Source: Escherichia coli (GTDB lineage: Bacteria > Pseudomonadota > Gammaproteobacteria > Enterobacterales > Enterobacteriaceae). From it: a stretch of 64,000 nucleotides of DNA. This document shows, piece by piece, positions 1 through 64,000 of this stretch. Location of the stretch: NCBI RefSeq assembly GCF_003018115.1, contig NZ_CP027457.1; one strand, written 5' to 3'. The position numbers and the translations under genes were made by a program. The notes below the pieces were generated by a model. That model had not been told where the DNA came from, ran no database searches, and saw only the letters and a program-made list of their open reading frames with translations. How positions within the stretch are numbered: position 1 is the first letter of the stretch; every line of letters begins with the position of its first letter.

Positions 1-849
1 TGACGGTCCCACGCCAATATTCACCAGAGTAATACCCTGACCATCGGCGGTAATTAAATGCCATGCTGGCATCTGGTGTTTTTTCCATGCAAGGTCGGAA
101 ATGGCTTCTTCTGGCGCTTCGGTTTCGGCGGTGATCCAGTTCCCGCCAGCACAAGAAAGGGCAATGTAGGGACTATCAGGATCGAGGATCTGGCTGCATC
201 CCCAACGAACGAATTCATCCACATAACGTGTATAGTTGGTAAACAAGACGAACGGCTGAAAATGTTCAACTGGCGTACCGGTATAATGGCGCAACCGTGC
301 GAGGGAAAAATCGACGCGGCGCGCATCAAAATGCGATAGCGGGGAGAATTCAGTTGGATGATAAATGCCGTCTGCAGTTTCATCGCCAATTTGCGCCAGT
401 TCTGTTGTCGGGAAATAGCGAGTTAACCCAGCGCTCATTGAGCGATCAAGTGTCAATTCAGAGCCATCGATGACATAAGGATAAGGGATTTCATGCTGCG
501 AGGGTTGCACCGAGATATGCGCACCATAATCCTGATACAGCAACGTAAGTTGTTCATTGAGATACGAACGAAAGAGAGTAGGGCGAGTAATCGTGGTGGT
601 GTAGCTGCCTGCGTGAGTAAAACGACCAAATGCGCGCGTTTTAGGGGGATTGGTTGTGCTACCATCCCAGGTTACGGTCAGTGATGGATAGACAAAAAGA
701 CCTTGTTTGCGGGCGTTTTCATCAGGTAATTCGCCACTTGTAATATATTTGCCAATGGCGTTGCGTAAAGCGACTACAGATTGCTCATACAGCGCGTCGA
801 GTTTATCCAGTGCCTGAGCTGGGGTCAGACCGGAGCCCTTATTATTCAT
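1..849 (-). CDS. amn: AMP nucleosidase, N-terminal part (3-prime end lies beyond the window start)
   Basis: Reverse-complement translation from ATG at 847-849 reads MNNKGSGLTPAQALDKLDALYEQSVVALRNAIG..., matching my recollection of Amn; the frame stays open to position 1. Missing from the ORF track because it is truncated by the window edge. Confidence 0.85.
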   Translation of the reverse strand, partial: MNNKGSGLTPAQALDKLDALYEQSVVALRNAIGKYITSGELPDENARKQGLFVYPSLTVTWDGSTTNPPKTRAFGRFTHAGSYTTTITRPTLFRSYLNEQLTLLYQDYGAHISVQPSQHEIPYPYVIDGSELTLDRSMSAGLTRYFPTTELAQIGDETADGIYHPTEFSPLSHFDARRVDFSLARLRHYTGTPVEHFQPFVLFTNYTRYVDEFVRWGCSQILDPDSPYIALSCAGGNWITAETEAPEEAISDLAWKKHQMPAWHLITADGQGITLVNIGVGPS

Positions 850-950
850 GTGTGTCTCCTGTTCCATACAATTACCGCACATCCGATAGTATGTCACAGA
901 AATGTGAAACAAAAGTGTAAGGCGAAGATCGGATGATCTTCGCCAGGCTA

Positions 951-2267
951 TCAAGCGCGTTGACTGTCTTTCATCAACAAAGCGGTCATTGCGGAAATCA
1001 GGCATCCAGCCAGCAAATAAATGGCGACGCTATGCCAGTTCCCGGCAAAGTAAGTGATGAGTGCAGCGGCAATAAAAGGTGTAAATCCACCGCCAACCAC
1101 ACTGGCAACCTGATAACCGACTCCAGCGCCACTATAGCGATAACTGGCACCAAACATTTCGGTAAACATCGGTTGTTGCACACACACCACCATGTCATGC
1201 GCAATGTTTGCCAGCATTATGGAGAAGAAAACTATCCAGAAAATAGATTGTGCTTCAAGCGCCATAAAGAAAGGAAATGCGCTCAACGTTCCGATTAACG
1301 CACCTGTGATATAAACCCTGCGGCGACCAAAACGATCGGCAAGCCAGGCAAAACAGGGAATTGTCAGGCAGCTTAATCCACCTACCAGCAAACCAATATT
1401 AAGGAAAAGTTCGCGCGGTAACCCCATATTCTGGGTTGAATAATTAAGTGCAAAGGCGGTAACGATGTACATCGTCAGCAACTCGCACAGCCGTAGCGCA
1501 ATAATCTTCAGGAAAGCACCAGGATGTCGTAACAGCGCTTCGATAACCGGGATGCGTTTTTTCGCGGCAGCTTGATTATGTTGCTGTTGTTCAAATTCCG
1601 CGGACTCTTCCATGCCATTGCGCACCCACAATGCTCCCAGTACCAGTACGATGCTAAACAGGAAAGGAATGCGCCAGCCCCAGCTTAAAAACTGTTCGTC
1701 AGTCGTCATTATACTGATCAATGAAACCAGTCCGGTTGAAAGCAGTAAACCTACTCCGTAGCCAACTTGTACACCGCTACTGTAAAAGGCTTTTTTATTT
1801 TCCGGCGCACTTTCAACGGAAAGCAACGCCGCGCCTCCCCATTCGCCGCCGACGGCAAATCCCTGAATGGCACGCAGTGTCACCAGCAAAATAGGTGCCC
1901 ACCACCCAATGGTCGAGAATGAAGGAAGAATACCAATCAAGGCTGTCGCGATGCCCATCATCCAGACGGTCAGCATTAACATGCGCTTACGTCCCAGTCG
2001 GTCGCCAAAGTGACCGAAAATGACACCGCCGAGCGGACGGAAAAGGAATCCGACGCCAAAGGTGGCAAATGCGGCGAGCGTTCCCATAGCCGGGCTTACT
2101 TGCGGGAAAAACTCGCGATTAAAAACCAGTGCGGCGGTAATGCCATAGAGTAAAAAATCATACCAGTCGACGACGGCACCAGCGAAACTGCCTAACGCAG
2201 CTCGTCGGGCGCGACTTAACGAAAGCGTCCCTTCATCGGGACGAGTGGAGATGAGCGTGGAGTCCAT
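951..2267 (-). CDS. shiA: Shikimate transporter, MFS family (438 aa)
   Basis: 438-aa ORF with multi-TM MFS character (N-terminus MDSTLISTRPDEG...); length and position next to amn fit ShiA. Confidence 0.9.
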   Translation of the reverse strand: MDSTLISTRPDEGTLSLSRARRAALGSFAGAVVDWYDFLLYGITAALVFNREFFPQVSPAMGTLAAFATFGVGFLFRPLGGVIFGHFGDRLGRKRMLMLTVWMMGIATALIGILPSFSTIGWWAPILLVTLRAIQGFAVGGEWGGAALLSVESAPENKKAFYSSGVQVGYGVGLLLSTGLVSLISIMTTDEQFLSWGWRIPFLFSIVLVLGALWVRNGMEESAEFEQQQHNQAAAKKRIPVIEALLRHPGAFLKIIALRLCELLTMYIVTAFALNYSTQNMGLPRELFLNIGLLVGGLSCLTIPCFAWLADRFGRRRVYITGALIGTLSAFPFFMALEAQSIFWIVFFSIMLANIAHDMVVCVQQPMFTEMFGASYRYSGAGVGYQVASVVGGGFTPFIAAALITYFAGNWHSVAIYLLAGCLISAMTALLMKDSQRA

Positions 2268-2581
2268 AATGATCCTGTTTGTACTGTCTTTTTATAATTA
2301 GTATGGAAAAGGTAACTCACATTGCTGTCGATCTATAAACGAACCTTATGAGACTACCTCGACAGAGCGCATCTGCAAATGATTTTATGGCTGATGAGCA
2401 GCAACATGAAAAATTCGCTGGAAGATGAAAGCGCAGGAGTTGCTGGTGTTGTTTAAGGATTAAGCAGAGGCCCCACAGGTTCGAGATATGAAACATAAAA
2501 GTCCGCATATGCACAAAATTGCACCCTGATGATTCTGATAGACTGCATTGCATTATAACCAGTAGGGAGGCGAGGTTAGTT

Positions 2582-3634
2582 ATGTTTTTAGCATCATTGT
2601 TGAGACGTATTGTATTTAGTTACTACGATTATAAAGCTTATAATTTCAATATTGAAAAAACAGAGTTTGTTGTTATCCATATTCCCGATCAGATTGGCGA
2701 TGCTATGGCCATCTTTCCTGTTATTCGGGGGCTTGAATTGCATAAAATTAAGCATCTTTTAATTGTAACGTCGACAATTAATTTAGAAGTCTTTAATGCG
2801 CTCAAACTTGAACAGACTAAATTAACATTAGTCACAATGACTATGCAGGATCACGCAACATTAAAAGAAATAAAAGATTTAGCGAAGAACATAACACAGC
2901 AATACGGTACGCCGGATCTTTGTATAGAGGCGATGCGTAAAAAGAACCTGAAAACGATGTTATTTATCAGTCAGTTGAAAGCAAAAACGAATTTTCAGGT
3001 TGTTGGTTTAACCATGAAGTGCTATTCCCCTTTGTGTAAGAACGCGTCCCGGATGGATCAGAATCTCCGGGCTCCTGTACCCATGACATGGGCATTTATG
3101 ATGCGGGAGGCGGGTTTTCCAGCAGTCAGGCCAATATATGAATTGCCACTAAGTGAGGATGTACTCGATGAGGTGCGCGAGGAAATGCGATCGTTAGGAG
3201 CTTACATTGCGCTCAATTTAGAAGGTAGCTCGCAGGAACGTACATTTTCACTATCGATTGCAGAAAATCTAATAGAAAAAATTCAAAGTGAAACAGATAT
3301 ACCAATAGTGATCGTTCATGGACCAAAAGGGGAAGGTAAAGCCAGGGCATTAGTGGATTGTTATAATAATGTCTACCGTTTATCCTTATCACCCTCGATT
3401 AAACGTTCAGCAGCAATCATAAAAGATGCTTATATCGCAATAACTCCTGACACCTCAATATTACATATGGCAAGTGCCTATAATACCCCCGTTGTTGCAA
3501 TTTATGCTGATTACAAAACGCGATGGCCCGCAATGGCCGATGTTTCGGAGTCAGTCGTCGTTGGGCAAAAAATTGACAATATAAGTCTGGATGAATTCGC
3601 AAAGGCATTAAAAAGTGTTTTGGCGAGAATATGA
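2582..3634 (+). CDS. yeeL: Putative glycosyltransferase, GT9 (heptosyltransferase-like) family, apparently intact (~350 aa)
   Basis: Continuous ORF; ATG at 2582 preceded by GGGAGG; C-terminal motif region ...TPDTSILHMASAYNTPVVAIYADY... resembles GT9 enzymes. Position between shiA and yeeJ fits yeeL. Start could instead be the upstream in-frame codon at 2519. Confidence 0.6.
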   Translation: MFLASLLRRIVFSYYDYKAYNFNIEKTEFVVIHIPDQIGDAMAIFPVIRGLELHKIKHLLIVTSTINLEVFNALKLEQTKLTLVTMTMQDHATLKEIKDLAKNITQQYGTPDLCIEAMRKKNLKTMLFISQLKAKTNFQVVGLTMKCYSPLCKNASRMDQNLRAPVPMTWAFMMREAGFPAVRPIYELPLSEDVLDEVREEMRSLGAYIALNLEGSSQERTFSLSIAENLIEKIQSETDIPIVIVHGPKGEGKARALVDCYNNVYRLSLSPSIKRSAAIIKDAYIAITPDTSILHMASAYNTPVVAIYADYKTRWPAMADVSESVVVGQKIDNISLDEFAKALKSVLARI

Positions 3635-3850
3635 GGCAGTACTTATGAATAGTAATGCCGATCTGTTATGAACGGTGGTGTCATCAATACTCTGAGGCTG
3701 GTCAATCATCACAGAAAACCAGCCTTTAGATCAAAGCAGTACTCACCGAAAATGATCATAGTCACATCGAACGCGATTCTGGCGGTGCAGCATTTTTATT
3801 TATTCATTTTCTGTGAGAGAAGGGCAAGCTCTATAGAGGGAATGTAAAAA

Positions 3851-3876
3851 AGAGTGCCCCGAATGGAGCACTCTTT
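3851..3876. terminator. Hairpin between convergent yeeL and yeeJ (possible bidirectional terminator)
   Basis: Inverted repeat AGAGTGC...GCACTCT flanked by A/T runs, sitting between the two convergent stop codons. Confidence 0.4.
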
Positions 3877-3895
3877 AAGAAATTATAACGGAAAA

Positions 3896-11878
<7,983 letters not shown>

Positions 11879-12191
11879 GCTTACCTTCCCTGAACGAGCT
11901 AACATAAATGCGCCCTTTCTAGCACAGCGAAAAAATGTAAATCCTGATAGCAATATGATTGAAAATTAATAACTTTTCGTTAGGCAGTTTTGGGGGTGAG
12001 TTGCAAGAGGGGAGACTACTGAATAACTCAAGTTTTATAATCGAGGGGAAAATGGTGATGGCGTTCATAGCAAAACGCCCTCAACCATAAAGGTCGAGGG
12101 CGCTTAAGATGTTAAAAACCCGCTATCCGTTAAAAAACAATGTTCAACTAAGGTCAGTGACATTGCGCTAAAAAAGCGAATTTTTAGAATT

Positions 12192-12267
12192 TGGCTCCTC
12201 TGACTGGACTCGAACCAGTGACATACGGATTAACAGTCCGCCGTTCTACCGACTGAACTACAGAGGA
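12192..12267 (-). tRNA. asnT: tRNA-Asn (GTT)
   Basis: Reverse complement reads TCCTCTGTAGTTCAGTCGGTAGAACGGCGGACTGTTAATCCGTATGTCACTGGTTCGAGTCCAGTCAGAGGAGCCA, the canonical E. coli tRNA-Asn with CCA end. Confidence 0.9.
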
Positions 12268-12367
12268 ATCGTGTGAACGGGGCGCATATTACTTAGCGGT
12301 ACCTTGTCTGTCAACACTAAATTTCATAAGTCATTTCAATTGGTTAATTAATCTGCAAAGTTGTTAA

Positions 12368-13165
12368 TTAATGAACATTCGTCGCCGAAAACGAGTCTGT
12401 ATCATTAGCGTGATGCAGTCTCTGCAAAGGATCTTGTTGATAAAATTGGCAGAAACGTTGCCACAATGAAGGGAAACGAGGAGCAAAAAGTTCTGGGGCG
12501 CTAAAGAAATATTCAGAAAGTACGGCAAAACATTCAGCAGGATCACTGGCAGCATAAGCATCAATGCTCGCCGCATTCTCGCCAACCAATTCGATTTCTT
12601 CCTGAATGTTGTTCATTGCAGCATGAAGATCGTGTTCCCAGCCAGCAACCTCACGCAACGGAATAAAGGGAACACCGCTGGCGCGATCGCCGTTACGGGT
12701 GTCCAGCTTATGAGCGACTTCATGAATAATCAGGTTAAAACCAGAAGCATCAAAAGAATCTTGTATATCCAACCAGTTCAAAACGATAGGCCCTTGCTGC
12801 CAGCTCTGACCTGACTGAACAATACGTTGGTTATGCACCAGACCGATATCGTCTTCCCATTCATCATCGACCACAAATGGCGCAGGATAAATTAAGACTT
12901 CATGAAAACCATCCAGCCATTCCAGTCCTAACTCCAGAACGGGTAGGCAAAATAGAAGTGCTATCCGGCAGCTTCTTAATGAATCCAGTTCAAAGCCCTG
13001 TAAAGGAACAAGCCGCTTTTGCTGTAAAAAACGTTCGGCAAGAGTGACTAATTTGCTTTGTTCCTGTTCCGTCAGACACGTTAAAAGGGGGATCGATAGT
13101 GCTTCCTGCCAGGGAAGGGCAGTTTGATGTGCTGATTCTTGTACTTTCCAGGGCCACTTAATCAT
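12368..13165 (-). CDS. mtfA: Mlc titration factor A (zinc-dependent peptidase-like), ~265 aa
   Basis: ORF with N-terminus [23 protein letters not shown]... after trimming the track's upstream extension; contains an HEXXH-like motif (IHEVAHKLD). Confidence 0.85.
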
Positions 13166-13258
13166 CGTTTTGCTCGCAAACTCGTCACTTGAACAAAATT
13201 GCACGGACAGGGACTGTTAAAATGCCAAATTTCCTGGCATCATGGCAACCATCTGAAC

Positions 13259-13348
13259 GGAGAGATGCCGGAGCGGCTGAACGGACCGGTCTCGAAAACC
13301 GGAGTAGGGGCAACTCTACCGGGGGTTCAAATCCCCCTCTCTCCGCCA
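13259..13348 (+). tRNA. serU: tRNA-Ser (long variable arm; CGA anticodon type)
   Basis: Sequence GGAGAGATGCCGGAGCGGCTGAACGGACCGGTCTCGAAAACCGGAGTAGGGGCAACTCTACCGGGGGTTCAAATCCCCCTCTCTCCGCCA matches E. coli tRNA-Ser. Confidence 0.9.
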
Positions 13349-13917
13349 CTTTATCAATGACTTATCTCCCGACTTCCCGCCTTGCTTTTCCTAAACAGAA
13401 CAATCGTAGAATATTCTTGAAGGGTTAGATCGTCACTGTTTTCTGTTCGATACTGTGACATTCAGCACTTGATTCGCTATGGATCTGACAGGAAGCTTTC
13501 GAGCGAAAATGTGCAGTTATTCAGTCGTTTTCTTATCGCTCACCATTCTTCTTTTAGACATTCATCCTATGAAACTGCCGCAAAGTTGGTGGTGGGAACT
13601 GAAGTTGCGTAGAGAAGGGGTCAATAATTGAGTCAAAAAAGGAACGCGGCCGTCAGATTAAAGCCGCGGGACAAAGTCCATAATTTCCAAGAGTTGTTGA
13701 ATTTCCCAGCTTTTTTGAAAGCCTTTGTATCATACTAACAAGTAAAAAAGGTTTAAATACCAAAATTAACCTGTATTTTTGATAAGTCTTACCATTGTAC
13801 GATTTACACAGTTTCTGCTCCTCCTTGTTGATAGTGGAAAGGGTGCATTGTGCACTTGCGTAAACATTTATGACGCGTTGATGTCCATGGTTCACATTTC
13901 CTTGTCAGGGGATCGAC

Positions 13918-14448
13918 TTATTTGCGGCGAGGCATCATTCGTAACAGAGTATTATCTTTCTGAATGTAGTGATGAAAGAGTGCTGCGCCAGCGTGAGCTG
14001 CGATTAAAAAGTAGCCTATATTTGCCCAGGTTTCGTGAATATTTTTTATCAGTGCTTTAATTTCGCTGTTTGGGGTAACAAAGGGAGACACATTGAAACC
14101 AAGGAAACTCCACGATTTTCCACTGTAAGCCATTAAAGCAATCCCCAGCAGAGGAAGCGCAAGGAAGGTTATATAAAGCATGATGTGCATTAGCGAAGCC
14201 GCTTTCATTTGCCAGGCAGGTGGCGGTGGCACAATAGAAGGATCACTATAACGGTGTTTTATAATCAGGCGTGAAAACATTAACACCCAAACGAATATAC
14301 CCGCATTGTAATGTGTTTCTCGCATCAGCAGATAAGTACTACTACCTTTAGGAAACCAGCCACGGAGTTCCATCGCGGCATAGGTTATTGCAACGAAAAG
14401 CAGCGTTATCCAATGTAAATAAATTTGAGTTTTTGAGAATCGGTTCAT
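13918..14448 (-). CDS. yodB: Cytochrome b561 family membrane protein (~176 aa)
   Basis: ORF with N-terminus MNRFSKTQIYLHWITLLFVAITYAAMELRGW...; multiple TM helices and conserved His residues. Confidence 0.8.
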   Translation of the reverse strand: MNRFSKTQIYLHWITLLFVAITYAAMELRGWFPKGSSTYLLMRETHYNAGIFVWVLMFSRLIIKHRYSDPSIVPPPPAWQMKAASLMHIMLYITFLALPLLGIALMAYSGKSWSFLGFNVSPFVTPNSEIKALIKNIHETWANIGYFLIAAHAGAALFHHYIQKDNTLLRMMPRRK

Positions 14449-14790
14449 TTTTGTAGCTCCTGTAATTTTCACAGTCAAGCTATCCCACGAACCTTAAAAA
14501 TTCCTTATACAGATGTGGTTTTAAGAATTTGTTATTTAAAAAATTGATAGTGCACATTGTAACCAGCCAATATAAGCAATGTCGTGAGCACAGGTATCTT
14601 TCTCTGTTGGCCGTATTGTGTATGGAATCCGTTATTGGTTAACTCAATGCGGGTTAGCTTATTAATATACAGACACGTCATAGTGATGAGCGTGTCTGTA
14701 GCTAGCTTGCGTTCAGTGGCGTTTGTGGATGGACCAGTGGCAGTTATGATGACTTACTAAAGCGGCATCGAGGCGTTATCATGAGAATAC

Positions 14791-15441
14791 TCAATGAGAC
14801 ATCATTTCCTCGACCACTTCTTCGCTACTCAACTGATATGGATAATACGTTGGCCAGTTTTCCATTTCATTTAATAAAGATTGCTGTGAATCATTACCCA
14901 TAAAAATGTGAAAATGAGATGATTTTCGTGGTGCAATTATATGATCGCTAAATTGTATATATTTAGGGGCTTTGCTTTCAGGATCTTTACATTCGAATAA
15001 GTAACGAACGCCTTTCTTGCCTGATTTATAGGTGAGTATTTTGTATCCATCGTAATCATATTTACAGGATGTTGTTTCATTATTTCTATGGAATTCAACA
15101 ATGCCGTCCTCAATGCCAATCATCTCGATATCTGTTGCATAACCTTTGTGATAATAATCTTTAATTTCAGCAAATGTTTTAGTTTTATCTGCATCCGCTT
15201 TCTTCTGAAAGACGGGGTCAAGTTTGCCACTTTGCAGTAAAGGATAAACGGATTGCCAGACTCCATCCCAGTCACTGAGCGTTCGGTTTTGTACATTGGC
15301 ATCATCAAAAACACCATTAGCAGCTTTTTGTTCGACCTCTGTTAAGGGGTTGCCGTGTGAGTGATGACCATGCGAAAAGGCAGGAGCGCTAACAATAAAG
15401 ACACCTAAAGCAACAGCCAGTTTATGAAGACGAATCGCCAA
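14791..15441 (-). CDS. zinT: Periplasmic zinc/cadmium-binding protein ZinT (216 aa)
   Basis: Signal peptide followed by a His-rich stretch (HGHHSHG); full-length agreement with recalled ZinT/YodA. Confidence 0.9.
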
Positions 15442-15619
15442 AACAGTTTCCTCCAGAGTTAATGTATATGATGTGTAATGTTATATTGTAACATATAACA
15501 AAATGCAACAACTCTTAGGAAACGAGAGCATGGCTTTCTCAGTTCTACTTATCTATCTTATTGAAATAAAATAAATTATTTTTGTGATTTGAGGTTGATG
15601 ACAAACGAAACATAACCTG

Positions 15620-15672
15620 ATGTGAGCTGCGTAGGCCGGATAGGGCGCTCGCGCCACATCCGGCAGGGATAA
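15620..15672. repeat. REP (repetitive extragenic palindromic) element
   Basis: GTAGGCCGGATAGGGCGCTCGCGCCACATCCGGCAGGG in the zinT-msrQ intergenic region matches the REP consensus family. Confidence 0.5.
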
Positions 15673-15697
15673 CGCGTACTTTGTCGGCAATATGAAG

Positions 15698-16333
15698 TTA
15701 TACAGATAATTTGTTGTGAACCTGCTTGCGTAACCGGTTAAAAAGGGAACGCAACTTCTTATACCGTAAGGCTAAAAGCAGTACAGCCAGCCCAGCGTAG
15801 ATGAGCGGCTGCGGTGAAATAATCTTCACTGACCACAGATAATGTATTGGGGACAGGATCGCGACAAGATAGACGAAATTATGCAACTGTTGCCAGTGCT
15901 TGCCGAGTTTTCGCTGCATCGCCTGGGTTGAAGTAAACGCTAAAGCAAGCAAAATAACCCAGCTGATAATTCCTAACGTTAAATAAGGCCGGGTAATTAA
16001 CTCCTTGCCTAATAACGCCAGATTATTCACGCCCAGCTCCAGCAATGCGTAACTGGTTAAATGCAGTGTCGCCCAGGCAAAGCACCATAAGCCTAACAGG
16101 CGGCGAGTGCGTATCAATAACGGCTGTTTTGCGTAGCGTGCCAGAGGTGTGATTAACAAGGTCGCCAGCAAAAATTTCAGTGCAGTGCGACCAGTAAAAT
16201 GCTGAATATCTTTCACCGGATCGGCACCCAGTCCACCGTGATTGATTGCCCAGACCAGCCAGAGAAACGGCAACAATCCGGCAAGATGCAGGCAAACTTT
16301 CAGCCATGTCACCTGTTTTGCTGTCAGACGCAT
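15698..16333 (-). CDS. msrQ: Methionine sulfoxide reductase heme-binding membrane subunit (211 aa)
   Basis: Multi-TM ORF immediately downstream of msrP with start/stop junction; matches recalled YedZ/MsrQ. Confidence 0.9.
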
Positions 16334-17344
<1,011 letters not shown>

Positions 17345-17446
17345 TCACACTTTTTTGTCGTTAGCCAGCAAGAGCCGTTTACTGCTAATCTGTCAGGGAG
17401 TGTCCTCCCTAACAGTAGCAGAGATCTGCTTTTACATATTTATGCA

Positions 17447-17860
17447 TTAACTGCCACGATAGGTTGAATACCCATATTGGCTAAGTAATAAAGGCACATG
17501 ATAATGCTCGTTCACTTTATTAATATGAAATTCAACGGGGATCTCAGGGAAGAAACTTTCAAGATTTTGTTTCTTGAAATAGTCCCCGGTTTTAAATACG
17601 ACACGGTAATCGCCCGTAGTTGCAGTTTGCTCGGGCCACAGTGCCTTAATTCGTCCATCCTTATCTGTTTTGGCGGTATTAAGTTGTAACCAGCCGTTAT
17701 CCGCTTTCTTTTCAAGAGTGACTGTCACGTCGGCAGCGGGTTTTCCTGTTTGCTGGTTCAAAATGTGCACGCTAAGAATGTTTTGTTGTGCAGCATAGAC
17801 CAAAGAAGGTAATGAAAATGCAGCCGTTACTACGGAGAGTACTAAATAACGCTTTAACAT
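17447..17860 (-). CDS. hiuH: 5-hydroxyisourate hydrolase, transthyretin-like periplasmic protein (137 aa)
   Basis: Signal peptide plus transthyretin-family C-terminus (...[18 protein letters not shown]). Confidence 0.85.
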
Positions 17861-17992
17861 GTTTATATCCTTGTCATGTGAATGAGTTTTGAGGATAGCG
17901 AAAAAGCGTCCAGGGTAACCTTACAGCAGCATTACAATTTTGTAATGAACCAGGCTGTTTCTATAACATATGATTTATGGCATATTATTTTC

Positions 17993-18664
17993 ATGAAGAT
18001 TTTACTTATTGAAGATAATCAAAGGACCCAGGAGTGGGTAACGCAGGGGCTTTCCGAAGCGGGTTATGTCATCGATGCCGTTTCTGATGGCAGAGATGGG
18101 CTTTATCTTGCGCTGAAGGATGATTATGCATTGATCATTCTGGATATTATGCTTCCGGGTATGGATGGCTGGCAGATCTTACAAACGTTAAGAACGGCAA
18201 AGCAAACCCCTGTTATTTGCCTTACTGCAAGGGATTCTGTCGATGACAGAGTCAGAGGGCTGGACAGTGGAGCAAATGATTATCTGGTAAAACCTTTTTC
18301 ATTTTCTGAGTTGCTGGCAAGGGTTCGGGCACAATTAAGGCAACATCACGCTTTGAATTCAACATTAGAAATCAGCGGCTTAAGAATGGACTCTGTTAGT
18401 CAAAGTGTGAGCAGGGACAATATCAGTATTACACTGACGCGCAAGGAGTTTCAGTTACTTTGGCTACTGGCCTCCAGAGCTGGCGAAATTATACCCAGAA
18501 CGGTTATTGCGAGTGAAATTTGGGGAATCAACTTTGATAGTGATACCAATACGGTGGACGTCGCCATTCGCAGGCTCCGCGCAAAAGTTGATGATCCTTT
18601 TCCTGAAAAGCTAATCGCCACAATCCGGGGGATGGGCTATTCATTCGTAGCGGTAAAAAAATAA
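17993..18664 (+). CDS. hprR: Two-component response regulator, OmpR family (223 aa)
   Basis: Receiver domain (MKILLIEDNQRTQEW...DIMLPGMDGW) plus winged-helix output domain; start trimmed from the track ORF to the MKILLIED methionine. Confidence 0.85.
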   Translation: MKILLIEDNQRTQEWVTQGLSEAGYVIDAVSDGRDGLYLALKDDYALIILDIMLPGMDGWQILQTLRTAKQTPVICLTARDSVDDRVRGLDSGANDYLVKPFSFSELLARVRAQLRQHHALNSTLEISGLRMDSVSQSVSRDNISITLTRKEFQLLWLLASRAGEIIPRTVIASEIWGINFDSDTNTVDVAIRRLRAKVDDPFPEKLIATIRGMGYSFVAVKK

Positions 18665-20022
18665 TGAAAAGATTATCTATAACCGTCCGTTTAACCTTGC
18701 TTTTTATATTGCTGCTGTCTGTTGCTGGCGCTGGAATTGTATGGACTCTCTATAATGGCCTGGCAAATGAGTTGAAATGGCGCGATGATACAACACTCAT
18801 TAACCGGACAGCACAGATCAAGCAGTTGTTAATTGATGGGGTAAATCCAGATACGTTACCTGTGTACTTTAACCGGATGATGGATGTTAGTCAGGATATC
18901 TTGATCATTCATGGTGATAGCATCAATAAAATTGTTAACCGGACAAATGTCAGTGATGGCATGTTAAATAACATACCTGCTAGTGAGACAATCAGCGCAG
19001 CTGGCATTTACAGAAGCATTATTAATGATACAGAGATAGATGCTTTACGAATTAATATTGATGAAGTTTCGCCATCATTAACGGTTACTGTGGCTAAATT
19101 GGCTTCAGCCAGACATAACATGCTTGAACAGTATAAAATCAATAGCATTATAATTTGCATTGTCGCCATTATACTGTGCTCAGTATTAAGTCCGCTGTTA
19201 ATCCGGACGGGGTTACGAGAGATCAAAAAGTTGAGTGGTGTAACGGAAGCGCTGAATTATAACGATAGCCGAGAGCCTGTTGAGGTTAGCGCATTACCGA
19301 GAGAACTAAAACCTCTTGGGCAGGCGTTGAATAAAATGCATCATGCTTTAGTCAAAGATTTTGAGCGTCTAAGTCAGTTTGCTGACGATCTCGCTCATGA
19401 ACTTAGAACGCCAATTAATGCATTACTGGGTCAGAATCAGGTTACGCTCAGTCAAACCAGAAGTATCGCTGAATATCAAAAAACAATTGCCGGAAACATT
19501 GAAGAGCTGGAAAATATTTCGCGGTTAACAGAGAACATACTGTTTCTTGCCAGGGCAGATAAAAACAATGTTTTGGTGAAACTGGACTCGCTTTCTCTCA
19601 ATAAGGAAGTCGAAAATTTGTTGGACTATCTTGAATACCTTTCAGACGAGAAAGAGATTTGCTTTAAGGTCGAGTGCAATCAGCAAATCTTTGCGGATAA
19701 AATTTTACTACAACGAATGTTATCGAATCTTATTGTTAACGCTATTCGATATTCGCCAGAAAAATCGCGTATTCATATAACCAGTTTTCTTGATACCAAC
19801 AGCTATCTTAATATTGATATCGCCAGCCCTGGAACGAAAATTAATGAGCCTGAAAAACTCTTCCGTAGATTTTGGCGGGGAGATAATTCGCGTCATTCCG
19901 TAGGTCAGGGACTAGGCCTTTCTTTAGTCAAAGCGATTGCCGAATTACATGGGGGAAGTGCTACGTATCACTATCTCAATAAGCATAATGTGTTCCGGAT
20001 TACGTTGCCGCAAAGAAATTAA
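18664..20022 (+). CDS. hprS: Two-component sensor histidine kinase (452 aa)
   Basis: TM regions, HAMP, H-box (DLAHELRTPINAL) and ATPase motifs; start overlaps the hprR stop. Confidence 0.85.
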   Translation: MKRLSITVRLTLLFILLLSVAGAGIVWTLYNGLANELKWRDDTTLINRTAQIKQLLIDGVNPDTLPVYFNRMMDVSQDILIIHGDSINKIVNRTNVSDGMLNNIPASETISAAGIYRSIINDTEIDALRINIDEVSPSLTVTVAKLASARHNMLEQYKINSIIICIVAIILCSVLSPLLIRTGLREIKKLSGVTEALNYNDSREPVEVSALPRELKPLGQALNKMHHALVKDFERLSQFADDLAHELRTPINALLGQNQVTLSQTRSIAEYQKTIAGNIEELENISRLTENILFLARADKNNVLVKLDSLSLNKEVENLLDYLEYLSDEKEICFKVECNQQIFADKILLQRMLSNLIVNAIRYSPEKSRIHITSFLDTNSYLNIDIASPGTKINEPEKLFRRFWRGDNSRHSVGQGLGLSLVKAIAELHGGSATYHYLNKHNVFRITLPQRN

Positions 20023-20118
20023 CATAGGCTTCAGTACGCCCGTTAAAAAACGCAGCCACGTCGTGAGTACTAACGCGGCTGCGATTGATTATGCGCTTAC
20101 ATTCAAACGTAACAGGGA

Positions 20119-20970
20119 TTAACCCGCGTAAGCTGCCAGCATTTCCTGCGCCGCCAGTTTACCCAACGCATTCGCTGCAAAAGGACTGTCGCCGGTGAAA
20201 AGTTTACGGTCCTTATGTACTCGCCCGGTGATGTCGTCATTAATGATGTTCATGCCCATTTTCTTCAGCTCTTCGCCGAAGTACCAGGTGAGATGACCCG
20301 GCATATAGCCAATCTCTGGCGTTTGTTTGTCTGCGGCGTCTGGGAATGCGCAAATGGAATAACCATTCAGTGGGTTATCGCCGTGGCGAAGCGCCAGAAA
20401 AGCCGCCGGGCCGTGGCAAAGGGAGATAACAAAACGGTCATTTTTGATTGCCCACTGTAAAGCGGCAGCTACGTCCTGGCTTTCAGGTAAACCAATAAGT
20501 GCGCCATGACCACCAGGAACAAAGATTGCTGCATATTCGCTATCAGCGTTGAGGCTGGCGACAACATCCGCGAGTTTCTTCGGATTGCGGAACAACGATT
20601 TATGCTGCTCAAAGAATGGCATTACTTTTTCATCTTTGTGCGGCATAGCCCAGTATTCAAACTTGGTCATCAGACCGGAAATGGTCGCCACTTCGAATTC
20701 GAAACCTGCAGCATGGAGATGATACAACGGCAGCAACGTTTCAATCGGATGGTTACCGGTCGAGAACAGCTTTCCGTTATCGGTCGGCAAATAACGTTCG
20801 TCCGCGGCGATCACCAGAATTTTATGTTTACCGCGATACGGTTTTGGATAGTCCACGCCATCAAGATCAGAGACAGGACTGGTATATTGGCTAAGCGAAT
20901 ATTCTGAAGGGAAGAATGCATTATCTTCAGCAATATCGACCTGCGGATTTTTACTTGTTTGAACAGTCAT
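20119..20970 (-). CDS. hchA: Hsp31 glyoxalase III / molecular chaperone (283 aa)
   Basis: DJ-1/PfpI family with catalytic Cys context (ISLCHGPAAFL); full-length agreement with recalled HchA. Confidence 0.9.
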   Translation of the reverse strand: MTVQTSKNPQVDIAEDNAFFPSEYSLSQYTSPVSDLDGVDYPKPYRGKHKILVIAADERYLPTDNGKLFSTGNHPIETLLPLYHLHAAGFEFEVATISGLMTKFEYWAMPHKDEKVMPFFEQHKSLFRNPKKLADVVASLNADSEYAAIFVPGGHGALIGLPESQDVAAALQWAIKNDRFVISLCHGPAAFLALRHGDNPLNGYSICAFPDAADKQTPEIGYMPGHLTWYFGEELKKMGMNIINDDITGRVHKDRKLFTGDSPFAANALGKLAAQEMLAAYAG

Positions 20971-21482
20971 AGTGTATTCCTTATTGTTGCTTAGTTAGGG
21001 TAGTCACTATATTTGCGACTGAGCTGGTCGCTATTTTTAACCAGGCTGGAAAATTGAGTCAATATATCGAAAGCGGTAGTCGGCGGGTGTAAGTATGTAA
21101 TGATGATGCTGCACTGGTGTTGAATATTATTCACGCCAAATTTTCCTTATTGAGCAACGTCGTCGCAAGTGGCCTCAATGATTTTAGACCATTATCAAAG
21201 GTACGGGGCGGCGGGGAGAGATTTAGTGCTGTGGAATATTGTGGTGCTGATGAATATTTATATCCCGGATTGGTAGAGAAAAAGCTTTTTCCATGCACTA
21301 TTTTTGCAAATATTTCTATATGGGAGGCGTGTTTGTTGCGGATTAATTCATAAAGAAATGTATTTGGAGTGTTGGCTGGAAGAGTAGCTGGTAGAAGATA
21401 TTGTGCCAGGAGGGGCAGGGTAAGGGGCTGTATCGATATGCATTGACAATTGCGTGTGCCGGAGATGGAGATGAAATGCCAA

Positions 21483-21519
21483 TAAAAAAGCCTGAGTTCG
21501 ATGAGGGACGAACTCAGGC
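21483..21519 (-). terminator. Rho-independent terminator downstream of yedS
   Basis: On the minus strand, GC-rich hairpin GCCTGAGTTCG...CGAACTCAGGC followed by a T-run, just past the yedS stop. Confidence 0.5.
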
Positions 21520-21562
21520 TAGTGTTCAGTTTTACAGTAACACGCCGCGGCGCGTTGACTGA

Positions 21563-22756
21563 TTAGAACTGGTAGACTAAGCCCACAGCAACGATATCAT
21601 CGGTAGCGATGCCGTTTGCTTCGTAGAAGTCATCGTCGTTGTCCAGCAGGTTGATTTTGTAATCAACATAGGTGGACATGTTTTTGTTGAAGTAGTAGGT
21701 CGCACCAATATCAACGTATTTAACCAGATCTTTATTGGTGTAACGTGGGTCGCCGTTGCCGTCATGAGCCCAACCGCCTAAATCCTTACCTTTAGATTGC
21801 AGGTAAGCGATGGACGGGCGCAGGCCAAAGTCGAACTGATACTGAGCAACAACTTCAAAGTTTTGGGTTTTGTTAGCGATGGCTGATCTTGATTCACCAT
21901 TATCAAACTCGCCACCACCATATGGGGTCATATTGCGAGTTTCAGCGTACATAGCTGCTAAATACACATTATTAGCATCATATTTTGCACCAACAGTCCA
22001 TGCTTCAGCGGTTTCACCACCAGCATTTCTGTTGCTATGGTTACGATCATTTAAACCAACTCCAACCTGACGATCTGAACGATCAGAGTTTGAATATGCA
22101 GCACCCAGACTTAAACCGAAGTCGAAGTCATAGGAAGTGGACATACCGAAACCATCACCATTTTCTTGAGCAATGTCCCGACCCTTACCCTTACCAGAAC
22201 CTTCCTGACCGAATGGACCACCGTTTTCGTTATTACTCTGATATTGCAGAGCAAAGTTCAGGCCATCGACCTGACCAAAGAAGCCATTGTTACGGTAGGT
22301 TGCAACACCATTAGCACGACCGTTCATGAAGTTGTCAGCGCCAGCATAGGTATCGCCACCAAATTCTGGCAGCATATCGGTCCATGCTTCTACGTCATAT
22401 ACGACACCGTAGTTACGACCATAGTCGAAAGTACCATTCTGACCAAAGCCTAAACCTGCAAATGCCAGACGCGTTGCAGTATTACCTTTGTCGCTTTCAG
22501 TACCGTTTGCGCCAATGTTAAATTCCCACTGACCGTAACCAGTGAATTGATCAGCGATCTGAGTTTCACCTTTGAAACCGATACGGGCATATGACATGTC
22601 GCCATCGCTGCCAGAATCATCAGAGAAGTAGTGCAGACCCACTACTTTTCCGTACAAATCCAGTTTATTACCATCTTTATTATAGACTTCAGCCGCATTT
22701 GCTGCGCCAGCAACTAATAACGCCGGGACCAGCATTGCCAGAACTTTTCTTTTCAT
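21563..22756 (-). CDS. yedS: General bacterial porin, OmpC/OmpF family, apparently intact (~397 aa)
   Basis: Signal peptide [21 protein letters not shown], porin N-terminal motif [16 protein letters not shown] and C-terminal ...[18 protein letters not shown] upstream of ATG at 22756. Confidence 0.8.
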
Positions 22757-23321
22757 TATGTATTCCCTTGTGATTATAATCTTCATGAATATATCAATAA
22801 GTGCCGTTATCCAAAAAAAGCACATTTGGATACTATTCTATGAAGTTCATTTTATTTTAAGGATTGCATGTAACAAATGTATTTAAAAGATTTCAAAATG
22901 TTTCTAATCTATTTAATATAATTCAGGATTATGAATTCTGAATATAAACATTCATGAAGATTATAAATGCATATCAATATGTTATGAGTTGAGCGGAAAC
23001 ATAGGGGGTATCAATGATTGTTGCGCCAAACGGCTGGTGTGATCAGGCGCACATTAATGAAGGCATAAAAAAAAGCCGGCATCATGCCGGCCCAAAAAAT
23101 ATAAACAAGACGATAAAAGGCTAATAACGGTAGCATCATGACACAGAATAATAAAAAGGTATAATTGTAATCAGTGCTAATATATTGATTAAATGAATTA
23201 ATAAAGCCGATATCAAAGATAAATAAAATCGCTCAAAACGATTTTTCCTGTATTCACTGCCGTTGCGCAAAATTTATCTATTTGTTCAAAAAATGATTGA
23301 GTCTTGACTGGCTCATCCAAT

Positions 23322-23687
23322 GTGGAAAAATGTGACTTTTATCACATAATAGTACTAAGTCTGAATTTTCCGGGTTATCTCAAAATGGAATACGGTTCGA
23401 CAAAGATGGAAGAGAGACTCTCTCGCAGCCCTGGCGGCAAACTGGCTTTGTGGGCTTTCTATACATGGTGTGGCTATTTCGTCTGGGCAATGGCGCGTTA
23501 CATCTGGGTGATGAGCCGGATCCCCGATGCCCCCGTGTCGGGATTTGAAAGCGATTTAGGCTCTACCGCGGGAAAGTGGTTAGGGGCACTGGTCGGATTT
23601 TTATTTATGGCTCTGGTCGGGGCATTGTTAGGCAGCATTGCCTGGTACACCCGACCTCGTCCCGCACGTAGCAGACGCTATGAATAA
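23322..23687 (+). CDS. yedR: Small inner-membrane protein (two predicted TM helices)
   Basis: ORF ending ...LGSIAWYTRPRPARSRRYE; the exact start is uncertain (GTG at 23322, TTG at 23304 or ATG at 23385). Confidence 0.55.
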   Translation: MEKCDFYHIIVLSLNFPGYLKMEYGSTKMEERLSRSPGGKLALWAFYTWCGYFVWAMARYIWVMSRIPDAPVSGFESDLGSTAGKWLGALVGFLFMALVGALLGSIAWYTRPRPARSRRYE

Positions 23688-23726
23688 AAACTGCTAAGGT
23701 GGCGACTCTTTGGCAACGGAGCGCGT

Positions 23727-24422
23727 ATGGACTTACAACACTGGCAGGCACAGTTCGAAAACTGGTTGAAAAACCATCATCAGCACCAGGACGCGGCCCA
23801 TGACGTGTGTCATTTTCGCCGCGTCTGGGCTACGGCACAGAAGCTGGCGGCAGATGACGATGTCGATATGCTGGTGATTTTGACCGCCTGTTATTTTCAC
23901 GATATTGTGAGCCTGGCGAAAAATCATCCGCAAAGGCAGCGTTCTTCAATCCTGGCGGCAGAAGAGACGCGTCGCCTGCTCCGTGAAGAGTTCGAGCAAT
24001 TTCCGGCGGAGAAAATCGAGGCCGTTTGTCATGCCATTGCCGCTCACAGTTTCAGCGCGCAAATCGCCCCCTTAACAACGGAAGCTAAAATCGTCCAGGA
24101 TGCGGATCGGCTGGAAGCCCTGGGGGCGATTGGCCTGGCGCGCGTGTTTGCCGTTTCAGGGGCATTGGGCGTGGCGCTGTTTGATGGTGAAGATCCGTTC
24201 GCACAGCATCGCCCGCTTGATGATAAACGCTACGCGCTGGATCATTTCCAGACTAAGTTGCTGAAGCTACCGCAAACCATGCAAACCGCAAGAGGCAAGC
24301 AGCTGGCGCAGCACAACGCGCATTTTTTAGTCGAGTTTATGGCGAAGCTCAGTGCCGAACTGGCGGGGGAGAATGAAGGTGTCGATCACAAGGTAATAGA
24401 TGCGTTTTCATCCGCTGGCTGA
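23727..24422 (+). CDS. yedJ: HD-domain phosphohydrolase (231 aa)
   Basis: HD motif region (HDVCHFRRV...YFHDIV) and full-length agreement with recalled YedJ. Confidence 0.85.
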
Positions 24423-24488
24423 GCGCGTGGCCCTAAATGGCTGTAATTATGTTAACCTGTCGGCCATCTCAGATGGCCGGTGAAATCT

Positions 24489-25907
24489 ATGCAGGAAAAT
24501 ATATCAGTAACCGATTCATACAGCACCGGGAATGCCGCACAGGCAATGCTGGAGAAACTGCTGCAAATTTATGATGTTAAAACGCTGGTGGCGCAGCTTA
24601 ATGGTGTGGGTGAGAATCACTGGAGCGCGGCAATTTTAAAACGTGCGCTGGCGAATGACTCGGCATGGCACCGTTTAAGTGAGAAAGAGTTCGCCCATCT
24701 GCAAACGTTGTTACCCAAACCACCGGCACATCATCCGCATTATGCGTTTCGCTTTATCGATCTATTTGCCGGAATTGGCGGCATCCGTCGCGGTTTTGAA
24801 TCGATTGGCGGACAATGCGTGTTTACCAGCGAATGGAACAAACATGCGGTACGCACTTATAAAGCCAATCATTATTGCGACCCGGCGACGCATCATTTTA
24901 ATGAAGATATCCGCGACATCACCCTCAGCCATAAAGAAGGCGTGAGTGATGAGGCGGCGGCGGAACATATTCGTCAACACATTCCTGAACACGATGTTTT
25001 ACTGGCCGGTTTCCCTTGTCAGCCATTTTCGCTGGCTGGCGTATCGAAAAAGAACTCGCTCGGGCGGGCGCACGGTTTTGCCTGCGATACTCAGGGCACG
25101 CTGTTCTTTGATGTGGTGCGCATTATCGACGCGCGTCGTCCGGCGATGTTTGTGCTCGAAAACGTCAAAAACCTGAAAAGCCACGACCAGGGTAAAACGT
25201 TCCGCATCATCATGCAGACGCTGGACGAACTGGGCTATGACGTGGCTGATGCAGAAGATAACGGGCCGGACGATCCGAAAATCATCGATGGTAAACATTT
25301 TCTGCCGCAGCACCGTGAACGCATCGTGCTGGTGGGTTTTCGTCGCGATCTGAATCTGAAAGCCGATTTTACCCTGCGTGATATCAGCGGATGTTTCCCT
25401 GCGCAGCGAGTGACGCTGGCGCAGCTGCTGGACCCGATGGTCGAGGCGAAATATATCCTGACGCCGGTGCTGTGGAAGTACCTCTATCGTTATGCGAAAA
25501 AACATCAGGCGCGCGGTAACGGCTTCGGTTATGGAATGGTTTATCCGAACAATCCGCAAAGCGTCACGCGTACGCTGTCTGCGCGTTATTACAAAGATGG
25601 CGCGGAAATTTTAATCGATCGCGGATGGGATATGGCCACGGGTGAAAAAGACTTTGACGATCCGCTGAATCAGCAACATCGTCCACGTCGGTTAACGCCT
25701 CGGGAATGCGCGCGCTTAATGGGTTTTGAAGCGCCGGGAGAAGCGAAATTCCGCATTCCGGTTTCGGACACTCAGGCCTATCGCCAGTTCGGTAACTCGG
25801 TGGTCGTGCCAGTCTTTGCCGCGGTGGCAAAACTGCTTGAGCCAAAAATCAAACAGGCGGTGGCGTTGCGTCAGCAAGAGGCACAACATGGCCGACGTTC
25901 ACGATAA
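24489..25907 (+). CDS. dcm: DNA cytosine-5 methyltransferase (CCWGG), 472 aa
   Basis: C5-MTase motifs FAGIGG (motif I) and GFPCQPFS (PC motif), ENV motif; N-terminus [11 protein letters not shown]... Confidence 0.9.
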
Positions 25908-26358
25908 GGCCACGCGCAGCAAAAATATGCGCGCGATTGCCACGCGTGATACGGCGATTGAGAAGCGCCTCGCCAGTTTGTTAACCGGGCAGGGCCTGGC
26001 GTTTCGCGTTCAGGACGCCAGTCTGCCCGGACGCCCGGATTTTGTCGTTGATGAATATCGCTGCGTGATATTTACCCACGGCTGCTTCTGGCATCATCAT
26101 CACTGCTATCTGTTTAAAGTGCCTGCGACTCGAACCGAGTTCTGGCTGGAGAAGATAGGTAAAAATGTTGAGCGCGATCGCCGCGATATCAGTCGCTTGC
26201 AGGAACTCGGCTGGCGCGTATTGATTGTCTGGGAGTGCGCGTTACGTGGGCGCGAGAAGCTGACGGATGAAGCGCTTAGCGAGCGTCTGGAAGAGTGGAT
26301 CTGCGGCGAAGGTGCCAGCGCGCAGATCGACACGCAGGGGATTCATTTACTCGCTTGA
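25888..26358 (+). CDS. vsr: Very-short-patch repair endonuclease (156 aa); start overlaps the dcm 3-prime end in a different frame
   Basis: ATG at 25888 inside dcm; protein [28 protein letters not shown]... matches Vsr. Confidence 0.9.
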
Positions 26359-27267
26359 TGCGTCCTGAATAACTGGCGCAACTACGGGTTTTGCCGGGAA
26401 GAGATATTTTCCCAACGTTACCAGTACCACCGCGAAGACAATTACGCCGAGCGCCAGCCATTCAATCTTCGACAGTGTTTCTCCACCCAGTCCCGTACCC
26501 AGCAAGACCGCGACCACCGGGTTAACGTAAGCGTAGCTGGTGGCGAGAGCCGGACTGACATTACGGATTAAATACATATAAGCGTTGATGGCGATAATCG
26601 AACCAAACAGCGCCAGATAGCCGACCGCAAGGAAGCCTGAAAGGGAAGGGAGCGCCGTCAGTTTTTCACCCGCAATCATCGACGCGATCATTAACACCAC
26701 GCCTGCCGCCAGCATCTCAATCGCACCCGCCATCATCCCTACAGGTAAGGTAATGCGCGAGCCATAAACTGAGCCAAACGCCCAGCTAATCGAGCCGATT
26801 AAAATCAGAATCGCGCCCCACGGATTGCCGCTTAAATTTCCACCGCTATTGAGCATGATGATTCCGGCAAGCCCAATGGCAATACCCACCCATTCCAGTT
26901 TGCGCGTTTTAATGCCAAACAGGCGGCTGAAGCACAGGGTAAAGAGGGGCACGGTTGCAACCACTACGGCGGCGATGCCGGAAGGAACATTTTGATGTTC
27001 GGCAACCGTCACCATGCCATTACCGACAGCCAGCAATAACAGGCCAATCAGCGCGGCATTGAGCAGCGGACGTAGCGGGGGGAGTTTGTGTCCGCGCAGT
27101 AGCAAAAATGCCAGCAATAAAATACCGGCTGCCAGGAATCGAACGCCCGCCATCATTAACGGAGGCCAGCTTTCCACGCCAATCCGAATGACAAAATAGG
27201 TTGAGCCCCAAATGATATACAACGCAAACAGCGCGCCAAAAAGCGGTAACAACTGGCGGAAACGCAT
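26347..27267 (-). CDS. yedA: EamA/DMT family transporter (306 aa)
   Basis: Ten predicted TM helices with two EamA repeats; position after vsr fits yedA. Confidence 0.85.
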   Translation of the reverse strand: MRFRQLLPLFGALFALYIIWGSTYFVIRIGVESWPPLMMAGVRFLAAGILLLAFLLLRGHKLPPLRPLLNAALIGLLLLAVGNGMVTVAEHQNVPSGIAAVVVATVPLFTLCFSRLFGIKTRKLEWVGIAIGLAGIIMLNSGGNLSGNPWGAILILIGSISWAFGSVYGSRITLPVGMMAGAIEMLAAGVVLMIASMIAGEKLTALPSLSGFLAVGYLALFGSIIAINAYMYLIRNVSPALATSYAYVNPVVAVLLGTGLGGETLSKIEWLALGVIVFAVVLVTLGKYLFPAKPVVAPVIQDASSE

Positions 27268-27439
27268 AATCCCTCACGGTGGAAATAAAAAGGTGGTTCA
27301 TAGTAAACGTGAAAATCATTCTGCTGGCGAGAGATATAATTGCACTTGATTGTTAAAAAAATGTTGACCTGTGAAGCAAGTATCAGAGCTGCCGTTTTTG
27401 CTTCATACTTACACCCTTCAACAATAAAAATGAGAGGGA

Positions 27440-28357
27440 ATGCTTTTGGCCGGGAGTAGTTTACTGACGTTGCTCGATGATATCGCCACACTACTGGACG
27501 ATATCTCCGTGATGGGCAAACTGGCGGCGAAGAAAACCGCCGGTGTATTAGGGGATGACTTATCGCTCAATGCGCAACAAGTTTCAGGCGTGCGGGCCAA
27601 CCGGGAACTTCCCGTGGTCTGGGGCGTGGCGAAAGGATCGCTGATTAATAAAGTGATTCTGGTGCCGCTGGCGCTGATCATCAGTGCGTTTATCCCGTGG
27701 GCGATTACGCCTCTGTTGATGATTGGTGGCGCGTTTCTCTGCTTTGAAGGAGTAGAGAAAGTGCTGCATATGCTGGAGGCGCGTAAACATAAAGAAGATC
27801 CGGCGCAGAGCCAGCAGCGTCTGGAGAAGCTGGCGGCGCAGGATCCGCTGAAGTTTGAAAAGGACAAAATAAAAGGGGCGATTCGTACCGATTTTATATT
27901 GTCTGCCGAAATCGTCGCCATCACGCTGGGGATTGTGGCCGAAGCGCCGTTGCTTAATCAGGTGCTGGTGCTTTCAGGCATCGCGCTGGTAGTGACCGTG
28001 GGCGTCTACGGTCTGGTAGGGGTTATCGTGAAGATTGATGACCTGGGGTATTGGCTGGCGGAAAAATCCAGCGCGCTGATGCAGGCATTAGGTAAAGGAT
28101 TATTGATTATCGCGCCCTGGCTGATGAAAGCGTTATCGATTGTCGGCACGCTGGCGATGTTCCTCGTCGGCGGCGGGATTGTGGTACATGGTATTGCGCC
28201 GCTGCATCACGCCATTGAACATTTCGCCGGGCAGCAAAGTGCAGTGGTGGCGATGATATTACCGACTGTTTTAAATCTGATTCTTGGATTTATCATCGGC
28301 GGCATCGTGGTGCTGGGAGTGAAAGCCGTAGCGAAAATGCGCGGTCAGGCACATTAA
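27440..28357 (+). CDS. yedI: DUF808 inner-membrane protein (305 aa)
   Basis: Full-length ORF with multiple TM segments matching recalled YedI. Confidence 0.85.
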
Positions 28358-28435
28358 TACTCGCACAGGCTATTATGCAAAATTCGCCATCTTCAACTAA
28401 GGTGAACAAGTTTCACTCGAAAAAAGGAGGCGAGT

Positions 28436-28618
28436 ATGAGCTTTATGGTTAGTGAGGAAGTTACGGTTAAAGAGGGCGGCCCGCGGATGATTGTCACCGG
28501 ATACTCCAGCGGTATGGTTGAGTGTCGTTGGTATGACGGTTACGGGGTCAAGCGGGAAGCTTTTCATGAAACCGAGCTTGTTCCGGGGGAGGGGAGTCGT
28601 TCTGCGGAAGAAGTTTGA
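28436..28618 (+). CDS. yodC: Small protein YodC (60 aa)
   Basis: AGGAGG RBS upstream; sequence MSFMVSEEVTVKEGGPRMIVTGYSSGMVECRWYDGYGVKREAF... matches YodC. Confidence 0.7.
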   Translation: MSFMVSEEVTVKEGGPRMIVTGYSSGMVECRWYDGYGVKREAFHETELVPGEGSRSAEEV

Positions 28619-28788
28619 AAGGGTATCATTAACACCAGGCCGGATCACTTCCGGCCTGGTGTGCCAATGCCTGCAATGAATGATAGTCGCGTCTTATCAT
28701 GCCACCATTATAAAATTATCGCTGTTTTGCGGTACGCTATCGCCAGGTTATGCCAGAATCATAAAAAAGCAGGTTGGGAGTCGTCAGG

Positions 28789-31313
<2,525 letters not shown>

Positions 31314-31492
31314 TTACCAGGATGATTCTCAAAACAGCACAAATTATCAAAGATGATTTTTTCGGGAGCGATCCCGCTGACGCCAGAGCCACCAAGGGGT
31401 GACGTGCGTCACATTTCTATTCATAAGTAGCGTTAATCATTCATATGGCGAATATTTTCTTGTCAGCGAAAAAAATTGCGGATAAGGTGATG

Positions 31493-31579
31493 AACACATC
31501 AGATTTCCTGGTGTAACGAATTTTTTAAGTGCTTCTTGCTTAAGCAAGTTTCATCCCGACCCCCTCAGGGTCGGGATTT
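31493..31579 (+). ncRNA. dsrA: DsrA small regulatory RNA (Hfq-dependent; acts on rpoS and hns mRNAs)
   Basis: Sequence AACACATCAGATTTCCTGGTGTAACGAATTTTTTAAGTGCTTCTTGCTTAAGCAAGTTTCATCCCGACCCCCTCAGGGTCGGGATTT matches DsrA including its terminal stem-loop and U-tract. Confidence 0.85.
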
Positions 31580-31592
31580 TTTTATTGTGCAT

Positions 31593-31820
31593 TCAACGAT
31601 TCACTTCAGAGACGCTGAAGTCATGAATATCCAGTTCGAAGGCATCCGCCAATTCACGCCATGTATGATATTCACGTCCATCGACGCTAACGTGTTCAGA
31701 ATCGTTCTGGCTGCGATGAACTTCGCTTTCGCTAATTTCATTGATCGCCGCCAGCAGGGCATCGACATCGACGCTGACCTCACGTTTTGCGGTATCGCTG
31801 TACTCTTTTGCGGTTTTCAT
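31593..31820 (-). CDS. yodD: Small stress-induced protein YodD (75 aa)
   Basis: Sequence MKTAKEYSDTAKREVSVDVDALLAAINEISESE... matches YodD; the track ORF carries a short upstream extension. Confidence 0.7.
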   Translation of the reverse strand: MKTAKEYSDTAKREVSVDVDALLAAINEISESEVHRSQNDSEHVSVDGREYHTWRELADAFELDIHDFSVSEVNR

Positions 31821-31892
31821 CATCTTTCCTCGCAACCGTTACTCTGTTGTTGCCGCCAGTCGTTAAGTCCGCCTGGCATCTCTTAAGTATAG

Positions 31893-32171
<279 letters not shown>

Positions 32172-32214
32172 TCTTATTCAGCCTGACTGGTGGGAAACCA
32201 CCAGTCAGAATGTG

Positions 32215-32838
32215 TTAGCGCATGTTGACAAAAATACCATTAGTCACATTATCCGTCAGTCGGACGACATGGTAGATAACCTGTTTATTATGCGTTTTGA
32301 TCTTACGTTTAATATTACCTTTATGAGATGAAACGGTCTTGGCTTTGATATTCATTTGGTCAGAGATTTGAATGGTTCCCTGACCTGCCATCCACATTCG
32401 CAACATACTCGATTCGGTTCGGCTCAATGATAACGTCGGCATATTTAAAAAAGAGGTTATCGTTGTCTCTTTTTTCAGAATATCGCCAAGGATATCGTCG
32501 AGAGATTCCGGTTTAATCGATTTAGAACTGATCAATAAATTTTTTCTGACCAATAGATATTCATCAAAATGAACATTGGCAATTGCCATAAAAACGATAA
32601 ATAACGTATTGGGATGTTGATTAATGATGTGCTTGATGCGCTGACTGTTAGAAGCATCATGGATGAAACAGTCCTCATTAATAAACACCACTGAAGGGCG
32701 CTGTGAATCACAAGCTATGGCAAGGTCATCAACGGTTTCAATGTCGTTGATTTCTCTTTTTTTAACCCCTCTACTCAACAGATACCCGGTTAAACCTAGT
32801 CGGGTGTAACTACATAAATCCATAATAATCGTTGACAT
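32215..32838 (-). CDS. rcsA: Capsule (colanic acid) synthesis co-regulator, LuxR-type (207 aa)
   Basis: C-terminal LuxR-type HTH; full-length agreement with recalled RcsA. Confidence 0.9.
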
Positions 32839-33127
32839 GGCATACCCTCACTCAATGCGTAACGATAATTCCCCTTACCTGAATATTTCATCATGACTAA
32901 ACGGAACAACATGGGTCACCTAATGCGCCACTCTCGCGATTTTTCAGGCGGACTTACTATCCCGTAAAGTGTTGTATAATTTGCCTGGAATTGTCTTAAA
33001 GTAAAGTAAATGTTGCGATATGTGAGTGAGCTTAAAACAAATATTTCGCCGCAGGAGTATCCTGGAAGATGTTCGTAGGTATTATTTTTCGGATAATCCT
33101 TAGGATAACATGATAAACATTACGGAA

Positions 33128-33913
33128 TTATATTAATGGCAATTCACTAATAATATCAGCCAGCAAATTAAACATCTCACTGAATAAATGTTCGCAAAAA
33201 GGTGCAATTAACGGCATTAATGCCGCCATTAAAGAGATACCGACAGTCAGAGTTAATGGAAATCCAATAACAAAAATGGATAATTGCGGGGCCATACGAT
33301 TAAGTAAGCCTAATGCCAGATTCAGGGTCAGCAGCAGAGTAATGAGCGGTAATGCCAGCATCAGCCCGTTAAGGAAAATCAAACTCCCTGCTTTGGTGAG
33401 TGCCAGAAACGCATTGCTGTTCAACGGTTCGCCACCAATTGGCAGGGTGTGAAAGGTATCGACCAGCAGTGAAATCAACCATAAATGACCGTTAAATGTC
33501 AGGAACAGCAGTAACGCCAGCATATCCATGATACGCGCTAAAACGGGCATATTGAGATGGCTGGCCGGATCGACAAACGTCGCAAATGACAGCCCCATTT
33601 GCAGACCGATAATTTCGCCAGCGGTTCGTACAGCGGCAAAGGCAAATTGCATGGTAAAACCAAGCGCAATGCCGATCAGGATCTGCTGCACGGCCAGCCA
33701 CAGAGCAAAGAACGAAAAAACAGGAACATCGTTGGCAGGTAATGATGGGGCAATGGCGAACGTGATCATCATTGCCAGACCCAGTTTTACCCGTTTCGGT
33801 ACGCTGCGTTCGCTCAGAATCGGCGCGGTGGAGATCAGCGCCAGCACGCGCAGTAACGGCCAGAAGTACAGGTTTAACCAGGATAGCCATTGTTCGCTTG
33901 TCACCTGCAACAT
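33128..33913 (-). CDS. fliR: Flagellar export apparatus protein FliR (261 aa)
   Basis: N-terminus [33 protein letters not shown] after trimming the track extension; last gene of the fliL-R operon. Confidence 0.9.
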
Positions 33914-33920
33914 AGTACGG

Positions 33921-34190
33921 CTACCCGATGATATACGGCAGGTTAGTGAACAAGGTGCGGACGTAATCCAGCAACAGATTGAGCATCCACGGTCCGGCAA
34001 TAATAATGGCGATAAATACGGCGATGATTTTCGGAATAAACGACAGCGTCATTTCGTTAATCTGCGTGGCGGCCTGCAAAATACTGATGATAAGGCCCGT
34101 GACCAACGCTACCAACAATAGCGGGGCAGCCAGTGCCAGCGCGACTTTCATCGCTTCAGTCCCCATCATCATGACCGATTCAGGTGTCAT
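33921..34190 (-). CDS. fliQ: Flagellar export apparatus protein FliQ (89 aa)
   Basis: Sequence [33 protein letters not shown]... matches FliQ. Confidence 0.9.
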
Positions 34191-34199
34191 TTTGCCTCT

Positions 34200-34937
34200 C
34201 TAGCTGTAAAAGCTCTGCGCCAGCGAACCGACCAGCAATTGCCAGCCATCCACCAGTACAAACAGCATCAGTTTAAAGGGCAGAGCAATGGTGGCTGGGG
34301 GAACCATCATCATCCCCAATGCCATCAACACGCTGGCTATCACCAGGTCGATAATCAAAAAAGGGATGAAAATCGTGAAGCCTATCTGAAATGCGGTTTT
34401 CAACTCGCTGGTCACGTAGGCCGGGAGCAAAATGCGCATCGGCACGGCTTCAGGTCCCTGCAACGGGCCGGTATTCGCCAGTCTGGCAAACAACCCTAAA
34501 TCTGCCTCACGGGTCTGACGCAGCATAAACTCACGCAGCGGCTGCGCCCCTTTTTCCAGCGCCTCCTGCATTGATATTTTCTCTTCGCTAAATGGCTGGT
34601 ACGCATCGACATAAATTTTGTCGATCACCGGTGACATAATAAAAAAGGTCAAAAATAGTGCCAGCCCCAGCAATACCTGGTTAGGTGGCGCGGAGGGCGT
34701 TCCCAGCGCGTTACGCAATAAACCAAAAACAATGATGATGCGGGTGAAACTGGTCATCATCAGTAAAATTGCCGGAATAAACGTCAACGAGGTGATGAAC
34801 ACCAGCGTCTGCACCGGGAGCGACCAGCTTTGTCCACCGCCAGGCAGCGGCTGGCTGGTGATACCCGGCAGTTGCGCGAAGGCGAGGGGCGTAACCAGCC
34901 AGAGAAGGACAGGTGCGACAGACAACAAACGACGCAT
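34200..34937 (-). CDS. fliP: Flagellar export apparatus protein FliP (245 aa)
   Basis: Signal peptide plus conserved FliP core; full-length match. Confidence 0.9.
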
Positions 34938-35305
34938 CAGGATCTCCCGCTACGCTTAAGCAAATTTTTCATGACCGACTGAAAATCGGTCTGCGGTATC
35001 TCTTCCGTTGGTGCAGAAGGGGGAAGTTTATGCAGCAGATTGATTTGCCCTGCGGTAACGCCGAGCACCAGCCGTGCATCTTCCACATCGACCACCACAA
35101 CCCGTTCACGCGCGCCCAGTGAAGCACTGGCGCTAATTTTCAGACCGTTAACGCCAGTGCGTTTAGGAGCAAATCCCAACCGTTTTATCAGCCAGGCAGC
35201 AGCGAGGATCAGGGCAATAATGGCGATGAGTGCGCCGCTCACCTGCAGCAGTGGCGCAGTAGAAACCGGCGCGGAAGATTGCACAGTAGCGTGGTTATTC
35301 ATCAC
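34937..35305 (-). CDS. fliO: Flagellar protein FliO (~121 aa)
   Basis: Single-TM small protein [15 protein letters not shown]...; start may be the first or second Met. Confidence 0.85.
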
Positions 35306-35718
35306 TAACGGCTCAGGCGGCGCATTCGCTCAGACGGAGTAATGATATCGGTGATCCGCACGCCATATTTATCGGCAACGACCACCACTTCGCCCTGGGC
35401 GATTAAATAACCGTTGATCAGAATATCCAGTGGTTCGCCCGCCAGACCGTCCAGCGCCACGACGGACCCTTGCGTCAGACGCAACAGTTCTTTGATGGTC
35501 ATCCGCGTACGGCCCAGTTCGACGGTCAGCTTGACCGGAATATCCATAATCAGGTCGATATCCTGCAACGTTCCGCTGACATCACCACCGCCAAATTGCT
35601 GGAACACCGCGTCGGCAGCGCTTTTGCTACTGGTTGATTTTTGTTCGCTCAACGCTTCAGCCCACAGATCGTCCATTGCGCCGTTGTTGTCATCGGCCGG
35701 ATTATTCATGTCACTCAT
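35305..35718 (-). CDS. fliN: Flagellar motor switch protein FliN (137 aa)
   Basis: SpoA-type C-terminal domain; full-length match to FliN. Confidence 0.9.
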   Translation of the reverse strand: MSDMNNPADDNNGAMDDLWAEALSEQKSTSSKSAADAVFQQFGGGDVSGTLQDIDLIMDIPVKLTVELGRTRMTIKELLRLTQGSVVALDGLAGEPLDILINGYLIAQGEVVVVADKYGVRITDIITPSERMRRLSR

Positions 35719-36719
35719 TTGGGCTGTTCCTCGTTCAGAGAATTTAAAATCGGGTTAATCAAATGTTCTATCCGTAACGCATACTGACCGTTGAGAGTGC
35801 CGTACTGACTGGTCAGCACCGGGACGCCGTCAACATGGGCGATGATGCGGTCGGGTTTTTCTATCGGCAGGACGTCACCGGGTTTCAGTTTTAAAATCTG
35901 CGACAGGCGTAGCGAGATATCGGCAAAGTTGGCGACCAACTCCAGCTGTGAATGCTGCACCTGGCGCACCAGGTTATCGCGCCAGTTCTGATCTTCATTA
36001 CGCGAGTTTTCCAGCGGTGGGTTAACCAACAATTCCCGTAGCGGCTCGATCATGCTGAATGGCAGGCAGATATTAAATTCGCCGGTCAGATTGCCAATCT
36101 CCACATGGAACGGCGTGTTAACCACAATGTCGTTCGGCGAGGTGGTGATATTGGTAAATTTCACCTGCATTTCCGAACGCACGTACTCAACTTCCAGCGG
36201 ATTAATCGCCTTCCATGCGTCGCTATAGCCTTCTAGCGCCAGTTTTAACATGCGGTTGATGACGCGCTGTTCGGTATGGGTAAACTCGCGACCTTCCACT
36301 TTGGTCGGGAAGCGTCCATCGCCGCCAAACAGGTTATCCACGGCGATAAACACCAGACTCGGCGAGAACACCACCAGCCCTGTGCCGCGCAGCGGTTTCA
36401 GATGGATAAGGTTCAGGTTGGTCGGCACCGGCAGGTTGCGGGCAAATTCATGGTACGGCTGAATGCGGATGGCCCCGACGGTTATATCCGGGCTACGACG
36501 CAGCAGGTTGAACAGCCCCATACGAAAATGGCGGGCAAAGCGCTCATTAATGATTTCCAGCGCCTGCAAACGTTCGCGCACAACCCGTCGTTGGGTATTC
36601 GGATCGTACGGACGAATGTCACTTTCGCCGCTAACACTGGCTGTCGGTTCGTCTTTGACTTCGCTGTCGCCATTCAACAGCGCATCAATTTCAGCTTGAG
36701 AAAGAATACTATCGCCCAT
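35715..36719 (-). CDS. fliM: Flagellar motor switch protein FliM (334 aa)
   Basis: N-terminus MGDSILSQAEIDALLNGD (CheY-P binding motif) after trimming the 34-codon track extension. Confidence 0.9.
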   Translation of the reverse strand: MGDSILSQAEIDALLNGDSEVKDEPTASVSGESDIRPYDPNTQRRVVRERLQALEIINERFARHFRMGLFNLLRRSPDITVGAIRIQPYHEFARNLPVPTNLNLIHLKPLRGTGLVVFSPSLVFIAVDNLFGGDGRFPTKVEGREFTHTEQRVINRMLKLALEGYSDAWKAINPLEVEYVRSEMQVKFTNITTSPNDIVVNTPFHVEIGNLTGEFNICLPFSMIEPLRELLVNPPLENSRNEDQNWRDNLVRQVQHSQLELVANFADISLRLSQILKLKPGDVLPIEKPDRIIAHVDGVPVLTSQYGTLNGQYALRIEHLINPILNSLNEEQPK

Positions 36720-36723
36720 GTCG

Positions 36724-37188
36724 TTATCGCAGAATAAAAGCGGTATACAGCACGTCGGTGACATCCTGTTTCGGTTGCCCGGCAACAAGCGGGGTGGAAA
36801 GTGTGGTTTTAATCTCGGCAATCAGGTTTTTCTTGCCTTCTTCTGTCGCCAGTACGGCAGCATCCTGACGCGAAAACAGTAACAGCAAACGGCTACGGAC
36901 TTCCGGCAAATACTCACTCAGCCGCGAGCGGGTAGCTTCATCTTTCAGGCGCAGGGTTATGCCAATATAAAGCACGCGATCCGCATCGCCCAAATTGACC
37001 GTGAAGGTATCCAGCGCATAGAAGACCGGTGAGGGCACGACGCGTTGCTGCGCTTTGTCGTCAGCGGCAACCTGATGCGAATGCCAGTAGCTGTAACCTG
37101 CGCTGGCACAGGCCGCGAGGGTAATGAATACCAGAATCGGGATCCAAAGCGATCGCTTGCTTTTCTTGCTTATCGCGTAATCAGTCAT
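36724..37188 (-). CDS. fliL: Flagellar basal-body-associated protein FliL (154 aa)
   Basis: Single N-terminal TM helix; first gene of the fliL-R operon. Confidence 0.9.
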
Positions 37189-37292
37189 GTGTTGCGGTCT
37201 TCCTGTGTCGCTACTGCTTATCGGCTAATTATCCTGCGTCTTGAGCGCAACAAAGCGGGGAAAAGACGCGGATTACGGTGCTACCTCTGACG

Positions 37293-38420
37293 TTAGGCGA
37301 AAATATCAACGCCGCTGTTGCCTGTTACGCGCCCTTGTAAAGAGACGGGAACCGGAAGCATATCGTCGTCTTCCCCCGCCAGAGGTTCATGGTTTGCTGT
37401 GCGTTGGCTTTGCTGTTGCTGGGAAGCGGCCTGCTGCTGACCACTAAAGCTTTCGCCACTGATGTTGCTTTGCCCTAACTGAATGCCACTTTCGGCCAGC
37501 TGCGTACGCAGTACCGGCAGCGCTGCTTCCAGGGCGGCGCGTACGTGCTGATGTGGTGAAACCATCTGGATTTGCGCCTGGTTATCATCCACTTTGAGGG
37601 AGATTTGCACTTCACCTAAATCCTGTGGGTGCAGTCGCAACTCTGCACTTTGTTGCCCCTGGCGGGTGAACAGCGAAATATGCTGGCTTAATGATTGTTG
37701 CCATTCGTGAGAACCCAGCGGTGCACTCAAAACAGGTGCGGCGACGGTGGGCAGTGGCTGTGTCTGGTGTGGAGTGATTAGCGGGCTGGCGGCAGCGGTC
37801 ACCGGTGAAGGTGTGCTGATGACTTCCGCTTTACTCTGGGCTTCTGCTACCAGCGGTGTTAATGGCTGAGCTGGTGTGCCGGGGGCGTCATCAGGCTGTG
37901 CTGTTGTGAGTTGCGCAGAAGTCAGTTTTGTGAAGAGCGTTGGTTTCTCTGTCGGTAACACGGTTGACGGCGCATCAGTCACTTTGGGCGTATTGTCAAA
38001 ACCCGGCAACATCGCAAAAAGGGCACTCAGGCTTGCGGTGACGTCTTCATTCAGATCATCCGCTTTTTCGTCTTTTGCCGTATTGTTGCCAGCCACCGCA
38101 GCCAACGTCATCGTCTGAGCGGTGGTTAACGGTGTTGATGTGGATTGTTCGTCGTTGATGACAGGCGGTGTTTCATCCACAGGGATCAGTAAATCCGCTT
38201 GTTGCGCGTCGGCAAGAATCTCGCTGACCAGCGGCTCGCCTTTTGCCGAGGGCTTATCTGTTGCCACCAGCAACTGGGGGGCCGCTTTGTCGGTTGTTGT
38301 CTCGCCTGCTAATGCTTCGCTCAACAACGCGAGAAAATCTTGTGCAGCATCGCTGGCTTTGCCGCCAGGCAATGTGGTGGTGTCAACGTCGGCGGTAATC
38401 AAGGGCGCTAAGCGAATCAT
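37293..38420 (-). CDS. fliK: Flagellar hook-length control protein FliK (375 aa)
   Basis: Pro/Ala/Thr/Gln-rich central region and conserved C-terminal domain. Confidence 0.9.
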
Positions 38421-38860
38421 TCAGGTTTCCTCATGGCGGCGCGCTGGGCGAACTCATCCATCTTTTTCTGATCGAGGCGGTTTTCTGCAAGCAGTGCCGC
38501 CGTGGATTGCCGTTCCTGCAGTGTCTGCCAGGCCTGCAAACGTTGTTTCTTTTCTCGCCAGCTGTTCAGGGCAATGTCAACTTTCTGCGTCCACTGATTA
38601 AGTTGCTGGCGATGCTGAGTAATGGCTTTTTCCAGCGTCTGGATAAACTGCTGATAGTTGATCCAGCGGTTGCTGGTCATCCCGGCACTCATATCGCTGT
38701 TGAGGTTATTGCGATATTCATTCTGATAATCGATCAGCATTTTGAGCTGTTCTTCCGCCTGCTGACACCCGCGACGCATTTCACCCAGCAGGCGCGCGGC
38801 ATCCTCTACCTCTTTTTCTGCCAGATCTTTCAGGGTCGCCAGCGCACCATGTTCTGCCAT
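38417..38860 (-). CDS. fliJ: Flagellar export chaperone/stalk protein FliJ (147 aa)
   Basis: Coiled-coil protein [31 protein letters not shown]... Confidence 0.9.
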
Positions 38861-38878
38861 CTGCCGTTATCTCCTGGG

Positions 38879-40251
38879 TTATGATACTGTCGGGAAAATA
38901 CGCTCCAGCCCCTGGAGAGACGCTTCCCAGTCCGCGCGTTCAAAAATGCCTTGTTGCAAATAGCCCTCCAGCTGCGGCCACAGGGCGATGGCTTTATCGA
39001 GCATCGGATCGCTGCCTTTGGCATACGCGCCGACGCTAACCAGATCTCGGTTACGCTGAAAACTCGACAACAGCTGTTTGAAGGTGCGCACTCGCGCGTA
39101 ATGTTGCTCGCTGATCAACGTCGTCATTGCGCGGCTGATCGACGCTTCAATATCGATAGCCGGATAGTGCCCGGCTTCCGCCAGTCGGCGAGACAGCACA
39201 ATGTGACCGTCGAGGATCGCCCGCGCGGAGTCGGCAATCGGATCCTGCTGGTCATCGCCTTCAGTGAGCACGGTATAAAATGCAGTAATCGATCCGCCGC
39301 CGCTAATGCCATTTCCGGCACGCTCGACCAGTGCCGGTAATTTGGCAAACACCGACGGTGGATAACCTTTGGTGGCGGGTGGTTCGCCAATCGCCAGCGC
39401 AATTTCACGCTGGGCCATCGCGTAGCGGGTGAGGGAGTCCATAATCAGCAACACATGCTGACCACGATCGCGAAAATCTTCGGCAATGCGCGTGGCATAG
39501 GCGGCACCTTGCATTCGCAGAAGCGGAGAGACATCCGCCGGAGCGGCAATCACCACGGAGCGTGCACGCCCTTCGGCACCGAGGATATTCTCAATAAAAT
39601 CTTTTACTTCGCGCCCACGTTCACCAATCAAACCCACGACAATGACATCGGCGCGGGTGTAACGTGCCATCATCCCCAGCAGCACACTTTTACCAACGCC
39701 GGACCCGGCAAACAGCCCCATACGCTGCCCACGCCCAACGGTAAGCAGGGCATTGATTGGGCGCACGCCGGTGTCCAGCACATGTTCAATCGGTGTACGT
39801 TGCAACGGGTTAAATGGTGGGGTAATCAGCGCACCGGTTTCCGTCGTATCGGGGGAGGGCAGGCCATCGAGCGGTTTACCGCTGCCGTCCAGAACGCGAC
39901 CTAATAACGCCGGACCGAGCGGCAACTGCTTGCCGCTTTGCAGTCCTTCAGCCGAAATGTTTTTGGCATAAACACGCGCGCCGGGCAGGACACCTTCCAC
40001 TTCCTCCAGCGGCATTAAAAACAGCCGTTGACCGTTAAAGCCAACGACTTCGCTTTCTACTTCGTGCGTTTCGCTGCCGTTCTGGCGCTCAATGACACAG
40101 GTTGCGCCGAGCGGCAATTGTAATCCGGTGGCTTCCAGCACCAGTCCGGTAGCGCGGGTTAATCGCCCGTAGCGACGTACCGCAGGCAACTGCGCCATTT
40201 TGGCTTCAAAGTTATCCAGCGTGGTTAGCCAGCGAGTCAGGCGCGTGGTCA

Positions 40252-40252
<1 letters not shown>
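38879..40252 (-). CDS. fliI: Flagellum-specific ATPase FliI (457 aa)
   Basis: Walker [12 protein letters not shown] and F1/T3SS ATPase fold. Confidence 0.9.
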
Positions 40253-43577
<3,325 letters not shown>

Positions 43578-43791
43578 CGCGCACCTCGTGGCTGATTATG
43601 GACGGCGTTATTGGCAAAGTGGAACAAGACTCACTCCCGGGTCAGCAAACTCGAAAAATTGACGCTCCCATTATTTGTGCTTTCGTTTTTTTCTATCCGC
43701 CAATAAACCCGTTTTTTTGTTGCTATTTAGCGCCTTTGTCTTATTGACTTACTGGTAGGCTTTGCTATCAGAAATTATCCAGGAGATGAAA
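43578..43791. promoter_or_regulatory. Divergent fliE / fliF class II flagellar promoter region
   Basis: Intergenic region between divergently oriented fliF and fliE. Assigned from established flagellar regulon architecture; no binding site was mapped by eye. Confidence 0.4.
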
Positions 43792-44106
43792 ATGTCAGCG
43801 ATACAGGGGATTGAAGGGGTTATCAGCCAGTTACAGGCTACGGCGATGAGTGCGCGTGCGCAGGAATCACTGCCGCAACCGACCATTAGTTTTGCCGGGC
43901 AGCTGCACGCCGCTCTCGATCGCATAAGCGATACACAAACAGCCGCCCGCACGCAGGCAGAAAAATTCACTCTCGGTGAACCCGGCGTGGCGTTAAACGA
44001 TGTGATGACCGATATGCAAAAAGCCTCAGTTTCTATGCAAATGGGGATTCAGGTGCGTAATAAGCTGGTGGCGGCGTATCAGGAAGTGATGAGCATGCAG
44101 GTGTAG
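43792..44106 (+). CDS. fliE: Flagellar hook-basal body protein FliE (104 aa)
   Basis: Sequence [29 protein letters not shown]...; start trimmed from the track ORF. Confidence 0.85.
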
Positions 44107-44439
44107 GTTTTGTAACCTGTTGTTGATTACATCCGATCTCACCGCGTGGGGCATGGATGGGGCAAATTCACTCATTTTCTGGTTTAAAATGGATACCTGA
44201 TCCTGAAAGTTTTCTGCCATCCACGATCTGTATACGCGATAACATGTTTTGTCTTCGCTTTGCTCATAGGAAGAGTGAACTCTTTTGTTAGCCTGGGGTT
44301 CCTTCTGATCATTATTGTTCCTGCCTTTATCTCTTGCCACGCCAGAGCCCCCTGGATACACATACACCAGGATGAAAACGGTGAGTTGTGTTCAAACTGT
44401 AGTACAATTCTCTCCAGTATGAACAGGAAAGAATATGCT

Positions 44440-44772
44440 ATGAACCCTTATATTTATCTTGGTGGCGCAATACTTGCAGAGGTCATTGGTACAACCTTAA
44501 TGAAGTTTTCAGAGGGGTTTACACGGTTATGGCCCTCTGTTGGCACAATTATTTGCTATTGTGCATCATTCTGGTTATTAGCTCAGACACTGGCTTATAT
44601 ACCTACAGGGATTGCTTATGCTATCTGGTCAGGAGTCGGTATCGTTCTGATTAGTTTGCTTTCCTGGGGATTTTTTGGTCAACGACTGGACCTGCCAGCC
44701 ATCATAGGCATGATGTTGATTTGTGCCGGTGTGTTAGTCATTAACTTGTTGTCACGAAGTGCACCGCATTAA
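44440..44772 (+). CDS. emrE: SMR-family multidrug efflux transporter (EmrE-like, 110 aa)
   Basis: Sequence MNPYIYLGGAILAEVIGTTLMKFSEGFTRLW... with the conserved membrane-embedded Glu (AEV); near-identical to my recollection of K-12 EmrE. Track ORF is over-extended upstream. Confidence 0.8.
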   Translation: MNPYIYLGGAILAEVIGTTLMKFSEGFTRLWPSVGTIICYCASFWLLAQTLAYIPTGIAYAIWSGVGIVLISLLSWGFFGQRLDLPAIIGMMLICAGVLVINLLSRSAPH

Positions 44773-44940
44773 AAAATAATCATCCTTGAGATAACAGGAA
44801 TCTGATTTGTGCATATTATGGCTAATGTTCGGGGCAACTTTATAATTATGATTGCATTTGCGCGATCATTGCGCCTTTTTGCATAATGAGATCAAGGCAC
44901 ATCAAATAAAATAACGATAGGTCACAACAAAGAGGTTTTT

Positions 44941-45492
44941 ATGAAAAAACTTATCGTTTCAAGTGTATTGGCATTCATAACATTTTCTGCGCAGGCCGCA
45001 GCATTTCAGGTCACTAGTAATGAAATAAAAACAGGAGAGCAACTTACAACGTCTCATGTATTTTCTGGATTTGGGTGTGAGGGGGGTAATACATCGCCCT
45101 CATTAACCTGGTCTGGTGCTCCAGAAGGCACCAAAAGCTTTGCCGTAACTGTGTATGATCCAGATGCGCCTACAGGCAGTGGATGGTGGCACTGGACTGT
45201 TGCTAATATTCCAGCAACGGTAACATATTTGCCCGCTGATGCAGGAAGACGTGATGGTACAAAACTTCCGACTGGTGCTGTCCAAGGCCGAAATGATTTT
45301 GGCTATGCGGGATTTGGTGGAGCATGTCCTCCCAAAGGAGATAAACCCCATCATTACCAGTTTAAAATATGGGCTCTAAAAACTGATAAGATTCCTGTGG
45401 ATTCTAATTCCAGCGGAGCGTTAGTTGGTTATATGCTTAATGCCAATAAAATTGCAACCGCTGAGATAACACCCGTTTATGAGGTAAAGTAG
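44941..45492 (+). CDS. Periplasmic PEBP/RKIP-family protein (YbcL-like, 183 aa)
   Basis: Signal peptide MKKLIVSSVLAFITFSAQA and PEBP core (DPDAP...HHY); resembles the DLP12-encoded YbcL. Confidence 0.75.
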   Translation: MKKLIVSSVLAFITFSAQAAAFQVTSNEIKTGEQLTTSHVFSGFGCEGGNTSPSLTWSGAPEGTKSFAVTVYDPDAPTGSGWWHWTVANIPATVTYLPADAGRRDGTKLPTGAVQGRNDFGYAGFGGACPPKGDKPHHYQFKIWALKTDKIPVDSNSSGALVGYMLNANKIATAEITPVYEVK

Positions 45493-45501
45493 GATAAGAG
45501 T

Positions 45502-46299
45502 ATGCTGGCAAAAGATAGGACTAACCTAAAGATTGAAGAAATACGGATGCATAAACATCATGAGATTCACAGGGTTAAGCCTCTTATGCCAGCTTTATGT
45601 CGTATCCGTCAGGGAAAAAAAGTTATCAATTGGGAGACGCATAGTCTAACTGTTGATAATAATCAGATAATATTATTTCCCTGTGGATATGAATTTTATA
45701 TTGCGAATTACCCAGAAGCAGGTCTTTATCTTGCAGAAATGCTTTATTATCCCATTGATCTAATTGAAAAGTTCCAAAATCTTTATGCGATAACCGATCA
45801 AATTCGTAACACGACAGGTTTCTGCTTACCTCAGAATCCCGAGTTAATATATTGTTGGGAGCAACTAAAAACATCTATTTCCCGAGGCTTCTCAACGCAA
45901 ATTCAGGAACACTTAGCAATGGGCGTTCTACTTTCATTAGGAGCACATCATGTTAATTGTTTACTTTTATCAGATAGTAAACAATCATTAATAAGTCGTT
46001 GTTATAACCTAATGCTATCCGAACCTGGAACAAAATGGACAGCAAACAAGGTAGCGAGATATCTCTACATTTCTGTTTCCACATTGCATCGCCGTCTGGC
46101 AAGCGAGGGAGTAAGTTTTCAAAGTATATTGGACGACGTGAGGTTAAATAATGCGTTGTCTGCTATACAAACGACAGTAAAACCCATCAGCGAGATTGCC
46201 AGAGAAAGTGGTTACAAGTGTCCTTCTCGTTTTACTGAAAGGTTCCATAATCGTTTTAAGATAACACCAAGAGAGCTAAGAAAAGCGTCCAGAGAGTAA
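45502..46299 (+). CDS. AraC/XylS-family transcriptional regulator (YbcM-like, 265 aa)
   Basis: C-terminal AraC-type HTH (...[30 protein letters not shown]); AGGA RBS 9 nt upstream; starts 10 bp after the PEBP gene stop (operon-like). Confidence 0.7.
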
Positions 46300-46800
46300 A
46301 AGTATTTTATGAAGGAGCAACAGCATCGATTTTTATTTTGGAAAATAAATACGGCATACTCAACCTATTGGAGCCTGAACAATCCGGTGACTTCTGCGCT
46401 AATCGGGGACGTTTATAAGCACATATAATTGATACTATCTTCCTCCATCACAATTTCAGAAATGCACGTGTGATTTTTTTGCATCCGGCGTTTGGACTAT
46501 GTGGAGTTCAAGAGTGGGAAAGTTACAAGAGGTTGAGGGGATAATTAAAGGGATGCTTATGACATTAGATATCCGGTTAGGTACGGATATCGTTGTTATT
46601 AAATCTAATTGATACGTTAATTGTTCACTGAGTATTATTAAAAATGGGGCGTTGAAACGCCCCAGAAAATAAAGGGTAATATATAACAGAAGGTTTATAT
46701 AGTCAGAAGCAAGATAGTGCTTCTAAGGAAAGTGGTTTGAGGGCGCCACTTATATGTTGGGGAGGCAAAGCCTCCCACAACATATCTTTGAGTAATCAGA

Positions 46801-47883
46801 TTAGAACTGGTAAACCAATCCTACAGCAACGATATCATCGGTAGCAACGCCAGATGCTTTCGTGAAATCGCTCTTATCAATCAGGTTGATTTTGTAATCA
46901 ACAAAAGTGGACATATTTTTGTTGAAGTAATAGGTTGCACCTACATCAATATATTCAACCAGGTCCTGATCACCCCACGCACCCAAGTCTTTTCCTTTAG
47001 ATTGCAGGTAAGCAACGGACGGACGCAGACCGAAGTCGAACTGATATTGTGCAACTACTTCAAAGTTTTGTGCTTTGTTGGCAATATGGTTATTACCAAA
47101 AACAGTCATGTTCTGGGTTTCAGAATAGGTGGTAGCCAGATAGATGTTGTTCGCATCATATTTCAGACCAGCTGCCCATACTTCAGCATTTTGACCAGAT
47201 GCATTCAGGCTGTTGTTACCGTAGATAACCTGATCATTAGTGCGGTCAGATTTAGCATAGGTTGCACCTACACCGAATCCTTCATACTCATAAGTAGTGG
47301 AGAAACCGAAACCATCACCGTTAGCTTCAGTTACGTCAGTGCGGTCATTTTTACCCTGATACTGAGCAGCAAAGTTCAGACCATCAACCAGACCAAAGAA
47401 GTCGTTGTTACGATAAGTTGCAACACCTGTGGTGCGACCAGTCATGAACACATCTGTTTGGGTCCAGGTATCGCCACCGAATTCTGGCAGAACGTCGGTC
47501 CATGCACCGATATCGTATGCTACACCGTAGTTACGGCCATAATCGATGGAGCCGTAGTCACCGAATTTCAGGCCAGCGAAGGCAAGACGGGTTTTATCTT
47601 TGGAAGAACCTTGAGATTCAGCACGGTTGCCTTTGAATTCATATTCCCACTGACCGAAACCAGTCAGTTGATCGTTGATTTGAGTTTCGCCTTTGAAGCC
47701 CAGACGAACATAAGTTGTGTCGCCATCATCTGCATCGTTAGAAGAGAAGTAGTGCTTAGCATTAACTTTTCCGTACAGATCCAGCTTGTTACTGTCTTTA
47801 TTGTAAATCTCTGCTGCCTGAGCAGACATCGCCATCAGTACTGATGCAGCTACAGCAGAAATTGCCACTGTTAATTTTTTCAT
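46801..47883 (-). CDS. General bacterial porin, OmpC/OmpF family, NmpC/Lc-like (360 aa)
   Basis: Signal peptide [23 protein letters not shown], motif [17 protein letters not shown]-terminal ...[10 protein letters not shown]-terminus matches my recollection of NmpC-type porins. Confidence 0.8.
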
Positions 47884-48394
47884 CGTGAGCCCTTTTATTT
47901 GAACTATTATTTAAAAATGATGTCACTGCACCACAAATATTCATCTAATCAATGAGATTATTTCAAGATGTAAGTTTTAGTTTCTCATTTAAATTGTGAA
48001 GTAGATCCCTATTTTTATCTGAACTGTTTCTATTGCACACAATGCATGACTATTTTGTGAACGAATATAAATTTGGTAGTCAAATTATATTAAAGGTTGT
48101 TATTTATGATTGACTCATAATTTATTTTTTTAATTTAAATAGCCTGAAAATAACTATAGAAATTATTTGTATGATATTTGTTTAGATTTATTAATGTAAT
48201 TTAGGTGGTTTTATTTAATACGCAATATAGCGCCGCTTGATATTAGTTCTATTTTTTTGCGTAAGATAGATGAGACAAAACTGAGACGCATAATGGTTTG
48301 CAAGGCTCTAATACTTTGATGTTGAGGATGTGATGGGGCATGTACGGGCATAGTACAATGATGTCCATGCAGGTGTAGATAATCTCCAGGCTTA

Positions 48395-49063
48395 TCAAAC
48401 AGGTTGAATTAACGCTGCGCCCTGGTTTTTAACATTACCCACCGCGCGCGATACCGGGTGCCAGGAGAACTGGTTTGCTGGAACACAGCCACTGGCCGCG
48501 ATTTCTGAGGCTTCTTTACCGCTAATCTCTTGCCGCATCCATTCCCGCGCAGCTTCTGGCGACAGTACCAGTGGGCGGCGGTCATGAATATCTACCAGAC
48601 CTTGATCTGCCGCAGCAGTGACGATCAAAAATCCTTCGGCTTCGTCACCACGCTCAAATGGTGTGCTACCTATCGCGGCCATAAAAATAGGTTGTCCATC
48701 AGCACGATAGATAAAAAAAGGCTGTTTTTTGTCGCCTTCTTTTTTCCACTCAAACCAGCCATCGGCAAAACAGATTGCCCGACCATGTTGCCAGAGCGGT
48801 TTAAACATGCGACTGGTTGCGGCAGTTTCTACGCGGGCGTTAATCAGCGGCGGTTTATCCCACCATCCCGGAGCATATCCCCAGAAAACCGGATCCAGAT
48901 GAAGGTGTTCATCACGTTCACTGAGCAGAAGAACTTTGGTTCCCGGCGCGACGTTGTATCTGCTAATGGGTTCGGGATCGTAGGGAATATCGCGTTCAAT
49001 ATCTTCCGCGAGAAGCGCAAGGTAATCTTCACGCGTTTGGGATTGGGCAAAGCGTCCACACAT
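48395..49063 (-). CDS. yedK: SOS-response-associated peptidase (abasic-site processing protein), 222 aa
   Basis: N-terminal MCGRF (catalytic Cys2) hallmark of the SRAP family. Confidence 0.85.
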   Translation of the reverse strand: MCGRFAQSQTREDYLALLAEDIERDIPYDPEPISRYNVAPGTKVLLLSERDEHLHLDPVFWGYAPGWWDKPPLINARVETAATSRMFKPLWQHGRAICFADGWFEWKKEGDKKQPFFIYRADGQPIFMAAIGSTPFERGDEAEGFLIVTAAADQGLVDIHDRRPLVLSPEAAREWMRQEISGKEASEIAASGCVPANQFSWHPVSRAVGNVKNQGAALIQPV

Positions 49064-49169
49064 AGAAACCTCCTGAGATCATACTGAAAAGAATAGGAGA
49101 GGGGGCGGGTAAAATCTATGTGTCAGAGGCAACGATGTTCCCGCTGTGGGCCACAGCGGGAATGAGGGA

Positions 49170-49403
49170 TTACTTCTGAATTAAATAACGAATGGTCGGC
49201 CCGTCTTGCTGAATATCCAGCACCGTATAGCCGTGATTACGCGCATCCAGTGGAATATTATTGATCGACTGCGGACAGTCGCTCACCACTTCCAGGATCT
49301 CACCTTTTTTTAATTGCGGCATCGCCTCAAGAGTTGCGACTGCCGGATAAGGGCAGGGTTCACCCACCATATCAAGGCGGTAATCAGGAACGATATTTTT
49401 CAT
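49170..49403 (-). CDS. yedF: TusA-like sulfurtransferase-fold protein (77 aa)
   Basis: CPxP motif (EPCPYP) typical of TusA-like proteins; overlaps the yedE stop. Confidence 0.85.
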   Translation of the reverse strand: MKNIVPDYRLDMVGEPCPYPAVATLEAMPQLKKGEILEVVSDCPQSINNIPLDARNHGYTVLDIQQDGPTIRYLIQK

Positions 49404-50605
49404 GCGATCTCCTTAGCAGTCTGCGGTGCCGCACGGCGGAAGAAGCGTTTTTCCCAGCCGATAATCAACATCAGCGCAGTAAACAACAGCAAATATGTCA
49501 CCAGCAGGCCACCCATCGGGCCAAAGGTTTTCAGCAGGTTTATTTTGTCCCAGTCGGTGGCCAGCGCTGGAGCGAAATCATCCCAGTAATACGCCAGAAT
49601 CGTTGAGCCGATCACATTGCCCAGACCGACCCACCAGTAGTGCACCTGGCCTTCTACCGCGCGGTACATCCAGCCGGTTTCGCAGCCGCCAGCCAGCACG
49701 ATGCCAAAACCAAACAGTAAACCACCAATTACCGCGTTTGGTCCCGCCCACATGATTTTGGGTTCAACGCCTAACTGTACGTAACTGAAGATCCCGATGG
49801 CACTCACCGCCATACCGATAATGATTGCTTTCGCCATATGAGTACGTCCGGTGATCCACATATCGCGGAACGCCGAAGTAAAGCAGATTTGCGCACGTTC
49901 AATCAGTAAACCAAAGCCGACGCCAAACAGCATTGCCAGCCCCAGTTTGGGTTGGTTCATCGCCGTGAGCAGCGCCCAGCCCAGCATGCCGAAAAAGACC
50001 AGCATCCCGAGACGAAAACGACGTCGCGCCTGATCCGGTTTTTGCGTCAGCGGTGAGGCGGCAGAAACTTTCTGCATTTTCACGGGAATACGGAAGATGG
50101 GCAGCAGGGTAAAGCGCGCGCCAAACCATGAACCAATGGCAGTGGCGATGGCAAAGAACCAGGCATGCAGCGAGAACTGAGGAATACCGGTAAAGAACGC
50201 CGCCAGGTTACAGCCCATTGCCAGACGCGCGCCAAAACCGGCGATAATGCCGCCAATGATGGCCTGCATAATGCGGATACGGCTGCGCGGCATTCGCAGT
50301 TTGACATTGTTGGCCCACAGCGCTGCGGCAAAGCAGCCGCCAAACATACCGAGGATCATCATCCCGTCGATGCGGGTTAATGGCGATCCTTCCAGATGGA
50401 TAATTTTAAAGTAACCCCACTCTTCAGCATGGACGCCGAACAGTTGCAGGAGCTGGCCGCCCCAACGGGTAAATTCACCCGTGACAGCCCAAAAGGTGCC
50501 AGTAATGCCAAAATAGTAAGTGGAGAGAATACCCGCCGCGATGACCGCGGGGATGGGCGCCCAGAATTTAATCAACCAGGCGTGTTTGAATTGCTGCCAT
50601 GACAT
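49400..50605 (-). CDS. yedE: YedE/YeeE-family inner-membrane transporter (401 aa)
   Basis: Polytopic membrane protein with duplicated YeeE/YedE domain; paired with yedF. Confidence 0.85.
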   Translation of the reverse strand: MSWQQFKHAWLIKFWAPIPAVIAAGILSTYYFGITGTFWAVTGEFTRWGGQLLQLFGVHAEEWGYFKIIHLEGSPLTRIDGMMILGMFGGCFAAALWANNVKLRMPRSRIRIMQAIIGGIIAGFGARLAMGCNLAAFFTGIPQFSLHAWFFAIATAIGSWFGARFTLLPIFRIPVKMQKVSAASPLTQKPDQARRRFRLGMLVFFGMLGWALLTAMNQPKLGLAMLFGVGFGLLIERAQICFTSAFRDMWITGRTHMAKAIIIGMAVSAIGIFSYVQLGVEPKIMWAGPNAVIGGLLFGFGIVLAGGCETGWMYRAVEGQVHYWWVGLGNVIGSTILAYYWDDFAPALATDWDKINLLKTFGPMGGLLVTYLLLFTALMLIIGWEKRFFRRAAPQTAKEIA

Positions 50606-50791
50606 GAATGTAGCCTCTGAACTCAGAAGGTTTGAAACAAGAGTCGCGAATCATACACCATGCAAATTTATTTTCGGGGTAATAATTCACAAAAATAATA
50701 GTTAGATCAAATTTCTCTCTGAACCTGGAAAGGCTGGCGACATCAGGGCTTTAATGCCACAATCCTCTTTTCTTCTCATGCAGGACGAATG

Positions 50792-51205
50792 ATGAAAAAA
50801 CTCGCAATTGCAGGCGCGCTCATGTTGCTGGCGGGCTGTGCCGAAGTCGAAAACTATAACAATGTCGTGAAAACCCCCGCGCCGGACTGGCTGGCGGGCT
50901 ACTGGCAGACCAAAGGGCCGCAACGTGCGCTGGTCAGCCCGGAAGCGATAGGCAGCCTGATTGTCACTAAAGAGGGCGATACCCTGGATTGCCGTCAGTG
51001 GCAGCGGGTGATTGCTGTGCCGGGCAAGTTGACATTGATGTCTGATGATCTCACTAACGTTACCGTAAAACGTGAGCTGTACGAGGTTGAGCGTGACGGT
51101 AACACCATTGAGTACGATGGTATGACGATGGAGCGTGTGGATCGCCCGACAGCAGAGTGTGCCGCCGCGCTGGATAAAGCGCCGTTACCGACGCCACTGC
51201 CGTAA
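50792..51205 (+). CDS. yedD: Lipoprotein YedD (~137 aa)
   Basis: Lipobox LLAGC near the N-terminus; start could be 50789 or 50792. Confidence 0.75.
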   Translation: MKKLAIAGALMLLAGCAEVENYNNVVKTPAPDWLAGYWQTKGPQRALVSPEAIGSLIVTKEGDTLDCRQWQRVIAVPGKLTLMSDDLTNVTVKRELYEVERDGNTIEYDGMTMERVDRPTAECAAALDKAPLPTPLP

Positions 51206-51238
51206 TGAAATCTCCCCGGCTTGCTGCCGGGGATGAAT

Positions 51239-52726
51239 TTAAATCACCTCTTCGATAACCCACACGCTAACGCTGCCGCCGTTGCAAAAGAAGGTCGCTT
51301 CGCCGTTTTCGTCGGTTACTACACTCTCTTGCCGGTTCCCAAGAAAATCACGCCAGGTTTTATTGCCGTAATTCTCTCCCAGATGAATGGTTTTTTCGCC
51401 ATCATCCCCGTTCGACATGACCACCACGCAGCCGGGATATTCGTCAGTGCCACTGCGGCTAAAGGCAATGCAGTTCGGATGGTCGAAAAATAACGTCTGT
51501 ACACCGTGGGCGAAACGCTGACGGGCGAGAATTAACTCATCAAGCTGTTCGATTATTGGCATATCTATCGGATAGGTTTGCCCGTCACCACCGACATCTT
51601 CGTAATGCGCACCGTAGAGGTCCGGATAGAATACCGAAGGAACGCCATTTTCCCGCAACAAAATTAAGGCGTACGCCAGCGGTTTAAACCACGGTTCGAC
51701 CGGCGCTTCGAGGGCTTGCAACGGTTGGGTGTCATGGTTGGCAACGAGGGTTACGGCGTGAAAAGGATCGGCTTCCACCAGCGTCCCAGTGAAAATCTGC
51801 GTCATGTCGTAGTCGCGTCCCATGCGCGATGCTTCATGGAATTTCATCTGCAGCGGTGCATCGAACAGCATGGTTTTGCCTTCCACCTGATCAATATACG
51901 TTTGCAGTTTATCAACTTCATGCGACCAGTACTCCGCCACAATAAACAGCGGCTTTGGCGCAACTTCCTGTACGTGTTCGATCCACTCTTTATAAAACCA
52001 GGCTGGAATATGTTTGACCGCATCAAGACGAAAACCGTCGCATTGCGTTTGTTCCATCACCCAGCGCGCCCAGTATTTAATCTCTTCCGTCACGGCATGA
52101 TTGCGAAAATCGATATTCTCGCCCATCAGATAATCGAAATTACCTAATTCATCATCAACCTGATCGTTCCAGCCTTCGCCGGTGTAGTCGTTAACAATTT
52201 TAAATATGCCATCTTCATCAGGGTTTTCGATATGGTCGATACCGCTAAAACATTTGAAATCCCAGATAAACTGTGAGTATTGCCCGGCACGGGCGGGGAA
52301 GGTGTAACGCGTCCAGCCTTCGCACTCAATGATTTCTTCATCAATTTGCGTACGGTCGTCAGCATTTACACGCTGCACGCGAATAGCTTCTTTTTCATCC
52401 GCGCCCATTTTGTGGTTGACTACCACGTCCAACAGCACCGCAATGTCATTACGTTTCAGGGCGTCAATGGCGGCCAGCAGTTGTACTTTATCGCCATATT
52501 TAGTAGGGATGCTGCCTTTCTGATCAAACTCACCTAAATCAAATAAATCATAGGAGTCGTAGCCGACCGAATACCCGCCCGATGCGCCTTTATAGGCGGG
52601 CGGCAACCAGACCATATTGATACCAATATCATTAAAACCGTCGGCGCGCTCGGCCAGTTCAGGCCAGAGCTTACCGCCTTCCGGGTAATACCAGTGAAAA
52701 CATTGTAACAGCGTGGGATTACGCAT
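51239..52726 (-). CDS. amyA: Cytoplasmic alpha-amylase (495 aa)
   Basis: GH13 motifs ([15 protein letters not shown]) and no signal peptide. Confidence 0.9.
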
Positions 52727-52803
52727 TCTTCGACTCCATTCAAGGGGAACATTAGAAGCGTAGCCGTAATCGGATTATTCGCGAGCCATCGACTCATTCA
52801 GAT

Positions 52804-53169
52804 TCAAAAGAGGTTATCCTGCGGAGCCAGCACAAAGCCGCCCTGATCGCCATAGGCACTTAACACCGATTTTTGCACCGATGACTGACCGACCAGTTTC
52901 GCCAGTTCATCCATCCGAATCTGTAATAACTGCTTTACCTTGCTTTCGTTGTCGAGAATCAGGCGCAGCATCGGGCGGAGCTGCTCCTGCATCGTGGTGG
53001 ACGGCTCAACCTCTTCAGTCAGGTGTGCAATTTCCTGCACCGCATTCACATACGCCATTTCGCTGGCGATGAGTTCGTCCCACTGTTCTTCTGTTGCCAG
53101 GCGTAACATGAGCTGGCTTTTTTCGACGAGTTGTTGCCAGGCGAAATACAAATGCGGTGCATTGTTCAT
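52804..53169 (-). CDS. fliT: Flagellar chaperone for FliD / anti-FlhDC factor (121 aa)
   Basis: Last gene of fliDST; sequence [22 protein letters not shown]... Confidence 0.85.
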
Positions 53170-53579
53170 CAGACTGGGTCCTGAATCAAAGAAGGGGAGA
53201 GTAAAGACTCTTTCCAGGCATCGGCAATATTACGCATTAATGCTTCCACCTCTTCGACTGCGGAGACATCGTTGCGTAAATTGGCTTGCAGCAAGCGCCT
53301 GACCATATAGCTATAAAGAGCAATCAAGTTTTGGGTTAATTCGTCTTTGCTATCTTCATCAAGACTCACCCGCAGTCCGTTCTCAATGATGTTGATCGCT
53401 TTTGACAAAGAGACGCCTTTGCCTTGCTGATTGTTGTCCTGCATAAACAGGCGCGCTCTAACCAGTGCACTCAGCACTCCATCAAATAGCATGGTGACCA
53501 GCTGCTGCTGGCTGGCGCTCATTACGGCGCTTTCGACGCCAATTTGTGCATAGGCCTGGGTGCCTTTTGCCGCGTACAT
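53169..53579 (-). CDS. fliS: Flagellin-specific chaperone FliS (136 aa)
   Basis: Full-length match to FliS; overlaps the fliT start. Confidence 0.9.
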
Positions 53580-53603
53580 GACCTGTCTCCCGATGAATAT
53601 TGA

Positions 53604-55010
53604 TTACTTGGAATTACTGTTGTTTTCGAACTGCTGCGTTAAGTAGCTGCTTGTGCTGTTTAACGAGGTCATTAAAACGTCCAGTTGGGTAAATTGTTCT
53701 TTGTAGCGCGCGACCTGCGCATCAATGCGATCGCTGGCGGCGTTGTAGTCTTTAGTTAATTTATTCAGGGTCTTACTAACGCCATCGGTAGCGGCTTTAA
53801 TAATGCCCGTTGTCGAAAGCCAACTGGTCAGGTTGCTGCCGATGGTGGTTGTGATGCCGGTTTTTTTACCATCGCCAACAATCAATGCACCTACGCCGCT
53901 GGCATCTTTTTTCAGTGCAGCGGTGAGTTTGTCGGCATCCAGTTCCAGTTTGCCATCGCTGGGATCGGTCGTGATACCAATCTGCGCCAACGTTTTATAG
54001 TTGGAAGAACTAACGGTATTACTCAGCATCGACTTCAACTGCGTCTGAATCGTCCGCAGCGTGGAGTCGCCGAGCAGTGCGCCATTGCTAGAGCTCTGGC
54101 TATCAGCTCCCGCATCTACGGCGGTGTATTTGGTCAGGCTGCTGAAGGTATCTATTAGCGAGTTATAGGCATTCACCCAGTCTTTAATCGCCGTTTGCGC
54201 TTTGGAGGTGTCCTGAGTGATGGTCAGCGTCTGGTTGCCCGTGGTGACATCGTTCAGGTTCAGGGTGATGTTTTCCAGCGCGTCGCTGATAGTGTTGCTG
54301 CTGTTCTCGATGGCGACGTTGTTGACTGTCAGCTGCGCATTCTGGGCGGCGACCGAGACCTCCATGCCGTTGCTGCTGGCACTGGCGTCATAGCCCATAA
54401 AACTTTGTAGCGCATCATCACCGCTGACCGAGAGTGTCATCGCATTATCAAGGCCGGTGTCATTTGATGTGACTGACAGACGATATTCACCGTTACCCAC
54501 GTTAATGATGCTCGCACTTACGCCCGCTTTTGCGTTGTTGATGGCATCACGGATCCCGCTTAACGACGAGTTAGCCGCGCTGATATCAATGGTAATCGGA
54601 TCTTTGTCGCCGCCTTGTTGAATGGTGAGTTTACTGTCGCTGGTGGCGATCGCCGTTTTCGTATCATCTCTGGTGGTGCGCGTGGTCAGGGTTTGCGCCT
54701 GCGCCAGATGGGTGACGCTGATGGTGTATTTCCCGGCGATGGCGTTACCCGCGGTGGTGGCACTGAACGCGGTGGTGCTGCTGGTAGTGCTGGTGGCGGA
54801 AAAAAGATCGGCTTTAGACAATGCAGTATTGGCGGTCTGGAAAGTCGTCAACGCGCTTTTCAGCGTACCGTAGGCGCTAAGTTTAGCGGTAAACGACGAT
54901 TGCTGATTTGAAATAGGGGTTAGCGTCGCTTTTTGCGCGGCGGTGAGGCTATCAAGGATTGAACTTAAATCCAGGCCTGACCCGACTCCCAGCGATGAAA
55001 TACTTGCCAT
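53604..55010 (-). CDS. fliD: Flagellar filament cap protein FliD (468 aa)
   Basis: N-terminus MASISSLGVGSGLDLSSILDSLTAAQK... Confidence 0.9.
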   Translation of the reverse strand: MASISSLGVGSGLDLSSILDSLTAAQKATLTPISNQQSSFTAKLSAYGTLKSALTTFQTANTALSKADLFSATSTTSSTTAFSATTAGNAIAGKYTISVTHLAQAQTLTTRTTRDDTKTAIATSDSKLTIQQGGDKDPITIDISAANSSLSGIRDAINNAKAGVSASIINVGNGEYRLSVTSNDTGLDNAMTLSVSGDDALQSFMGYDASASSNGMEVSVAAQNAQLTVNNVAIENSSNTISDALENITLNLNDVTTGNQTLTITQDTSKAQTAIKDWVNAYNSLIDTFSSLTKYTAVDAGADSQSSSNGALLGDSTLRTIQTQLKSMLSNTVSSSNYKTLAQIGITTDPSDGKLELDADKLTAALKKDASGVGALIVGDGKKTGITTTIGSNLTSWLSTTGIIKAATDGVSKTLNKLTKDYNAASDRIDAQVARYKEQFTQLDVLMTSLNSTSSYLTQQFENNSNSK

Positions 55011-55053
55011 GCGATTTCCTTTTATCTTTCGACACGTAAAACGAATACCGGGG

Positions 55054-55080
55054 TTATCGGCCTGAATTGCGCAAAGTTTA
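55054..55080 (-). promoter_or_regulatory. Sigma-28 (FliA) class III promoter of fliDST
   Basis: Minus-strand sequence TAAACTTTGCGCAATTCAGGCCGATAA matches the sigma-28 consensus TAAAGTTT-N11-GCCGATAA, about 45 bp upstream of the fliD start. Confidence 0.6.
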
Positions 55081-55172
55081 CGTTTAATTGTTTTTTTTAA
55101 TAGCGGGAATAAGGGGCAGAGAAAAGAGTATTTCGGCGACTAACAAAAAATGGTTGTTTGTGAAAAAAATTC

Positions 55173-55199
55173 TAAAGGTTGTTTTACGACAGACGATAA
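55173..55199 (+). promoter_or_regulatory. Sigma-28 (FliA) class III promoter of fliC
   Basis: TAAAGGTTGTTTTACGACAGACGATAA, a near match to the sigma-28 consensus, about 75 bp upstream of the fliC ATG. Confidence 0.55.
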
Positions 55200-55275
55200 C
55201 AGGGTTGACGGCGATTGAGCCGACGGGTGGAAACCCAATACGTAATCAACGACTTGCAATATAGGATAACGAATC

Positions 55276-56955
55276 ATGGCACAAGTCATTAATACCAACA
55301 GCCTCTCGCTGATCACTCAAAATAATATCAACAAGAACCAGTCTGCGCTGTCGAGTTCTATCGAGCGTCTGTCTTCTGGCTTGCGTATCAACAGCGCGAA
55401 GGATGACGCCGCGGGTCAGGCGATTGCTAACCGTTTTACTTCTAACATTAAAGGCCTGACTCAGGCTGCACGTAACGCCAACGACGGTATTTCTGTTGCG
55501 CAGACCACCGAAGGCGCGCTGTCCGAAATCAACAACAACTTACAGCGTATCCGTGAACTGACGGTTCAGGCTTCTACCGGGACTAACTCTGATTCGGATC
55601 TGGACTCCATTCAGGACGAAATCAAATCCCGTCTGGACGAAATTGACCGCGTATCCGGTCAAACCCAGTTCAACGGTGTGAACGTACTGGCGAAAGACGG
55701 TTCGATGAAAATTCAGGTTGGTGCGAATGACGGCCAGACTATCACTATTGATCTGAAGAAAATTGACTCTGATACTCTGGGTTTGAGTGGATTTAATGTG
55801 AATGGCAAAGGGGCTGTGGCTAACGCAAAAGCGACCGAAGCAGATTTAACGGGGGCTGGTTTCTCTCAAGGAGCGGTGGATACAAACGGAAATAGTACTT
55901 GGACAAAATCAACCACCACCAATTACTCAGCTGCAACAACTGCTGACTTGTTATCGACCATTAAGGATGGCTCTACTGTTACATATGCAGGGACAGACAC
56001 CGGATTGGGGGTCGCAGCAGCAGGAAATTATACTTATGATGCGAACAGTAAATCTTATTCCTTCAATGCCAATGGTCTGACGGGCGCAAATACCGCAACT
56101 GCACTCAAAGGTTACTTGGGGACAGGTGCTAACACCGCTAAAATTTCTATCGGTGGTACAGAGCAGGAAGTGAATATTGCCAAAGATGGCACTATTACAG
56201 ATACGAATGGTGATGCGCTCTATCTGGATATTACCGGCAACCTGACTAAGAACTATGCGGGTTCACCACCTGCAGCAACGCTGGATAACGTATTAGCTTC
56301 CGCAACTGTAAATGCCACTATCAAGTTTGATAGCGGTATGACGGTTGATTATACTGCAGGTACTGGCGCGAATATTACAGGTGCATCCATTTCTGCAGAT
56401 GACATGGCCGCAAAACTGAGCGGAAAGGCGTACACTGTTGCCAATGGTGCTGAGTCTTATGACGTTGCTGCAGTTACGGGGGCTGTAACAACTACAGCAG
56501 GTAATTCACCTGTGTATGCCGATGCAGACGGTAAATTAACGACGAGTGCCAGTAATACGGTTACTCAGACTTATCACGAGTTTGCTAATGGTAACATTTA
56601 TGATGACAAAGGCTCGTCACTGTATAAAGCTGCAGATGGCTCTCTGACTTCTGAAGCTAAAGGGAAATCTGAAGCAACCGCCGATCCCCTGAAAGCTCTG
56701 GACGAAGCGATCAGCTCCATCGACAAATTCCGCTCCTCCCTCGGTGCGGTGCAGAACCGTCTGGATTCCGCAGTCACCAACCTGAACAACACCACTACCA
56801 ACCTGTCCGAAGCGCAGTCCCGTATTCAGGACGCCGACTATGCGACCGAAGTGTCCAATATGTCGAAAGCGCAGATCATTCAGCAGGCCGGTAACTCCGT
56901 GCTGGCAAAAGCTAACCAGGTACCGCAGCAGGTTCTGTCTCTGCTGCAGGGTTAA
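55276..56955 (+). CDS. fliC: Flagellin (H antigen), 559 aa, with a long central variable domain
   Basis: Conserved N-terminus ([54 protein letters not shown]) and C-terminus (...[12 protein letters not shown]); the Thr/Gly/Ala-rich middle is allele-specific. Confidence 0.9.
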
Positions 56956-56994
56956 TCGTCGTAAACTGATTAACTGAGACTGACGGCAACGCCA

Positions 56995-57100
<106 letters not shown>

Positions 57101-57128
57101 ATAAAGCGCAATTTGTCAGCAACGTGCT

Positions 57129-57153
57129 TCCCCGCCACCGGCGGGGTTTTTTC
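57129..57153 (+). terminator. Rho-independent terminator downstream of fliC
   Basis: CCCCGCCACCGGCGGGG hairpin followed by TTTTTT. Confidence 0.6.
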
Positions 57154-57274
57154 TGCCTGGAATTTACCTGTAACCCCCAAATAACCCCTCATTTCACCCA
57201 CTAATCGTCCGATTAAAAACCCTGCAGAAACGGATAATCATGCCGATAACTCATATAACGCAGGGCTGTTTATC

Positions 57275-57994
57275 GTGAATTCACTCTATACCGCTGAAGG
57301 TGTAATGGATAAACACTCGCTGTGGCAGCGTTATGTCCCGCTGGTGCGTCACGAAGCATTGCGCCTGCAGGTTCGACTGCCCGCGAGCGTGGAACTTGAC
57401 GATCTGCTACAGGCGGGCGGCATTGGGTTACTTAATGCCGTCGAACGCTATGACGCCCTACAAGGAACGGCATTTACAACTTACGCAGTGCAGCGTATCC
57501 GTGGCGCTATGCTGGATGAACTTCGCAGCCGTGACTGGGTGCCGCGCAGCGTGCGTCGCAACGCGCGTGAAGTGGCACAGGCAATAGGGCAACTGGAGCA
57601 GGAACTTGGCCGCAACGCCACGGAAACTGAGGTAGCGGAACGTTTAGGGATAGATATTGCCGATTATCGCCAAATGTTGCTCGACACCAATAACAGCCAG
57701 CTCTTCTCCTACGATGAGTGGCGCGAAGAGCACGGCGATAGCATCGAACTGGTTACTGATGATCATCAGCGAGAAAACCCGCTACAACAACTGCTGGACA
57801 GTAATTTGCGCCAGCGGGTGATGGAAGCCATCGAAACGTTGCCGGAGCGCGAAAAACTGGTATTAACCCTCTATTACCAGGAAGAGCTGAATCTCAAAGA
57901 GATTGGTGCAGTGCTGGAGGTCGGGGAATCGCGGGTCAGTCAGTTACACAGCCAGGCTATTAAACGGTTACGCACTAAACTGGGTAAGTTATAA
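57275..57994 (+). CDS. fliA: Flagellar sigma factor sigma-28 (239 aa)
   Basis: GTG start; sigma-70-family regions 2 to 4; N-terminus MNSLYTAEGVMDKHSLWQRYVPLV... Confidence 0.9.
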   Translation: MNSLYTAEGVMDKHSLWQRYVPLVRHEALRLQVRLPASVELDDLLQAGGIGLLNAVERYDALQGTAFTTYAVQRIRGAMLDELRSRDWVPRSVRRNAREVAQAIGQLEQELGRNATETEVAERLGIDIADYRQMLLDTNNSQLFSYDEWREEHGDSIELVTDDHQRENPLQQLLDSNLRQRVMEAIETLPEREKLVLTLYYQEELNLKEIGAVLEVGESRVSQLHSQAIKRLRTKLGKL

Positions 57995-58039
57995 CGTCAG
58001 TAAATGCCGCACTTTAACTTTGACTACCAGGAGTTCTTA

Positions 58040-58591
58040 ATGATGGTGCAGCACCTGAAAAGACGGCCATTAAGCCGCTATCTTAAAGACTTTAAACACA
58101 GCCAGACCCATTGCGCGCATTGCCGTAAATTACTCGATCGCATTACCTTAGTTCGCGACGGCAAAATAGTGAATAAAATCGAGATTTCCCGCCTGGACAC
58201 GCTGCTTGATGAAAATGGCTGGCAAACGGAACAAAAATCATGGGCGGCATTGTGCCGATTTTGCGGTGATTTACACTGCAAAACGCAGAGTGATTTTTTC
58301 GATATTATCGGCTTTAAGCAATTTCTTTTTGAGCAAACTGAAATGAGCCCTGGTACGGTGCGTGAATATGTCGTTCGTTTGCGCCGTTTGGGGAATCATC
58401 TACACGAGCAAAATATTTCCCTCGATCAGCTGCAGGACGGTTTCCTTGATGAAATCCTCGCCCCGTGGCTGCCTACCACCAGCACCAACAATTACCGCAT
58501 TGCGTTACGGAAGTATCAACACTATCAGCGTCAAACGTGTACCGGACTTGTGCAGAAATCCTCCAGCCAGCCTGCTTCTGATATATATTAA
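58040..58591 (+). CDS. fliZ: FliZ regulator (183 aa)
   Basis: N-terminus MMVQHLKRRPLSRYLKDFKHSQTHCAHC... after trimming the track extension; immediately downstream of fliA. Confidence 0.85.
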   Translation: MMVQHLKRRPLSRYLKDFKHSQTHCAHCRKLLDRITLVRDGKIVNKIEISRLDTLLDENGWQTEQKSWAALCRFCGDLHCKTQSDFFDIIGFKQFLFEQTEMSPGTVREYVVRLRRLGNHLHEQNISLDQLQDGFLDEILAPWLPTTSTNNYRIALRKYQHYQRQTCTGLVQKSSSQPASDIY

Positions 58592-58678
58592 ATAAGAATA
58601 AGATGTAGCGGAGTTGTTTTTGTGTTTACAAACAATGGCTCTACACTGCAAACAGACATAACAACATTCGGGGTGAAT

Positions 58679-60570
<1,892 letters not shown>

Positions 60571-60584
60571 CTCCGGAAACGCTC

Positions 60585-61253
60585 ATGCAAGAAAGTATAC
60601 AACTGGTTATTGATTCCTTGCCGTTCCTGCTGAAAGGGGCTGGGTATACGCTGCAACTCAGTATCGGCGGCATGTTTTTTGGCTTATTACTCGGGTTTAT
60701 TCTCGCGCTGATGCGCCTGTCGCCAATCTGGCCCGTGCGCTGGCTGGCGCGTTTTTATATCTCTATTTTTCGTGGTACGCCGCTCATCGCACAACTGTTT
60801 ATGATCTATTACGGCCTGCCGCAGTTTGGCATCGAATTAGATCCCATTCCGTCAGCAATGATTGGTCTGTCGCTGAACACTGCCGCCTATGCTGCCGAAA
60901 CGCTGCGCGCCGCCATTTCTTCTATTGATAAAGGTCAGTGGGAAGCAGCTGCCAGTATTGGTATGACGCCATGGCAGACCATGCGTCGCGCGATTTTGCC
61001 ACAGGCGGCGCGGGTGGCGTTGCCGCCGCTGTCGAACAGCTTTATCAGCCTGGTAAAAGATACGTCGCTGGCCGCGACAATCCAGGTGCCGGAGCTGTTC
61101 CGTCAAGCGCAGTTGATTACCTCGCGCACGCTGGAGGTGTTCACCATGTACCTGGCGGCTTCGCTCATCTACTGGATCATGGCGACAGTATTATCGACGT
61201 TGCAGAACCATTTTGAGAATCAACTTAATCGCCAGGAGAGAGAACCAAAATGA
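60585..61253 (+). CDS. tcyL: L-cystine ABC transporter permease (222 aa)
   Basis: Polar amino acid ABC permease with EAA loop; matches YecS/TcyL. Confidence 0.85.
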   Translation: MQESIQLVIDSLPFLLKGAGYTLQLSIGGMFFGLLLGFILALMRLSPIWPVRWLARFYISIFRGTPLIAQLFMIYYGLPQFGIELDPIPSAMIGLSLNTAAYAAETLRAAISSIDKGQWEAAASIGMTPWQTMRRAILPQAARVALPPLSNSFISLVKDTSLAATIQVPELFRQAQLITSRTLEVFTMYLAASLIYWIMATVLSTLQNHFENQLNRQEREPK

Positions 61254-62002
61254 GTGCCATTGAAGTTAAGAACCTGGTGAAAAAATTTCACGGTCAGACG
61301 GTGCTGCACGGTATCGACCTTGAGGTAAAGCCTGGCGAAGTGGTGGCAATTATCGGTCCGAGTGGTTCCGGCAAAACCACGTTGCTACGTAGCATAAATC
61401 TGCTGGAACAACCGGAAGCGGGAACGATCACCGTTGGCGATATCACTATTGATACTGCACGTTCATTAAGTCAGCAAAAATCGCTGATTCGCCAGTTGCG
61501 TCAGCACGTCGGGTTTGTCTTCCAGAACTTTAATTTGTTTCCGCATCGTACGGTGCTGGAGAACATTATTGAAGGGCCGGTGATCGTCAAAGGCGAACCG
61601 AAAGAAGAGGCCACGGCGCGCGCTCGCGAGCTACTGGCAAAAGTTGGGCTGGCCGGTAAAGAAACCAGCTATCCACGTCGTTTGTCTGGCGGTCAACAGC
61701 AGCGTGTTGCGATTGCGCGTGCGCTGGCAATGCGTCCTGAGGTGATTTTGTTTGACGAGCCAACGTCAGCACTGGATCCAGAGCTGGTGGGCGAAGTCCT
61801 GAACACCATCCGTCAGCTGGCGCAGGAAAAGCGCACGATGGTGATTGTGACACACGAAATGAGCTTTGCCCGGGATGTTGCGGACCGGGCGATCTTTATG
61901 GACCAGGGGCGGATAGTCGAGCAGGGGGCCGCAAAAGCGTTATTTGCCGATCCCAAGCAGCCTCGCACCCGCCAGTTCCTCGAGAAGTTTCTGCTGCAAT
62001 AA
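61250..62002 (+). CDS. tcyN: L-cystine ABC transporter ATP-binding protein (250 aa)
   Basis: Walker A GPSGSGKTT, ABC signature LSGGQQQR, Walker B ILFDEPTSALD. Confidence 0.85.
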   Translation: MSAIEVKNLVKKFHGQTVLHGIDLEVKPGEVVAIIGPSGSGKTTLLRSINLLEQPEAGTITVGDITIDTARSLSQQKSLIRQLRQHVGFVFQNFNLFPHRTVLENIIEGPVIVKGEPKEEATARARELLAKVGLAGKETSYPRRLSGGQQQRVAIARALAMRPEVILFDEPTSALDPELVGEVLNTIRQLAQEKRTMVIVTHEMSFARDVADRAIFMDQGRIVEQGAAKALFADPKQPRTRQFLEKFLLQ

Positions 62003-62231
62003 TAAGAAAAAATCAGCCCCGACGATTCACCTGTCGGGGCGGGACGCCATTTCAAGCGTGATAAAACTGCTTAACAAATCAGCATAACTCATTAATAACA
62101 TAAGAGAATGCGATGGCTTGCAAAAGTAATTCATTGCCTGAATAATATAAATTATATATAAATCTTATTTATGTGATAGTTTGAATTATCATTATAAATG
62201 GTACTCACTCTCAGGGGCGTTGCGGTTTACT

Positions 62232-62954
62232 ATGCAGGATACGGATTTTTTCAGCTGGCGTCGCACGATGCTGTTGCGTTTTCAGAGGATGGAGACCGCA
62301 GAAGAGGTCTACCATGAAATTGAGCTTCAGGCTCAGCAGCTGGAGTACGATTACTATTCGTTATGTGTCCGCCACCCGGTACCATTCACTCGACCTAAAG
62401 TGGCTTTCTACACCAATTACCCTGAGGCGTGGGTTAGTTATTATCAGGCAAAAAACTTTCTCGCAATTGATCCGGTACTGAACCCTGAAAACTTTAGTCA
62501 GGGCCATCTAATGTGGAATGATGACTTATTCAACGAAGCACAGCCGTTATGGGAAGCCGCGCGCGCACATGGTTTACGCCGCGGTGTCACTCAGTATTTA
62601 ATGCTGCCAAACCGGGCGCTGGGCTTTTTGTCCTTTTCCCGTTGCAGCGCGCGCGAAATACCCATTCTTAGTGATGAACTGCAATTAAAAATGCAGTTAC
62701 TGGTGCGCGAAAGTCTGATGGCTCTGATGCGTTTAAATGATGAAATAGTGATGACGCCAGAGATGAATTTCAGCAAGCGCGAAAAAGAAATTCTGAGGTG
62801 GACGGCGGAAGGGAAGACATCAGCAGAGATAGCGATGATTTTGTCAATCTCTGAGAATACGGTCAATTTCCACCAGAAAAACATGCAGAAAAAAATTAAT
62901 GCACCAAATAAGACCCAGGTTGCCTGTTACGCGGCCGCTACTGGCTTAATTTGA
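62232..62954 (+). CDS. sdiA: LuxR-family quorum-sensing regulator SdiA (240 aa)
   Basis: N-terminus MQDTDFFSWRRTMLLRFQ..., autoinducer-binding domain and C-terminal LuxR HTH. Confidence 0.85.
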   Translation: MQDTDFFSWRRTMLLRFQRMETAEEVYHEIELQAQQLEYDYYSLCVRHPVPFTRPKVAFYTNYPEAWVSYYQAKNFLAIDPVLNPENFSQGHLMWNDDLFNEAQPLWEAARAHGLRRGVTQYLMLPNRALGFLSFSRCSAREIPILSDELQLKMQLLVRESLMALMRLNDEIVMTPEMNFSKREKEILRWTAEGKTSAEIAMILSISENTVNFHQKNMQKKINAPNKTQVACYAAATGLI

Positions 62955-62983
62955 TCTCTTTTCTGTCCTGCGTGCCAGATGCA

Positions 62984-63019
62984 AAAACCGGCTGAAAGGC
63001 ACGCTATCAGCCGGTTTTA
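62984..63019. terminator. Bidirectional hairpin terminator between sdiA and yecF
   Basis: AAAAACCGGCTGA...TCAGCCGGTTTT with A-run and T-run on the two sides, between convergent stops. Confidence 0.55.
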
Positions 63020-63021
63020 TA

Positions 63022-63246
63022 TTACTGACGGTAGGCTTGTTTAATTTGCTTAACCGTTTTGGAAAATACTGCAGCCTGGGTTTCGTCTTCGATCAGCGCA
63101 AGCTGTTTTTCCATCTTTAACATCACGCGGCCCGCGTCAGCTTGTCCCATCGCCTGCAGCATCAGCGTCAGCATCGCTTTCAGGCAGGAGACTTCATTTG
63201 CCAGTTCTTGATTATTCTCGGCAGTAGAAAAATCAGGCGTACTCAT
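63022..63246 (-). CDS. yecF: Small protein YecF (74 aa)
   Basis: Sequence [34 protein letters not shown]...; conserved position next to sdiA. Confidence 0.75.
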
Positions 63247-63704
63247 TTATTTTCCTCGTCATGTTGCAATGAAAATTTGCGGTGAAAAATGTTAAGGCGG
63301 CGGAGTATACCATAAGCTTTGTTAAAAATAGCAGTGGTTGTTTTTTGAGCGTGTCGTCAACGGTGCTATTAAATGCGTTAATATAATGACCAATAAATAT
63401 TTTTATCATGAATGTTTTTTGCCCGTATTGTTCGGGTTAATTAATGTTACATATTCAGCGGGCTGATTTTCATTTTTGCTGAATAAAGGTAATTTTTGTC
63501 ACATTTCGTCGCAGGGCTTACTGTGAAACGATCCGGTAAGCCGTTGGTGACGGGCGTGACCATAACTGTGGACAATCGAATTGACAAAAACGAGAGAAAA
63601 ATCGAATACCCACCATTTTTAACGTTTCAAAGTTGCAATAAAAACCGCTAATATACGAATGACTAACTATCAGTAGCGTTATCCCTATTTCTGGAGATAT
63701 TCCT

Positions 63705-64000
63705 TTGATCAACGTTCTACTTGTTGATGACCACGAACTGGTGCGCGCAGGGATACGACGCATTCTGGAAGATATAAAGGGTATAAAAGTCGTCGGTGAG
63801 GCATCGTGCGGTGAAGACGCCGTTAAGTGGTGCCGGGCAAATGCCGTTGACGTGGTGCTAATGGACATGAGTATGCCGGGCATTGGCGGTCTTGAGGCGA
63901 CGCGTAAAATCGCGCGTTCCACAGCTGATGTCAAAATCATCATGCTTACCGTCCATACAGAAAACCCTTTACCAGCGAAAGTCATGCAGGCCGGTGCTGC
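63705..64000 (+). CDS. uvrY: Response regulator UvrY (BarA partner), N-terminal receiver domain only; 3-prime end beyond the window
   Basis: TTG start with GGAG RBS; translation INVLLVDDHELVRAGIRRILEDIKGIKVVGEASCGEDAVKWCR... matches UvrY. Missing from the ORF track because it runs off the window end. Confidence 0.8.
   Translation, partial: MINVLLVDDHELVRAGIRRILEDIKGIKVVGEASCGEDAVKWCRANAVDVVLMDMSMPGIGGLEATRKIARSTADVKIIMLTVHTENPLPAKVMQAGA

Follow-up and report, generated by a model that had tools for sequence, protein, structure and literature searches.

A very probably native and unoccupied asnT attachment site in a 64-kb segment of an Escherichia coli chromosome

Genes for asparagine tRNA serve as insertion sites of genomic islands in enterobacteria. 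The pks island is reportedly inserted at asnW, and ROD21 is said to be inserted at asnT in Salmonella Enteritidis. The usual site of the Yersinia high-pathogenicity island (HPI) is asnT, and both sides of this gene have been described: in MG1655, yeeJ is found directly downstream of asnT (PMC5595812), and yeeI (= mtfA) is located directly upstream of the HPI where the island is inserted at asnT (PMC2606025). The HPI of strain SCEC020007 is of the ICE type, occupies 58 kb between yeeJ and asnT, and has a 17-mer at both junctions; its cargo consists of restriction-modification genes, a type IV secretion system, the fyuA-irp-ybt genes and an integrase. Among the HPI-occupied genomes used here for comparison, a P4-like integrase gene lies about 160 bp or less from the 3′ end of the tRNA gene and is followed by ybtS-ybtX-ybtQ-ybtP. 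A different, non-HPI island was also found at asnT. When queried with the int-tRNA region of the HPI, it showed a decayed integrase region about 81% identical to that of the HPI, and it carries an RHS element as well; the yeeJ homologue at this occupied site is N-terminally incomplete, a loss similar to that seen in genomes with the common "fixed" HPI of E. coli.

The DNA analysed here is a 64-kb stretch of an E. coli chromosome (the window). Its genes are arranged in the order amn-shiA-yeeL-yeeJ-asnT-mtfA-serU-yodB-zinT-msrQP-hiuH-hprRS-hchA, followed by the fli region and ending near sdiA, and no integrase gene was found in the whole 64 kb. The window is collinear with the genome of strain 2824 at 98-99.4% identity, save for two variable patches; for positions 1-25000, the best full-coverage match among 5,426 complete E. 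coli genomes has about 98.7% identity.

Both ARAGORN and Rfam assign the anticodon GTT to the tRNA-Asn gene, the 3′ end of which faces the lower coordinates, that is, the yeeJ side. The gene is flanked by mtfA and serU at its 5′ end and by yeeJ at its 3′ end, a synteny that marks it as asnT. An Rfam scan of positions 11600-13500 with E<=1 returned nothing above the gathering scores except the two tRNAs; the sub-threshold matches (sX4 and plastid motifs) overlap the tRNAs and were dismissed as noise. The features of the locus are listed in Table 1.

Table 1. Features of the asnT locus and its neighbours, in window coordinates
Feature	Position	Strand	Basis and details
yeeJ, inverse autotransporter adhesin, intact, 2,660 aa	3896-11878	minus	ORF and translation; RefSeq annotation of the collinear strain 2824
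yeeJ upstream region and 5′ leader	11879-12068	minus	Shine-Dalgarno-like GGAAGG ahead of the ATG
Likely intrinsic terminator of asnT	12069-12105	minus	14-bp G+C-rich stem, 5-nt loop, then UUUUGCU
Long imperfect hairpin in the asnT 3′ trailer	12113-12186	minus	-19.8 kcal/mol, z -3.3
Candidate 17-bp att core, CCAGTCAGAGGAGCCAA	12191-12207	minus	Last 16 nt of the tRNA gene plus 1 nt
asnT, tRNA-Asn(GUU), 76 nt, CCA encoded	12192-12267	minus	ARAGORN; Rfam RF00005, 72.6 bits
Promoter-like site of asnT	12286-12314	minus	TTGACA, 17 nt, TAATAT, then G+C-rich discriminator; consensus scan, 10/12 matches
mtfA (yeeI), core gene 5′ of asnT	12368-13165	minus	RefSeq annotation of collinear genomes; ORF list
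serU, tRNA-Ser(CGA)	13259-13348	plus	ARAGORN; Rfam

A preliminary description of this locus, made from the letters of the sequence, had regarded asnT as unoccupied, with neither an integrase nor a duplicated att site between the tRNA gene and yeeJ. The analysis bore this out on each point. A search of the 64 kb that tolerated up to 3 mismatches found CCAGTCAGAGGAGCCAA only at the 3′ end of the tRNA gene, and a blastn-short search of the window with the whole tRNA found only the gene itself, the remaining matches being 7-14 nt long with E>=0.8. Neither an HPI-type integrase nor ybtS-ybtX-ybtQ-ybtP is located beside the tRNA gene in the window. Positions 11500-13950 align with K-12 BW25113 along their full 2,451 bp, where 16 substitutions and 0 gaps give an identity of 99.35%; thus there is no insertion relative to the classical HPI-negative reference.

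The comparison with island-bearing strains that the earlier description had proposed was also made, and the flanks of the window match the outer flanks of the occupied junctions. On the left of the core, all 50 window nucleotides compared agree with the outer flank of the SCEC020007 junction next to yeeJ (attR); on the right of the core, all 40 nucleotides compared agree with the tRNA side of the junction next to the integrase (attL) in the same strain. The left-flank match was found in two occupied attR loci and the right-flank match in three attL loci. The junction in the window is therefore composed of the outer attR flank, the core and the outer attL flank, as in an unrecombined attB. These data make it very probable that the asnT site of the window is the native, unoccupied attB of the E. 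coli chromosome backbone. The empty state is the correct reading of the locus and an ordinary one; it is already described in the literature and is nothing new.

The state of the locus in the species was surveyed in the 5,426 complete E. coli genomes. The contiguous arrangement yeeJ-spacer-asnT-mtfA, counted where at least 80% of a 751-bp probe was matched, was present in 2,644 of them (about 49%), and these were taken as empty. An HPI-type integrase directly beside asnT-mtfA was found in 2,065 of the 5,426 (about 38%) and other arrangements of asnT in about 13%, so that the earlier remark that asn tRNA genes are hotspots for islands holds for asnT, where the HPI-type integrase is widespread and some genomes carry a different island. 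In the occupied genomes, the probe match breaks at probe positions 488-508, corresponding to 12187-12207 of the window, which is exactly the core. The spacer between asnT and yeeJ was present anywhere in the genome in 3,004 of the 5,426 and absent from roughly 2,400; the latter fit the published common HPI, in which the right repeat and the adjacent backbone are lost and yeeJ is truncated (PMC2606025, PMC5595812).

Searching species-representative genomes with the exact 32-nt junction returned a single contig, JAEWTL010000009.1, labelled "MAG: Bacillota bacterium". Positions 3319-5171 of this contig are 98.7% identical to the 5′ end of E. coli yeeJ plus the asnT spacer, and the contig is probably mis-binned E. 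coli DNA. Its match to the window ends at the 17-bp core and is followed by 3.3 kb unmatched in the window, which indicates an occupied-type (attR) junction.

An empty site may also be a vacated one. If an island had once been present and had left by precise excision mediated by integrase and excisionase, attB would have been restored without a scar, and the resulting sequence would be the same as that of a site never occupied. HPIs of the ICE type that retain the two direct repeats as well as an intact integrase do exist at asnT, and in about 360 genomes (3,004 versus 2,644) the spacer is kept and split from asnT, so excisable configurations are present in the species. Against this, the common E. 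coli HPI cannot excise, having lost its right-hand repeat together with the adjacent backbone (PMC2606025), and the roughly 2,400 genomes without the spacer agree with such a non-excisable island. The flanks in the window are K-12-like without any indel, and past occupation has no positive evidence in its favour. We therefore consider a former occupation unlikely and retain the native attB as our reading of the site.

The spacer itself (11879-12191) was then considered as a possible integrated element. The preliminary description had put the start of yeeJ within about 300 bp of the tRNA 3′ end, and the measured distance is 313 bp. The spacer aligns with that of K-12 without gaps at 99.3% identity. 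It contains no integrase; its longest ORFs are 49 and 43 aa, so that no integrase fits into it. The 49-aa ORF at 11919-12068 was rejected as spurious, because in 3 of 7 aligned strains a 1-nt deletion stands right behind its ATG. RefSeq annotates nothing within the spacer in nearly all listed genomes.

That these 313 bp are, or hide, a small or decayed integrated element is highly improbable. Two observations could be read in its favour: a 9-nt direct repeat, CAGTGACAT, is present at 12155-12163 and 12216-12224, and the asnT trailer forms a long hairpin. The repeat, however, aligns to positions 44-52 of the tRNA and not to the core at its 3′ end, and its match is at chance level (E = 13), with about 1.5 such 9-nt pairs expected in 900 bp by our estimate; it was accordingly rejected as an att remnant. 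The 17-bp core has no second match in the window even with 3 mismatches. In occupied genomes the spacer lies outside the island, beyond attR, and is thus backbone; it occurs once per genome in the 3,004 genomes and carries no conserved ORF.

That the tRNA gene is another asn copy (asnU, asnV or asnW), to which the comparison with the HPI at asnT would be inapplicable, has next to no probability: the four asn tRNA genes do share an identical sequence (a median of 4 matching places per genome) and RefSeq labels this one only "tRNA-Asn", but the mtfA(yeeI)-serU and yeeJ flanks are those of K-12 asnT and agree with the published positions of yeeJ just downstream of asnT (PMC5595812) and of yeeI just upstream of the HPI (PMC2606025).

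Three parts can be told apart within the spacer. The 190 bp next to the ATG of yeeJ are highly conserved, with few substitutions among the 7 aligned strains. The stem-loop at 12073-12105 is nearly invariant in the same strains, and both RNA folding and its inverted repeat point to a stable structure (-25.5 kcal/mol, z -6.9); it is likely the terminator of asnT. Its U-tract is short (UUUUGCU). A simple consensus terminator scan did not flag it, probably because only four U's are left after the longest stem. The trailer hairpin at 12113-12186, for which 0 of 200 shuffles folded as well, varies more across the 7 strains than the rest of the spacer; the 7 aligned variants are 98% identical, a variation too small for covariation in this hairpin to show. 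A small hairpin had earlier been noted at about 12108-12133, and this detail did not stand: positions 12100-12140 are unfolded on both strands (-1.9 and -0.6 kcal/mol; z +1.25 and +0.97). Probably it was the terminator stem-loop that had been seen and set about 30 nt too far to the right.

A working model of the locus can be proposed, in which the mechanism of the integrase and the functions of the promoter and terminator are inferred from published knowledge. The promoter-like site listed in Table 1 would serve as the gene's own promoter, and the transcript of asnT would cross a trailer of about 120 nt and most likely end at the stem-loop 12073-12105. The 17-bp core is a candidate attB, that is, a putative substrate for recombination of attP with attB: P4-like tyrosine integrases of HPI-type islands would recombine it with the attP of the excised circular island. 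Such an integration would regenerate the 3′ end of the tRNA gene and put int beside it, and the core would be duplicated, with its second copy on the side of the spacer and yeeJ. Neither of these products, the adjacent int or the second core, is present in the window, which therefore bears no trace of such an event.

The empty state also makes read-through from asnT conceivable, since the predicted strong asnT promoter and yeeJ are co-directional, with only the structured 120-nt trailer and a single terminator between them. The expression of yeeJ could draw on asnT transcripts that are read through or processed, or the hairpin 12113-12186 could be a functional tRNA-derived 3′ external-spacer RNA; we regard this as speculative and quite improbable. 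In MG1655, a yeeJ-lacZ fusion shows no expression unless pnp (PNPase) is mutated (PMC5595812). If asnT read-through did occur, it might explain the derepression of yeeJ-lacZ in pnp mutants, and the insertion of an island would uncouple yeeJ from asnT.

The yeeJ gene next to the unoccupied site is complete. Its ATG is at 11878, and the start, ATGGCTACGAAG, encodes MATKKRSGEE, the same start as in RefSeq. The gene has 7,983 nt, which is exactly the 7,077 nt of K-12 plus 906 nt; this length makes it the long UMN026-type variant, for which PMC5595812 describes three additional Big domains. Internal repeats of yeeJ (7453-8234 versus 8154-8843) are 86-88% identical.

Several other parts of the window deserve mention in their own right. 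A second tRNA integration site, serU, is also empty: 569 bp (13349-13917) separate it from yodB, as in K-12. A lambdoid prophage with a frameshifted integrase begins 27 bp past serU in AUSMDU00014361 and 64EVA. Between fliE and yedK, the window has a variable module of 4.1 kb (44244-48379), which by Pfam encodes an EmrE-like SMR transporter, a YbcL-like PEBP protein, a YbcM-like AraC regulator and an OmpC/NmpC-like porin, genes which we take to resemble the cargo of the DLP12 prophage of K-12. The module has no integrase. It is contiguous in only 455 of the 5,426 complete genomes, and strain 2824 has a DUF5503 pseudogene in its place. The central part of fliC (55811-56674) has no alignment in strain 2824, which is otherwise collinear; we read it as the expected H-antigen variable region. 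Intact ORFs were found for a yeeL-like family 9 glycosyltransferase (2582-3634, plus strand) and a yedS-like porin (21563-22756, minus strand); yeeL and yedS are presumably pseudogenes in K-12.

Taken as a whole, the window represents island-free backbone with an intact long-variant yeeJ, and its source strain has no HPI at asnT, the usual site of the island. Since asnU, asnV and asnW lie outside the window, the strain may carry an HPI or the pks island elsewhere. The result has little importance beyond annotation, and the survey updates the frequencies of the occupancy polymorphism at asnT.

Compared with the known systems, the locus shares its target with the islands and its arrangement with K-12. 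The non-HPI island found at asnT, the pks island and ROD21 all use an asn tRNA gene as target, at its 3′ end, as the HPI does, and none of them is present in the window; the tRNA-proximal junction of the non-HPI island differs from the window by one base, right after the CCA. As for the Yersinia HPI, the core of the window, CCAGTCAGAGGAGCCAA, is the same 17-mer that bounds the ICE-type HPI of SCEC020007 on either end and that is present at the attL of the common HPIs. In the window it is single and is accompanied by neither int nor the ybt, irp and fyuA genes, so that the site corresponds to the substrate of the integration reaction and not to its product. Genomes with the common "fixed" E. 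coli HPI (Schubert et al. 2009, PMC2606025) have the same tRNA gene and mtfA-side flank as the window. Behind the tRNA they carry int-ybtS and the rest of the island, which the window lacks, and they have lost the right repeat, the spacer and the 5′ part of yeeJ, all of which are intact here. The HPI-negative reference K-12 (MG1655/BW25113) has the same order of yeeJ, 313-bp spacer, asnT, mtfA, serU and yodB, and it shares the terminator hairpin and the att core with the window; the two differ in yeeJ, which is 7,077 nt long in K-12 and is present in the window as the long variant of 7,983 nt.

Follow-up and report, generated by a model that had tools for sequence, protein, structure and literature searches.

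The convergent genes serU and yodB of Escherichia coli enclose 569 bp (13349-13917) in which no feature is annotated, either in K-12 (NC_000913.3) or by PGAP in the 40 genomes displayed, and the question raised by this gap is what it holds and how it came to be there. Positions refer throughout to the window, that is, the whole stretch of 64,000 nt of E. coli DNA (contig NZ_CP027457.1) that was analysed; the features are collected in Table 1.

A three-part gap without a protein-coding gene

The K-12 counterpart of the gap (2042899-2043467) is of equal length, and identity to the window amounts to 99.5% for K-12 over 13200-14500 and 100% for F9792 over 801 nt (13200-14000). All ORFs in the gap are of 80 aa or less; no Pfam or PHROG match was obtained for those of 80, 50, 47, 36 and 35 aa, and gap ORFs are broken or strongly altered between E. 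coli alleles. A protein-coding gene was therefore rejected, in agreement with a preliminary description of this DNA, which had seen no convincing ORF here and had named a conserved annotated gene as the finding that would speak against it; the K-12 and PGAP annotations contain no such gene. The further statement that nothing specific could be recognised proved incorrect, as definable RNA features with experimental support are present, while the guess that DNA so close to a tRNA gene might carry an integration scar or a small RNA was borne out on both counts, by an attP-flank segment and by a unit of small RNA (sRNA) type.

The gap was divided into three segments (A to C, Table 1). All 569 bp were found in 3064 of the 5426 complete E. 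coli genomes searched, most of the others having gap positions 1-447 only, at about 96% identity, and segment B was found in 5412. Alleles of the B2 type, of O104:H4 and of E. albertii lack 13796-13917 together with yodB, and the zinT terminator follows directly; segment C is therefore part of a yodB insertion/deletion polymorphism of about 870 bp, reaching from 13796 to about 14670. As yodB is missing from the B2-type, O104:H4 and E. albertii alleles alike, its absence is probably ancestral and the gene a later acquisition of about 870 bp. In yodB-less alleles, about 115 bp of unrelated sequence lie between the sRNA unit and the zinT terminator (locus L003, 3448-3560; locus L012).

IS elements (ISCro1/IS66, IS3 and IS1) interrupt the gap at varying points in some strains, for example at about 13416 (locus L005) and about 13809 (locus L004), and the insertions inspected all lie outside 13635-13757. 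The locus tags of NZ_CP024273.1 skip RS11170 between RS11175 (tRNA-Ser) and RS11165 (yodB), and it seems that a gene call in the gap was withdrawn there. Two metagenome-assembled contigs, CAUHML010000302.1 ('uncultured Bacteroides sp.') and JAEWTL010000060.1 ('Bacillota bacterium'), are 99.5-99.6% identical to the E. coli locus and have probably been mis-binned. The folding energy of larger stretches was not unusual (z = -1.4, -0.5 and +0.3), and only individual stems were informative.

Table 1. Features of the serU-yodB gap and its borders, in window coordinates
Feature	Position	Strand	Basis
serU, tRNA-Ser(CGA)	13259-13348	+	ARAGORN and Rfam
Segment A, serU 3' trailer and phage att-flank	13349-13626	+	Phage identity, Rho data
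Segment B, lambdoid late-operon leader remnant (very probable) with predicted small-RNA gene	13628-13795	-	Phage homology
Segment C, yodB 3' flank	13796-13917	-	Only in yodB-carrying alleles
yodB (cytochrome b561 homologue)	13918-14448, stop codon 13918-20	-	K-12 and F9792 annotation
-35 element TTTAAA of predicted sigma-70 promoter	13757-13752	-	Consensus scan
17-nt spacer	13751-13735	-	
-10 element TATGAT	13734-13729	-	Consensus scan
Predicted start	About 13724-13722 (K-12 about 2043092-2043094 (+))	-	Inferred
Predicted small RNA, about 89 nt	13635-13723	-	Term-seq 3' end, covariance, conservation
5' hairpin	13723-13708	-	
Single-stranded linker, about 28 nt, varies between subtypes	13707-13680	-	
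Mini-hairpin GGAC-UUU-GUCC (GGAC-NNN-GUCC across copies)	13679-13669	-	
Terminator stem, 7 bp, GC-rich	13668-13662 / 13651-13645	-	
U tract UUCCUUUUUU, U6 tail	13644-13635	-	

The tRNA-proximal segment is shared with serU phages and ends serU read-through

Segment A is 96-97% identical to DNA of the temperate lambdoid phages ev099, mEp332 and PhiR70_1. In ev099 it stands directly after the attP core, which consists of a 62-nt copy of the serU 3' end, and is followed by an AraC-like gene, transposase fragments, int and xis; in lysogens, a duplication of 61-62 nt of the serU 3' end is found at attR, immediately before the gap. The serU 3' end is attB for two classes of mobile elements. Lambdoid prophage duplications of 61-62 nt at serU were seen at loci L187, L189, L005 and L088 (window 13324-13348), and an island with a tyrosine-type integrase beside attR duplicates only 14 nt, CCCTCTCTCCGCCA (loci L003 and L190). 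With up to 3 mismatches allowed, the window contains no second copy of the serU 3' end that would represent an attR scar.

E. albertii has a diverged segment A in the same place, with 91% identity in the first 130 nt and less beyond, suggesting that the segment has been chromosomal since before the split of E. coli and E. albertii. The divergence of only 3-4% from the phage copies points to a more recent exchange between phage and chromosome, in either direction. Outside Escherichia, in some 60 Enterobacteriaceae loci anchored on mtfA, homology ends within 20 nt of the tRNA, and yodB and zinT are not nearby. The first 16-20 nt past the tRNA (CTTTATCAATGACTTATCTC, 13349-13368) can be aligned in Citrobacter, Salmonella, Enterobacter and other genera and might belong to attB or serve as a processing or trailer signal.

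A published Term-seq analysis of K-12 lists a Rho termination region at 2043225 (-) that is among the strongest listed (Rho score 39, p 2e-241), with 7705 reads upstream and 24 downstream in untreated cells and 9053 and 1099, respectively, after bicyclomycin (PMC7815308, supplementary file 2). The position, which is approximate according to the authors' own caveat, converts to window 13591 (+), inside segment A and about 240 nt past the tRNA; a C-rich, G-poor tract (13368-13395) lies upstream of it. As this bicyclomycin-sensitive region maps to about 13591 (+), it was concluded that read-through from serU is stopped by Rho within segment A. The serU and yodB units are thus insulated from each other by Rho on the serU strand and by an intrinsic terminator on the opposite one, the ends of the two convergent units being about 45 nt apart.

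A predicted small-RNA gene and its transcript in K-12

On the minus strand of segment B, a sigma-70-type promoter match precedes an RNA of about 89 nt that is predicted to begin with a hairpin and to end in an intrinsic terminator (Table 1). Its 3' end coincides with an experimental one: of the three conditions of Adams et al. 2021 (PMC7815308, supplementary file 1), two show an 'orphan' 3' end at K-12 2043181 (+). This position corresponds to the final U of the tract (window 13635 (-)), and the flank printed with it is this terminator. The end gives a weak signal, about 2000 where DsrA reaches 6e5, and none in LB at OD 0.4. A discrete RNA almost certainly ends at 13635 and, judging from the promoter match, would start at its own promoter. 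The same data contain an ORF-internal 3' end in mtfA (K-12 2043721 (+), LB at OD 0.4, window about 13095 (-)), which adjoins a GC hairpin at 13106-13122.

An ORF of seven codons starts from an AUG in the mini-hairpin, with no Shine-Dalgarno sequence visible, and its AUG is lost in three phage variants; we read the RNA as non-coding. A search of the element against Rfam 15 returned no match at E <= 1, only tRNA models scoring above threshold, and the identities sX4, STnc100 and AgvB were rejected, their scores lying far under the gathering threshold. No mention of an RNA from the serU-yodB gap was found in the literature by gene names or by the RNA sequence.

In Table S1 of Bar et al. 2021 (PMC8175672), which draws on the Hfq RIL-seq data of Melamed 2016, there is an entry named 'yodB.serU.IGR', with 39 chimeric fragments in exponential phase (one partner) and 33 in stationary phase (two partners). 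Its SIC values of 0 and 0.5 equal 1 - 1/k, meaning that it takes second place in every chimera, an sRNA-like position; its recorded U tract is 6, and its sRNA scores of 0.010 and 0.046 fall under the authors' cut-off of 0.1 (PMC8175672). The table carries no strand, and the abundant serU trailer on the other strand is a possible source of the entry, in which case the Hfq-bound RNA would be a sponge resembling 3'ETS-leuZ. Such an origin would fit the heavy transcription of the trailer up to its Rho site and has a precedent in the same table, where the tRNA trailer sponge leuZ.yecA.IGR is flagged as a known sRNA (PMC8175672). However, a recorded U tract of 6 suits the minus-strand terminator, whereas U runs in the trailer do not exceed 4 before the Rho site, and a constant second position in chimeras is what RNAs ending in a terminator typically show. 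The trailer is therefore considered an unlikely source, and the species seen on Hfq is presumably the RNA of about 89 nt.

The sole exponential-phase partner is given with 15 interactions and an SIC of 0.094324, the values of the ompF row and likewise those of MicF's partner; by this matching of table values, the partner of yodB.serU.IGR appears to be ompF. The duplex energy of the RNA with ompF was no better than that of shuffled sequence, and an 11-bp ompF match near +135 (predicted duplex CUCUUGGAAA / UUUCCAAGGG) is at chance level. Regulation of ompF by the RNA is regarded as doubtful.

It might also be argued that the conserved hairpin is a mere terminator of yodB, or of zinT where yodB is missing, that the RNA is the 3' end of a long 3' UTR and that the promoter match is fortuitous. 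yodB has the same orientation and lies 283 nt upstream, the sequence from its stop codon to 13668 showed no strong terminator, and its transcripts could read through to the terminator at 13635, so that the RNA might simply be the end of yodB read-through. The promoter scan of the gap found two sites where 2.7 are expected in shuffled sequence, and the 'orphan' class of Term-seq ends includes long 3' UTRs. On the other side, the unit is equally conserved in about 2300 yodB-less genomes, in which zinT has its own terminator hairpin about 110 nt upstream; the conservation extends over 101 nt and the -35 element and is thus wider than the hairpin; and prophages without a same-strand gene upstream have the same architecture. 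In the phage copies, a 3-nt indel is compensated by TAGTAT serving as the -10 element, so that the 17-nt spacer is retained, which counts in favour of the sRNA-gene reading. The yodB-terminator reading was thus judged quite unlikely, and an independent sRNA gene is probable.

Conservation of the unit in E. coli and its probable loss from E. albertii

Of 5417 genomes, 5377 have the 101 nt spanning the -10 element through the U tract at 99% identity or more, and in these the promoter, both stems and the U tract are intact; in the same search, a control stretch of 101 nt from segment A was found in 3124 genomes and was at least 99% identical in 2659. Among eight alleles representing both allele classes, segment A has 20 variable sites in 279 nt, about nine of which separate the two classes, and 13761-13795 has about eight in 35 nt. 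The sRNA unit has four in 101 nt, all of them singletons, and no deep polymorphisms. Over 126 nt, about seven deep polymorphisms would be expected at the rate of the flanks and one was observed (p ~0.01, Poisson). Conservation thus covers the full 101 nt together with the -35 element and is not confined to the hairpin.

E. albertii is without about 110 bp that comprise nearly the whole unit, the -35 element and upstream sequence being kept. The missing stretch is that between 8-bp direct repeats, AAAAAAGG (13635-42 and 13744-51), which bracket 109 bp, and from the alignment E. albertii seems to have undergone a deletion, an insertion in E. coli being the less likely reading. A MITE-like insertion with target-site duplication was rejected, as phage homology continues across the repeat on the right and the promoter-proximal flank is still present in E. 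albertii. As both flanks are present in E. albertii and only the repeat-bracketed stretch is missing, the remnant appears to be older than the E. coli/E. albertii split.

That the whole region is inert prophage debris, its RNA noise and the high identity the result of chance or of recombination spreading one allele, is very unlikely: low expression, a low RIL-seq sRNA score and the loss of the unit from E. albertii without obvious consequence would agree with this, but the unit is near-invariant in all phylogroups between flanks that both carry deep allele differences, and its promoter, stems and U tract have stayed intact.

Relatives of the unit in prophages

Segment B is about 65-70% identical over some 170 nt to SerU-LTIIb (1740-1890) and vB_EcoS-683R6. 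The homologous phage piece has the Q/tRNA genes on one side and the holin gene on the other, its orientation with respect to the late genes is the same, and the chromosomal and phage copies have one architecture in common on the minus strand, consisting of promoter, 5' hairpin and terminator. On these comparisons, segment B is very probably of prophage origin. The att-flank lies next to the tRNA and the late-leader piece is distal, both in prophage orientation; this order and these orientations of segments A and B fit a single serU-integrated prophage with internal deletions.

An 18-nt core of the element was found in 90 viral contigs in a scan of IMG/VR, and a prophage-type version is present in 297 E. 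coli genomes. Annotated copies lie antisense between Q/tRNAs and holin in three records and, with an interposed tRNA, in one more; the ORF-scanned viral contigs mostly show the same layout. Exceptions are two annotated E. coli copies, separated from their usual neighbours by other genes or an IS element, and one Stx-type viral contig in which a variant lies downstream of the toxin genes. In this contig (L163), Shiga-toxin-like A and B ORFs at 204-1430 stand upstream of the variant, which has only the mini-hairpin and terminator module in common with the other copies (31 bits).

Both stems of the RNA show covariation among more than 30 distinct phage copies. In alignment A3 (MAFFT, 23 distinct copies), 93.8% of cells are paired, compared with 41-54% when the partners are slid, and five pairs, with 27 cells, are changed on both sides; none of 500 shuffles reached the observed score. 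In alignment A4 (35 distinct copies), which was fitted to the covariance model and so leans toward it, nine pairs are changed on both sides, among them the six that make up the 5' hairpin. The covariance model (R1) has a single match in the window, at 13635-13735 (-) with 67.7 bits, a match expected by construction with the chromosomal copy in the training set. No R1 match was obtained in E. albertii or in the serU loci of other genera.

Further elements were observed near the phage copies. About 45 nt downstream of the sRNA terminator, phages have a second module built in the same way, GGACNUUGUCC, with a CACGAG...CUCGUG hairpin and a U run (locus L088, 1680-1750 (-), and the same position in most viral copies), which is absent from the chromosomal copy and would represent a second small RNA or else a tandem terminator. 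On the other strand, about 90 nt from the phage element, Rfam gives a weak AgvB-like match (locus L088, 1596-1659). In some viral contigs, a further and more divergent paralogue lies about 1 kb away from the first copy (L145, 4466-4564; L164, 1962-2060), with another 5' hairpin, linker and terminator stem and about 60 bits with R1.

Proposed origin and significance

Taken together, the gap is best explained as the relic of an ancient lambda-like prophage integrated at serU, with a small-RNA gene that was later domesticated, a reading to which we give a probability of roughly two in three (0.68). It draws on the phage homology of segments A and B in the expected order and orientation and on the survival of the 17-nt promoter spacer through the 3-nt indel. 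In outline, serU is followed by the 278-bp trailer, in which Rho stops read-through in K-12 and which present-day serU-specific phages also carry beside their attP core. Within about eight bases of it would come a late-operon-leader fragment of some 170 bp with one complete gene on the opposite strand, made up of a sigma-70-type promoter with a predicted start, the RNA of about 89 nt, and an intrinsic terminator whose 3' end is the experimental one.

In intact prophages, the RNA would be complementary over its full length to the Q-dependent late transcript, at a point just ahead of the holin gene, and may act there as a cis-antisense brake or as a regulator expressed in the lysogen. On the chromosome, the late operon has been lost and yet the gene is near-invariant in E. 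coli, suggesting that it was domesticated as a trans-acting, Hfq-associated sRNA; a role in trans is favoured for this copy because its cis-antisense target is gone. The sole partner signal in published data indicates the ompF porin mRNA, a link that is the least secure step. A wider proposal, which we put forward only tentatively, is that the RNA belongs to an unnamed family of sRNAs of about 90 nt antisense to the late leaders of many lambdoid prophages, one copy of which was domesticated before the split of the two species and, maintained in E. coli by strong purifying selection, became a core Hfq-associated regulator, with OmpF perhaps as its target. If that were true, a phage function in lysogenic conversion or receptor control would have been turned into a host gene.

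Even for K-12, the best-annotated bacterium, neither RefSeq nor Rfam has a feature here. If the prophage-derived sRNA gene is confirmed, a core-genome sRNA gene would be added to the K-12 annotation, a name and a structure would become available for the family found in the 90 viral contigs and in the prophages of the 297 E. coli genomes, and the locus would provide a clean case of prophage decay down to a single retained regulatory RNA. The phage copies also raise the question of antisense control of the late (lysis) transcript.

Comparison with known systems

A prophage-derived sRNA is of a known kind and does not constitute a new kind of system, and the Rho terminator is ordinary and well supported. 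The closest functional analogue of the serU-yodB RNA is IpeX, reportedly an RNA from the lc 3' UTR of DLP12 and phage PA-2 that lies between Q and the lysis genes, antisense to late transcription; it is said to end in an intrinsic terminator, to be tied to down-regulation of OmpC and OmpF and to be kept in a cryptic prophage. The two are alike in their phage derivation, in their slot and strand and in the possible link to porins. Homology to IpeX (nmpC/lc 3' UTR) was rejected, the best local score being 19 against a shuffle mean of 18.4 and a maximum of 27. While IpeX makes up the 3' UTR of a porin gene, the serU-yodB unit has no upstream ORF and has a 5' hairpin at its predicted start; unlike IpeX, it also stands outside any recognisable prophage.

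AgvB and AsxR (Rfam RF02702), reportedly found along with other Hfq-binding sRNAs in the lambdoid prophages of EHEC, resemble the unit in being short Hfq-associated RNAs of the late-leader 'moron' slot. They differ in lying on the opposite strand, and the AgvB type is strain-specific, whereas the serU-yodB copy is core to E. coli. As with tRNA att scars, the DNA 3' of serU matches the attP flank of phages that use serU; in contrast to such scars, the window has a single copy of the tRNA 3' end, and segment A doubles as a Rho-terminated trailer. DicF, which acts in trans with Hfq, likewise represents a small RNA that has outlived the decay of a lambdoid prophage (Qin, K-12). It is, however, a processed operon product of the immunity region, and Qin is still recognisable as a prophage, whereas at serU only the sRNA unit and the att-flank segment remain.

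Follow-up and report, generated by a model that had tools for sequence, protein, structure and literature searches.

An intact yedS porin gene in a non-K-12 Escherichia coli genome and its relation to the K-12 pseudogene

Results

Genes and signals at the yedS locus

The window analysed here is a single stretch of Escherichia coli DNA of 64,000 nucleotides. Between hchA and drpB (yedR), the two neighbours already named in the initial annotation, it carries the porin gene yedS, which lies on the minus strand (no strand had been given before). The features of the locus are collected in Table 1. Re-translation of the minus strand over the interval gives 397 sense codons followed by a terminal TAA, with zero internal stops or frameshifts; the earlier claim of a continuous 397-codon porin open reading frame is thus right in coordinates and codon count, and the intactness of the gene stands. 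The deduced protein ends in ...AVGLVYQF, directly followed by the stop. The longest mechanically derived reading frame reaches further 5', to an ATG at 22825 (420 aa). We place the start at the ATG at 22756, because all homologues begin with MKRKV, encoded from that position, and because the motif AAGGGA is found 8–13 nt 5' of that ATG.

The signal peptide, ribosome-binding site and terminator that had been proposed for the gene were all recovered, as an OmpC-like signal, the AAGGGA motif and a hairpin followed by a T-run, respectively. Besides the alignment, the signal peptide is supported by the mature chains of PDB entries, which start at query residue 21–22, and by the N-terminal helix (residues 3–18) of an AlphaFold2 (AF2) model. 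Terminator-like sites in the region numbered 6, against 1.8 ± 1.3 in shuffled sequences.

Table 1 Features of the yedS locus in window coordinates
Feature	Position	Strand	Basis or remark
hchA (glyoxalase III / Hsp31), downstream neighbour of yedS	20119..20970	-	
Intrinsic terminator (stem of 12 bp with 7 G-C pairs, loop of 8 nt, T-run)	21482..21520	-	Hairpin with T-run at 21520-21489, 43 nt past the yedS stop
yedS CDS, 397 codons + TAA, intact class-I (K-12-type, OmpS1-named) allele	21563..22756	-	Translation, Porin_1, K-12 alignment, identity to WP_001613326.1
Gene nt 663, frameshifted in K-12: T in the window, deleted in MG1655	22094	-	Alignment
Mosaic segment coding for extracellular loop L4 (nt 484-630 of the gene; residues 162-210)	22127..22273	-	K-12 alignment and AF2
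Gene nt 484, nonsense mutation in K-12: CAG in the window, TAG in MG1655	22273	-	Alignment
Signal peptide codons 1-21, cleavage before AEVYNK	22694..22756	-	Alignment with K-12 OmpC precursor
Shine-Dalgarno AAGGGA, 8-13 nt 5' of the ATG	22764..22769	-	Sequence reading; spacing as at the ompF start GAGGGTAATAAATAATG
AT-rich rseX-yedS spacer, presumed promoter and 5' UTR, likely H-NS target	22757..23067	-	G+C 30% vs 49% for the window
rseX, gene of an Hfq-binding sRNA that represses ompA/ompC	23068..23157	-	Full-length match to Rfam RF01401 with 98 bits (gathering score 50)
drpB (yedR), upstream of yedS and divergent from it	23406..23687	+	

Protein family, predicted fold and selection

YedS matches the Pfam family PF00267 (Porin_1) with 477 bits (E = 5e-143), over profile positions 1–337 of 337 and residues 27–397. 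Its best solved relatives are OmpK37 (6v78; 495 bits), OmpK36 (~444), OmpC (414–421), PhoE (393) and OmpF (384), and global identity to the K-12 paralogues amounts to 73% for OmpN, 66% for OmpC and 64% for both OmpF and PhoE. The protein has a cleavable Sec signal peptide close to that of OmpC and a C-terminal Phe, as in the β-signal recognised by BAM. Its extra length compared with OmpC and OmpF (397 aa vs 351–377 aa for these two, OmpN and PhoE) consists of insertions in loops L4–L7.

In the AF2 model (53 homologues; mean pLDDT 79.6, pTM 0.78), YedS is predicted to form a barrel of 16 strands, the last of which is completed by an N-terminal piece (residues 23–25). The model has long extracellular loops, with L4 and L6 at low confidence, and an L3 segment (residues 117–146) containing a short helix. 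Foldseek superposition on OmpK37, OmpK36, OmpC and OmpF gave TM-scores of 0.91–0.95, normalised to target length. All six OmpF eyelet residues are kept: K16, R42, R82, R132, D113 and E117 correspond to K37, R58, R96, R147, D127 and E131 of YedS. Moreover, the PEFGG motif of loop L3 is present (LPEFGGD, residues 129–135). In all these respects YedS is a complete general porin of the classical kind.

When yedS is compared with a second class-I allele of E. coli, the dN/dS ratio is 0.16, and with the orthologues of E. albertii, of three Citrobacter species and of Superficieibacter it is 0.085–0.11; judged by these values (0.09–0.16), yedS is kept under purifying selection. The initial annotation spoke of an 'extra functional porin', a wording that can be upheld at sequence level for coding capacity and selective constraint, and is to be narrowed to these two.

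The K-12 allele and its lesions

The K-12 counterpart is yedS b4496 at the same locus (drpB-rseX-yedS-hchA), with which the window gene shares 97.5% nucleotide identity over 1194 nt. In NC_000913.3, b4496 is annotated as a pseudogene of 1193 nt (2034051–2035243) between rseX/drpB and hchA; earlier names were b1964–b1966 and yedS_1/2/3. Two lesions account for this state: C484T turns CAG (Gln162) into TAG at codon 162, and one T is deleted at nt 663 (codon 221). The earlier statement that yedS is fragmented in MG1655 thus proved correct, and the alignment places both disabling changes in K-12 and neither in the window. An O16:H48 strain has the same sequence as b4496, and PGAP flags that copy as 'frameshifted; internal stop'.

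Differences between the two alleles are far from evenly spread. About 27 of the ~31 fall within nt 484–630, where the window and K-12 are ~85% identical and encode different variants of L4, while the 5' 483 nt hold four and the 3' 531 nt are identical. Since the rest of the gene is nearly the same in both, this clustering points to a recombined segment and not to uniform divergence. In the AF2 model, L4 lies between strands 166–173 and 202–210, with pLDDT below 50 at 177–192. Isolate MLI106K2 carries the K-12-type loop segment inside an intact yedS. The whole drpB–hchA interval, upstream region included, is 97.4% identical to K-12 with three gaps only.

As to the order of the two lesions, the chicken isolate L9 has the 1-nt deletion and no TAG, which suggests that the K-12 frameshift arose before the nonsense mutation.

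Occurrence of yedS in other Escherichia coli genomes

The window is not K-12 DNA: over 35.6 kb of co-linear sequence, it differs from MG1655 at 450 positions (98.7% identity). Among complete genomes, chicken isolate 2824 comes nearest over a 21-kb stretch (99.6%, vs 98.8% for K-12 strains). Of 60 rows sampled at even spacing from the 890 matching genomes, ~24 had the K-12 segment with both lesions at 100% identity, which corresponds to ~360 genomes; at an identity of at least 99%, the segment occurs in 388 of 5426 complete genomes. Nearly all sampled carriers were laboratory K-12 derivatives (DH5alpha, W3110, MC4100, J53, EPI300). Both the divergence from MG1655 and the near confinement of the double lesion to K-12 derivatives support the view that the intact gene marks the sequence as non-K-12.

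Intact copies elsewhere in the species, likewise mentioned in the initial annotation, are borne out by the collections. RefSeq contains identical or near-identical intact coding sequences in strains PD4, 2824 and MLI106K2; one independent complete genome carries the identical gene (100%), and two hold identical protein accessions. Hundreds of intact YedS proteins of 395–397 aa are present in the protein collection, one of them identical to that of the window. Intact yedS is common in natural E. coli isolates, and this is already known. Among the 5426 complete E. coli genomes, class-I yedS covering at least 80% of the query was detected in 1661; its identity ranges from 84% to 100% and is at least 99% in only four. 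The L4 segment of the window is present at an identity of at least 99% in only ten genomes. These counts and those for the K-12 segment are approximate, as they derive from identity bands and sampled rows.

A further difference from K-12 is located between fliE and yedK, where the window has 4.1 kb (44243–48379) that are absent from K-12. Besides EmrE, YbcL and a YbcM of the AraC type, this block encodes a second intact porin (360 aa; 46801–47883, minus strand), and it occurs in 929 of the 5426 genomes. Within 64 kb the strain accordingly has two porin genes of which K-12 has no working copy.

Two porin classes at the same locus

Many other E. coli genomes have a very different porin in the yedS slot, e.g., one of 371 aa in JJ1887 (ST131) and one of 357 aa in an O157:H16 strain. 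These class-II proteins are 61–62% identical to YedS of the window. In a neighbour-joining tree they fall outside the yedS clade and nearer to OmpF and PhoE. Relatives of them occur in E. fergusonii, Citrobacter, Enterobacter, Leclercia and Klebsiella oxytoca. Both classes share the same signal peptide and the same translation-start region (20 nt before the ATG were examined). The two classes cannot be aligned over the 380 nt in the middle of the gene; their flanking DNA is ~85% identical. Within YedS, loops L4–L7 vary among strains.

The divergence of the class-I and class-II proteins (~61% identity) is as large as that of OmpC and OmpF. A tentative explanation, which we regard as possible and somewhat doubtful, is that the locus holds an old, maintained polymorphism of two classes, accompanied by shuffling of loops within class I through recombination. 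Such a pattern would be compatible with phages, colicins or antibodies selecting for diversity in a porin that cells make in the host but not in culture; on this view, the lesions of K-12 would represent a loss confined to its lineage. The two-class, loop-mosaic polymorphism may already be known to population genomicists.

Synteny, orthologues and origin

In the window, yedS is located downstream of dcm-yedJ as well as of drpB and rseX. Porin genes with dcm-yedJ-(drpB) directly upstream were found in E. albertii (87% identity), Citrobacter (75–83%), Superficieibacter (78%), Kluyvera, Klebsiella pneumoniae and Enterobacter, in a scan of one genome per species. In a rough neighbour-joining distance tree, computed without support values, YedS clusters with the syntenic porins of E. 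albertii, Citrobacter, Superficieibacter, Kluyvera and K. pneumoniae, and is separate from the ompN-, ompC- and ompF-syntenic groups. The syntenic K. pneumoniae porin scores 532 bits against 6v78, being related to that protein and not the same. Because dcm-yedJ-(drpB)-linked porins recur across genera, the yedS locus is old in Enterobacteriaceae. PMC8313858, citing Douchin et al. 2006, suggests a recent acquisition from Salmonella; the synteny argues against such an origin.

The connection to Salmonella is also one of nomenclature. The database name of YedS-type proteins is 'outer membrane protein S1', and the gene is listed as 'yedS (ompS1)' in PMC2731931. The scan of one genome per species detected no Salmonella locus with dcm-yedJ flanks, and the sole Salmonella match (66% identity) had other neighbours.

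Upstream region and regulation

The sRNA gene rseX is situated 311 nt upstream of yedS on the same strand, in the same position as in MG1655. An sRNA gene thereby adjoins a porin gene, as in the pairs micF-ompC and micC-ompN. In the spacer, two weak σ70-like matches were noted (22942–22915 and 22876–22849, minus strand); the promoter scan upstream of yedS returned 8 sites, compared with 7.5 ± 3.2 in shuffles, and gave no convincing promoter.

Published findings on regulation are in line with a low level of expression. According to PMC8313858, RseX is undetectable in the wild type and strongly induced in hns stpA mutants. The K-12 yedS transcript decreased 2.5-fold on induction of σE, similarly to ompC, ompF, ompN and phoE (PMC2731931). 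In Salmonella, ompS1 is characterised as quiescent in PMC4264507: H-NS/StpA silence this porin gene, and LeuO activates it. By analogy, and because the upstream DNA has a G+C content of 30% and the adjacent rseX is silenced by H-NS/StpA, yedS of the window is probably weakly or conditionally expressed, i.e., a 'quiescent' porin gene.

The clinical isolate of the 2013 study taken up in the Discussion, which had neither OmpC nor OmpF, reportedly expressed functional YedS, and this YedS is said to be controlled by MarA through MicF. As a control, the 5' seed of MicF (nt 1–33) was paired with the ompF start, giving -27.1 kcal/mol (z = -5). With the yedS translation start, the same seed reached -7.7 kcal/mol, which is worse than shuffles, and a seed scan of the 311-nt upstream region and the coding sequence yielded no strong 5' UTR site. 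Duplex folding with full-length MicF had no power, as even the ompF positive control had only z = -1.5. A direct, ompF-like MicF site in the window allele was rejected, seed pairing being worse than in shuffles. Any effect of MicF on this allele would, from the pairing calculations, be indirect or non-canonical, since no ompF-like site was found. Pairing of RseX and of MicC with the yedS 5' region was not significant for either sRNA.

Discussion

An intact, probably quiescent general porin gene

Altogether, we interpret the gene as an intact yedS allele that encodes a classical general diffusion porin of the OmpC/OmpF type and is probably poorly expressed under standard conditions, a reading to which we assign a probability of roughly 0.88. 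After Sec export, the precursor would be cleaved at ANA|AE, leaving a mature protein of ~376 residues, which BAM would insert through the C-terminal ...VYQF as a 16-strand β-barrel. Trimers would be expected by analogy with the relatives. Loop L3 with its PEFGG motif, folded into the lumen, and the residues K37, R58, R96, R147, D127 and E131 would build a charged constriction that may let small hydrophilic solutes pass, β-lactams included. The gene would be kept quiet behind the region of 30% G+C beside the silenced rseX. Its role would come mainly with the loss of OmpC and OmpF or with relieved silencing, when YedS could offer an alternative entry for nutrients and carbapenems.

The most serious competitor, which we nevertheless consider unlikely, is that the gene is intact only in looks and belongs to a dead or dying locus, inactivated outside the reading frame by a promoter lesion or within it by a disabling missense change, so that the cell would gain no porin from it. 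Decay of the locus has indeed occurred repeatedly in E. coli: besides the nonsense mutation with frameshift in K-12 and the frameshift alone in L9, strain 2018-06-4CC has a deletion of the 3' part of yedS that also removes hchA, and the O157:H16 strain has an IS1 insertion and a truncated hchA beside its porin gene. The promoter scan, being no better than shuffles, also leans this way. However, the low dN/dS holds across species and within E. coli, all pore-lining and assembly features are conserved, the drpB–hchA interval departs from K-12 in no more than three gaps at 97.4% identity, and identical intact alleles exist in independent strains.

Names in the databases raise another reading, by which the gene would be ompC proper, either the major osmoporin of the strain or a duplicate of it. 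PGAP/RefSeq labels the identical protein WP_001613326.1 'ompC: porin OmpC', and YedS scores 537.6 with NF007841, the OmpC model of NCBIfam, for which 484 is the cut-off. That model is of the subfamily type and not an equivalog, which explains the RefSeq label, and the NmpC-like porin at 46801–47883, though unrelated, matches it as well. Moreover, identity is only 66% to K-12 OmpC and 73% to OmpN, the locus is drpB-rseX/hchA and not micF-rcsD/ftp, and YedS stands outside the clade of ompC-syntenic porins. On synteny, identity and tree position we rejected the OmpC identity, which is very improbable. That the long reading frame is a product of chance or an assembly artefact has no observation in its favour and is scarcely credible in view of the Porin_1 E-value (5e-143), the 100% identical gene in an independent complete genome and the identical protein in the public collection.

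Implications

The intact yedS identifies the strain as other than K-12 and brings its general-porin genes to five or six. If translated, YedS could keep the entry of β-lactams and carbapenems open after loss of OmpC and OmpF, and genotype-based prediction of resistance should therefore count yedS. The RefSeq label 'ompC' is an annotation trap, as automated calls of porin loss could confuse yedS and ompC, in either direction. The practical value is modest, the intactness of yedS outside K-12 and the link to carbapenems having been published since 2013.

Comparison with known porin systems

The closest solved structure is that of OmpK37 of K. pneumoniae (6v78), with 65% identity in the structural alignment and a TM-score of 0.91 on target length. 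It is, like YedS, a minor porin with long loops, from which YedS differs by insertions in L5, L6 and L7. With OmpN, OmpC, OmpF and PhoE, YedS has in common the family, fold, constriction residues and type of signal peptide, but it occupies another locus and has longer loops L4–L7. Salmonella OmpS1 has been equated with YedS through database names and PMC2731931, that is, by name; both are minor porins, and the gene of each is preceded by AT-rich regulatory DNA; activation by OmpR as well is a feature of the Salmonella gene.

The association of YedS with carbapenem permeability, to which the initial annotation alluded, was published in 2013 (Warner et al., AAC 57:1935), a study cited for YedS and carbapenem resistance in PMC4048246 and PMC11267920. 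The clinical YedS of Warner et al. 2013 was reportedly, like the one described here, intact, translatable and non-K-12, and in cells without OmpC and OmpF it is reported to affect susceptibility to carbapenems. Our MicF pairing result has no bearing on the passage of carbapenems through YedS. The clinical YedS is reportedly regulated by MicF, whereas the window allele is without an ompF-like MicF pairing site.

Mosaic alleles and decay of yedS

The yedS alleles are mosaics. Approximately 27 differences distinguish the window gene from K-12 within the segment 22127-22273 (gene nt 484-630, loop L4), and outside nt 484-630 the two sequences are equal. The opposite pattern relative to K-12, inside and outside of this segment, was found in MLI106K2, a natural isolate with an intact yedS. 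Only 10 of the 5426 complete E. coli genomes searched have the L4 variant of the window at an identity of at least 99%.

The yedS copy of E. coli L9 (chicken, China) shares with K-12 the loss of 1 nt at nt 663 but not the nonsense mutation, codon 162 being CAG and not TAG. This suggests that in the K-12 lineage the frameshift is older than the nonsense mutation, or else that the allele has been exchanged.

Other porins and non-K-12 regions

In other E. coli, the drpB-hchA slot is occupied by porins of a second class, which has diverged deeply. These proteins, with lengths of 357-371 aa, are 61-62% identical to the window YedS and were placed outside the yedS clade, closer to OmpF and PhoE. The genes of both classes have matching translation-start regions and signal peptides, and the DNA flanking the second-class porin is about 85% identical to the window flanks. 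The best match to the window yedS has only 60-80% identity in 3039 of the 5426 genomes.

Additionally, a 4.1-kb block (44243-48379) absent from K-12 is located between fliE and yedK and encodes a second, intact general porin. It was identified in 929 of the 5426 genomes (coverage of at least 80%); at this position K-12 has remnants of the pseudogenes yedN and intG instead. Both the window YedS and the block porin, neither of which is OmpC, were named ‘ompC: porin OmpC’ by PGAP (RefSeq NZ_CP074007.1, NZ_CM128562.1), because their scores with the NCBIfam subfamily model NF007841 (537.6 and 520.8, respectively) exceed its cut-off of 484. Such mislabelling could mislead analyses that infer from genome data whether a strain has ompC or has lost it.

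The stretch 7786-8670, part of the gene for a large Ig-like adhesin (K-12 yeeJ), aligns with K-12 only as repeated segments of 85-88% identity, which indicates that the adhesin repeats differ in number or sequence between the window and K-12.

Features of the yedS locus, the 4.1-kb block and the comparison loci
Feature	Location	Strand	Remark
yedS	21563-22756	minus	window, intact
rseX (sRNA)	23068-23157	minus	directly upstream of yedS
EmrE	44440-44772		4.1-kb block
YbcL	44941-45492		4.1-kb block
YbcM	45502-46299		4.1-kb block, AraC-type
Second general porin	46801-47883	minus	4.1-kb block, 360 aa, PGAP label ‘OmpC’
Second-class porin	L004:4001-5116		JJ1887
Second-class porin	L005:4001-5074		O157:H16
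yedS copy	L010:732-1924		E. coli L9
Syntenic porin	L035:6001-7143		K. pneumoniae ATCC 13883, downstream of dcm-yedJ-drpB

Comparison with known porin loci

The K. pneumoniae porin gene syntenic with yedS encodes a protein related (532 bits), but not identical, to the crystallised OmpK37. The rseX-yedS arrangement has parallels in MG1655, where micF adjoins ompC and micC adjoins ompN; in all three pairs, therefore, the porin gene adjoins a gene for a porin-regulating sRNA.

Follow-up and report, generated by a model that had tools for sequence, protein, structure and literature searches.

The yedS-drpB intergenic region

The analysed window is a stretch of 64 kb (64,000 nucleotides) of the Escherichia coli contig NZ_CP027457.1. 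It contains the porin gene yedS on the minus strand and, on the plus strand, the gene yedR, which is now named drpB (Table 1). The two genes are divergent, and transcription of both heads away from a palindrome located between them. The gap separating them measures 562 bp when counted to the old GTG start of yedR and 628 bp when counted to the corrected ATG start of drpB. The GC content in the intergenic region around the palindrome is 25-37%, as compared to 45-58% in the flanking genes. For K-12 the gene order at this locus is reported as yedS'-rseX-drpB-yedJ (PMC7648144).

The plus strand at 23067-23099 reads AAAAAAAA-GCCGGCATCATGCCGGC-CC-AAAAAA. The palindrome proper is the 17-mer GCCGGCATCATGCCGGC (23075-23091), which has a run of eight A residues on its left and CC followed by six A residues on its right. 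Its arms, GCCGGCAT and ATGCCGGC, form a perfect inverted repeat of 8 bp around one central base, and the reverse complement of the 17-mer is the same sequence except for this base. The original prediction, which described a perfect inverted repeat with A-runs on both sides in an AT-rich region of about 560 bp with outwardly transcribed neighbours, was thus confirmed from the sequence; the size that it gave fits the old yedR start. The 17-mer occurs once in the 64-kb window, and shuffled sequences predict no occurrence.

Table 1. Coordinates of features at the rseX locus and of the DsrA sRNA in the window
Feature	Position	Strand	Basis or remarks
yedS, porin gene	22756..21563	-	397-aa ORF
3' poly(U) tract of RseX, 8 U (left A8 run of the plus strand)	23067..23074	-	sequence; end of K-12 rseX annotation maps to 23067
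rseX, 91-nt sRNA RseX	23067..23157	-	RF01401 match; base-for-base alignment to K-12 b4603
Terminator stem-loop of rseX	23073..23093	-	terminator scan, RNA folds, Rfam consensus structure
U/A-rich single-stranded stretch UUUAUAUUUUUU, directly 5' of the terminator	23094..23105	-	sequence; unpaired in fold
Weak 5' stem-loop of RseX, RNA nt 14-38, contains nt 27 difference	23120..23144	-	Rfam consensus structure, MFE fold, K-12 alignment
Putative sigma-70 promoter of rseX	23164..23192	-	-35 TTAATC (23192..23187), 17-bp spacer, -10 TACAAT (23169..23164)
yedR, now named drpB	23385-23687	+	corrected ATG 23385; old GTG 23322
DsrA sRNA	31493-31579	+	RF00014, 102.5 bits (gathering score 60)

Identification of RseX and structure of its terminator

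A scan of the intergenic region with Rfam models, repeated on the whole window, gave a match to family RF01401 at 23157..23068 on the minus strand, with a score of 98 bits (gathering score 50) and an E-value of 3.4e-14. The match is full length, covering positions 1-94 of the 94 in the model with complete ends. The Rfam name of this family is 'rseX Hfq binding RNA', and the palindrome corresponds to the terminal helix of the model, which is followed by 7-8 U residues. In the curated record of K-12 MG1655 the ncRNA rseX (b4603) is annotated at NC_000913.3 2033649..2033739 as a 91-nt gene flanked by drpB and the yedS pseudogene. The K-12 and window genes are identical at 90 of the 91 positions, and their promoter regions and downstream flanks are the same. 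The sole difference is a U to A substitution at RNA nucleotide 27 (window position 23131), which belongs to the loop of the weak 5' hairpin. The synteny also agrees: rseX is located between drpB/yedR and yedS, is co-directional with yedS, and has the same neighbours in six other strains and in K-12. The window copy thus resembles K-12 RseX in position, in strand relative to the neighbouring genes, in its extent of 91 nt, in its promoter region and in its terminator, and differs from it in the substitution at nucleotide 27. A further difference is that yedS is a pseudogene in K-12 but intact in the window. Other Rfam families matched the locus at scores far under their gathering scores, these being RyhB (23 bits), Esr41 (19 bits) and STnc430 (21 bits); these identities were rejected, as such matches reflect a generic terminator shape only.

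Read as a minus-strand transcript, the element has the sequence UUUAUAUUUUUU-GGGCCGGCA-UGA-UGCCGGCUU-UUUUUU, or UUUUUU-GGGCCGGCAUGAUGCCGGCUU-UUUUUU when written around the core palindrome. The hairpin GGGCCGGCA-UGA-UGCCGGCUU consists of nine base pairs (6 G-C, 1 A-U and 2 G-U) and a loop of 3 nt, and the 17-mer forms the core of this stem-loop. Folding of the hairpin with its flanks gave an energy of -14.6 kcal/mol. The hairpin is found in both the MFE and the centroid structure of the whole RseX RNA, and the bases that are paired in the prediction are the same as those paired in the RF01401 consensus structure. The first two residues of the U8 tract are able to pair with the GG at the base of the stem, and UUUAUAUUUUUU corresponds to the right A6 run of the plus strand. 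The transcribed strand therefore carries a stable G+C-rich stem-loop with a U-tract directly 3' of it, and judged from its sequence the palindrome with this tract has the classic form of a Rho-independent terminator.

The terminator scan calls the element on the minus strand only (9 pairs, 6 G-C, then a T-run). The plus-strand hairpin runs into CCAAAAAA instead of a U-tail, so the element can terminate minus-strand transcription only; a plus-strand or bidirectional terminator was ruled out on the same grounds. The original prediction had missed that the U-tail exists on the minus strand only and that one of the two A-runs corresponds to the poly(U) tail and the other to the U-rich stretch preceding the hairpin.

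The 3'-terminal module by which sRNAs bind Hfq reportedly combines a single-stranded U-rich stretch, the terminator hairpin behind it and a final poly-U tail no shorter than 6-7 U. RseX contains all three parts in its sequence, namely UUUAUAUUUUUU, the hairpin and the U8 tail, and by analogy with the general architecture of sRNAs these parts probably constitute an Hfq-binding module that protects the 3' end. Similar to RseX, the Hfq-dependent porin-regulating sRNAs MicA, MicC, MicF and RybB, as well as DsrA, have an A/U-rich single strand, then a G+C-rich hairpin and then 7-8 U in a row, but their terminators are unrelated in sequence to that of RseX.

We conclude with near certainty that the palindrome corresponds, at the DNA level, to the Rho-independent terminator of rseX. 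This minus-strand gene extends from about 23157 to 23067 and encodes a known trans-acting Hfq-dependent sRNA. The identity with rseX, the hairpin geometry, the strand specificity, the synteny and the conservation (see below) are established here. The element is therefore already known, as the terminator of a characterised sRNA. Among the possibilities raised in the original prediction was the terminator of an unannotated small transcript; the terminator of a small transcript is indeed what was found (RF01401, K-12 b4603), but the transcript is annotated in K-12 as rseX. The PGAP annotation shows no rseX feature in any of the RefSeq E. coli genomes inspected, and the curated K-12 MG1655 record was the only one examined in which rseX is listed. 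The hairpin looks like an orphan because the PGAP-annotated RefSeq genomes list no feature at rseX. The locus consequently seems empty in most records, and readers who work from the sequence only will rediscover an orphan hairpin; beyond correct annotation this has little significance.

Conservation, rarity and alternative explanations

Of 5426 complete E. coli genomes, 4879 carry the 91-nt rseX sequence, as a single copy (median of one place per genome), and about 547 lack it. The intergenic region was found in its entirety in 4908 complete genomes. The exact allele of the window, with A at RNA nucleotide 27, was found in 7 of the 4879 genomes that carry rseX. The genomes closest to the window include O169:H41 strains. 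Comparison of five highly divergent E. coli copies with those of K-12 and the window showed variation in RNA nucleotides 6-10, in the loop of the 5' hairpin and in the length of the T-runs. The 17-bp palindrome, i.e. the hairpin core, is invariant in nine copies including that of E. albertii. No stem position varies among the copies collected, so the hairpin gives no support by covariation.

A scan for the exact palindrome across species returned at least 120 loci. Among the matches listed, the E. coli representative and E. albertii have a single locus each, and both loci were identified as rseX by BLAST and Rfam (89.6 and 86.7 bits, respectively, both scores exceeding the gathering threshold). 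The remaining matches listed are unrelated and occur singly, for the most part in genomes of high GC content; some resemble terminators of other genes, and others lack terminator-like flanks. Recurrence of the motif elsewhere in the genome had been put forward as a check on the element. The 17-mer is single in the window, and the rseX segment has a median of one place per E. coli genome. This does not refute the terminator, since a gene-specific terminator is expected to be non-recurrent. Likewise, missing 3' ends in Term-seq data of wild-type cells would not refute the terminator, because silencing by H-NS leaves RseX undetectable in the wild type (PMC8313858). A literature search found no paper combining RseX with Term-seq.

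An operator at which a dimeric transcription factor regulates yedS, drpB or rseX could likewise take the form of a perfect 8+1+8 inverted repeat within a regulatory intergenic region, and a regulator binding site was among the functions first suggested. This suggestion gained no support, and we regard an operator as very improbable, since the rseX gene model explains the whole element as terminal helix and U-tract of RF01401. Counted from the rseX start, the palindrome lies 66-82 nt downstream, and its distance from the start of yedS exceeds 310 bp; this position is untypical for an operator. The geometry, with a G+C-rich 8-bp stem, a centre of 1-3 nt and flanking T/A runs, is that of a terminator. 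Moreover, the protein-occupancy peaks reported at rseX are those of Fis (-143 to -118), H-NS (-42 to -32) and Rob (+1 to +20), and none of these is at the terminator (PMC8313858). The H-NS peak coincides with a described H-NS motif at -42 to -32 of rseX (PMC8313858).

The terminator of rseX has some likeness to repetitive extragenic palindromes of the REP/BIME type, as it is an extragenic, G+C-rich inverted repeat and starts with GCCGG, as REP elements do. A degenerate element of this type, proposed earlier as a REP-like remnant, has hardly any probability and was rejected on copy number and consensus. The palindrome differs from REP/BIME sequences in being single copy, in its short stem of 8-9 bp, in its T/A-run flanks and in being part of a defined transcript. 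The 91-nt segment occurs at a median of one place per E. coli genome and, among the matches listed, the exact palindrome has a single locus, inside rseX, in the E. coli representative and likewise in E. albertii. It also does not match a REP consensus sequence at up to 3 mismatches. As a positive control, the conserved REP tail CTTATCMGGCCTAC was found in the window at 15631-15644 (minus strand), 57014-57027 (plus strand) and 57064-57077 (minus strand), and the palindrome remained unmatched. The pair of REP tails at 57014-57077 resembles a BIME.

With respect to chance, perfect inverted repeats with 8-bp arms and loops of 1-8 nt are common in this DNA, with 21 in the window and about 7 in dinucleotide shuffles, and a loose terminator scan of a 751-bp region found one site against 0.5 +/- 0.7 expected, which is not significant alone. 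A strict configuration was defined as an arm with at least 5 of 8 bases G or C and, behind the stem, T at 7 or more of 8 positions. This occurs at two sites in the 64 kb, the terminators of rseX and DsrA, and was never obtained in 40 shuffles of the window; the DsrA terminator (31555-31575) is the only other terminator-like perfect hairpin of the strict type. That the palindrome is a functionless product of chance is practically excluded, and this reading is refuted by homology and conservation, as the element forms part of a full-length Rfam match and stays unchanged in E. albertii and in divergent lineages of E. coli, whereas adjacent positions vary.

Promoters, silencing and function of RseX

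According to the account in PMC8313858, RseX was first predicted by Chen et al. in 2002, on the basis of a Rho-independent terminator and of a sigma-70 consensus lying upstream, and was isolated by Douchin et al. in 2006 as a multicopy suppressor of the essentiality of RseP. The RNA has a length of 91 nt and acts as a negative regulator of OmpA and OmpC (PMC7648144, PMC1804206). Repression of ompA and ompC by RseX was shown experimentally in K-12, as these papers and PMC8313858 state with citation of Douchin 2006. The repression proceeds through Hfq, rseX is silenced by H-NS, and fimB and ihfB are further targets (PMC8313858). In Northern blots of K-12, RseX species of about 91 nt and about 75 nt were visible only in delta-hns cells (PMC8313858). 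The occurrence of the species of about 75 nt indicates that the 3' or the 5' end of RseX is not unique. Native RseX has never been detected in wild-type K-12 (PMC8313858), and RseX was undetectable in Salmonella (PMC1804206). Termination at the rseX hairpin has accordingly been observed only under overexpression or hns deletion (PMC8313858, PMC1804206). Transposon-insertion (TraDIS) data for S. Typhimurium point to a possible requirement for RseX (PMC3632133). The omp-regulating sRNAs that were tested, including RseX, are not sigma-E dependent (PMC1804206). In its silencing by H-NS, RseX differs from sRNAs that are induced by sigma-E or EnvZ/OmpR (PMC8313858, PMC1804206).

The start site of rseX would be at 23157, 7 nt downstream of the -10 hexamer listed in Table 1. 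The -35 hexamer is weak, with 3 of 6 matching positions, which is under the threshold of the promoter scan; the hexamers were located separately, and their assignment to rseX is putative. A sigma-70 promoter of rseX is supported by 5' RACE, as PMC8313858 reports with citation of Douchin 2006. On the opposite strand, a near-consensus sigma-70-like promoter facing drpB is present at 23138-23165 (ATGACA, 16-bp spacer, TATAAT; 11 of 12 positions). Its -10 element overlaps the -10 region of rseX and its -35 element lies within the first 20 nt of rseX, which makes the two promoters back-to-back overlapping divergent ones. Both hexamers of the plus-strand site are invariant in seven divergent strains. 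From its sequence this site could be a drpB promoter, or it could be a spurious promoter in AT-rich DNA silenced by H-NS.

Downstream of the rseX terminator the co-directional yedS gene begins after about 310 bp and is preceded by promoter-like sites of its own at 22942..22915 and 22876..22849. In other strains the yedS orthologue is labelled 'porin OmpC' or 'porin' by PGAP. The minus strand also contains an ORF for 42 hydrophobic amino acids (MMLPLLAFYRLVYIFWAGMMPAFFYAFINVRLITPAVWRNNH, 23139..23011) which starts at nucleotide 19 of RseX and reads through the terminator. It was rejected as a coding sequence: it lacks a Shine-Dalgarno sequence, no stop codon occurs before the 3' end of the transcript, and in other strains the frame is broken or shifted by indels in T-runs, giving variants of 18, 31, 36, 39 and >51 amino acids. 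The ORF is probably a by-product of the U-rich sequence.

The proposed sequence of events at the locus is as follows. Upon transcription of the minus strand, the nascent RNA would fold into the G+C-rich hairpin, the U-run behind it would destabilise the RNA:DNA hybrid, and RNA polymerase would release the 91-nt transcript ahead of yedS. The terminator may thus insulate yedS, with its own promoter-like sites, from rseX transcription. The 3' structure, composed of the U-rich stretch, the hairpin and the poly-U tail, is of the type bound by Hfq and would protect the 3' end of the sRNA. The upstream part of RseX would pair with the ompA and ompC mRNAs, and with the later described fimB and ihfB mRNAs, leading to their repression. 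Normally rseX would remain unexpressed, because it is located in AT-rich DNA silenced by H-NS.

The site at which RseX pairs with ompA has not been experimentally mapped (PMC8313858). Duplex energies calculated for the body of RseX with the ompA, ompC and yedS leaders were no better than those of shuffled sequences; with the K-12 ompA and ompC leaders, 37% and 46% of the dinucleotide shuffles, respectively, did as well. The comparison does not discriminate: RseX is rich in U, and its shuffled versions pair equally well with leaders that are rich in A.

In strains with an intact yedS, rseX and yedS might together form one H-NS-silenced 'porin-swap' cassette, in which terminator read-through into yedS or competition between the divergent promoters sets the ratio of sRNA to porin mRNA. 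We consider this arrangement improbable. If it existed, lifting of the silencing would lead to production of YedS together with repression of OmpC and OmpA by RseX. The native role of RseX is poorly understood because H-NS silences the gene, and strains in which the neighbouring yedS porin gene is intact could help its study.

Further along the window, yedJ (23727-24422, plus strand) is an intact ORF of 231 amino acids, and in the near-identical strain F9792 it is annotated as frameshifted. On the other side of the locus, genes for tRNA-Asn (GTT) and tRNA-Ser (CGA) are located at 12192-12267 on the minus strand and at 13259-13348 on the plus strand, respectively.

Follow-up and report, generated by a model that had tools for sequence, protein, structure and literature searches.

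Taken as a whole, the sequence joining dcm and vsr in the 64,000-nt stretch of Escherichia coli DNA analyzed here (the window) is very likely best explained as the junction of the E. coli dcm-vsr operon, in which both genes are carried on one mRNA and vsr is translated from the ATG at position 25888 behind a Shine-Dalgarno (SD) sequence of its own. The shared mRNA is probably drpB-yedJ-dcm-vsr. The overlap between the two genes is real, conserved, already known, and in that sense ordinary; it has been textbook E. coli biology since 1990 to 1993, and nothing was identified that contradicts the dcm-vsr architecture.

The dcm and vsr genes and their surroundings

The dcm gene (24489..25907, + strand) encodes a DNA cytosine-5 methyltransferase (CCWGG) of 472 amino acids and reads from the ATG at 24489 to the TAA at 25905..25907 (+), as supported by NCBIfam NF007772, TIGR00675, and RefSeq annotation. 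The vsr gene (25888..26358, + strand) encodes the very-short-patch repair T:G mismatch endonuclease, and its 156-codon frame extends from the ATG at 25888-25890 to a TGA stop at 26356-26358. Vsr repairs T:G mismatches left by deamination of Dcm-methylated cytosine. The two genes share 20 nt (25888..25907, + strand), and as (25888 − 24489) mod 3 = 1, the frame of vsr is +1 with respect to that of dcm. Seven vsr codons are begun within the overlap, which also contains six dcm sense codons and the dcm stop. This stop is formed from vsr codons Asp6-Lys7 (GAT AAG) and starts 17 nt 3′ of the A in the vsr ATG, giving a stop-start spacing of −20. Window positions 25880-25910 read ggcacaacATGGCCGACGTTCACGATAAgg. 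E. coli PD4 was 100% identical to the window across 24300-26500 (2.2 kb), and its RefSeq annotation, converted to window coordinates, placed dcm at 24489..25907 and vsr at 25888..26358. The original prediction, that the vsr start lies in another frame within the final codons of dcm, was therefore exact (25888-25907) in the sequence, in the PD4 annotation, and in K-12.

Profile searches indicated that the predicted product of 24489..25907 belongs to the Dcm-type DNA cytosine-5 methyltransferases, with 950.2 bits against NF007772 (cutoff, 710; residues 1 to 469) and 349.2 bits against TIGR00675 (cutoff, 100.65; residues 89 to 450). The predicted product of 25888..26358 is likewise the Vsr very-short-patch repair endonuclease, scoring 182.7 bits against TIGR00632 (cutoff, 97.85), where protein residues 1 to 118 aligned to profile positions 1 to 119. 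Position 1 of TIGR00632 aligned with residue 1, and thus the Vsr family profile begins at the Met encoded at 25888. The chain in PDB entry 1CW0 corresponds to Vsr residues 2 to 156. Asp51, Thr63, His64, Cys66, Phe67, Trp68, His69, His71, Cys73, Trp86, and Cys117 could all be read in the Vsr translation, and we take these to be the catalytic, zinc-binding, and intercalating residues of the structures of Tsutakawa et al. 1999. Comparison with characterized proteins, the check proposed with the original prediction, upheld both gene identities: Dcm matched K-12 at 471 of 472 residues, and Vsr matched 1CW0 at 154 of 155, the sole difference being T131S.

The locus in E. coli K-12 MG1655 (b1961/b1960) has the same order, drpB-yedJ-dcm-vsr with yedA convergent, and the same 20-nt +1-frame overlap. 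There, vsr is located at 2030448..2030918 and dcm at 2030899..2032317, overlapping at 2030899..2030918 (20 nt); annotation of this identical overlap in K-12 agrees with the earlier statement that the arrangement is established biology. The junction was identical between the two strains from −60 to +25, and T131S in Vsr and E301G in Dcm were the only protein differences. The window locus is a strain-level allele of the K-12 dcm-vsr locus, and nothing of substance is different. The K-12 locus is reportedly the subject of Sohail et al. 1990, Hennecke et al. 1991, and Dar and Bhagwat 1993. Among 5,426 complete E. coli genomes, the 2.2-kb locus was matched in 5,367, and a 120-nt probe centered on the junction was found at ≥95% identity in 5,319, always under dcm and vsr annotations. 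By megablast, the remaining 59 genomes did not match the 2.2-kb locus. Two of the matches obtained were on records typed as plasmids.

Upstream of dcm, the PD4 annotation places drpB (yedR) at 23406..23687 (+) and yedJ at 23727..24422 (+). On the other side of the pair, yedA lies at 26347..27267 (−) in window coordinates. The ends of vsr (+, 26358) and yedA (−, 26347) overlap tail to tail by 12 nt (26347-26358), as is also annotated in K-12, and vsr therefore overlaps a neighbor at both ends.

Several further features were observed elsewhere in the window. Hits at the Rfam gathering level were obtained for the rseX sRNA (23068-23157, −), just upstream of drpB, the DsrA sRNA (31493-31579, +), and two tRNAs (12195-12267, −, and 13259-13345, +), annotated as Asn and Ser in PD4. 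An accessory island of ∼4.1 kb at 44243-48378, between the fliE and yedK regions, is missing from strain PD4. In other E. coli this island carries an OmpC-family porin gene, ybcM, ybcL, and emrE (DLP12-like prophage-remnant genes), and it is present at full length in 922 of the 5,426 complete genomes. Self-similarity of 86 to 88% identity with an offset of ∼610 nt was found at 7453-8843, within a gene of ∼8 kb (∼3898-11880, −) annotated as an Ig-like domain-containing protein; this reflects domains repeated in tandem within a giant gene of the adhesin type.

Arrangement of vsr across Enterobacteriaceae

Relatives were collected by a Vsr protein scan with one genome per species. From the 255 found, 80 were taken (77 to 98% Vsr identity), giving 81 loci with the window included. 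The dcm gene overlaps vsr at 58 of the 81, by 20 nt ending in TAA at 50 loci, 17 nt at four, 14 nt at two, and 35 nt at two. The overlap exists because the dcm frame continues past the vsr start until it meets the TAA made by vsr Asp6-Lys7, and its length follows the vsr codons. In Siccibacter, GAC replaces GAT at vsr codon 6 (a synonymous change in vsr), the TAA is lost, and dcm ends instead at the TAA in Ser12-Lys13 (AGT AAA), generating a 35-nt overlap. Relatives with His-Asn (CAT AAT) in vsr have an earlier TAA and overlaps of 17 or 14 nt. At two other loci dcm is adjacent to vsr, separated by a gap of 12 or 35 nt, and at four, all from Buttiauxella (L052, L054, L058, and L063), it lies ∼0.9 to 1.0 kb upstream.

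The remaining 17 loci have no dcm and are mostly arranged yedJ-vsr-yedA (L027, L034 to L036, L038, L040, L045, L046, L056, L057, L059, L061, L066, L068, L071, L074, and L082). These species, which include Kosakonia, Phytobacter, Klebsiella oxytoca, K. spallanzanii, Pseudescherichia, and others, carry an intact vsr with no dcm within 2.5 kb upstream, and vsr is usually found 12 to 40 nt behind yedJ with a stronger SD. A dcm remnant was identified in Klebsiella indica (L032, 2317-2520), where an internal deletion fuses approximately residue 347 to the C-terminal tail while the 20-nt overlap is kept, which shows dcm loss by deletion.

Genes encoding a C5-methylase and a Vsr homologue also occur together in M-V-R type II restriction-modification cassettes on plasmids of Agrobacterium, Sphingomonas, and Pseudomonas. 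In these, the vsr homologue (41 to 46% identity) is located directly 3′ of the methylase gene in the same orientation, with an annotated overlap of 8 nt in Agrobacterium and overlaps of ∼8 nt (Sphingomonas) and ∼1 nt (Pseudomonas) implied by the starts of the tblastn matches. A restriction endonuclease gene follows in the cassettes; the methylase of the E. coli dcm-vsr pair is solitary, and the 20-nt overlap there is longer. Judged from these junctions, adjacency of a methylase gene and vsr with touching frames is general, and the 20-nt length is an enterobacterial peculiarity.

Within the annotated 50 kb of the window, dcm/vsr has the longest co-directional overlap; all others (hprR/S, fliP/O, fliN/M, fliK/J, fliI/H, fliH/G, fliG/F, and yedF/E) are of 1, 4, or 8 nt. 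Classical ATGA/TGATG pairs with −4 or −1 spacing, such as the fli genes of the window, resemble dcm-vsr in being co-directional operon neighbors with overlapping stop and start regions. However, a ribosome terminating on dcm sits 17 nt beyond the vsr start codon rather than on it. To our knowledge, Dcm and Vsr have not been reported to form a stoichiometric complex. Short overlaps are over-represented in genes whose products do form such complexes (PMC10666635).

Transcription and translation of vsr

An SD-like sequence, AAGAGG, was read at 25876..25881 (+), 6 nt 5′ of the vsr ATG and within the dcm codons Gln-Glu-Ala. We infer that it acts as the SD for vsr; its duplex with the anti-SD was predicted at −5.8 kcal/mol. 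The GAG core (−10 to −8) had entropies of 0.00, 0.25, and 0.73 bits compared with 1.2 to 1.9 bits at −7 to −1, and is the least variable element among the otherwise variable last ten Dcm codons. This conservation may reflect SD function or a conserved Glu. When the 58 overlapping loci were compared with the 23 non-overlapping loci, anti-SD pairing was weaker in the presence of a dcm overlap (median, −5.8 versus −7.6 kcal/mol; Mann-Whitney p = 0.005, uncorrected for phylogeny), the SD of the overlapping class being also under dcm coding constraint.

No conserved structure masking the vsr SD or ATG was identified in an RNAalifold consensus of 49 species (total, −6.9 kcal/mol), in which the columns of both elements were unpaired. 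Coupling by RNA unfolding, which relies on a conserved structure masking the ribosome-binding site, thus finds no support in the comparison. Taken singly, the E. coli sequence folded somewhat better than shuffled sequences (z = −2.6), with the ATG in a loop and the SD mostly unpaired in the minimum free energy structure. This single-sequence fold was rejected as a masking structure, having no support across species.

The original prediction took the overlap to mean that the two genes are translationally coupled. The overlap by itself does not prove coupling, which is a literature result. According to Dar and Bhagwat 1993, efficient Vsr synthesis is said to need translation of the upstream dcm. 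A passage of PMC4444293 citing Dar and Bhagwat 1993 states that dcm-6, a nonsense mutation at codon 45, abolishes vsr activity too, an effect equally compatible with (Rho-dependent) transcriptional polarity. Full-text literature searches identified no explicit statement of dcm-vsr translational coupling. Common coupling geometries are −4 and −1, with efficiency dropping steeply with stop-start distance (PMC12548453; PMC10666635), and the spacing of −20 found for dcm-vsr is neither of these. VSP repair and Vsr have additionally been reported to be growth-phase dependent (PMC2715241; PMC12907096), which implies some control separate from Dcm, beyond a fixed ratio. The −20 spacing, the presence of an SD belonging to vsr, the lack of a conserved masking structure, and this growth-phase dependence all weigh against strict coupling.

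The best reading would be a mixed mechanism, in which vsr uses its own SD with help from ribosomes translating dcm. Ribosomes that pass through the vsr ribosome-binding site while translating dcm would promote vsr initiation, and three routes can be envisaged: a dcm ribosome could terminate and reinitiate 17 nt upstream at the vsr ATG, translation of dcm could keep the ribosome-binding site accessible, or it could prevent polarity. The vsr SD would permit some independent initiation, and the Vsr:Dcm ratio would thus not be fixed.

Alternatively, there may be no real coupling, with free 30S subunits loading on the vsr SD, the overlap being an evolutionary accident set by the position of the first in-frame dcm stop, and the loss of Vsr in dcm nonsense mutants resulting from Rho-dependent polarity or mRNA decay. 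This was judged unlikely given that loci with an overlap have significantly weaker SDs than those without, that the overlap is exactly 20 nt at 50 of the 58 overlapping loci (although conservation of the Vsr N terminus would also give that), and that Dar and Bhagwat 1993 reportedly concluded that efficient Vsr synthesis requires dcm translation. It retains some weight from the position of AAGAGG 6 nt upstream of the ATG, from the 17 relatives in which vsr stands behind yedJ without dcm and the two with a 12- or 35-nt gap, from the ease with which near-neutral changes in vsr codons 5 and 6 move the overlap length, and from the strong distance dependence of reinitiation (PMC12548453; PMC10666635) coupled with the lack of a conserved masking structure.

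A more elaborate reading, in which the junction is a conserved translational control module setting the Vsr:Dcm ratio, for example in the growth-phase dependence of Vsr, was considered improbable. Such a module could combine the GAG SD core, preserved as a codon for Glu within a Dcm tail that otherwise varies freely, with a dcm stop located 17 nt beyond the vsr ATG and a hairpin with a 5-bp stem at 25929-25947.

This weakly supported candidate hairpin (GCGCG...CGCGT) consists of five GC-rich base pairs within vsr codons 14 to 20, 22 nt downstream of the dcm stop. Conserved Met-Arg-Ala and Thr-Arg codons fix four of these pairs. The fifth, which joins the third bases of Arg15 and Thr19, is free to vary; it alternates between C:G, G:C, and U:G and is formed at 46 of the 58 dcm-overlap loci (79%) compared with 3 of the 23 non-overlap loci. 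None of 500 shuffles reached the observed covariation value, which ranked among the highest 0.8% of column pairs at third positions, the pair being a post hoc choice and clade structured. In Salmonella, Klebsiella, and Raoultella the hairpin is disrupted. The stem precedes a T-run on the minus strand, where it was flagged as terminator-like.

More doubtful still is a promoter belonging to vsr inside the 3′ part of dcm, which would make its expression independent of both transcription and translation of dcm. An internal promoter would simply explain the growth-phase dependence of VSP repair and Vsr, and a microarray-derived CpxR regulon table lists vsr alone, with an ∼2-fold change. However, a crude scan for σ70 promoters only identified no consensus match within dcm, the sole promoter-like hit across 23600-26600 being at 23880, and the 3′ half of dcm contained no terminator-like site on the + strand. 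Full-length transcript reads span yedR (drpB), yedJ, dcm, and vsr as one operon (bioRxiv 10.1101/262964), and the literature likewise treats the pair as a single operon, with dcm and vsr described as co-transcribed in PMC4924334 and in a passage of PMC12907096 that cites Sohail 1990. The loss of vsr activity with the nonsense mutation at dcm codon 45, as given in the passage of PMC4444293, also argues against a separate promoter. Expression from the shared operon mRNA remains the preferred reading.

The vsr start and the constrained frame

To locate the constrained frame, mean column entropy by codon position was calculated from 49 different junctions with the 20-nt overlap. On the 5′ side of the vsr ATG, entropy peaked at dcm position 3 (1.25 bits compared with 0.60 to 0.75 at the other positions). 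Within the overlap, vsr position 3 was the highest (0.82 bits) and dcm position 3 was nearly invariant (0.03 bits); downstream of the overlap, entropy was still highest at vsr position 3 (1.09 bits). The substitution phase thus flips exactly at 25888, providing independent evidence that the true vsr start lies there. With the junction present in 5,319 E. coli genomes and an overlap retained at 58 of 81 loci, this frame switch marks the structure as no product of chance. Across the same 49 junctions, mean pairwise identity was 85% for Vsr residues 2 to 6 compared with 56% for the last six Dcm residues, which vary (HGRRSR, HGGRSR, NDGCAQ, and others). As substitutions change to vsr third positions at the ATG, vsr bears the constraint, and the final six residues of Dcm form a tolerated tail. 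TIGR00675 ends at Dcm residue 450, and the overlapped codons 467 to 472 therefore encode a dispensable-looking tail, ∼20 residues past the last conserved methylase motif.

The original prediction also correctly identified that the ORF track over-extends vsr by 54 codons. The mechanical ORF, 25726..26358, starts at a TTG and encodes 210 amino acids (156 + 54). Its spurious 5′ extension (25726..25887, +) arises from a longest-ORF rule and is simply the 3′ end of dcm read in the +1 frame. A profile search identified no family match for the 54 extra amino acids, and no SD was found in front of the TTG at 25726. In the window, 56 codons 5′ of the ATG are free of stops in the vsr frame. The frame is also open in many relatives, and in many others it contains stops 0 to 28 codons 5′ of the ATG, two Salmonella loci having the stop immediately before it. 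Substitutions within the extension keep the dcm codon phase. That Vsr is made from the TTG as a 210-aa protein, or that a +1 frameshift near the end of dcm yields a Dcm-Vsr fusion, is suggested by the open frame and was rejected as having practically no likelihood, given the extension without family match or SD, the start of both the Vsr profile and the crystallized protein (1CW0) at Met1/Ala2, the upstream substitutions in dcm phase only, and the in-frame stops in relatives, which exclude the long ORF and any conserved fusion. The mechanical ORF of dcm was also extended, beginning at a GTG at 24480, three codons before the annotated ATG at 24489, from which the Dcm subfamily profile aligns. 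In practical terms, the locus can serve as a positive control for longest-ORF callers, which misplace the vsr start by 54 codons.

The comparative data illustrate how an out-of-frame overlap is kept up, with selection acting on the N terminus encoded by the downstream gene while the upstream gene just continues to a stop formed by codons of the downstream gene, such that synonymous changes in vsr reset the overlap to 14, 17, 20, or 35 nt.

Follow-up and report, generated by a model that had tools for sequence, protein, structure and literature searches.

A probable lambdoid prophage remnant carrying emrE, ybcL, ybcM and a porin gene at the 3′ end of fliE in Escherichia coli

Four genes that in Escherichia coli K-12 are carried among phage genes by the defective lambdoid prophage DLP12 were found next to each other between fliE and yedK in the 64-kb stretch of E. 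coli DNA analysed here (the window), which raises the question of how they came to lie at this site. A sequence-only reading had correctly named their DLP12 counterparts and had proposed either a phage-derived cluster of morons retained as an islet or an ancestral locus from which phage took the genes, adding that they could act as one envelope-permeability unit. Based on the anatomy of the interval, its att sites, its collinearity with phages, its distribution in the population and purifying selection on its genes, all of which were observed, we consider it very probable that 44107–48378 holds the worn-down remains of a mosaic lambdoid prophage, now cryptic and presumably non-excisable, and that the four genes are its surviving cargo.

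Layout of the interval and its attachment site

The four genes were confirmed at the positions given by that reading. The interval and its borders are:

43792–44106, + strand: fliE, a conserved flagellar gene and the left flank
44087–44106, + strand: attL core, the last fliE codons and stop, TGATGAGCATGCAGGTGTAG, the longest direct repeat of the region
44107–48378: probable decayed lambdoid prophage, bracketed by a 20-nt direct repeat
44107–44242, no strand: P′ arm of the att site, with a GGGGCA pair at +61/+72 from the core start, overlapping the integrase 3′ end
48299–48358, no strand: P-arm remnant of the att site, GCAAGGCT...GGGGCATGTACGGGCA
48359–48378, + strand: attR core, TGATGTCCATGCAGGTGTAG, 20/20 identical to phage attP and to the 3′ end of fliE in other strains
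48395–49063, − strand: yedK, the right flank

The AT-rich surroundings described earlier were found, with a GC minimum of 0.28–0.30 at 47800–48400, and the GC profile that had been proposed as a check showed 0.35–0.46 for the islet versus 0.52–0.58 for the flanks. The porin gene had been described as divergent and was shown to be convergent (tail to tail) with ybcM. Direct repeats at the boundaries, likewise proposed as a check, were found at 44087–44106 and 48359–48378. The two core copies are identical at 18 of 20 positions within the strain, a 13-mer of the core occurs twice in the window versus 0 expected, and a chance repeat was rejected as an explanation. Homology to every other arrangement class restarts at 48379, the base following the attR copy.

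The identical 20-mer together with the next 16 nt was found immediately 3′ of the 434-aa integrase gene in phage IdasGreatGrand. Paired GGGGCA motifs are present in both arms of the phage attP and at the corresponding positions of the window. In the P′ arm the phage pair lies at +72/+83, and the segment 44107–44242 was matched in 5,308 of 5,426 E. coli genomes. In the P arm the phage pair lies at −136/−125, and the remnant is now at −24 of the core after a deletion of ~110 bp.

The 3′ end of fliE is an attachment site that has been used repeatedly by different phages: in strain UTAK-1 fliE is immediately followed by an intact 38.6-kb P22-like prophage that extends from int to the tailspike gene and has the 20-mer at both ends, and FLI21 contains another, different decayed prophage at this site. 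A virgin attB (fliE stop joined to 48379) was absent among the best matches from the 5,426 genomes, and those obtained with a synthetic fliE-end/yedK-end junction were all two-piece with the integrase relic still inside; the state before integration is therefore inferred rather than observed. A literature search gave nothing relevant on the fliE attachment site or on the islet, and the phage names gave no papers.

Integrase relic, phage gene debris and deletion joints

Besides the att sites, the following remains of phage DNA were detected:

44125–44259, − strand: integrase pseudogene, C-terminal fragment (Int aa 387–431; 80% identity to the IdasGreatGrand integrase by tblastn)
44238–44348, − strand: integrase pseudogene, internal fragment in another frame (Int aa ~239–277; 62% identity to CobraSix over 39 aa)
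44364–44439, + strand: phage ren–emrE intergenic DNA, where the first DLP12-homologous block starts
44775–44786, no strand: joint without ylcJ and ybcK, which take up ~2.1 kb in DLP12 and PhiR34_1
46421–46474, + strand: degraded relic of ylcH, a small phage gene (YlcH aa 3–20, 67% identity by tblastn)
46514–46612, + strand: scar of a deletion that joined the GTG start codon of ybcN to the final 32 codons of quuD (Q antiterminator)

The internal integrase fragment falls in an ORF at 44184–44363, and ~109 codons are deleted between the two fragments. The relic adjoins attL and reads toward it, in the position and orientation seen in IdasGreatGrand. It belongs to a different family from the DLP12 integrase IntD, a fragment of which gave no tblastn match within the islet.

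Three collinear blocks of the interval are 89–92% identical to DLP12-type prophages and to the genome of the complete phage PhiR34_1. Their edges coincide with the ren end and the ybcN start codon, and one lies within quuD. The order of the element is thus a truncated int, the end of ren, emrE, ybcLM, the ylcH relic (which sits within the second block), the ybcN start codon, the 3′ part of quuD, the porin gene and the P arm. Left of emrE, the part from Int aa ~239 through the end of ren is deleted. The scar at 46514–46612 translates as VGKLQEVEGIIKGMLMTLDIRLGTDIVVIKSN* and marks the loss of ybcN, ninE, ybcO, rusA, ylcG and the 5′ part of quuD. The claim that the islet has no phage context did not hold: there are an integrase pseudogene, a ylcH relic and the 3′ end of the Q antiterminator gene, as well as the two att arms and the att core repeats. 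The reading as a phage-derived moron cluster was supported by the att repeats, the phage fragments and the collinearity with DLP12 and PhiR34_1.

The joint left of emrE was identical in three islet variants (L001, L003 and L004), and the ybcN/quuD joint matched at 46/46, 46/46 and 44/46 positions in the same variants. High-identity matches across the ylcH/quuD joint numbered 2,656, near the 2,622 genomes with the left junction. Joints that are the same or nearly so in three variants, together with the similar counts, point to single ancestral deletions.

These joints bear on two other origins. If fliE–yedK were the ancestral chromosomal home from which lambdoid phages such as DLP12 took the four genes, the genes would be expected as they are, contiguous here and scattered in the phage, and the dS of 0.16–0.38 between the islet and DLP12-type copies does indicate an old relationship. 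However, phage genes are interrupted at the deletion joints, and the ren end, the ylcH relic and the ybcN start codon with 32 quuD codons are left at the block edges; besides, att repeats enclose the interval from end to end and an integrase relic is present in it, about half of the E. coli genomes do not have it, and its GC content is far under that of the host flanks. In species-representative genomes the only exact match to the ylcH/quuD joint was an E. coli-like contig in a Lachnospiraceae MAG, in a scan whose exact-match pattern misses diverged copies and is uninformative on other Escherichia species. We regard an ancestral locus as extremely improbable. Equally improbable is a recent intragenomic copy of the resident DLP12, moved from argU to fliE by recombination or transposition: gene content and order are those of DLP12, but a DNA identity of only 89–92% and the dS given above are far too diverged for a recent copy, the integrase relic is of a non-IntD family with its own att site, and the joints are common to three islet variants from different strains.

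Cargo genes and their distribution

The cargo and its predicted control regions are:

44440–44772, + strand: emrE, SMR multidrug efflux transporter, intact
44840–44873, no strand: putative YbcM operator and ybcLM promoter region, 68–101 nt upstream of ybcL
44941–45492, + strand: ybcL, periplasmic PEBP/RKIP-family protein with signal peptide
45502–46299, + strand: ybcM, AraC-family regulator
46637–46800, − strand: porin 3′ UTR with an intrinsic terminator at its end (stem 46645–46664), candidate for an IpeX-like sRNA
46801–47883, − strand: NmpC/Lc/OmpD-type general porin gene, intact
47884–48221, − strand: AT-rich porin upstream and promoter region, homologous to phage porin–holin intergenic DNA

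All four proteins gave full-length matches to PHROG families, and dN/dS compared to the phage copies was 0.01–0.13. The close homology to DLP12 that had been stated was found for each of them. EmrE (NCBIfam NF042984, 240.5 bits versus a cut-off of 226; phrog_1395, category ‘moron’) showed 98.2% amino acid identity to K-12 EmrE with a dN/dS of 0.02, and the essential Glu14 is present in the translation MNPYIYLGGAILAE. YbcL (PRK09818, 400.8 bits versus a cut-off of 277; phrog_5139) showed 95.6% identity to its K-12 counterpart (dN/dS 0.09) and starts with MKKLIVSSVLAFITFSAQAAA, judged by eye to be a signal peptide. YbcM, which starts 9 nt past the ybcL stop, showed 91.3% identity to K-12 YbcM over its full length (dN/dS 0.13); phrog_6899 matches residues 1–265, i.e., the full length, whereas the NCBIfam matches were to AraC-family C-terminal HTH regions only (HilD, HilC, AraC and others; aa ~153–264). 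The porin (360 aa, zero internal stops; phrog_410; OmpC-subfamily NF007841, 520.8 bits versus a cut-off of 484) showed 99.2% amino acid identity to the PhiR34_1 porin (dN/dS 0.02) and 91.5% to the K-12 NmpC fragment.

The porin stop codon is followed after ~164 nt by the terminator, and this 3′ UTR is nearly invariant compared to the K-12 DLP12 nmpC 3′ region and is predicted to fold with an MFE of −56.7 kcal/mol (z −8.7). The matching DLP12 region encodes IpeX, a porin-repressing sRNA (PMC12197685, PMC5069750). An Rfam scan of 43700–49100 at E ≤ 1 gave zero matches, so the IpeX assignment is based on alignment and literature. On the other side of the porin gene, homology to DLP12 and PhiR34_1 stops at 48221, and 48222–48298 had no identified match to any sequence. 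A consensus promoter scan gave 8 sites versus 13.0 expected, fewer than in shuffled sequence, and therefore no promoter is claimed from it.

In K-12, YbcM is a DNA-binding regulator with 12 sites, and deletion of ybcM gave 8-fold higher H2O2 sensitivity (PMC8464067). It was found to bind lrhA, with a reported switch from motility to biofilm. Its dominant ChIP-exo site is its own operon, the peak at the ybcLM upstream region having an S/N of 357, and no site was named at emrE or nmpC, in an experiment that covered the DLP12 copy under paraquat only, with the K-12 nmpC disrupted by IS5 (PMC8464067 and its supplement). The corresponding region is conserved in an alignment (A2); its position in the window depends on an inferred coordinate conversion between K-12 assembly versions.

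The survey of 5,426 complete E. coli genomes showed that the arrangement is not in all E. coli. The integrase relic is kept in ~98% of them, emrE-ybcL-ybcM in 2,622 (48%) and the full islet with porin in 454 (8.4%), so that the porin is absent in ~83% of the genomes retaining emrE-ybcLM; these losses of the porin/IpeX region have at least three different truncation points. The interval is polymorphic in E. coli, where decay of the remnant continues.

The suggestion that the four genes are regulated together as one envelope-permeability module, with emrE and the porin gene under YbcM control in addition to ybcL, and that selection has retained them as a unit, is consistent with four products that are all envelope-acting or regulatory, with the low dN/dS of all four and with YbcM being a real regulator whose loss affects H2O2 sensitivity. 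It appears very unlikely, however, since deletions brought the genes together, emrE-ybcLM is accompanied by the porin and IpeX region in a minority of genomes, with several points of loss, emrE has an internal stop in variant L003, and no YbcM site was named at emrE or nmpC in K-12. Slightly less improbable, but still unlikely, is that emrE-ybcL-ybcM alone has become a domesticated module under selection in about half of E. coli, with YbcM acting on the adjacent flagellar regulon and porin/IpeX as a dispensable accessory that tunes outer-membrane permeability between lineages.

Proposed history and comparison with known systems

According to the preferred reading as a prophage remnant, the progenitor phage would have combined an IdasGreatGrand/CobraSix-type tyrosine integrase targeting the last 20 nt of fliE with a DLP12/PhiR34_1-type nin–Q region carrying the cargo genes. 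Such a phage brings its own copy of the fliE-end sequence, so fliE would remain intact after integration. No prophage combining this type of integrase with the emrE-ybcLM-porin cargo was found, and the progenitor is thus a reconstruction. A few large deletions would then have removed most of int and all that followed up to and including ren, the genes from ybcN into the 5′ part of quuD, and the stretch from the lysis genes to the P arm; ylcJ–ybcK may have been deleted too, or may never have been present, having been inserted in the DLP12 lineage instead. The four genes are adjacent because of these deletions, not as a designed unit. The survivors would be lysogenic-conversion genes that presumably are self-expressed: a monocistronic emrE, a ybcL-ybcM operon that is probably autoregulated here as well, and a porin gene whose 3′ UTR may act as an IpeX-type sRNA. 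Judged from its homologues in DLP12 and PA-2, this pair would lead to a phage porin being made while host OmpC and OmpF are repressed. The remnant has neither an intact int nor xis and has lost ~110 bp of the P arm, and is therefore predicted to be unable to excise.

This element is an ordinary kind of bacterial genome feature and leaves the current understanding of such elements unchanged. It shows the decay of a prophage down to its cargo genes in unusual detail, with the phage origin visible base by base, and it explains why K-12 has an orphan integrase pseudogene (intG) beside fliE and why many pathogenic lineages (ST131, NRG 857C, ATCC 25922) have emrE/ybcL/ybcM in a second copy, as well as the porins annotated as ‘ompC’ at the fliE locus, which are of the phage Lc/NmpC type. 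The presence, deletion or IS association of the porin and IpeX provides a natural allelic series, which bears on the effect of a phage porin and sRNA on OmpC/OmpF levels and on antibiotic or phage susceptibility.

The K-12 fliE–yedK interval had been described as holding different genes, which was borne out (PMC5122947). This K-12-type interval (intG pseudogene, yedM, yedN, yedL) occupies the same site and shares 136 nt of the P′ arm and integrase 3′ end (~97% identity) as well as the right boundary, equivalent to 48379, but it has a wholly different cargo and no attR copy of the 20-mer. Its integrase gene is broken a few codons away from the islet breakpoint, which suggests that the two truncations arose independently.

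IdasGreatGrand (PP925829), Enterobacter phage CobraSix and the UTAK-1 prophage have an integrase of the same family as the islet relic. In IdasGreatGrand and the UTAK-1 prophage the att core is identical to the 3′ end of fliE and the arm motifs match as well, CobraSix has a diverged core with unchanged arm-motif spacing, and in UTAK-1 int adjoins fliE in the position and orientation of the relic. These three are otherwise unrelated to the islet, and none carries emrE, ybcLM or the porin gene. Conversely, PhiR34_1 (PV340559), PhiR68_2 and PhiR70_1, complete genomes of 44.6–49.7 kb (PhiR34_1, 44.6 kb), carry all four islet genes and an integrase unlike the relic. PhiR34_1 covers 90% of the islet with 90.8% identity in three collinear pieces; phages of this type contain ybcK and nin genes between the cargo genes, unlike the islet.

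DLP12 (qsr′) is, like the islet, a defective lambdoid remnant, with the same cargo order (ren, emrE, ybcL, ybcM, ylcH, quuD and, on the opposite strand, nmpC), 89–92% DNA identity and 91–98% protein identity. It was integrated at the tRNA-Arg gene argU by IntD, whereas the islet lies at the fliE 3′ end with a 434-aa integrase type as in IdasGreatGrand. In contrast to DLP12, the islet contains neither ylcJ–ybcK, the nin region, lysis genes nor any structural gene, and its porin gene is intact, while nmpC in K-12 is split by IS5. The porin module, which we take to be linked to the Lc porin of phage PA-2 (a lysogenic-conversion porin swap), has the arrangement of the PA-2 Lc/DLP12 nmpC–IpeX modules, in which the porin gene lies between Q and the lysis genes and runs antisense to the late operon. 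It ends in a structured 3′ region of ~165 nt that is almost identical in sequence to that of DLP12, but it lies in a remnant without Q, lysis genes or a functional phage.

Attachment sites and integrase relic in the fliE–yedK interval

The four-gene islet between fliE and yedK, with attL and attR at its ends, is the remnant of a cryptic prophage that was cut down to lysogenic-conversion cargo. ORF calls confirmed the four genes at the positions given by the sequence-only reading, except that the porin, described there as divergent, was found to be convergent with ybcM.

Features of the interval
43792–44106, +, fliE (ORF)
44125–44259, −, integrase fragment, aa 387–431, 80% identity
44238–44348, −, integrase fragment, aa ~239–277, in a different frame from the other fragment
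44440–44772, +, emrE (ORF; NCBIfam EmrE score above cut-off)
44941–45492, +, ybcL (ORF; NCBIfam YbcL score above cut-off)
45502–46299, +, ybcM (ORF, 9 nt past ybcL; AraC-type HTH matches only in NCBIfam)
46801–47883, −, porin (ORF; NCBIfam OmpC-subfamily score above cut-off)
48395–49063, −, yedK (ORF)

All four islet proteins matched PHROG families over their full length. The windowed GC content dropped to 0.35–0.46 inside the islet compared to 0.52–0.58 in the flanks, and to 0.28–0.30 at 47800–48400.

The search for boundary repeats was also positive: the longest direct repeat in 43900–48600 was a 20-mer present at 44087–44106 (final codons plus stop codon of fliE) and again at 48359–48378, and its 13-mer core was found in exactly two copies in the 64-kb window (0 expected). 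The right copy agrees at 20/20 positions with the 3′ end of fliE in other strains, and homology to every other arrangement class starts again at 48379, the first base past it. In the free phage IdasGreatGrand (PP925829), the 20-mer and the 16 nt after it (GTTTTGTAACCTGTTG) recur without a change directly 3′ of a gene for a 434-aa tyrosine integrase, which belongs to the same family as the integrase of Enterobacter phage CobraSix. The two out-of-frame fragments of an IdasGreatGrand-type integrase in the window have the corresponding position and orientation, and account for the DNA from fliE to the first DLP12-homologous block. Paired GGGGCA motifs flank the core of the phage attP at −136/−125 and +72/+83; the pair is kept in the P′ arm of the window at +61/+72, and a P-arm remnant at 48299–48352 was moved to −24 by a deletion of ~110 bp. 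Excision of the remnant is predicted not to occur. A virgin attB, defined as fliE...CATGCAGGTGTAG directly joined to ATAATCTCCAGG, was not present among the best hits from 5,426 complete E. coli genomes.

Relation to lambdoid phages and deletion scars

The proposed link to DLP12, the cryptic lambdoid prophage of E. coli K-12, held at 91.3–98.2% protein identity (EmrE 98.2%, YbcL 95.6%, YbcM 91.3%, and NmpC 91.5% over the 341 aa that precede the IS5 insertion), and the islet porin showed 99.2% identity to that of phage PhiR34_1. With dN/dS of 0.01–0.13 and dS of 0.16–0.38 against the phage and DLP12 copies, the islet genes are long-diverged alleles under purifying selection and not as a recent copy. 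Alignment to a DLP12-type prophage (L002) gave three collinear blocks.

Collinear blocks and DNA identity to L002
44364–44774, end of ren and emrE, 92%
44786–46516, ybcL, ybcM and ylcH, 89%
46516–48221, last 99 nt of quuD, porin and 338 nt upstream, 92%

The same three-piece match (90.8% identity) was found with PhiR34_1 (PV340559), a complete lambdoid phage of 44.6 kb with the gene order int...cI-cro-cII-O-P-ren-emrE-ybcK-ybcL-ybcM-ybcN-ninE-ybcO-rusA-ylcG-Q-(porin)-S-R-Rz. Neither the phage collection nor DLP12 gave a match to the 77 AT-rich nt at 48222–48298, which separate the region upstream of the porin from the P-arm remnant.

Phage genes are cut at the block edges: a degraded YlcH relic lies at 46421–46474, and at 46514–46612 the GTG start codon of ybcN runs straight into the final 32 codons of QuuD (product VGKLQEVEGIIKGMLMTLDIRLGTDIVVIKSN*). 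The joints were identical or nearly so across the three islet variants compared, and the ylcH/quuD joint was spanned by 2,656 high-identity matches, close to the 2,622 genomes having the left junction; therefore, each deletion probably happened only once. Att repeats, integrase relic, cut phage genes and collinearity with DLP12 and PhiR34_1 support the phage-derived origin previously suggested. The alternative of an ancestral locus that supplied the genes to the phage is incorrect, as is the claimed lack of phage context, since integrase fragments, the YlcH relic, the quuD fragment and att sites are all present in the interval.

Distribution and probable exchange among E. coli lineages

Occurrence in 5,426 complete E. 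coli genomes
Integrase relic/P′ arm (match to the first ~136 nt past fliE): 5,308 genomes
Left junction into islet (emrE-ybcLM type): 2,622 genomes (48%)
Whole islet including porin: 454–455 genomes (8.4%)
Short, nearly empty interval: 784 genomes

The synteny comparison thus agrees with an islet rather than core genome. ATCC 25922 and NRG 857C are examples of strains having the whole islet. Loss of the porin and its 3′ region has taken at least three forms, with the truncation at 46607, 46610 or 46620; one variant (L003) carries an internal deletion of 46611–47842 as well as an IS200/IS605 element inserted at the stop codon of yedK, and in another (L004, ST131) an IS-associated deletion reaches into yedK. 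Upkeep of emrE is not uniform: a stop codon interrupts it in one genome of the islet type (L003 1741–2073), and in one DLP12-type prophage it is frameshifted (L002 6077–6410).

The DNA of the window is that of an ordinary E. coli. Downstream of the islet, the flank (49100–62000) was 99.6% identical to O169:H41 strains that contain a K-12-type interval with an integrase fragment and a DUF5503 pseudogene, whereas the best match of the islet showed only 98.5% identity. An O169:H41-like flank beside a different interval suggests that the interval has been exchanged between lineages, seemingly by recombination. Besides, a 5,169-bp contig labeled "MAG: Lachnospiraceae bacterium" (SFGN01000137.1) was 98.2% identical to the window over the whole islet and yedK and 96% over the fliE end, almost certainly because an E. 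coli contig was misbinned.

Retained functions and other occupants of the site

The emrE gene is intact, including the essential Glu14. The ybcL upstream region is conserved compared to K-12, in which ybcL-ybcM form an operon. fliE is 1.4 kb away from the islet copy of ybcM, possibly by coincidence given the att site. LrhA is a regulator of the flagellar master operon. ChIP-exo in K-12 detected 12 YbcM sites, of which the dominant one in the data reported (S/N 357), upstream of ybcL, indicates autoregulation, and further sites were recorded at ucpA and lrhA (S/N 24); the supplementary files list none at emrE or nmpC (PMC8464067). YbcM lowers motility gene expression according to a meeting report (PMC9966839), and a suppressive effect on neutrophil migration has been reported for YbcL of uropathogenic strains (cited in PMC8793217). 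The idea of a single envelope-permeability unit is not supported, because the genes were brought together by deletions, their losses are independent of one another, and neither emrE nor the porin belongs to the known YbcM regulon.

The porin 3′ UTR (46637–46800, −) closes with an intrinsic terminator, is almost invariant compared to K-12 DLP12 and is strongly structured (MFE −56.7 kcal/mol, z −8.7). It is a candidate ~165-nt sRNA of the type of IpeX, which represses OmpC/OmpF, assigned by homology only because no Rfam model matched it. Among sigma-70-like sequences in the islet, the best one (46609–46638, +; TTGATA, 18-nt spacer, TATTAT; 10/12) overlaps the quuD-fragment stop codon and runs just past it, where the lambdoid late promoter pR′ is expected; transcription from it would run antisense into the IpeX-like region and the porin.

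Elements of this kind are already well known; searches of the accessible literature turned up no account of the remnant itself or of fliE as an attachment site. The site is used repeatedly. In E. coli UTAK-1, an intact P22-like prophage of 38.6 kb (int and xis to tailspike) directly follows fliE with the 20-mer at both ends (L010 805–824 and 39530–39549), and an older integrase fragment, an LRR gene and yedK lie past it in a tandem arrangement. The serine codon of the fliE tail is TCC at attL, as in the phage attP, and AGC at attR, and the last codons of fliE are thus rewritten synonymously by integration. The decayed prophage of E. coli FLI21 (L014 761–13500) is a different one: int, which is frameshifted, is followed by xis, exo and bet, then IS5 and, adjoining yedK, a GtrA/glycosyltransferase cassette for gtr-type O-antigen modification, so that cargo outlasted phage as in the window. 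In Salmonella, the yedF–fliE interval holds yet another gene, SL1896 (PMC5122947). The K-12-type interval contains an integrase fragment, DUF5503/yedM and yedL; its first 136 nt after fliE are ~97% identical to the window, and its right boundary is the same.

Follow-up and report, generated by a model that had tools for sequence, protein, structure and literature searches.

An intact NmpC/Lc-type porin gene as the probable surviving cargo of a decayed lambdoid prophage between fliE and yedK in Escherichia coli

Background

Salmonella OmpD is a major core porin encoded at a non-phage locus and, like the Lc porin of phage PA-2, is reported to be cAMP-CRP-dependent. OmpD is also an sRNA target (PMC3333887), and IpeX, which derives from a phage porin transcript, controls OmpC (PMC12197685; PMC3333887). 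In uropathogenic E. coli CFT073 both the mRNA and the protein of the porin gene c2348 are reported to be induced at 37 °C relative to 23 °C; in this strain ompC is favoured at 23 °C and both nmpC genes at 37 °C, so that the thermoregulation of OmpC is opposite to that in K-12 (PMC12890032). A systematic review counts 'NmpC/c2348' among the outer-membrane porins of UPEC (PMC9609314).

Accessory porins alter the entry of beta-lactams and other small hydrophilic drugs, and alter surface binding by phages, colicins and antibodies. Here we describe such a gene in a 64,000-nucleotide stretch of E. coli DNA, referred to below as the window. The gene is already known: it is an NmpC/Lc-type accessory porin gene and its product is identical to the "nmpC" protein of CFT073. 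It is no new kind of gene, and the value of the locus is descriptive, as a case in which a phage cargo gene and its regulatory flanks outlive the phage. Our main reading, to which we assign a probability of roughly 0.85, is that the gene encodes a functional NmpC/Lc porin and is the surviving lysogenic-conversion cargo of a decayed DLP12/PhiR34_1-like prophage whose integration site was the 3' end of fliE.

Results and discussion

An intact porin gene

The porin ORF at 46801-47883 (minus strand) runs from ATG to stop and encodes 360 amino acids. When the sequence was read through, neither an internal stop nor a frameshift, which the sequence-only reading had allowed might have been missed by eye, was found. 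The whole of the Pfam Porin_1 profile (PF00267, positions 1-337 of 337) is matched by residues 29-360 with 511.8 bits, the solved structures of OmpC, OmpK36, OmpF and PhoE match residues 24-360 (E <= 1e-115), and the identical protein occurs on at least 1000 public contigs. A chance ORF is excluded.

The protein starts with a cleavable Sec signal peptide of 23 residues (mature N-terminus AEIYNKD) that is identical to the sig_peptide annotated for Lc in record J02580. The PEFGG motif of the L3 constriction loop is present, as LPEFGGDTW, and the pore charges K16, R42, R82, R132, D113 and E117 (OmpF numbering) are kept at 6 of 6 aligned positions. The equivalent of PhoE K125 is Gly, the same as in OmpF. 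The C-terminus (...VGLVYQF) ends in the aromatic Phe of the beta-signal for outer-membrane assembly. From these features and the matches to solved structures we infer an exported, trimeric 16-strand barrel that would supplement OmpC and OmpF with a further non-specific channel. A second porin gene, yedS (21563-22756, minus strand, 397 aa, Porin_1 477 bits), is likewise intact, and the window thus holds two genes of the OmpC/OmpF family, as the sequence-only reading had stated.

A prophage relic between fliE and yedK

That reading had also associated the gene with phages, and the surroundings now make the association stronger than could be seen at the time. The porin gene sits in a lambdoid prophage relic of about 4.3 kb (about 44107-48378) between fliE and yedK. 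From the fliE side, the features are:

44094-44106, no strand: left 13-bp direct repeat CATGCAGGTGTAG, an att-like left boundary that spans the last codons and stop of fliE
44140-44243, minus: integrase fragment adjoining fliE (intG' of the K-12 'cryptic prophage PR-G'), from K-12 alignment
44440-44772, plus: emrE-like SMR efflux gene, phage cargo (Pfam Multi_Drug_Res, 121.5 bits)
44941-45492, plus: ybcL, PEBP / Raf-kinase-inhibitor-like periplasmic protein, phage cargo (Pfam PBP, 143.7 bits)
45502-46299, plus: ybcM, AraC-family regulator, convergent with the porin gene (Pfam HTH_18 and HTH_AraC)
46416-46515, plus: ylcH-like remnant that ends at an internal deletion junction (DLP12 homology)
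46516-46614, plus: quuD (Q antiterminator) stub, last 99 bp (46516 aligns with DLP12 position 9242; the DLP12 quuD gene runs to 9340)
46609-46638, plus: promoter-like element located at the stop of quuD (TTGATA-18-TATTAT, in agreement with the consensus at 10 of 12 positions)
46640-46800, minus: structured porin 3'UTR of 161 nt, a homologue of the ipeX region found in DLP12 and PA-2
46801-47883, minus: porin coding sequence, NmpC/Lc type (signal peptide, 47815-47883)
47884-48221, minus: AT-rich upstream region, phage-derived (48221 is the limit of homology to DLP12, PhiR34_1 and ETEC-2265)
47992-48012, minus: homologue of a CAP/CRP site, ATAGGGATCTACTTCACAATT, some 110-130 nt before the porin ATG
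48222-48378, no strand: spacer of 157 bp with the right direct repeat at its end (48366-48378), from K-12 alignment

The relic is colinear with DLP12 and PhiR34_1, and its surviving cargo consists of emrE, ybcL, ybcM and the porin gene. Nucleotide identity to both of these is 92% for emrE and 89% for ybcL, which keeps its colinear position, and the ybcM annotation is common to CFT073, MCJCHV-1, K-12 DLP12 and PhiR34_1. Homology to DLP12 extends over 44786-46506 and then jumps, at window position 46516, from DLP12 position 7459 to 9242; the deletion junction falls at the identical position in the comparison with PhiR34_1 and the ETEC-2265 prophage. The relic lacks ybcN, ninE, ybcO, rusA, ylcG and most of quuD. 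The spacing between the quuD stub and the porin stop is nevertheless as in DLP12, ETEC-2265 and PhiR34_1, with the porin gene convergent and just downstream of Q.

The direct repeat CATGCAGGTGTAG is the sole 13-mer common to 43951-44450 and 48151-48450, where the chance expectation for such a 13-mer is about 0.002 (estimated as 500 x 300 / 4^13); over 21 bases the two copies agree at 18. On the fliE side, the K-12 alignment of window positions 43501-44243 stops inside intG. The homologous stretch in strain 6883 is annotated by PGAP as a partial integrase, and 44100-44363 is at least partly matched in 5084 of 5426 genomes. On the yedK side, the point at which K-12 and the window diverge is exactly 48378/48379. 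A search with the spacer (48222-48378) returned only weak matches to Shigella Sf phages (54 bp, 75%, E = 4e-3).

Upstream region and 3'UTR

The G+C content is 24.0% in 47884-48221 and 29.7% in 47884-48394, as against 48.8% for the whole window. The longer interval had been singled out as AT-rich in the sequence-only reading, and it turns out to be mostly the lc/nmpC regulatory region, which is conserved, derives from phage and includes a CAP site. In alignments its proximal part, some 150 nt, is almost invariant across the relic, prophage and phage copies. The element ATAGGGATCTACTTCACAATT falls inside the block conserved among all copies and shares 19 of its 21 bases with the CAP site annotated in J02580, the PA-2 lc record; binding of CRP is predicted from the sequence.

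The 3'UTR is 90.7% identical to the corresponding region of K-12 DLP12 and of PA-2 and 98.8% identical to that of CFT073; relative to K-12 ipeX, about 9% of its positions are changed. It has a folding energy of -56.7 kcal/mol (z = -8.7) and closes with an intrinsic terminator at 46664-46645, which is conserved. An Rfam scan of 45000-49500 gave no match at E <= 1, and because Rfam has no matching family the homology of this IpeX-like UTR was established by alignment with DLP12 and PA-2. Its conservation could reflect an antisense phage late leader and terminator instead of IpeX activity, and the TTGATA-18-TATTAT site, judged by its sequence and its place next to quuD, is probably a relic of the phage late promoter PR' that lies antisense to the 3'UTR.

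The 5' ends of K-12 RybB and MicC were also compared with the porin mRNA from -70 to +120, and their pairing was no better than in shuffled controls. The pairing energies were -16.6 kcal/mol for RybB and -17.1 kcal/mol for MicC, which shuffled mRNAs equalled in 9% and 14% of trials, respectively. A perfect 7-nt complement of the RybB seed, CAGUGGC, is present at porin codons 5-7; the pairing test was not significant.

Selection, distribution and expression

Codon differences between the window gene and the PhiR34_1 porin gene comprise 33 synonymous and 3 non-synonymous ones, which indicates purifying selection on the coding sequence. The gene is found at the fliE-yedK junction in 454 of 5,426 complete E. 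coli genomes, whereas the left junction of the relic was counted in 2620 and the promoter-side junction in 1497 of the 5426. Relics from which the porin has been deleted are commoner than relics that have it, and at least two different deletions removed it in other lineages, one of 46611-47842 and one of 46621-48626, the latter linked to IS200/IS605. Since most relic-bearing genomes have lost the porin, it must be dispensable in many lineages.

Is the gene then a silent or decaying relic, with an ORF that is still open but switched off (for instance by H-NS acting on the AT-rich upstream region) and that contributes nothing, like the quiescent nmpC of laboratory strains? The quiescence of K-12 nmpC does indicate that homologues can be silent. 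The 24% G+C of the upstream region fits such a view, as do the multiple porin deletions elsewhere and the retention of the porin in only 454 genomes, whereas the promoter-side junction persists in at least 1497, but the excess of synonymous over non-synonymous differences from the phage copy does not, nor does a protein identical to that of CFT073 despite flanks that are 2-7% diverged. The induction of c2348 mRNA and protein at 37 °C (PMC12890032) and the inclusion of NmpC/c2348 among UPEC outer-membrane porins (PMC9609314) also speak against silence. We consider a silent gene improbable. A pseudogene reading was rejected, the ORF being intact and under purifying selection.

The published data concern c2348, which we infer to be C_RS11125 and the CFT073 allele of the window gene. 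The mapping was made by locus-tag arithmetic (tcpC = c2398 = C_RS11365, 48 RefSeq loci away), and C_RS11125 is the sole porin gene nearby. For what is thus probably the same allele, the view in the sequence-only reading that expression is unknown is outdated (PMC12890032; PMC9609314). Well-studied extraintestinal pathogenic strains (CFT073, ABU 83972 and MCJCHV-1) carry the gene, which, if the mapping is right, is reported to rise at body temperature.

If the porin is functional prophage cargo, as we favour, a role can be proposed by analogy. Its transcription would be cAMP-CRP-dependent and, in line with the published behaviour of CFT073 c2348, favoured at 37 °C, where release of the AT-rich region from H-NS could account for the temperature effect. 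The 3'UTR, transcribed together with the porin, would act like IpeX, with the result that OmpC and OmpF are lowered, and such a swap of major porins would affect surface antigens, the permeability to small molecules and the receptors that phages and colicins use. The relic might in that event be a domesticated, temperature-triggered porin switch, in which the porin goes up at 37 °C and its IpeX-like 3'UTR represses OmpC and OmpF; we put this forward tentatively and think it rather unlikely. In CFT073-like strains the switch may involve induction of a prophage-borne second nmpC copy as well. Were the switch real, it could explain why the thermoregulation of OmpC in CFT073 is opposite to that in K-12, and a 4-kb phage remnant would be reprogramming major-porin make-up upon entry into a warm-blooded host. 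A full-text literature search for 'ipeX' did not have PMC12890032 among its matches, and the locus offers a testable link between an IpeX-like 3'UTR and this unusual OmpC thermoregulation.

Relationship to other porins and alternative origins

The protein is 100% identical to CFT073 WP_000737290.1 and 99.2% identical to the porins that phages PhiR34_1 and PhiR68_2 encode. Identity is 91.4% to a reconstructed K-12 NmpC and 90.1% to Lc of PA-2, then drops to about 80-81% for Salmonella OmpD and to 63.9%, 61.7% and 63.9% for K-12 OmpC, OmpF and PhoE, respectively (the range is 62-68% once OmpN is included). The sequence-only reading had called the gene NmpC/Lc-like and had suggested placement in the porin tree as a check. 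A bootstrap tree of Kimura distances bears the assignment out: the protein falls in an NmpC/Lc/OmpD clade and not with OmpC, OmpF and PhoE (100% bootstrap), and the three nested groups that contain it have 100%, 99% and 100% support. On these comparisons, NmpC/Lc-type general diffusion porin is the correct family for the gene at 46801-47883.

Membership of this clade raises the question of whether the gene could have reached E. coli by vertical descent, as an orthologue of Salmonella/Citrobacter OmpD with no phage origin. The identity of about 80-81% would allow this, and several phage records as well as NCBI call such proteins 'OmpD'. The Escherichia NmpC/Lc group is, however, split from the OmpD sequences with 99% bootstrap, the flanks are lambdoid (the quuD stub, the ipeX-like UTR and the lc-type upstream region), and the island around the gene is att-bounded and has an integrase stub. 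Vertical descent from a common OmpD gene is therefore highly improbable.

Annotation points in yet another direction. RefSeq labels the protein 'porin OmpC', PGAP gives the name ompC in every genome examined, and the NCBIfam 'porin OmpC' model is passed with 520.8 bits against a cut-off of 484, this being a subfamily model and not an equivalog. A canonical core porin gene (ompC, ompF or phoE) put here by misassembly or relocation, which the sequence-only reading had itself raised, is nevertheless refuted. The identities to K-12 OmpC, OmpF and PhoE are only 61.7-63.9%, the scores lie below the cut-offs of the NCBIfam equivalogs for PhoE (508 as against 599) and OmpF (483 as against 583), the clades are separated with 100% bootstrap, and the same fliE-yedK context in 454 complete genomes means that the placement is no misjoin. 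We give this explanation next to no chance.

Equally negligible is the idea of a complete inducible prophage in which the porin gene still serves in lysogenic conversion, as lc does in PA-2. The nearest protein relatives are indeed in inducible phages and the Q-side flank and regulatory regions are of phage type, but gene content refutes the idea: the island is only about 4.3 kb, its quuD is cut to 99 bp, and the stretch from the att-like repeat at 44094 to that at 48366 has no genes for a repressor, replication, lysis, heads or tails. The lysis cassette (S/R/Rz) is absent beyond the porin upstream region, where phage homology stops about 250 bp before the holin gene and yedK comes next; such a loss is expected of a relic and has no bearing on what the protein is. 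In the one genome inspected for a complete prophage at the fliE site, that of strain 6883, which has an 'integrase' annotation next to fliE, there was no intact phage but a partial integrase stub and then yedK directly.

Comparison with known systems

Read as the remaining cargo of a decayed prophage, the locus can be set beside five described systems. Salmonella OmpD belongs to the same clade and is, like the window porin, a general porin, but forms a separate subclade. PA-2 Lc shares the identical 23-residue signal peptide, the CAP site (19 of 21 bases) and a homologous downstream UTR. PA-2 differs in being a live phage, in which the upstream region is followed by lysis genes. It also has an additional, distal CAP site, located past the point where homology breaks off (48221) and missing from the window.

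K-12 DLP12 (qsr') has in common with the window the signal peptide, the promoter-proximal block, the terminator and the neighbours emrE, ybcL, ybcM and quuD. The K-12 nmpC gene is interrupted by IS5 and lies in a 21-kb cryptic prophage (DLP12, 564755-586056), whereas the window copy is intact and sits in a relic at fliE that, unlike DLP12, is without ybcK and ybcN-quuD. The window porin is 5 residues shorter than K-12 NmpC, and the main differences between the two are at residues 181-190, 216-232 and 263-267, as seen in the Lc alignment.

The inducible lambdoid phages PhiR34_1 and PhiR68_2, in which the porin is named 'OmpD', are closer still, with 3 substitutions in the porin. The PhiR34_1 gene order Ren-SMR-YbcK-YbcL-YbcM-...-Q-porin-S matches that of the relic, although PhiR34_1 is a complete phage. 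Its nucleotide identity to the window is 96.6% in the coding sequence and about 85% in the flanks, and the window porin is therefore no recent copy of that of PhiR34_1.

The nearest match is CFT073, in which the order yedK-porin-ybcM-ybcL-emrE-fliE is identical and the porin gene has only 2 nucleotide differences from the window gene, both synonymous. The right att-like repeat matches at 13 of 13 positions in the window and at 12 of 13 in CFT073. The flanking DNA is 2-7% diverged from that of CFT073, indicating that the host strain of the window belongs to a different lineage.

An intact porin gene of the NmpC/Lc group

The sequence-only reading had described an accessory general porin gene of NmpC/Lc-like type at 46801-47883, and this held up. 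The ORF at 46801-47883 (-) runs unbroken from ATG to TAA over 360 codons, and its product matches the whole Pfam Porin_1 profile (511.8 bits). The protein has a signal peptide of 23 residues, the same as that annotated on Lc, a PEFGG loop-3 motif and a C-terminal ...YQF. Solved OmpC, OmpK36, OmpF and PhoE match residues 24-360 with E <= 1e-115. In the alignment all six of the OmpF-type charges that we take to line the pore (K16, R42, R82, R132, D113 and E117) are kept, and where PhoE has Lys125 the porin, like OmpF, has Gly.

Protein identity to the window porin
CFT073 C_RS11125 (WP_000737290.1): 100%
Porin of inducible lambdoid phages PhiR34_1 / PhiR68_2: 99.2%
K-12 NmpC, IS5 taken out: 91.4%
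Lc of phage PA-2: 90.1%
OmpD of Salmonella and Citrobacter: about 79-81%
OmpN: 68.0%
YedS encoded in the same window: 64.1%
OmpC: 63.9%
PhoE: 63.9%
OmpF: 61.7%

The alignment to NmpC, Lc, OmpD, OmpC and OmpF that had been suggested as a check thus places the porin with NmpC and Lc. A neighbour-joining tree (300 bootstrap replicates) gave 100% support to the NmpC/Lc/OmpD clade, 99% to the Escherichia NmpC/Lc group and 100% to the group of 360-aa alleles that includes the window porin. On all sequence features that can be tested, then, it belongs to the NmpC/Lc subfamily. Its differences from Lc and NmpC bunch in three segments (residues 181-190, 216-232 and 263-267), presumably surface loops L4-L6 if OmpF topology applies.

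Could it be an ompC, ompF or phoE orthologue? RefSeq labels it 'porin OmpC', and it passes the NCBIfam 'porin OmpC' subfamily model (520.8 vs a cut-off of 484). Despite that label we reject this assignment, as identities to the three are 61.7-63.9% and the NCBIfam equivalog cut-offs for PhoE (508 vs 599) and OmpF (483 vs 583) are failed. Nor is the porin new in kind: an identical protein is already annotated at the same locus in CFT073. Public records have the exact sequence on at least 1000 contigs, where it is variously called 'porin OmpC', 'porin OmpD' or 'outer membrane porin protein LC'.

The porin lies in a prophage relic

The window was compared with K-12, CFT073, an ETEC prophage and phage PhiR34_1. 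Homology to the K-12 core runs through fliE up to 44243 and returns from 48379, ahead of yedK. Between these points lie three blocks that are 85-92% identical to, and colinear with, both PhiR34_1 and DLP12, the K-12 cryptic prophage that carries nmpC. The features are:

44140-44243 (-), integrase stub (counterpart in strain 6883, locus L017, at 12041-12163)
44364-44774, block with emrE
44786-46506, block with ybcL, ybcM and most of ylcH
46516-48221, block with the final 99 bp of quuD, the porin and its 3'UTR, and about 340 bp upstream of the porin

Set against the gene order of PhiR34_1 (Ren-SMR-YbcK-YbcL-YbcM-YbcN-NinE-YbcO-RusA-YlcG-Q-porin(opposite strand)-S-R-Rz), these blocks form a relic without ybcK, without ybcN to most of Q, and without the holin onwards. 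Membership of a live prophage is rejected on the same grounds.

The intG fragment beside fliE is common to the window and K-12, where it is annotated as 'cryptic prophage PR-G'; the homologous stretch in strain 6883 is labelled a partial integrase by PGAP. A 13-bp exact direct repeat, CATGCAGGTGTAG, has its left copy on the fliE stop (44094-44106) and its right copy at 48366-48378, and stretches to 18/21 bases. The exact point at which the window parts from K-12 is 48378/48379, and the right copy in CFT073 differs in having 12/13 bases. We infer that the repeat arose by att-type duplication of the 3' end of fliE; together with the integrase fragment it makes the boundaries look phage-derived.

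Distribution and loss

Matches to the island were surveyed in 5,426 complete E. coli genomes.

Genomes with a match, by segment
At least part of 44100-44363 beside fliE, integrase stub included: 5084/5426
Left island junction, at least 80% of 44100-44363: 2620/5426
Porin upstream region/yedK junction, at least 80% of 47900-48500: 1497/5426
ybcM/porin 3' end junction, at least 80% of 46301-46900: 454/5426 (8.4%)

Carriers of the porin at the fliE-yedK locus include CFT073, ABU 83972, MCJCHV-1 and JCM 20135; this copy is far rarer than the NmpC-type genes of ordinary DLP12-like prophages. Elsewhere the porin has been lost through at least two different deletions. HUM3355 has 30 bp in place of 46611-47842, keeping the promoter and the first 41 nt, and an IS200/IS605 element (tnpA/tnpB) adjoins its yedK. 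In EC958 (ST131) an IS200/IS605 element abuts 46620, 46621-48626 is gone and yedK is truncated; the two structures are independent. The strain 6883 locus holds fliE, the integrase stub and yedK only, whereas K-12 has yedL and yedN instead. That 5084 of 5426 genomes have a match beside fliE, among them genomes otherwise empty between fliE and yedK, suggests that an ancient phage integration at the 3' end of fliE has since decayed differently in different lineages.

The best match of 39001-64000 (25 kb) in the same 5,426 RefSeq genomes reaches only about 98% identity, which places the source strain in a lineage without a close complete-genome relative in this set.

Constraint on the porin

The coding sequence differs from that of PhiR34_1 at 37 nucleotides (33 codons synonymous, 3 non-synonymous), and in the flanks identity is only about 85%. 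This pattern indicates that the protein is under purifying selection and rules out a recent copy. From CFT073 there are just two differences, both synonymous. Over 46250-48000 the window shares 99.2-100% identity with CFT073 and MCJCHV-1, whereas the flanks (44000-46250 and 48000-52750), which hold island genes and the core genes yedK, yedE and amyA, are only 92-98% identical; for the core genes nearby the difference amounts to 2-7%. Either unusually strong constraint, synonymous sites included, or recent recombination would account for this low divergence.

Upstream region and expression

The upstream region is AT-rich, as had been noted: G+C is 29.7% at 47884-48394 and 24.0% at 47884-48221, vs 48.8% for the whole window. 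Ahead of the ATG lies a block of about 150 nt that hardly varies between the window and CFT073, PhiR34_1, the ETEC prophage or DLP12. Inside this block, at 48012-47992, is ATAGGGATCTACTTCACAATT, a homologue (19/21 bases) of the annotated CAP site of PA-2 lc. The second, distal CAP site of PA-2 is past the homology breakpoint and is missing from the window.

Expression had been called unknown, but this is out of date if the CFT073 gene c2348 ('nmpC precursor') is the counterpart, since its mRNA and protein are favoured at 37 °C over 23 °C, the opposite of ompC (PMC12890032). The match to C_RS11125 comes from locus spacing: tcpC is c2398, at about 2,202,778 in CFT073 (PMC8147327), and is C_RS11365; C_RS11125 precedes it by 48 RefSeq loci, and the sole other nearby porin, the yedS-like C_RS11285, is 16 loci ahead of it. 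Outer-membrane protein genes including c2348 are repressed by antimicrobial stress (PMC12188735), and c2348 is among the transposon insertions that change type 1 fimbriae expression (PMC6727828). A list of UPEC porins includes 'NmpC/c2348', and one proteomic study found NmpC in 89% of UPEC isolates (PMC9609314).

The 3'UTR and an antisense promoter-like site

Counted from the stop codon and including the T-run of the terminator, the 3'UTR is 161 nt long. It shares 90.7% identity with DLP12 and PA-2 and 98.8% with CFT073; going by this sequence it is the region known as ipeX. A search of Rfam gave no match to it. Its predicted fold is a hairpin series of -56.7 kcal/mol (mean of shuffles -27.6 kcal/mol, z = -8.7), closed by a conserved intrinsic terminator at 46664-46645.

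A promoter-like sigma-70 site (TTGATA-18-TATTAT, 10/12) at 46609-46638 (+), which coincides with the stop of the 99-bp quuD stub, is directed antisense into the 3'UTR and coding sequence. The lambdoid late promoter PR' is expected at the end of the Q gene, and the site is probably a relic of it. Without Q, its transcripts would hit a strong hairpin at about 46752-46785. Because this site lies opposite the UTR, conservation of the UTR could partly reflect a phage late leader.

yedS and other genes of the window

The second porin noted in the window is indeed there: yedS, at 21563-22756 (-), encodes 397 aa (Porin_1, 477 bits) and is intact, whereas K-12 yedS is an annotated pseudogene. Just upstream is the gene for RseX (23068-23157, -; Rfam, 98 bits), an RNA reported to repress OmpC. 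With the IpeX-like UTR at the nmpC-type gene, both accessory porin loci thus adjoin an RNA reported to have this effect.

The DsrA sRNA gene at 31493-31579 (+; Rfam, 102.5 bits) is ordinary, and by gene order its position appears to fit the K-12 rcsA-dsrB-yodD region. A very large ORF (3896-11953, -; 2685 aa) beside two tRNA genes (12195-12267, -; 13259-13345, +) may be a yeeJ-type adhesin, going by K-12 order near zinT, yodB and mtfA.

Proposed working of the porin

The relic has left stranded an intact, constrained NmpC/Lc-type porin gene with a phage-type promoter region, a CAP site and an IpeX-like 3'UTR. The porin would be exported and would form trimers that serve as general diffusion channels. 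Its transcription would depend on cAMP-CRP and, by analogy with CFT073, be favoured at 37 °C; we speculate that release of H-NS from the 24% G+C region might contribute. The co-transcribed 3'UTR would lower OmpC and OmpF, an effect that IpeX has in K-12 and in PA-2 lysogens. The major porins would in effect be swapped, and this would bear on phage and colicin receptors, antigenicity and permeability. That porin and UTR make up a body-temperature porin switch, explaining the inverted thermoregulation of OmpC in CFT073, is a tentative proposal to which we give about one chance in four.

What the first reader, a model, noticed from the sequence alone, without database searches (positions are those of the whole stretch)
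47884..48394. 0.5 kb strongly AT-rich ORF-free tract between yedK and the porin gene
The segment is conspicuously AT-rich compared with the flanking genes and has no convincing ORF. It sits at the boundary of the putative islet and upstream of the porin start. Such tracts are typical H-NS nucleation sites, horizontally acquired promoter regions or decayed remnants of mobile DNA. There are no obvious long direct or inverted repeats by eye.
Basis: seen in the sequence. Interest (0 to 1): 0.3.

Follow-up and report, generated by a model that had tools for sequence, protein, structure and literature searches.

The report
Phage-derived porin promoter plus prophage scar
The AT-rich gap is the leftover control region of a porin gene that a lambda-like virus once brought into E. 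coli, joined to the scar of that virus's integration site; it is real and fully explicable, and it is ordinary.

Summary
47884-48394 has 29.7% GC, contains the most AT-rich 300 nt of the window (22.7% against a mean of 48.7%), and has no conserved ORF and no Rfam match.

It is a composite of four pieces:
- **47884-48221:** the upstream region of an Lc/NmpC-type phage porin gene. It is 88-96% identical to the DLP12 nmpC, PA-2 lc and phage 434 upstream regions over -1..-150, and 62-78% over -151..-338. The proximal CAP/CRP site is kept.
- **48222-48357:** a prophage attR arm.
- **48358-48378:** an att core. It is 21/21 identical to the sequence just downstream of the integrase gene of phage IdasGreatGrand, and it repeats the 3' end of fliE (44087-44106).
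- **48379-48394:** native spacer before the yedK stop codon.

The 4.3 kb islet (integrase relics, emrE, ybcL, ybcM, a quuD fragment, the porin) is a deleted DLP12-like prophage sitting in the fliE attB. An intact prophage occupies the same site in strain UTAK-1.

H-NS binding is inferred only from the K-12 paralogue, a published H-NS-bound "promoter island". No high-affinity H-NS motif is present here.

Novelty is low.

The parts
47884..48221 (-). lc/nmpC-type porin upstream (promoter/regulatory) region, GC about 24%
   Evidence: blastn against DLP12 (K-12) reaches window 48221 at 85%; against PA-2 and REL606 it reaches 48212. 36 phage records match query positions 1-338 at 80-81.5%. Identity by bin: -1..-150 is 88-96%, -151..-338 is 62-78%, and there is none beyond.
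47995..48010 (+). proximal CAP/CRP site TGTGAAGTAGATCCCT, centred about 119.5 nt upstream of the ATG
   Evidence: It aligns with the CAP site annotated in PA-2 record J02580 (ATTTGTGAAGTAGATCTCTAT). It has 2 mismatches to TGTGAN6TCACA. CRP activation of K-12 PnmpC is stated in PMC11677980.
47961..47966 (-). inferred -35 hexamer TTGAAA. It lies inside ACTTACATCTTGAAATAATC (47956-47975), which resembles the ompC C1 OmpR site as recalled from memory.
   Evidence: Read from the sequence. The stretch is invariant in all 5 and all 8 aligned sequences. The assignment is an inference, not mapped.
47937..47942 (-). inferred -10 hexamer GAATAT (18-nt spacer), with the likely start at a G within 47929-47934
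   Evidence: Read from the sequence. It is consistent with the 5' RACE result that the K-12 nmpC TSS is a G within -199..-1 (PMC11677980). The simple promoter scan did not call it, because it scores 3 of 6 in the -10 hexamer.
48222..48357 (.). attR arm (phage P arm) of the decayed prophage; it starts at the deletion junction with the porin promoter region
   Evidence: It is found only at this locus, in 1554 of 5426 complete E. coli genomes, at 95-99% identity. It is absent from IMG/VR by exact 22-mer. 48269-48322 is 75% identical over 65 nt to the int-gtrA spacer (the attP region, from general knowledge of these phages) of Shigella phages SfII, SfV, SfI and SfIV, in the orientation expected for a P arm.
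48358..48378 (+). att core (the attR copy), TGATGTCCATGCAGGTGTAG
   Evidence: 21/21 identical to the sequence 18 nt downstream of the integrase gene of Escherichia phage IdasGreatGrand. It is a direct repeat of the fliE 3' end (18/20 in this window, 20/20 in CFT073). The same core flanks an intact 38.7 kb prophage in E. coli UTAK-1.
48379..48394 (.). native spacer between the att core and the yedK stop codon
   Evidence: Homology with K-12 downstream of yedK starts at 48379 (98.8%).
44087..44106 (+). att core (the attL copy), which is the last 20 nt of fliE including its stop codon
   Evidence: It differs from the attR copy only by a synonymous Ser codon (AGC versus TCC).
44107..44347 (-). integrase gene relics (intG-like), reading towards fliE
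   Evidence: 44087-44242 is 86% identical to the 3' end of the IdasGreatGrand int gene plus core, and 44238-44347 is 75% identical to an internal part of int. K-12 IntG residues 7-60 match the C-terminus of phage integrases at up to 78%. K-12 annotates this as the intG pseudogene, cryptic prophage PR-G.
46801..47883 (-). porin gene served by the tract (Lc/NmpC/OmpD type, 360 aa, intact)
   Evidence: 90% identical to PA-2 Lc. Pfam Porin_1, E = 1.3e-153. The protein is identical to that of the CFT073 yedK-adjacent porin.
46516..46842 (.). quuD 3' fragment plus the quuD-nmpC spacer and the nmpC 3' end; this shows the original lambdoid Q-porin context
   Evidence: 87% identical to DLP12 L009 8242-8571.
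48395..49063 (-). yedK (core gene), whose 3' end abuts the tract

Best explanation
The tract is a two-part relic of a lambdoid (DLP12-like) prophage that integrated into the 3' end of fliE.

The porin-proximal 338 bp (47884-48221) are the native promoter and regulatory region of the phage 'moron' porin gene of the Lc/NmpC family. By homology with the characterised K-12 nmpC promoter, I infer that it drives sigma-70 transcription of the intact porin gene from a start about 45-50 nt upstream of the ATG, and that it is activated by cAMP-CRP at the conserved site centred near -71.5. Its extreme AT-richness (24% GC) is a family trait of this promoter region. That makes it a likely H-NS target and so a likely basis for the 37 °C over 23 °C thermoregulation reported for nmpC genes.

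The distal 173 bp are inert. A large internal deletion removed everything from 338 bp upstream of the porin (lysis, head and tail genes) to about 137 bp before the prophage end. This fused the promoter region to the attR arm (48222-48357), the 21-bp att core (48358-48378) and the 16-bp native spacer before yedK.

Shown: the homology, the anatomy, the att repeats, the integrase relics, and present-day use of the same attB by intact phages. Inferred: the promoter elements, the transcription start, the CRP, OmpR and H-NS action, and activity in this strain.
For: Composition and absence of coding or RNA-family signal.

Homology of 47884-48221 to lc/nmpC upstream regions: 36 phage records, the alignment, blast blocks, and the identity gradient of 88-96% proximal against 62-78% distal. 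The proximal part is at least as conserved as the coding sequence (85-89%).

The porin is intact and 90% identical to Lc.

The islet is collinear with DLP12 in four blocks: renD/emrE; ybcL-ybcM-ylcH; the quuD 3' end; nmpC plus its upstream region.

The PA-2 CAP site 1 is conserved and CAP site 2 is lost.

The AT-richness is shared: the first 338 bp upstream of the porin are 28-29% GC in K-12, PA-2, 434 and ev243, against 43% for the distal part.

Literature on the paralogue: PnmpC lies within -199..-1, its TSS is a G, and it is activated by CRP and repressed by OmpR, IHF and MprA (PMC11677980). The K-12 nmpC/essD spacer is one of 78 'promoter islands' and is H-NS-bound in all ChIP data sets compiled (PMC3661553). 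nmpC rises 16.5-fold at 37 °C in K-12 (PMC8544407), and both nmpC genes of CFT073 are preferentially expressed at 37 °C (PMC12890032).

att scar: the 20-bp direct repeat; the core 21/21 identical to IdasGreatGrand downstream of int, with the integrase 3' end adjoining the fliE copy; full-length integrases abutting fliE in 8 genomes, and an intact P22-like prophage flanked by the same core in UTAK-1; and K-12 homology resuming exactly at 48379.
Against: - No transcription data exist for this strain.
- The -10 assigned here is weak (GAATAT), and the simple promoter scan did not call it. Promoter-like sites are no denser than in shuffles (2 against 2.9 ± 2.0).
- The distal CAP site and about 230 bp of the phage spacer are missing, so regulation may differ from that of K-12 PnmpC.
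- No TCGATAAATT-like H-NS motif occurs within 2 mismatches. H-NS binding rests on a paralogue that is only 62-78% identical in the part overlapping the published promoter island.
- In many E. coli genomes the same tract persists after the porin was deleted, so persistence alone is not evidence of function.
- The attR arm does not match the IdasGreatGrand P arm. Its only relative is a weak match to Shigella Sf phages (database E = 4e-3).
- That CFT073 c2348 is the yedK-adjacent porin is my inference from gene order; I could not verify it.
Confidence: 0.85

Rival explanations
1. The tract is a dead relic. It is leftover phage DNA with no present function, and the porin is silent or is transcribed only by read-through from yedK.
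For: The same tract survives at 95-97% identity in genomes where the porin is deleted after codon 13 (DETEC-P169, NCTC9066, BE311, O111 FWSEC0005, ST2350). About 1499 genomes have the tract, but only 454 have the whole islet. No intrinsic terminator is predicted between yedK and the porin. 'Promoter islands' are reported to be transcriptionally almost silent (PMC3661553).
Against: In this window the porin ORF is intact and its protein is identical to that of CFT073. The proximal 150 bp are 88-96% identical across paralogues whose coding sequences are 85-89% identical. The homologous K-12 promoter is active enough to be mapped by 5' RACE and to drive IS5 transposase expression. nmpC-type genes of CFT073 are expressed at mRNA and protein level at 37 °C.
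Confidence: 0.1
2. The tract encodes an unannotated small RNA or small protein, for example in the 137-bp segment found only at this locus.
For: Porin-flanking regions in this genome neighbourhood do carry sRNAs: RseX is upstream of the other porin and DsrA is elsewhere in the window. The 48222-48357 segment is conserved at 95-99% in 1554 genomes.
Against: Rfam gives no match even at E <= 1. The fold of 48200-48400 is no better than shuffles (z = -0.28). The short ORFs shift frame between strains. The 95-99% identity is simply the E. coli background level, the same as in the flanks. The segment is explained as an att arm.
Confidence: 0.03
3. The tract works mainly as an H-NS nucleation and silencing platform (a 'promoter island') that represses the whole islet and stops yedK transcription, rather than as a working promoter.
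For: It has the lowest GC in the window. TpA frequency is 0.124 against 0.05 window-wide, and there are 8 A/T tracts in 338 bp. The paralogue is H-NS-bound in all compiled studies. The islet as a whole has 40% GC.
Against: There is no high-affinity H-NS motif. This reading does not exclude promoter function, because H-NS silencing and CRP activation commonly coexist. The thermoregulated expression of nmpC genes shows that the promoter does fire.
Confidence: 0.3

Closest known systems
PnmpC, the promoter region of nmpC in cryptic prophage DLP12 of E. coli K-12/B, and the lc promoter region of phage PA-2 (Blasband et al. 1986; Coll et al. 1994; PMC11677980)
   Same: 338 bp of collinear homology directly upstream of an orthologous porin start codon. 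The proximal CAP site, the putative -35/-10 and the leader are 88-96% identical. The same extreme AT-richness is present (28-29% GC in the phage copies, 24% here).
   Different: It sits between fliE and yedK rather than between Q and the holin gene. The distal about 230 bp of the phage spacer, including the second CAP site (-405..-425 in PA-2), are replaced by an att arm. -151..-338 has diverged to 62-78% identity. There are three substitutions around the presumed start site (GTGGTG against ATCGCG).
'Promoter islands': H-NS-bound, AT-rich, horizontally acquired intergenic regions (Panyukov & Ozoline 2013, PMC3661553)
   Same: It is a paralogue of one listed island (nmpC/essD; about -82..-435 after I converted the genome-version coordinates myself). 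It is AT-rich for more than 300 bp and associated with foreign DNA.
   Different: The defining promoter density (PlatProm) was not computed. The simple scan shows no excess over composition-matched shuffles. H-NS occupancy at this copy is unknown.
Prophage attR at the fliE 3' end attB (K-12 'cryptic prophage PR-G'/intG; phage IdasGreatGrand PP925829; the UTAK-1 prophage)
   Same: The att core is identical. Integrase relics abut fliE at the other end. The orientation of arm, core and bacterial flank is as expected for P-O-B'.
   Different: The arm sequence differs from the IdasGreatGrand and UTAK-1 P arm. It resembles, weakly, the int-gtrA spacer of Shigella Sf phages, which (from general knowledge) use a different attB, thrW. 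The K-12 version of the locus (yedL-yedN-intG) lacks the attR copy altogether.

Membership tests
lc/nmpC-type phage porin promoter region | Lies directly upstream of an Lc/NmpC-type porin gene | tested here: met
   The porin is 90% identical to PA-2 Lc and matches Pfam Porin_1. The tract ends at its ATG.
lc/nmpC-type phage porin promoter region | Sequence homology to the characterised PnmpC/lc upstream region, including the -199..-1 segment that contains the K-12 promoter | tested here: met
   88-96% identity over -1..-150 and 62-64% over -151..-200.
lc/nmpC-type phage porin promoter region | Proximal CAP/CRP site | tested here: met
   AATTGTGAAGTAGATCCCTAT against PA-2 ATTTGTGAAGTAGATCTCTAT; 2 mismatches to the consensus.
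lc/nmpC-type phage porin promoter region | Distal CAP/CRP site (-405..-425 in PA-2 and K-12) | tested here: not met
   Homology ends at -338, so the site lies in the deleted part.
lc/nmpC-type phage porin promoter region | Position between the antiterminator Q gene and the holin gene of a lambdoid (pro)phage | tested here: inconclusive
   A quuD 3' fragment is still present beyond the porin stop, but the holin side has been deleted and replaced by attR.
lc/nmpC-type phage porin promoter region | Mapped transcription start and promoter activity; regulation by CRP, OmpR, IHF and pH | not testable with these tools
   Only literature on the K-12 paralogue is available. The two primary papers are not held.
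H-NS-bound 'promoter island' | At least 300 bp of strongly AT-rich DNA associated with horizontally acquired genes | tested here: met
H-NS-bound 'promoter island' | Abnormally high density of predicted start points (at least 8 per 100 bp by PlatProm) | tested here: inconclusive
   PlatProm is not available. The simple sigma-70 scan gives 2 sites against 2.9 ± 2.0 in shuffles.
H-NS-bound 'promoter island' | H-NS occupancy in vivo | not testable with these tools
   The paralogous K-12 region is bound in all compiled studies.
H-NS-bound 'promoter island' | High-affinity H-NS nucleation motif TCGATAAATT | tested here: not met
   No match within 2 mismatches inside 47884-48394; only 3-mismatch matches occur.
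Prophage attR scar (fliE attB) | Core sequence identical to the attP core of a sequenced phage | tested here: met
   21/21 with IdasGreatGrand, 18 nt downstream of int.
Prophage attR scar (fliE attB) | Second copy of the core at the other end of the insert, next to an integrase gene or relic | tested here: met
   The same arrangement surrounds an intact prophage in UTAK-1.
Prophage attR scar (fliE attB) | Arm sequence homologous to the P arm of the same phage | tested here: not met
   There is no significant match to the IdasGreatGrand P arm, only a weak match to the Sf-phage attP region.
Prophage attR scar (fliE attB) | Recombination competence | not testable with these tools
   The integrase here is reduced to fragments, so the islet is presumably immobile.

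The most novel reading that the evidence does not exclude
The tract may have a function independent of the porin. It is retained at 95-97% identity in roughly a thousand E. coli genomes that have lost the porin gene. As an orphan AT-rich H-NS platform and promoter cluster at the yedK 3' end, it could act as a transcriptional insulator or Rho/H-NS termination zone between the core gene yedK and the prophage relic. Alternatively it could drive a transcript antisense to ybcM in the porin-less variants.
Probability: 0.07. Interest if true: 0.35.

Novelty: new member of a known kind. Interest (0 to 1): 0.15.

Why it matters
The value is mostly in annotation. The analysis turns an unannotated 0.5 kb gap, present in about 28% of complete E. 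coli genomes including the uropathogen CFT073, into named parts: a phage-type porin promoter with one of its two CAP sites, a deletion junction, and an attR scar.

It also shows that the fliE 3' end is an attB still used by P22-like and lambdoid phages, and that the emrE-ybcL-ybcM-porin islet is a second, independently integrated DLP12-like prophage.

For work on outer-membrane permeability and thermoregulated porins in pathogenic E. coli, it predicts that this NmpC copy shares the core promoter of K-12 PnmpC but lacks its distal CRP site. None of this changes current concepts.

Tried and rejected
- **Rfam.** Permissive thresholds over 44000-50000, and gathering thresholds over the whole window, gave nothing in the tract.
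- **Terminator and fold.** The terminator scan and an RNA fold of the yedK-proximal 200 nt found no terminator, and z = -0.28.
- **Repeats.** The repeat search inside the tract found only short pairs of chance level.
- **H-NS motif.** A search for the H-NS 10-mer found none within 2 mismatches in the tract.
- **Genome-contig scan.** An exact scan with the invariant 18-mer CTTACATCTTGAAATAAT returned only chance hits in AT-rich genomes (Pelagibacteraceae, Flavobacterium and others) and no enterobacteria.
- **Viral-contig scan.** An exact scan with a 22-mer of the att arm gave 0 hits.
- **intG remnant.** Pfam on the intG-like ORF gave no hit. tblastn against phages was needed to show that it is an integrase C-terminus.
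- **SfII Int.** A comparison of the relic ORF with SfII Int showed no similarity.
- **Primary papers.** Blasband 1986 and Coll 1994 are not held. The exact K-12 TSS position and the OmpR, IHF and MprA sites could therefore not be transferred.
- **CFT073 c2348.** Attempts to verify that c2348 is the yedK-adjacent porin failed: the supplement is cut before that gene, and the literature gives no coordinates.
- **Link to the other porin gap.** The idea that the tract is related to the AT-rich gap upstream of the other porin (22826-23303) was rejected, because there is no sequence similarity.

Full report
**Observation.** The gap between the porin ORF (46801-47883, minus strand) and yedK (48395-49063, minus strand) is exactly 47884-48394. 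Its GC content is 29.7%. The most AT-rich 300-nt stretch of the whole 64 kb window lies inside it (47893-48192, 22.7% GC; window mean 48.7%, sd 6.2%), and only 0.014% of 300-nt windows reach that value. Among 28 rough intergenic gaps it ranks lowest. It is nearly tied with 22826-23303 (30.5%), which is also upstream of a porin gene; the median gap is about 41%. No ORF is conserved: the two longest (46 and 49 aa) change frame by single-base indels in strains 2A and CFT073. Rfam finds nothing even at E <= 1. No intrinsic terminator is predicted. The yedK-proximal 200 nt fold no better than shuffles (z = -0.28).

**Context.** The window is Escherichia coli. Its flanks are 98.3-98.8% identical to K-12, and the locus is 97.7-98.6% identical to many complete genomes. 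In strains 2A and CFT073 the same arrangement is annotated as fliE / emrE / ybcL / ybcM / 'porin OmpC' / yedK / yedF / yedE. K-12 has yedL, yedN and the intG pseudogene ('cryptic prophage PR-G') in the same place. Homology with K-12 stops at 44243 on the fliE side and resumes at 48379, 16 nt from the yedK stop.

**The islet is a deleted DLP12-like prophage.** The window is collinear with K-12 DLP12 in four blocks:
- 44364-44774 matches the renD end and emrE (92%).
- 44786-46506 matches ybcL-ybcM-ylcH (89.5%).
- 46516-46842 matches the quuD 3' end, the spacer and the nmpC 3' end (87%).
- 46859-48221 matches nmpC plus 338 bp upstream (85%).

The porin is 90% identical to Lc of phage PA-2. Its protein sequence is identical to that of the CFT073 porin.

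**Part 1 of the tract, 47884-48221.** Thirty-six phage records (PA-2, 434, ev243, Kati, the PhiR series and others) match tract positions 1-338 at 80-81.5%, always directly upstream of their lc/nmpC/ompD porin gene and facing the holin gene. Identity to PA-2, REL606 and 434 is 88-96% over -1..-150 and 62-78% over -151..-338, with nothing beyond. The AT-richness is a family trait: the first 338 bp upstream of the porin are 28-29% GC in K-12, PA-2, 434 and ev243, whereas the holin-proximal remainder is about 43% GC.

The CAP site annotated in the PA-2 record (ATTTGTGAAGTAGATCTCTAT) is conserved here as AATTGTGAAGTAGATCCCTAT (47992-12; core 47995-48010). The second annotated CAP site (-405..-425) lies in the part that is missing here.

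For the K-12 paralogue, PMC11677980 reports the following:
- The promoter lies within -199..-1.
- 5' RACE gives a G as the start.
- CRP activates at two operators.
- OmpR, IHF and MprA repress.

From the sequence I infer a -35 TTGAAA (47966-47961), an 18-nt spacer, a -10 GAATAT (47942-47937) and a start at a G in 47929-47934. This would put the CAP site near -71.5. The stretch ACTTACATCTTGAAATAATC that overlaps the -35 is invariant in every homologue aligned. It resembles the ompC C1 OmpR site as I remember it. These assignments are inference, not mapping.

**H-NS.** PMC3661553 lists the K-12 nmpC(-)/essD(+) spacer (354 bp from position 576129 of U00096.2) among 78 'promoter islands', inside genomic islands and bound by H-NS in all ChIP data sets compiled. 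By my own conversion between genome versions, which I did not check independently, that interval is about -82..-435 from the nmpC ATG. nmpC is one of the most strongly 37 °C-induced genes in K-12 (16.5-fold; PMC8544407). In CFT073 both nmpC/c1560 and 'nmpC precursor'/c2348 are preferentially expressed at 37 °C at RNA and protein level (PMC12890032). From gene order I judge c2348 to be the yedK-adjacent porin, but I could not verify this. On the other side, the tract has no match to TCGATAAATT within 2 mismatches, and its promoter-like sites are not denser than in composition-matched shuffles. H-NS targeting is therefore plausible, through general AT-richness (TpA 0.124 against 0.05) and through paralogy, but it is not shown.

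**Part 2 of the tract, 48222-48394.** The segment 48213-48378 occurs only at this locus, in 1554 of 5426 genomes at 95-99% identity, and is absent from IMG/VR. Its last 20 nt (48359-48378, TGATGTCCATGCAGGTGTAG) repeat the last 20 nt of fliE (44087-44106, TGATGAGCATGCAGGTGTAG). The match is 18/20 here and 20/20 in CFT073, and the only difference is a synonymous Ser codon.

The K-12 IntG pseudogene product matches the C-terminal about 55 residues of phage integrases, best of all Escherichia phage IdasGreatGrand at 78%. In that phage the integrase stop codon is followed after 18 nt by a sequence 21/21 identical to window 48358-48378. Window 44087-44242 is 86% identical to the phage's core plus the int 3' end, and 44238-44347 matches an internal part of int.

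Eight complete E. coli genomes carry a full-length integrase of this type abutting fliE, and 5159 of 5426 carry at least the relic. In strain UTAK-1 an intact 38.7 kb P22-like prophage sits there, flanked by the same core at both ends. So 48358-48378 is an attR core, 44087-44106 is the attL core, and the fliE 3' end is a live attB.

The 136 bp between the deletion junction and the core (48222-48357) occupy the position of the phage P arm. They do not match the IdasGreatGrand arm. However, 48269-48322 is 75% identical over 65 nt to the int-gtrA spacer of Shigella phages SfII, SfV, SfI and SfIV, in the orientation expected for a P arm. The match is weak (database E = 4e-3; pairwise E = 1e-8).

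**Population.** The tract (at least 80% covered) is in 1499 of 5426 complete genomes, and the whole islet is in 454. In five sampled genomes of the more divergent allele group, the porin gene is deleted after codon 13 while the tract is retained; IS200/IS605 or IS1203 is inserted between it and yedK. The tract can thus persist as an orphan, which warns against reading conservation within E. coli as evidence of function. In this window the porin is intact.

**Mechanism and verdict.** A DLP12-like lambdoid phage integrated into the fliE 3' end. Deletions then removed ybcK, ybcN through most of quuD, and everything from 338 bp upstream of the porin to about 137 bp before attR. What remains between the porin and yedK is the porin's own AT-rich, CRP-responsive promoter region fused to the attR scar.

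Two of them (acquired promoter, decayed mobile DNA) are shown outright, and the third (H-NS site) is supported by paralogy only. This is a paralogous copy of a known promoter region plus a standard prophage scar: a new member of a known kind, of low general interest.

Noticed in passing
window 22826-23303 (with 21563-22825 and 23068-23157): The second most AT-rich gap of the window (30.5% GC) lies upstream of another porin-like ORF (21563-22825, -). It contains the RseX sRNA (Rfam RF01401, 98 bits). A perfect CRP palindrome TGTGACTTTTATCACA lies just beyond it at 23331-23346. It shares no sequence similarity with the tract studied.
   Followed up: partly
window 44087-44106 / 48358-48378; L049 (E. 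coli UTAK-1) 605-624 / 39330-39349: The fliE 3' end is a phage attB that is still in use. An intact P22-like prophage is integrated there in UTAK-1, in tandem with the old integrase relic. 5159 of 5426 complete E. coli genomes carry at least the integrase relic next to fliE. The two core versions differ by a synonymous Ser codon (AGC or TCC), so FliE is unchanged by integration.
   Followed up: yes
L043-L048 (E. coli DETEC-P169, NCTC9066, BE311, O111:NM FWSEC0005, ST2350): In these genomes the porin gene is deleted after codon 13 while the AT-rich tract is kept as an orphan. IS200/IS605 (tnpA/tnpB) or IS1203 is inserted between the tract and yedK. BE311 also has an IS1-associated loss of the flagellar region next to ybcL.
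   Followed up: partly
window 46300-46800: The 0.5 kb gap downstream of the porin holds a ylcH fragment (to 46506), a quuD 3' fragment (from 46516), and the quuD-nmpC spacer homologue. In K-12 that spacer is where the IpeX sRNA is said to lie; this is from memory and was not verified. Rfam gives no match.
   Followed up: no
window 31493-31579: DsrA sRNA (Rfam RF00014, 102.5 bits), on the + strand.
   Followed up: no
window 3896-11953: A very long ORF (2685 aa, - strand). It was not examined.
   Followed up: no
window 48269-48322 vs L041 (Shigella phage SfII) 3001-3065: The attR arm shows a short but clear similarity (GATGAGACAAAACTGAGAC...AATGGYTTGCAAGGCT) to the int-gtrA spacer of serotype-converting Shigella phages. 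From general knowledge, those phages use a different attB (thrW). This hints at a shared att-arm module between integrase families.
   Followed up: partly
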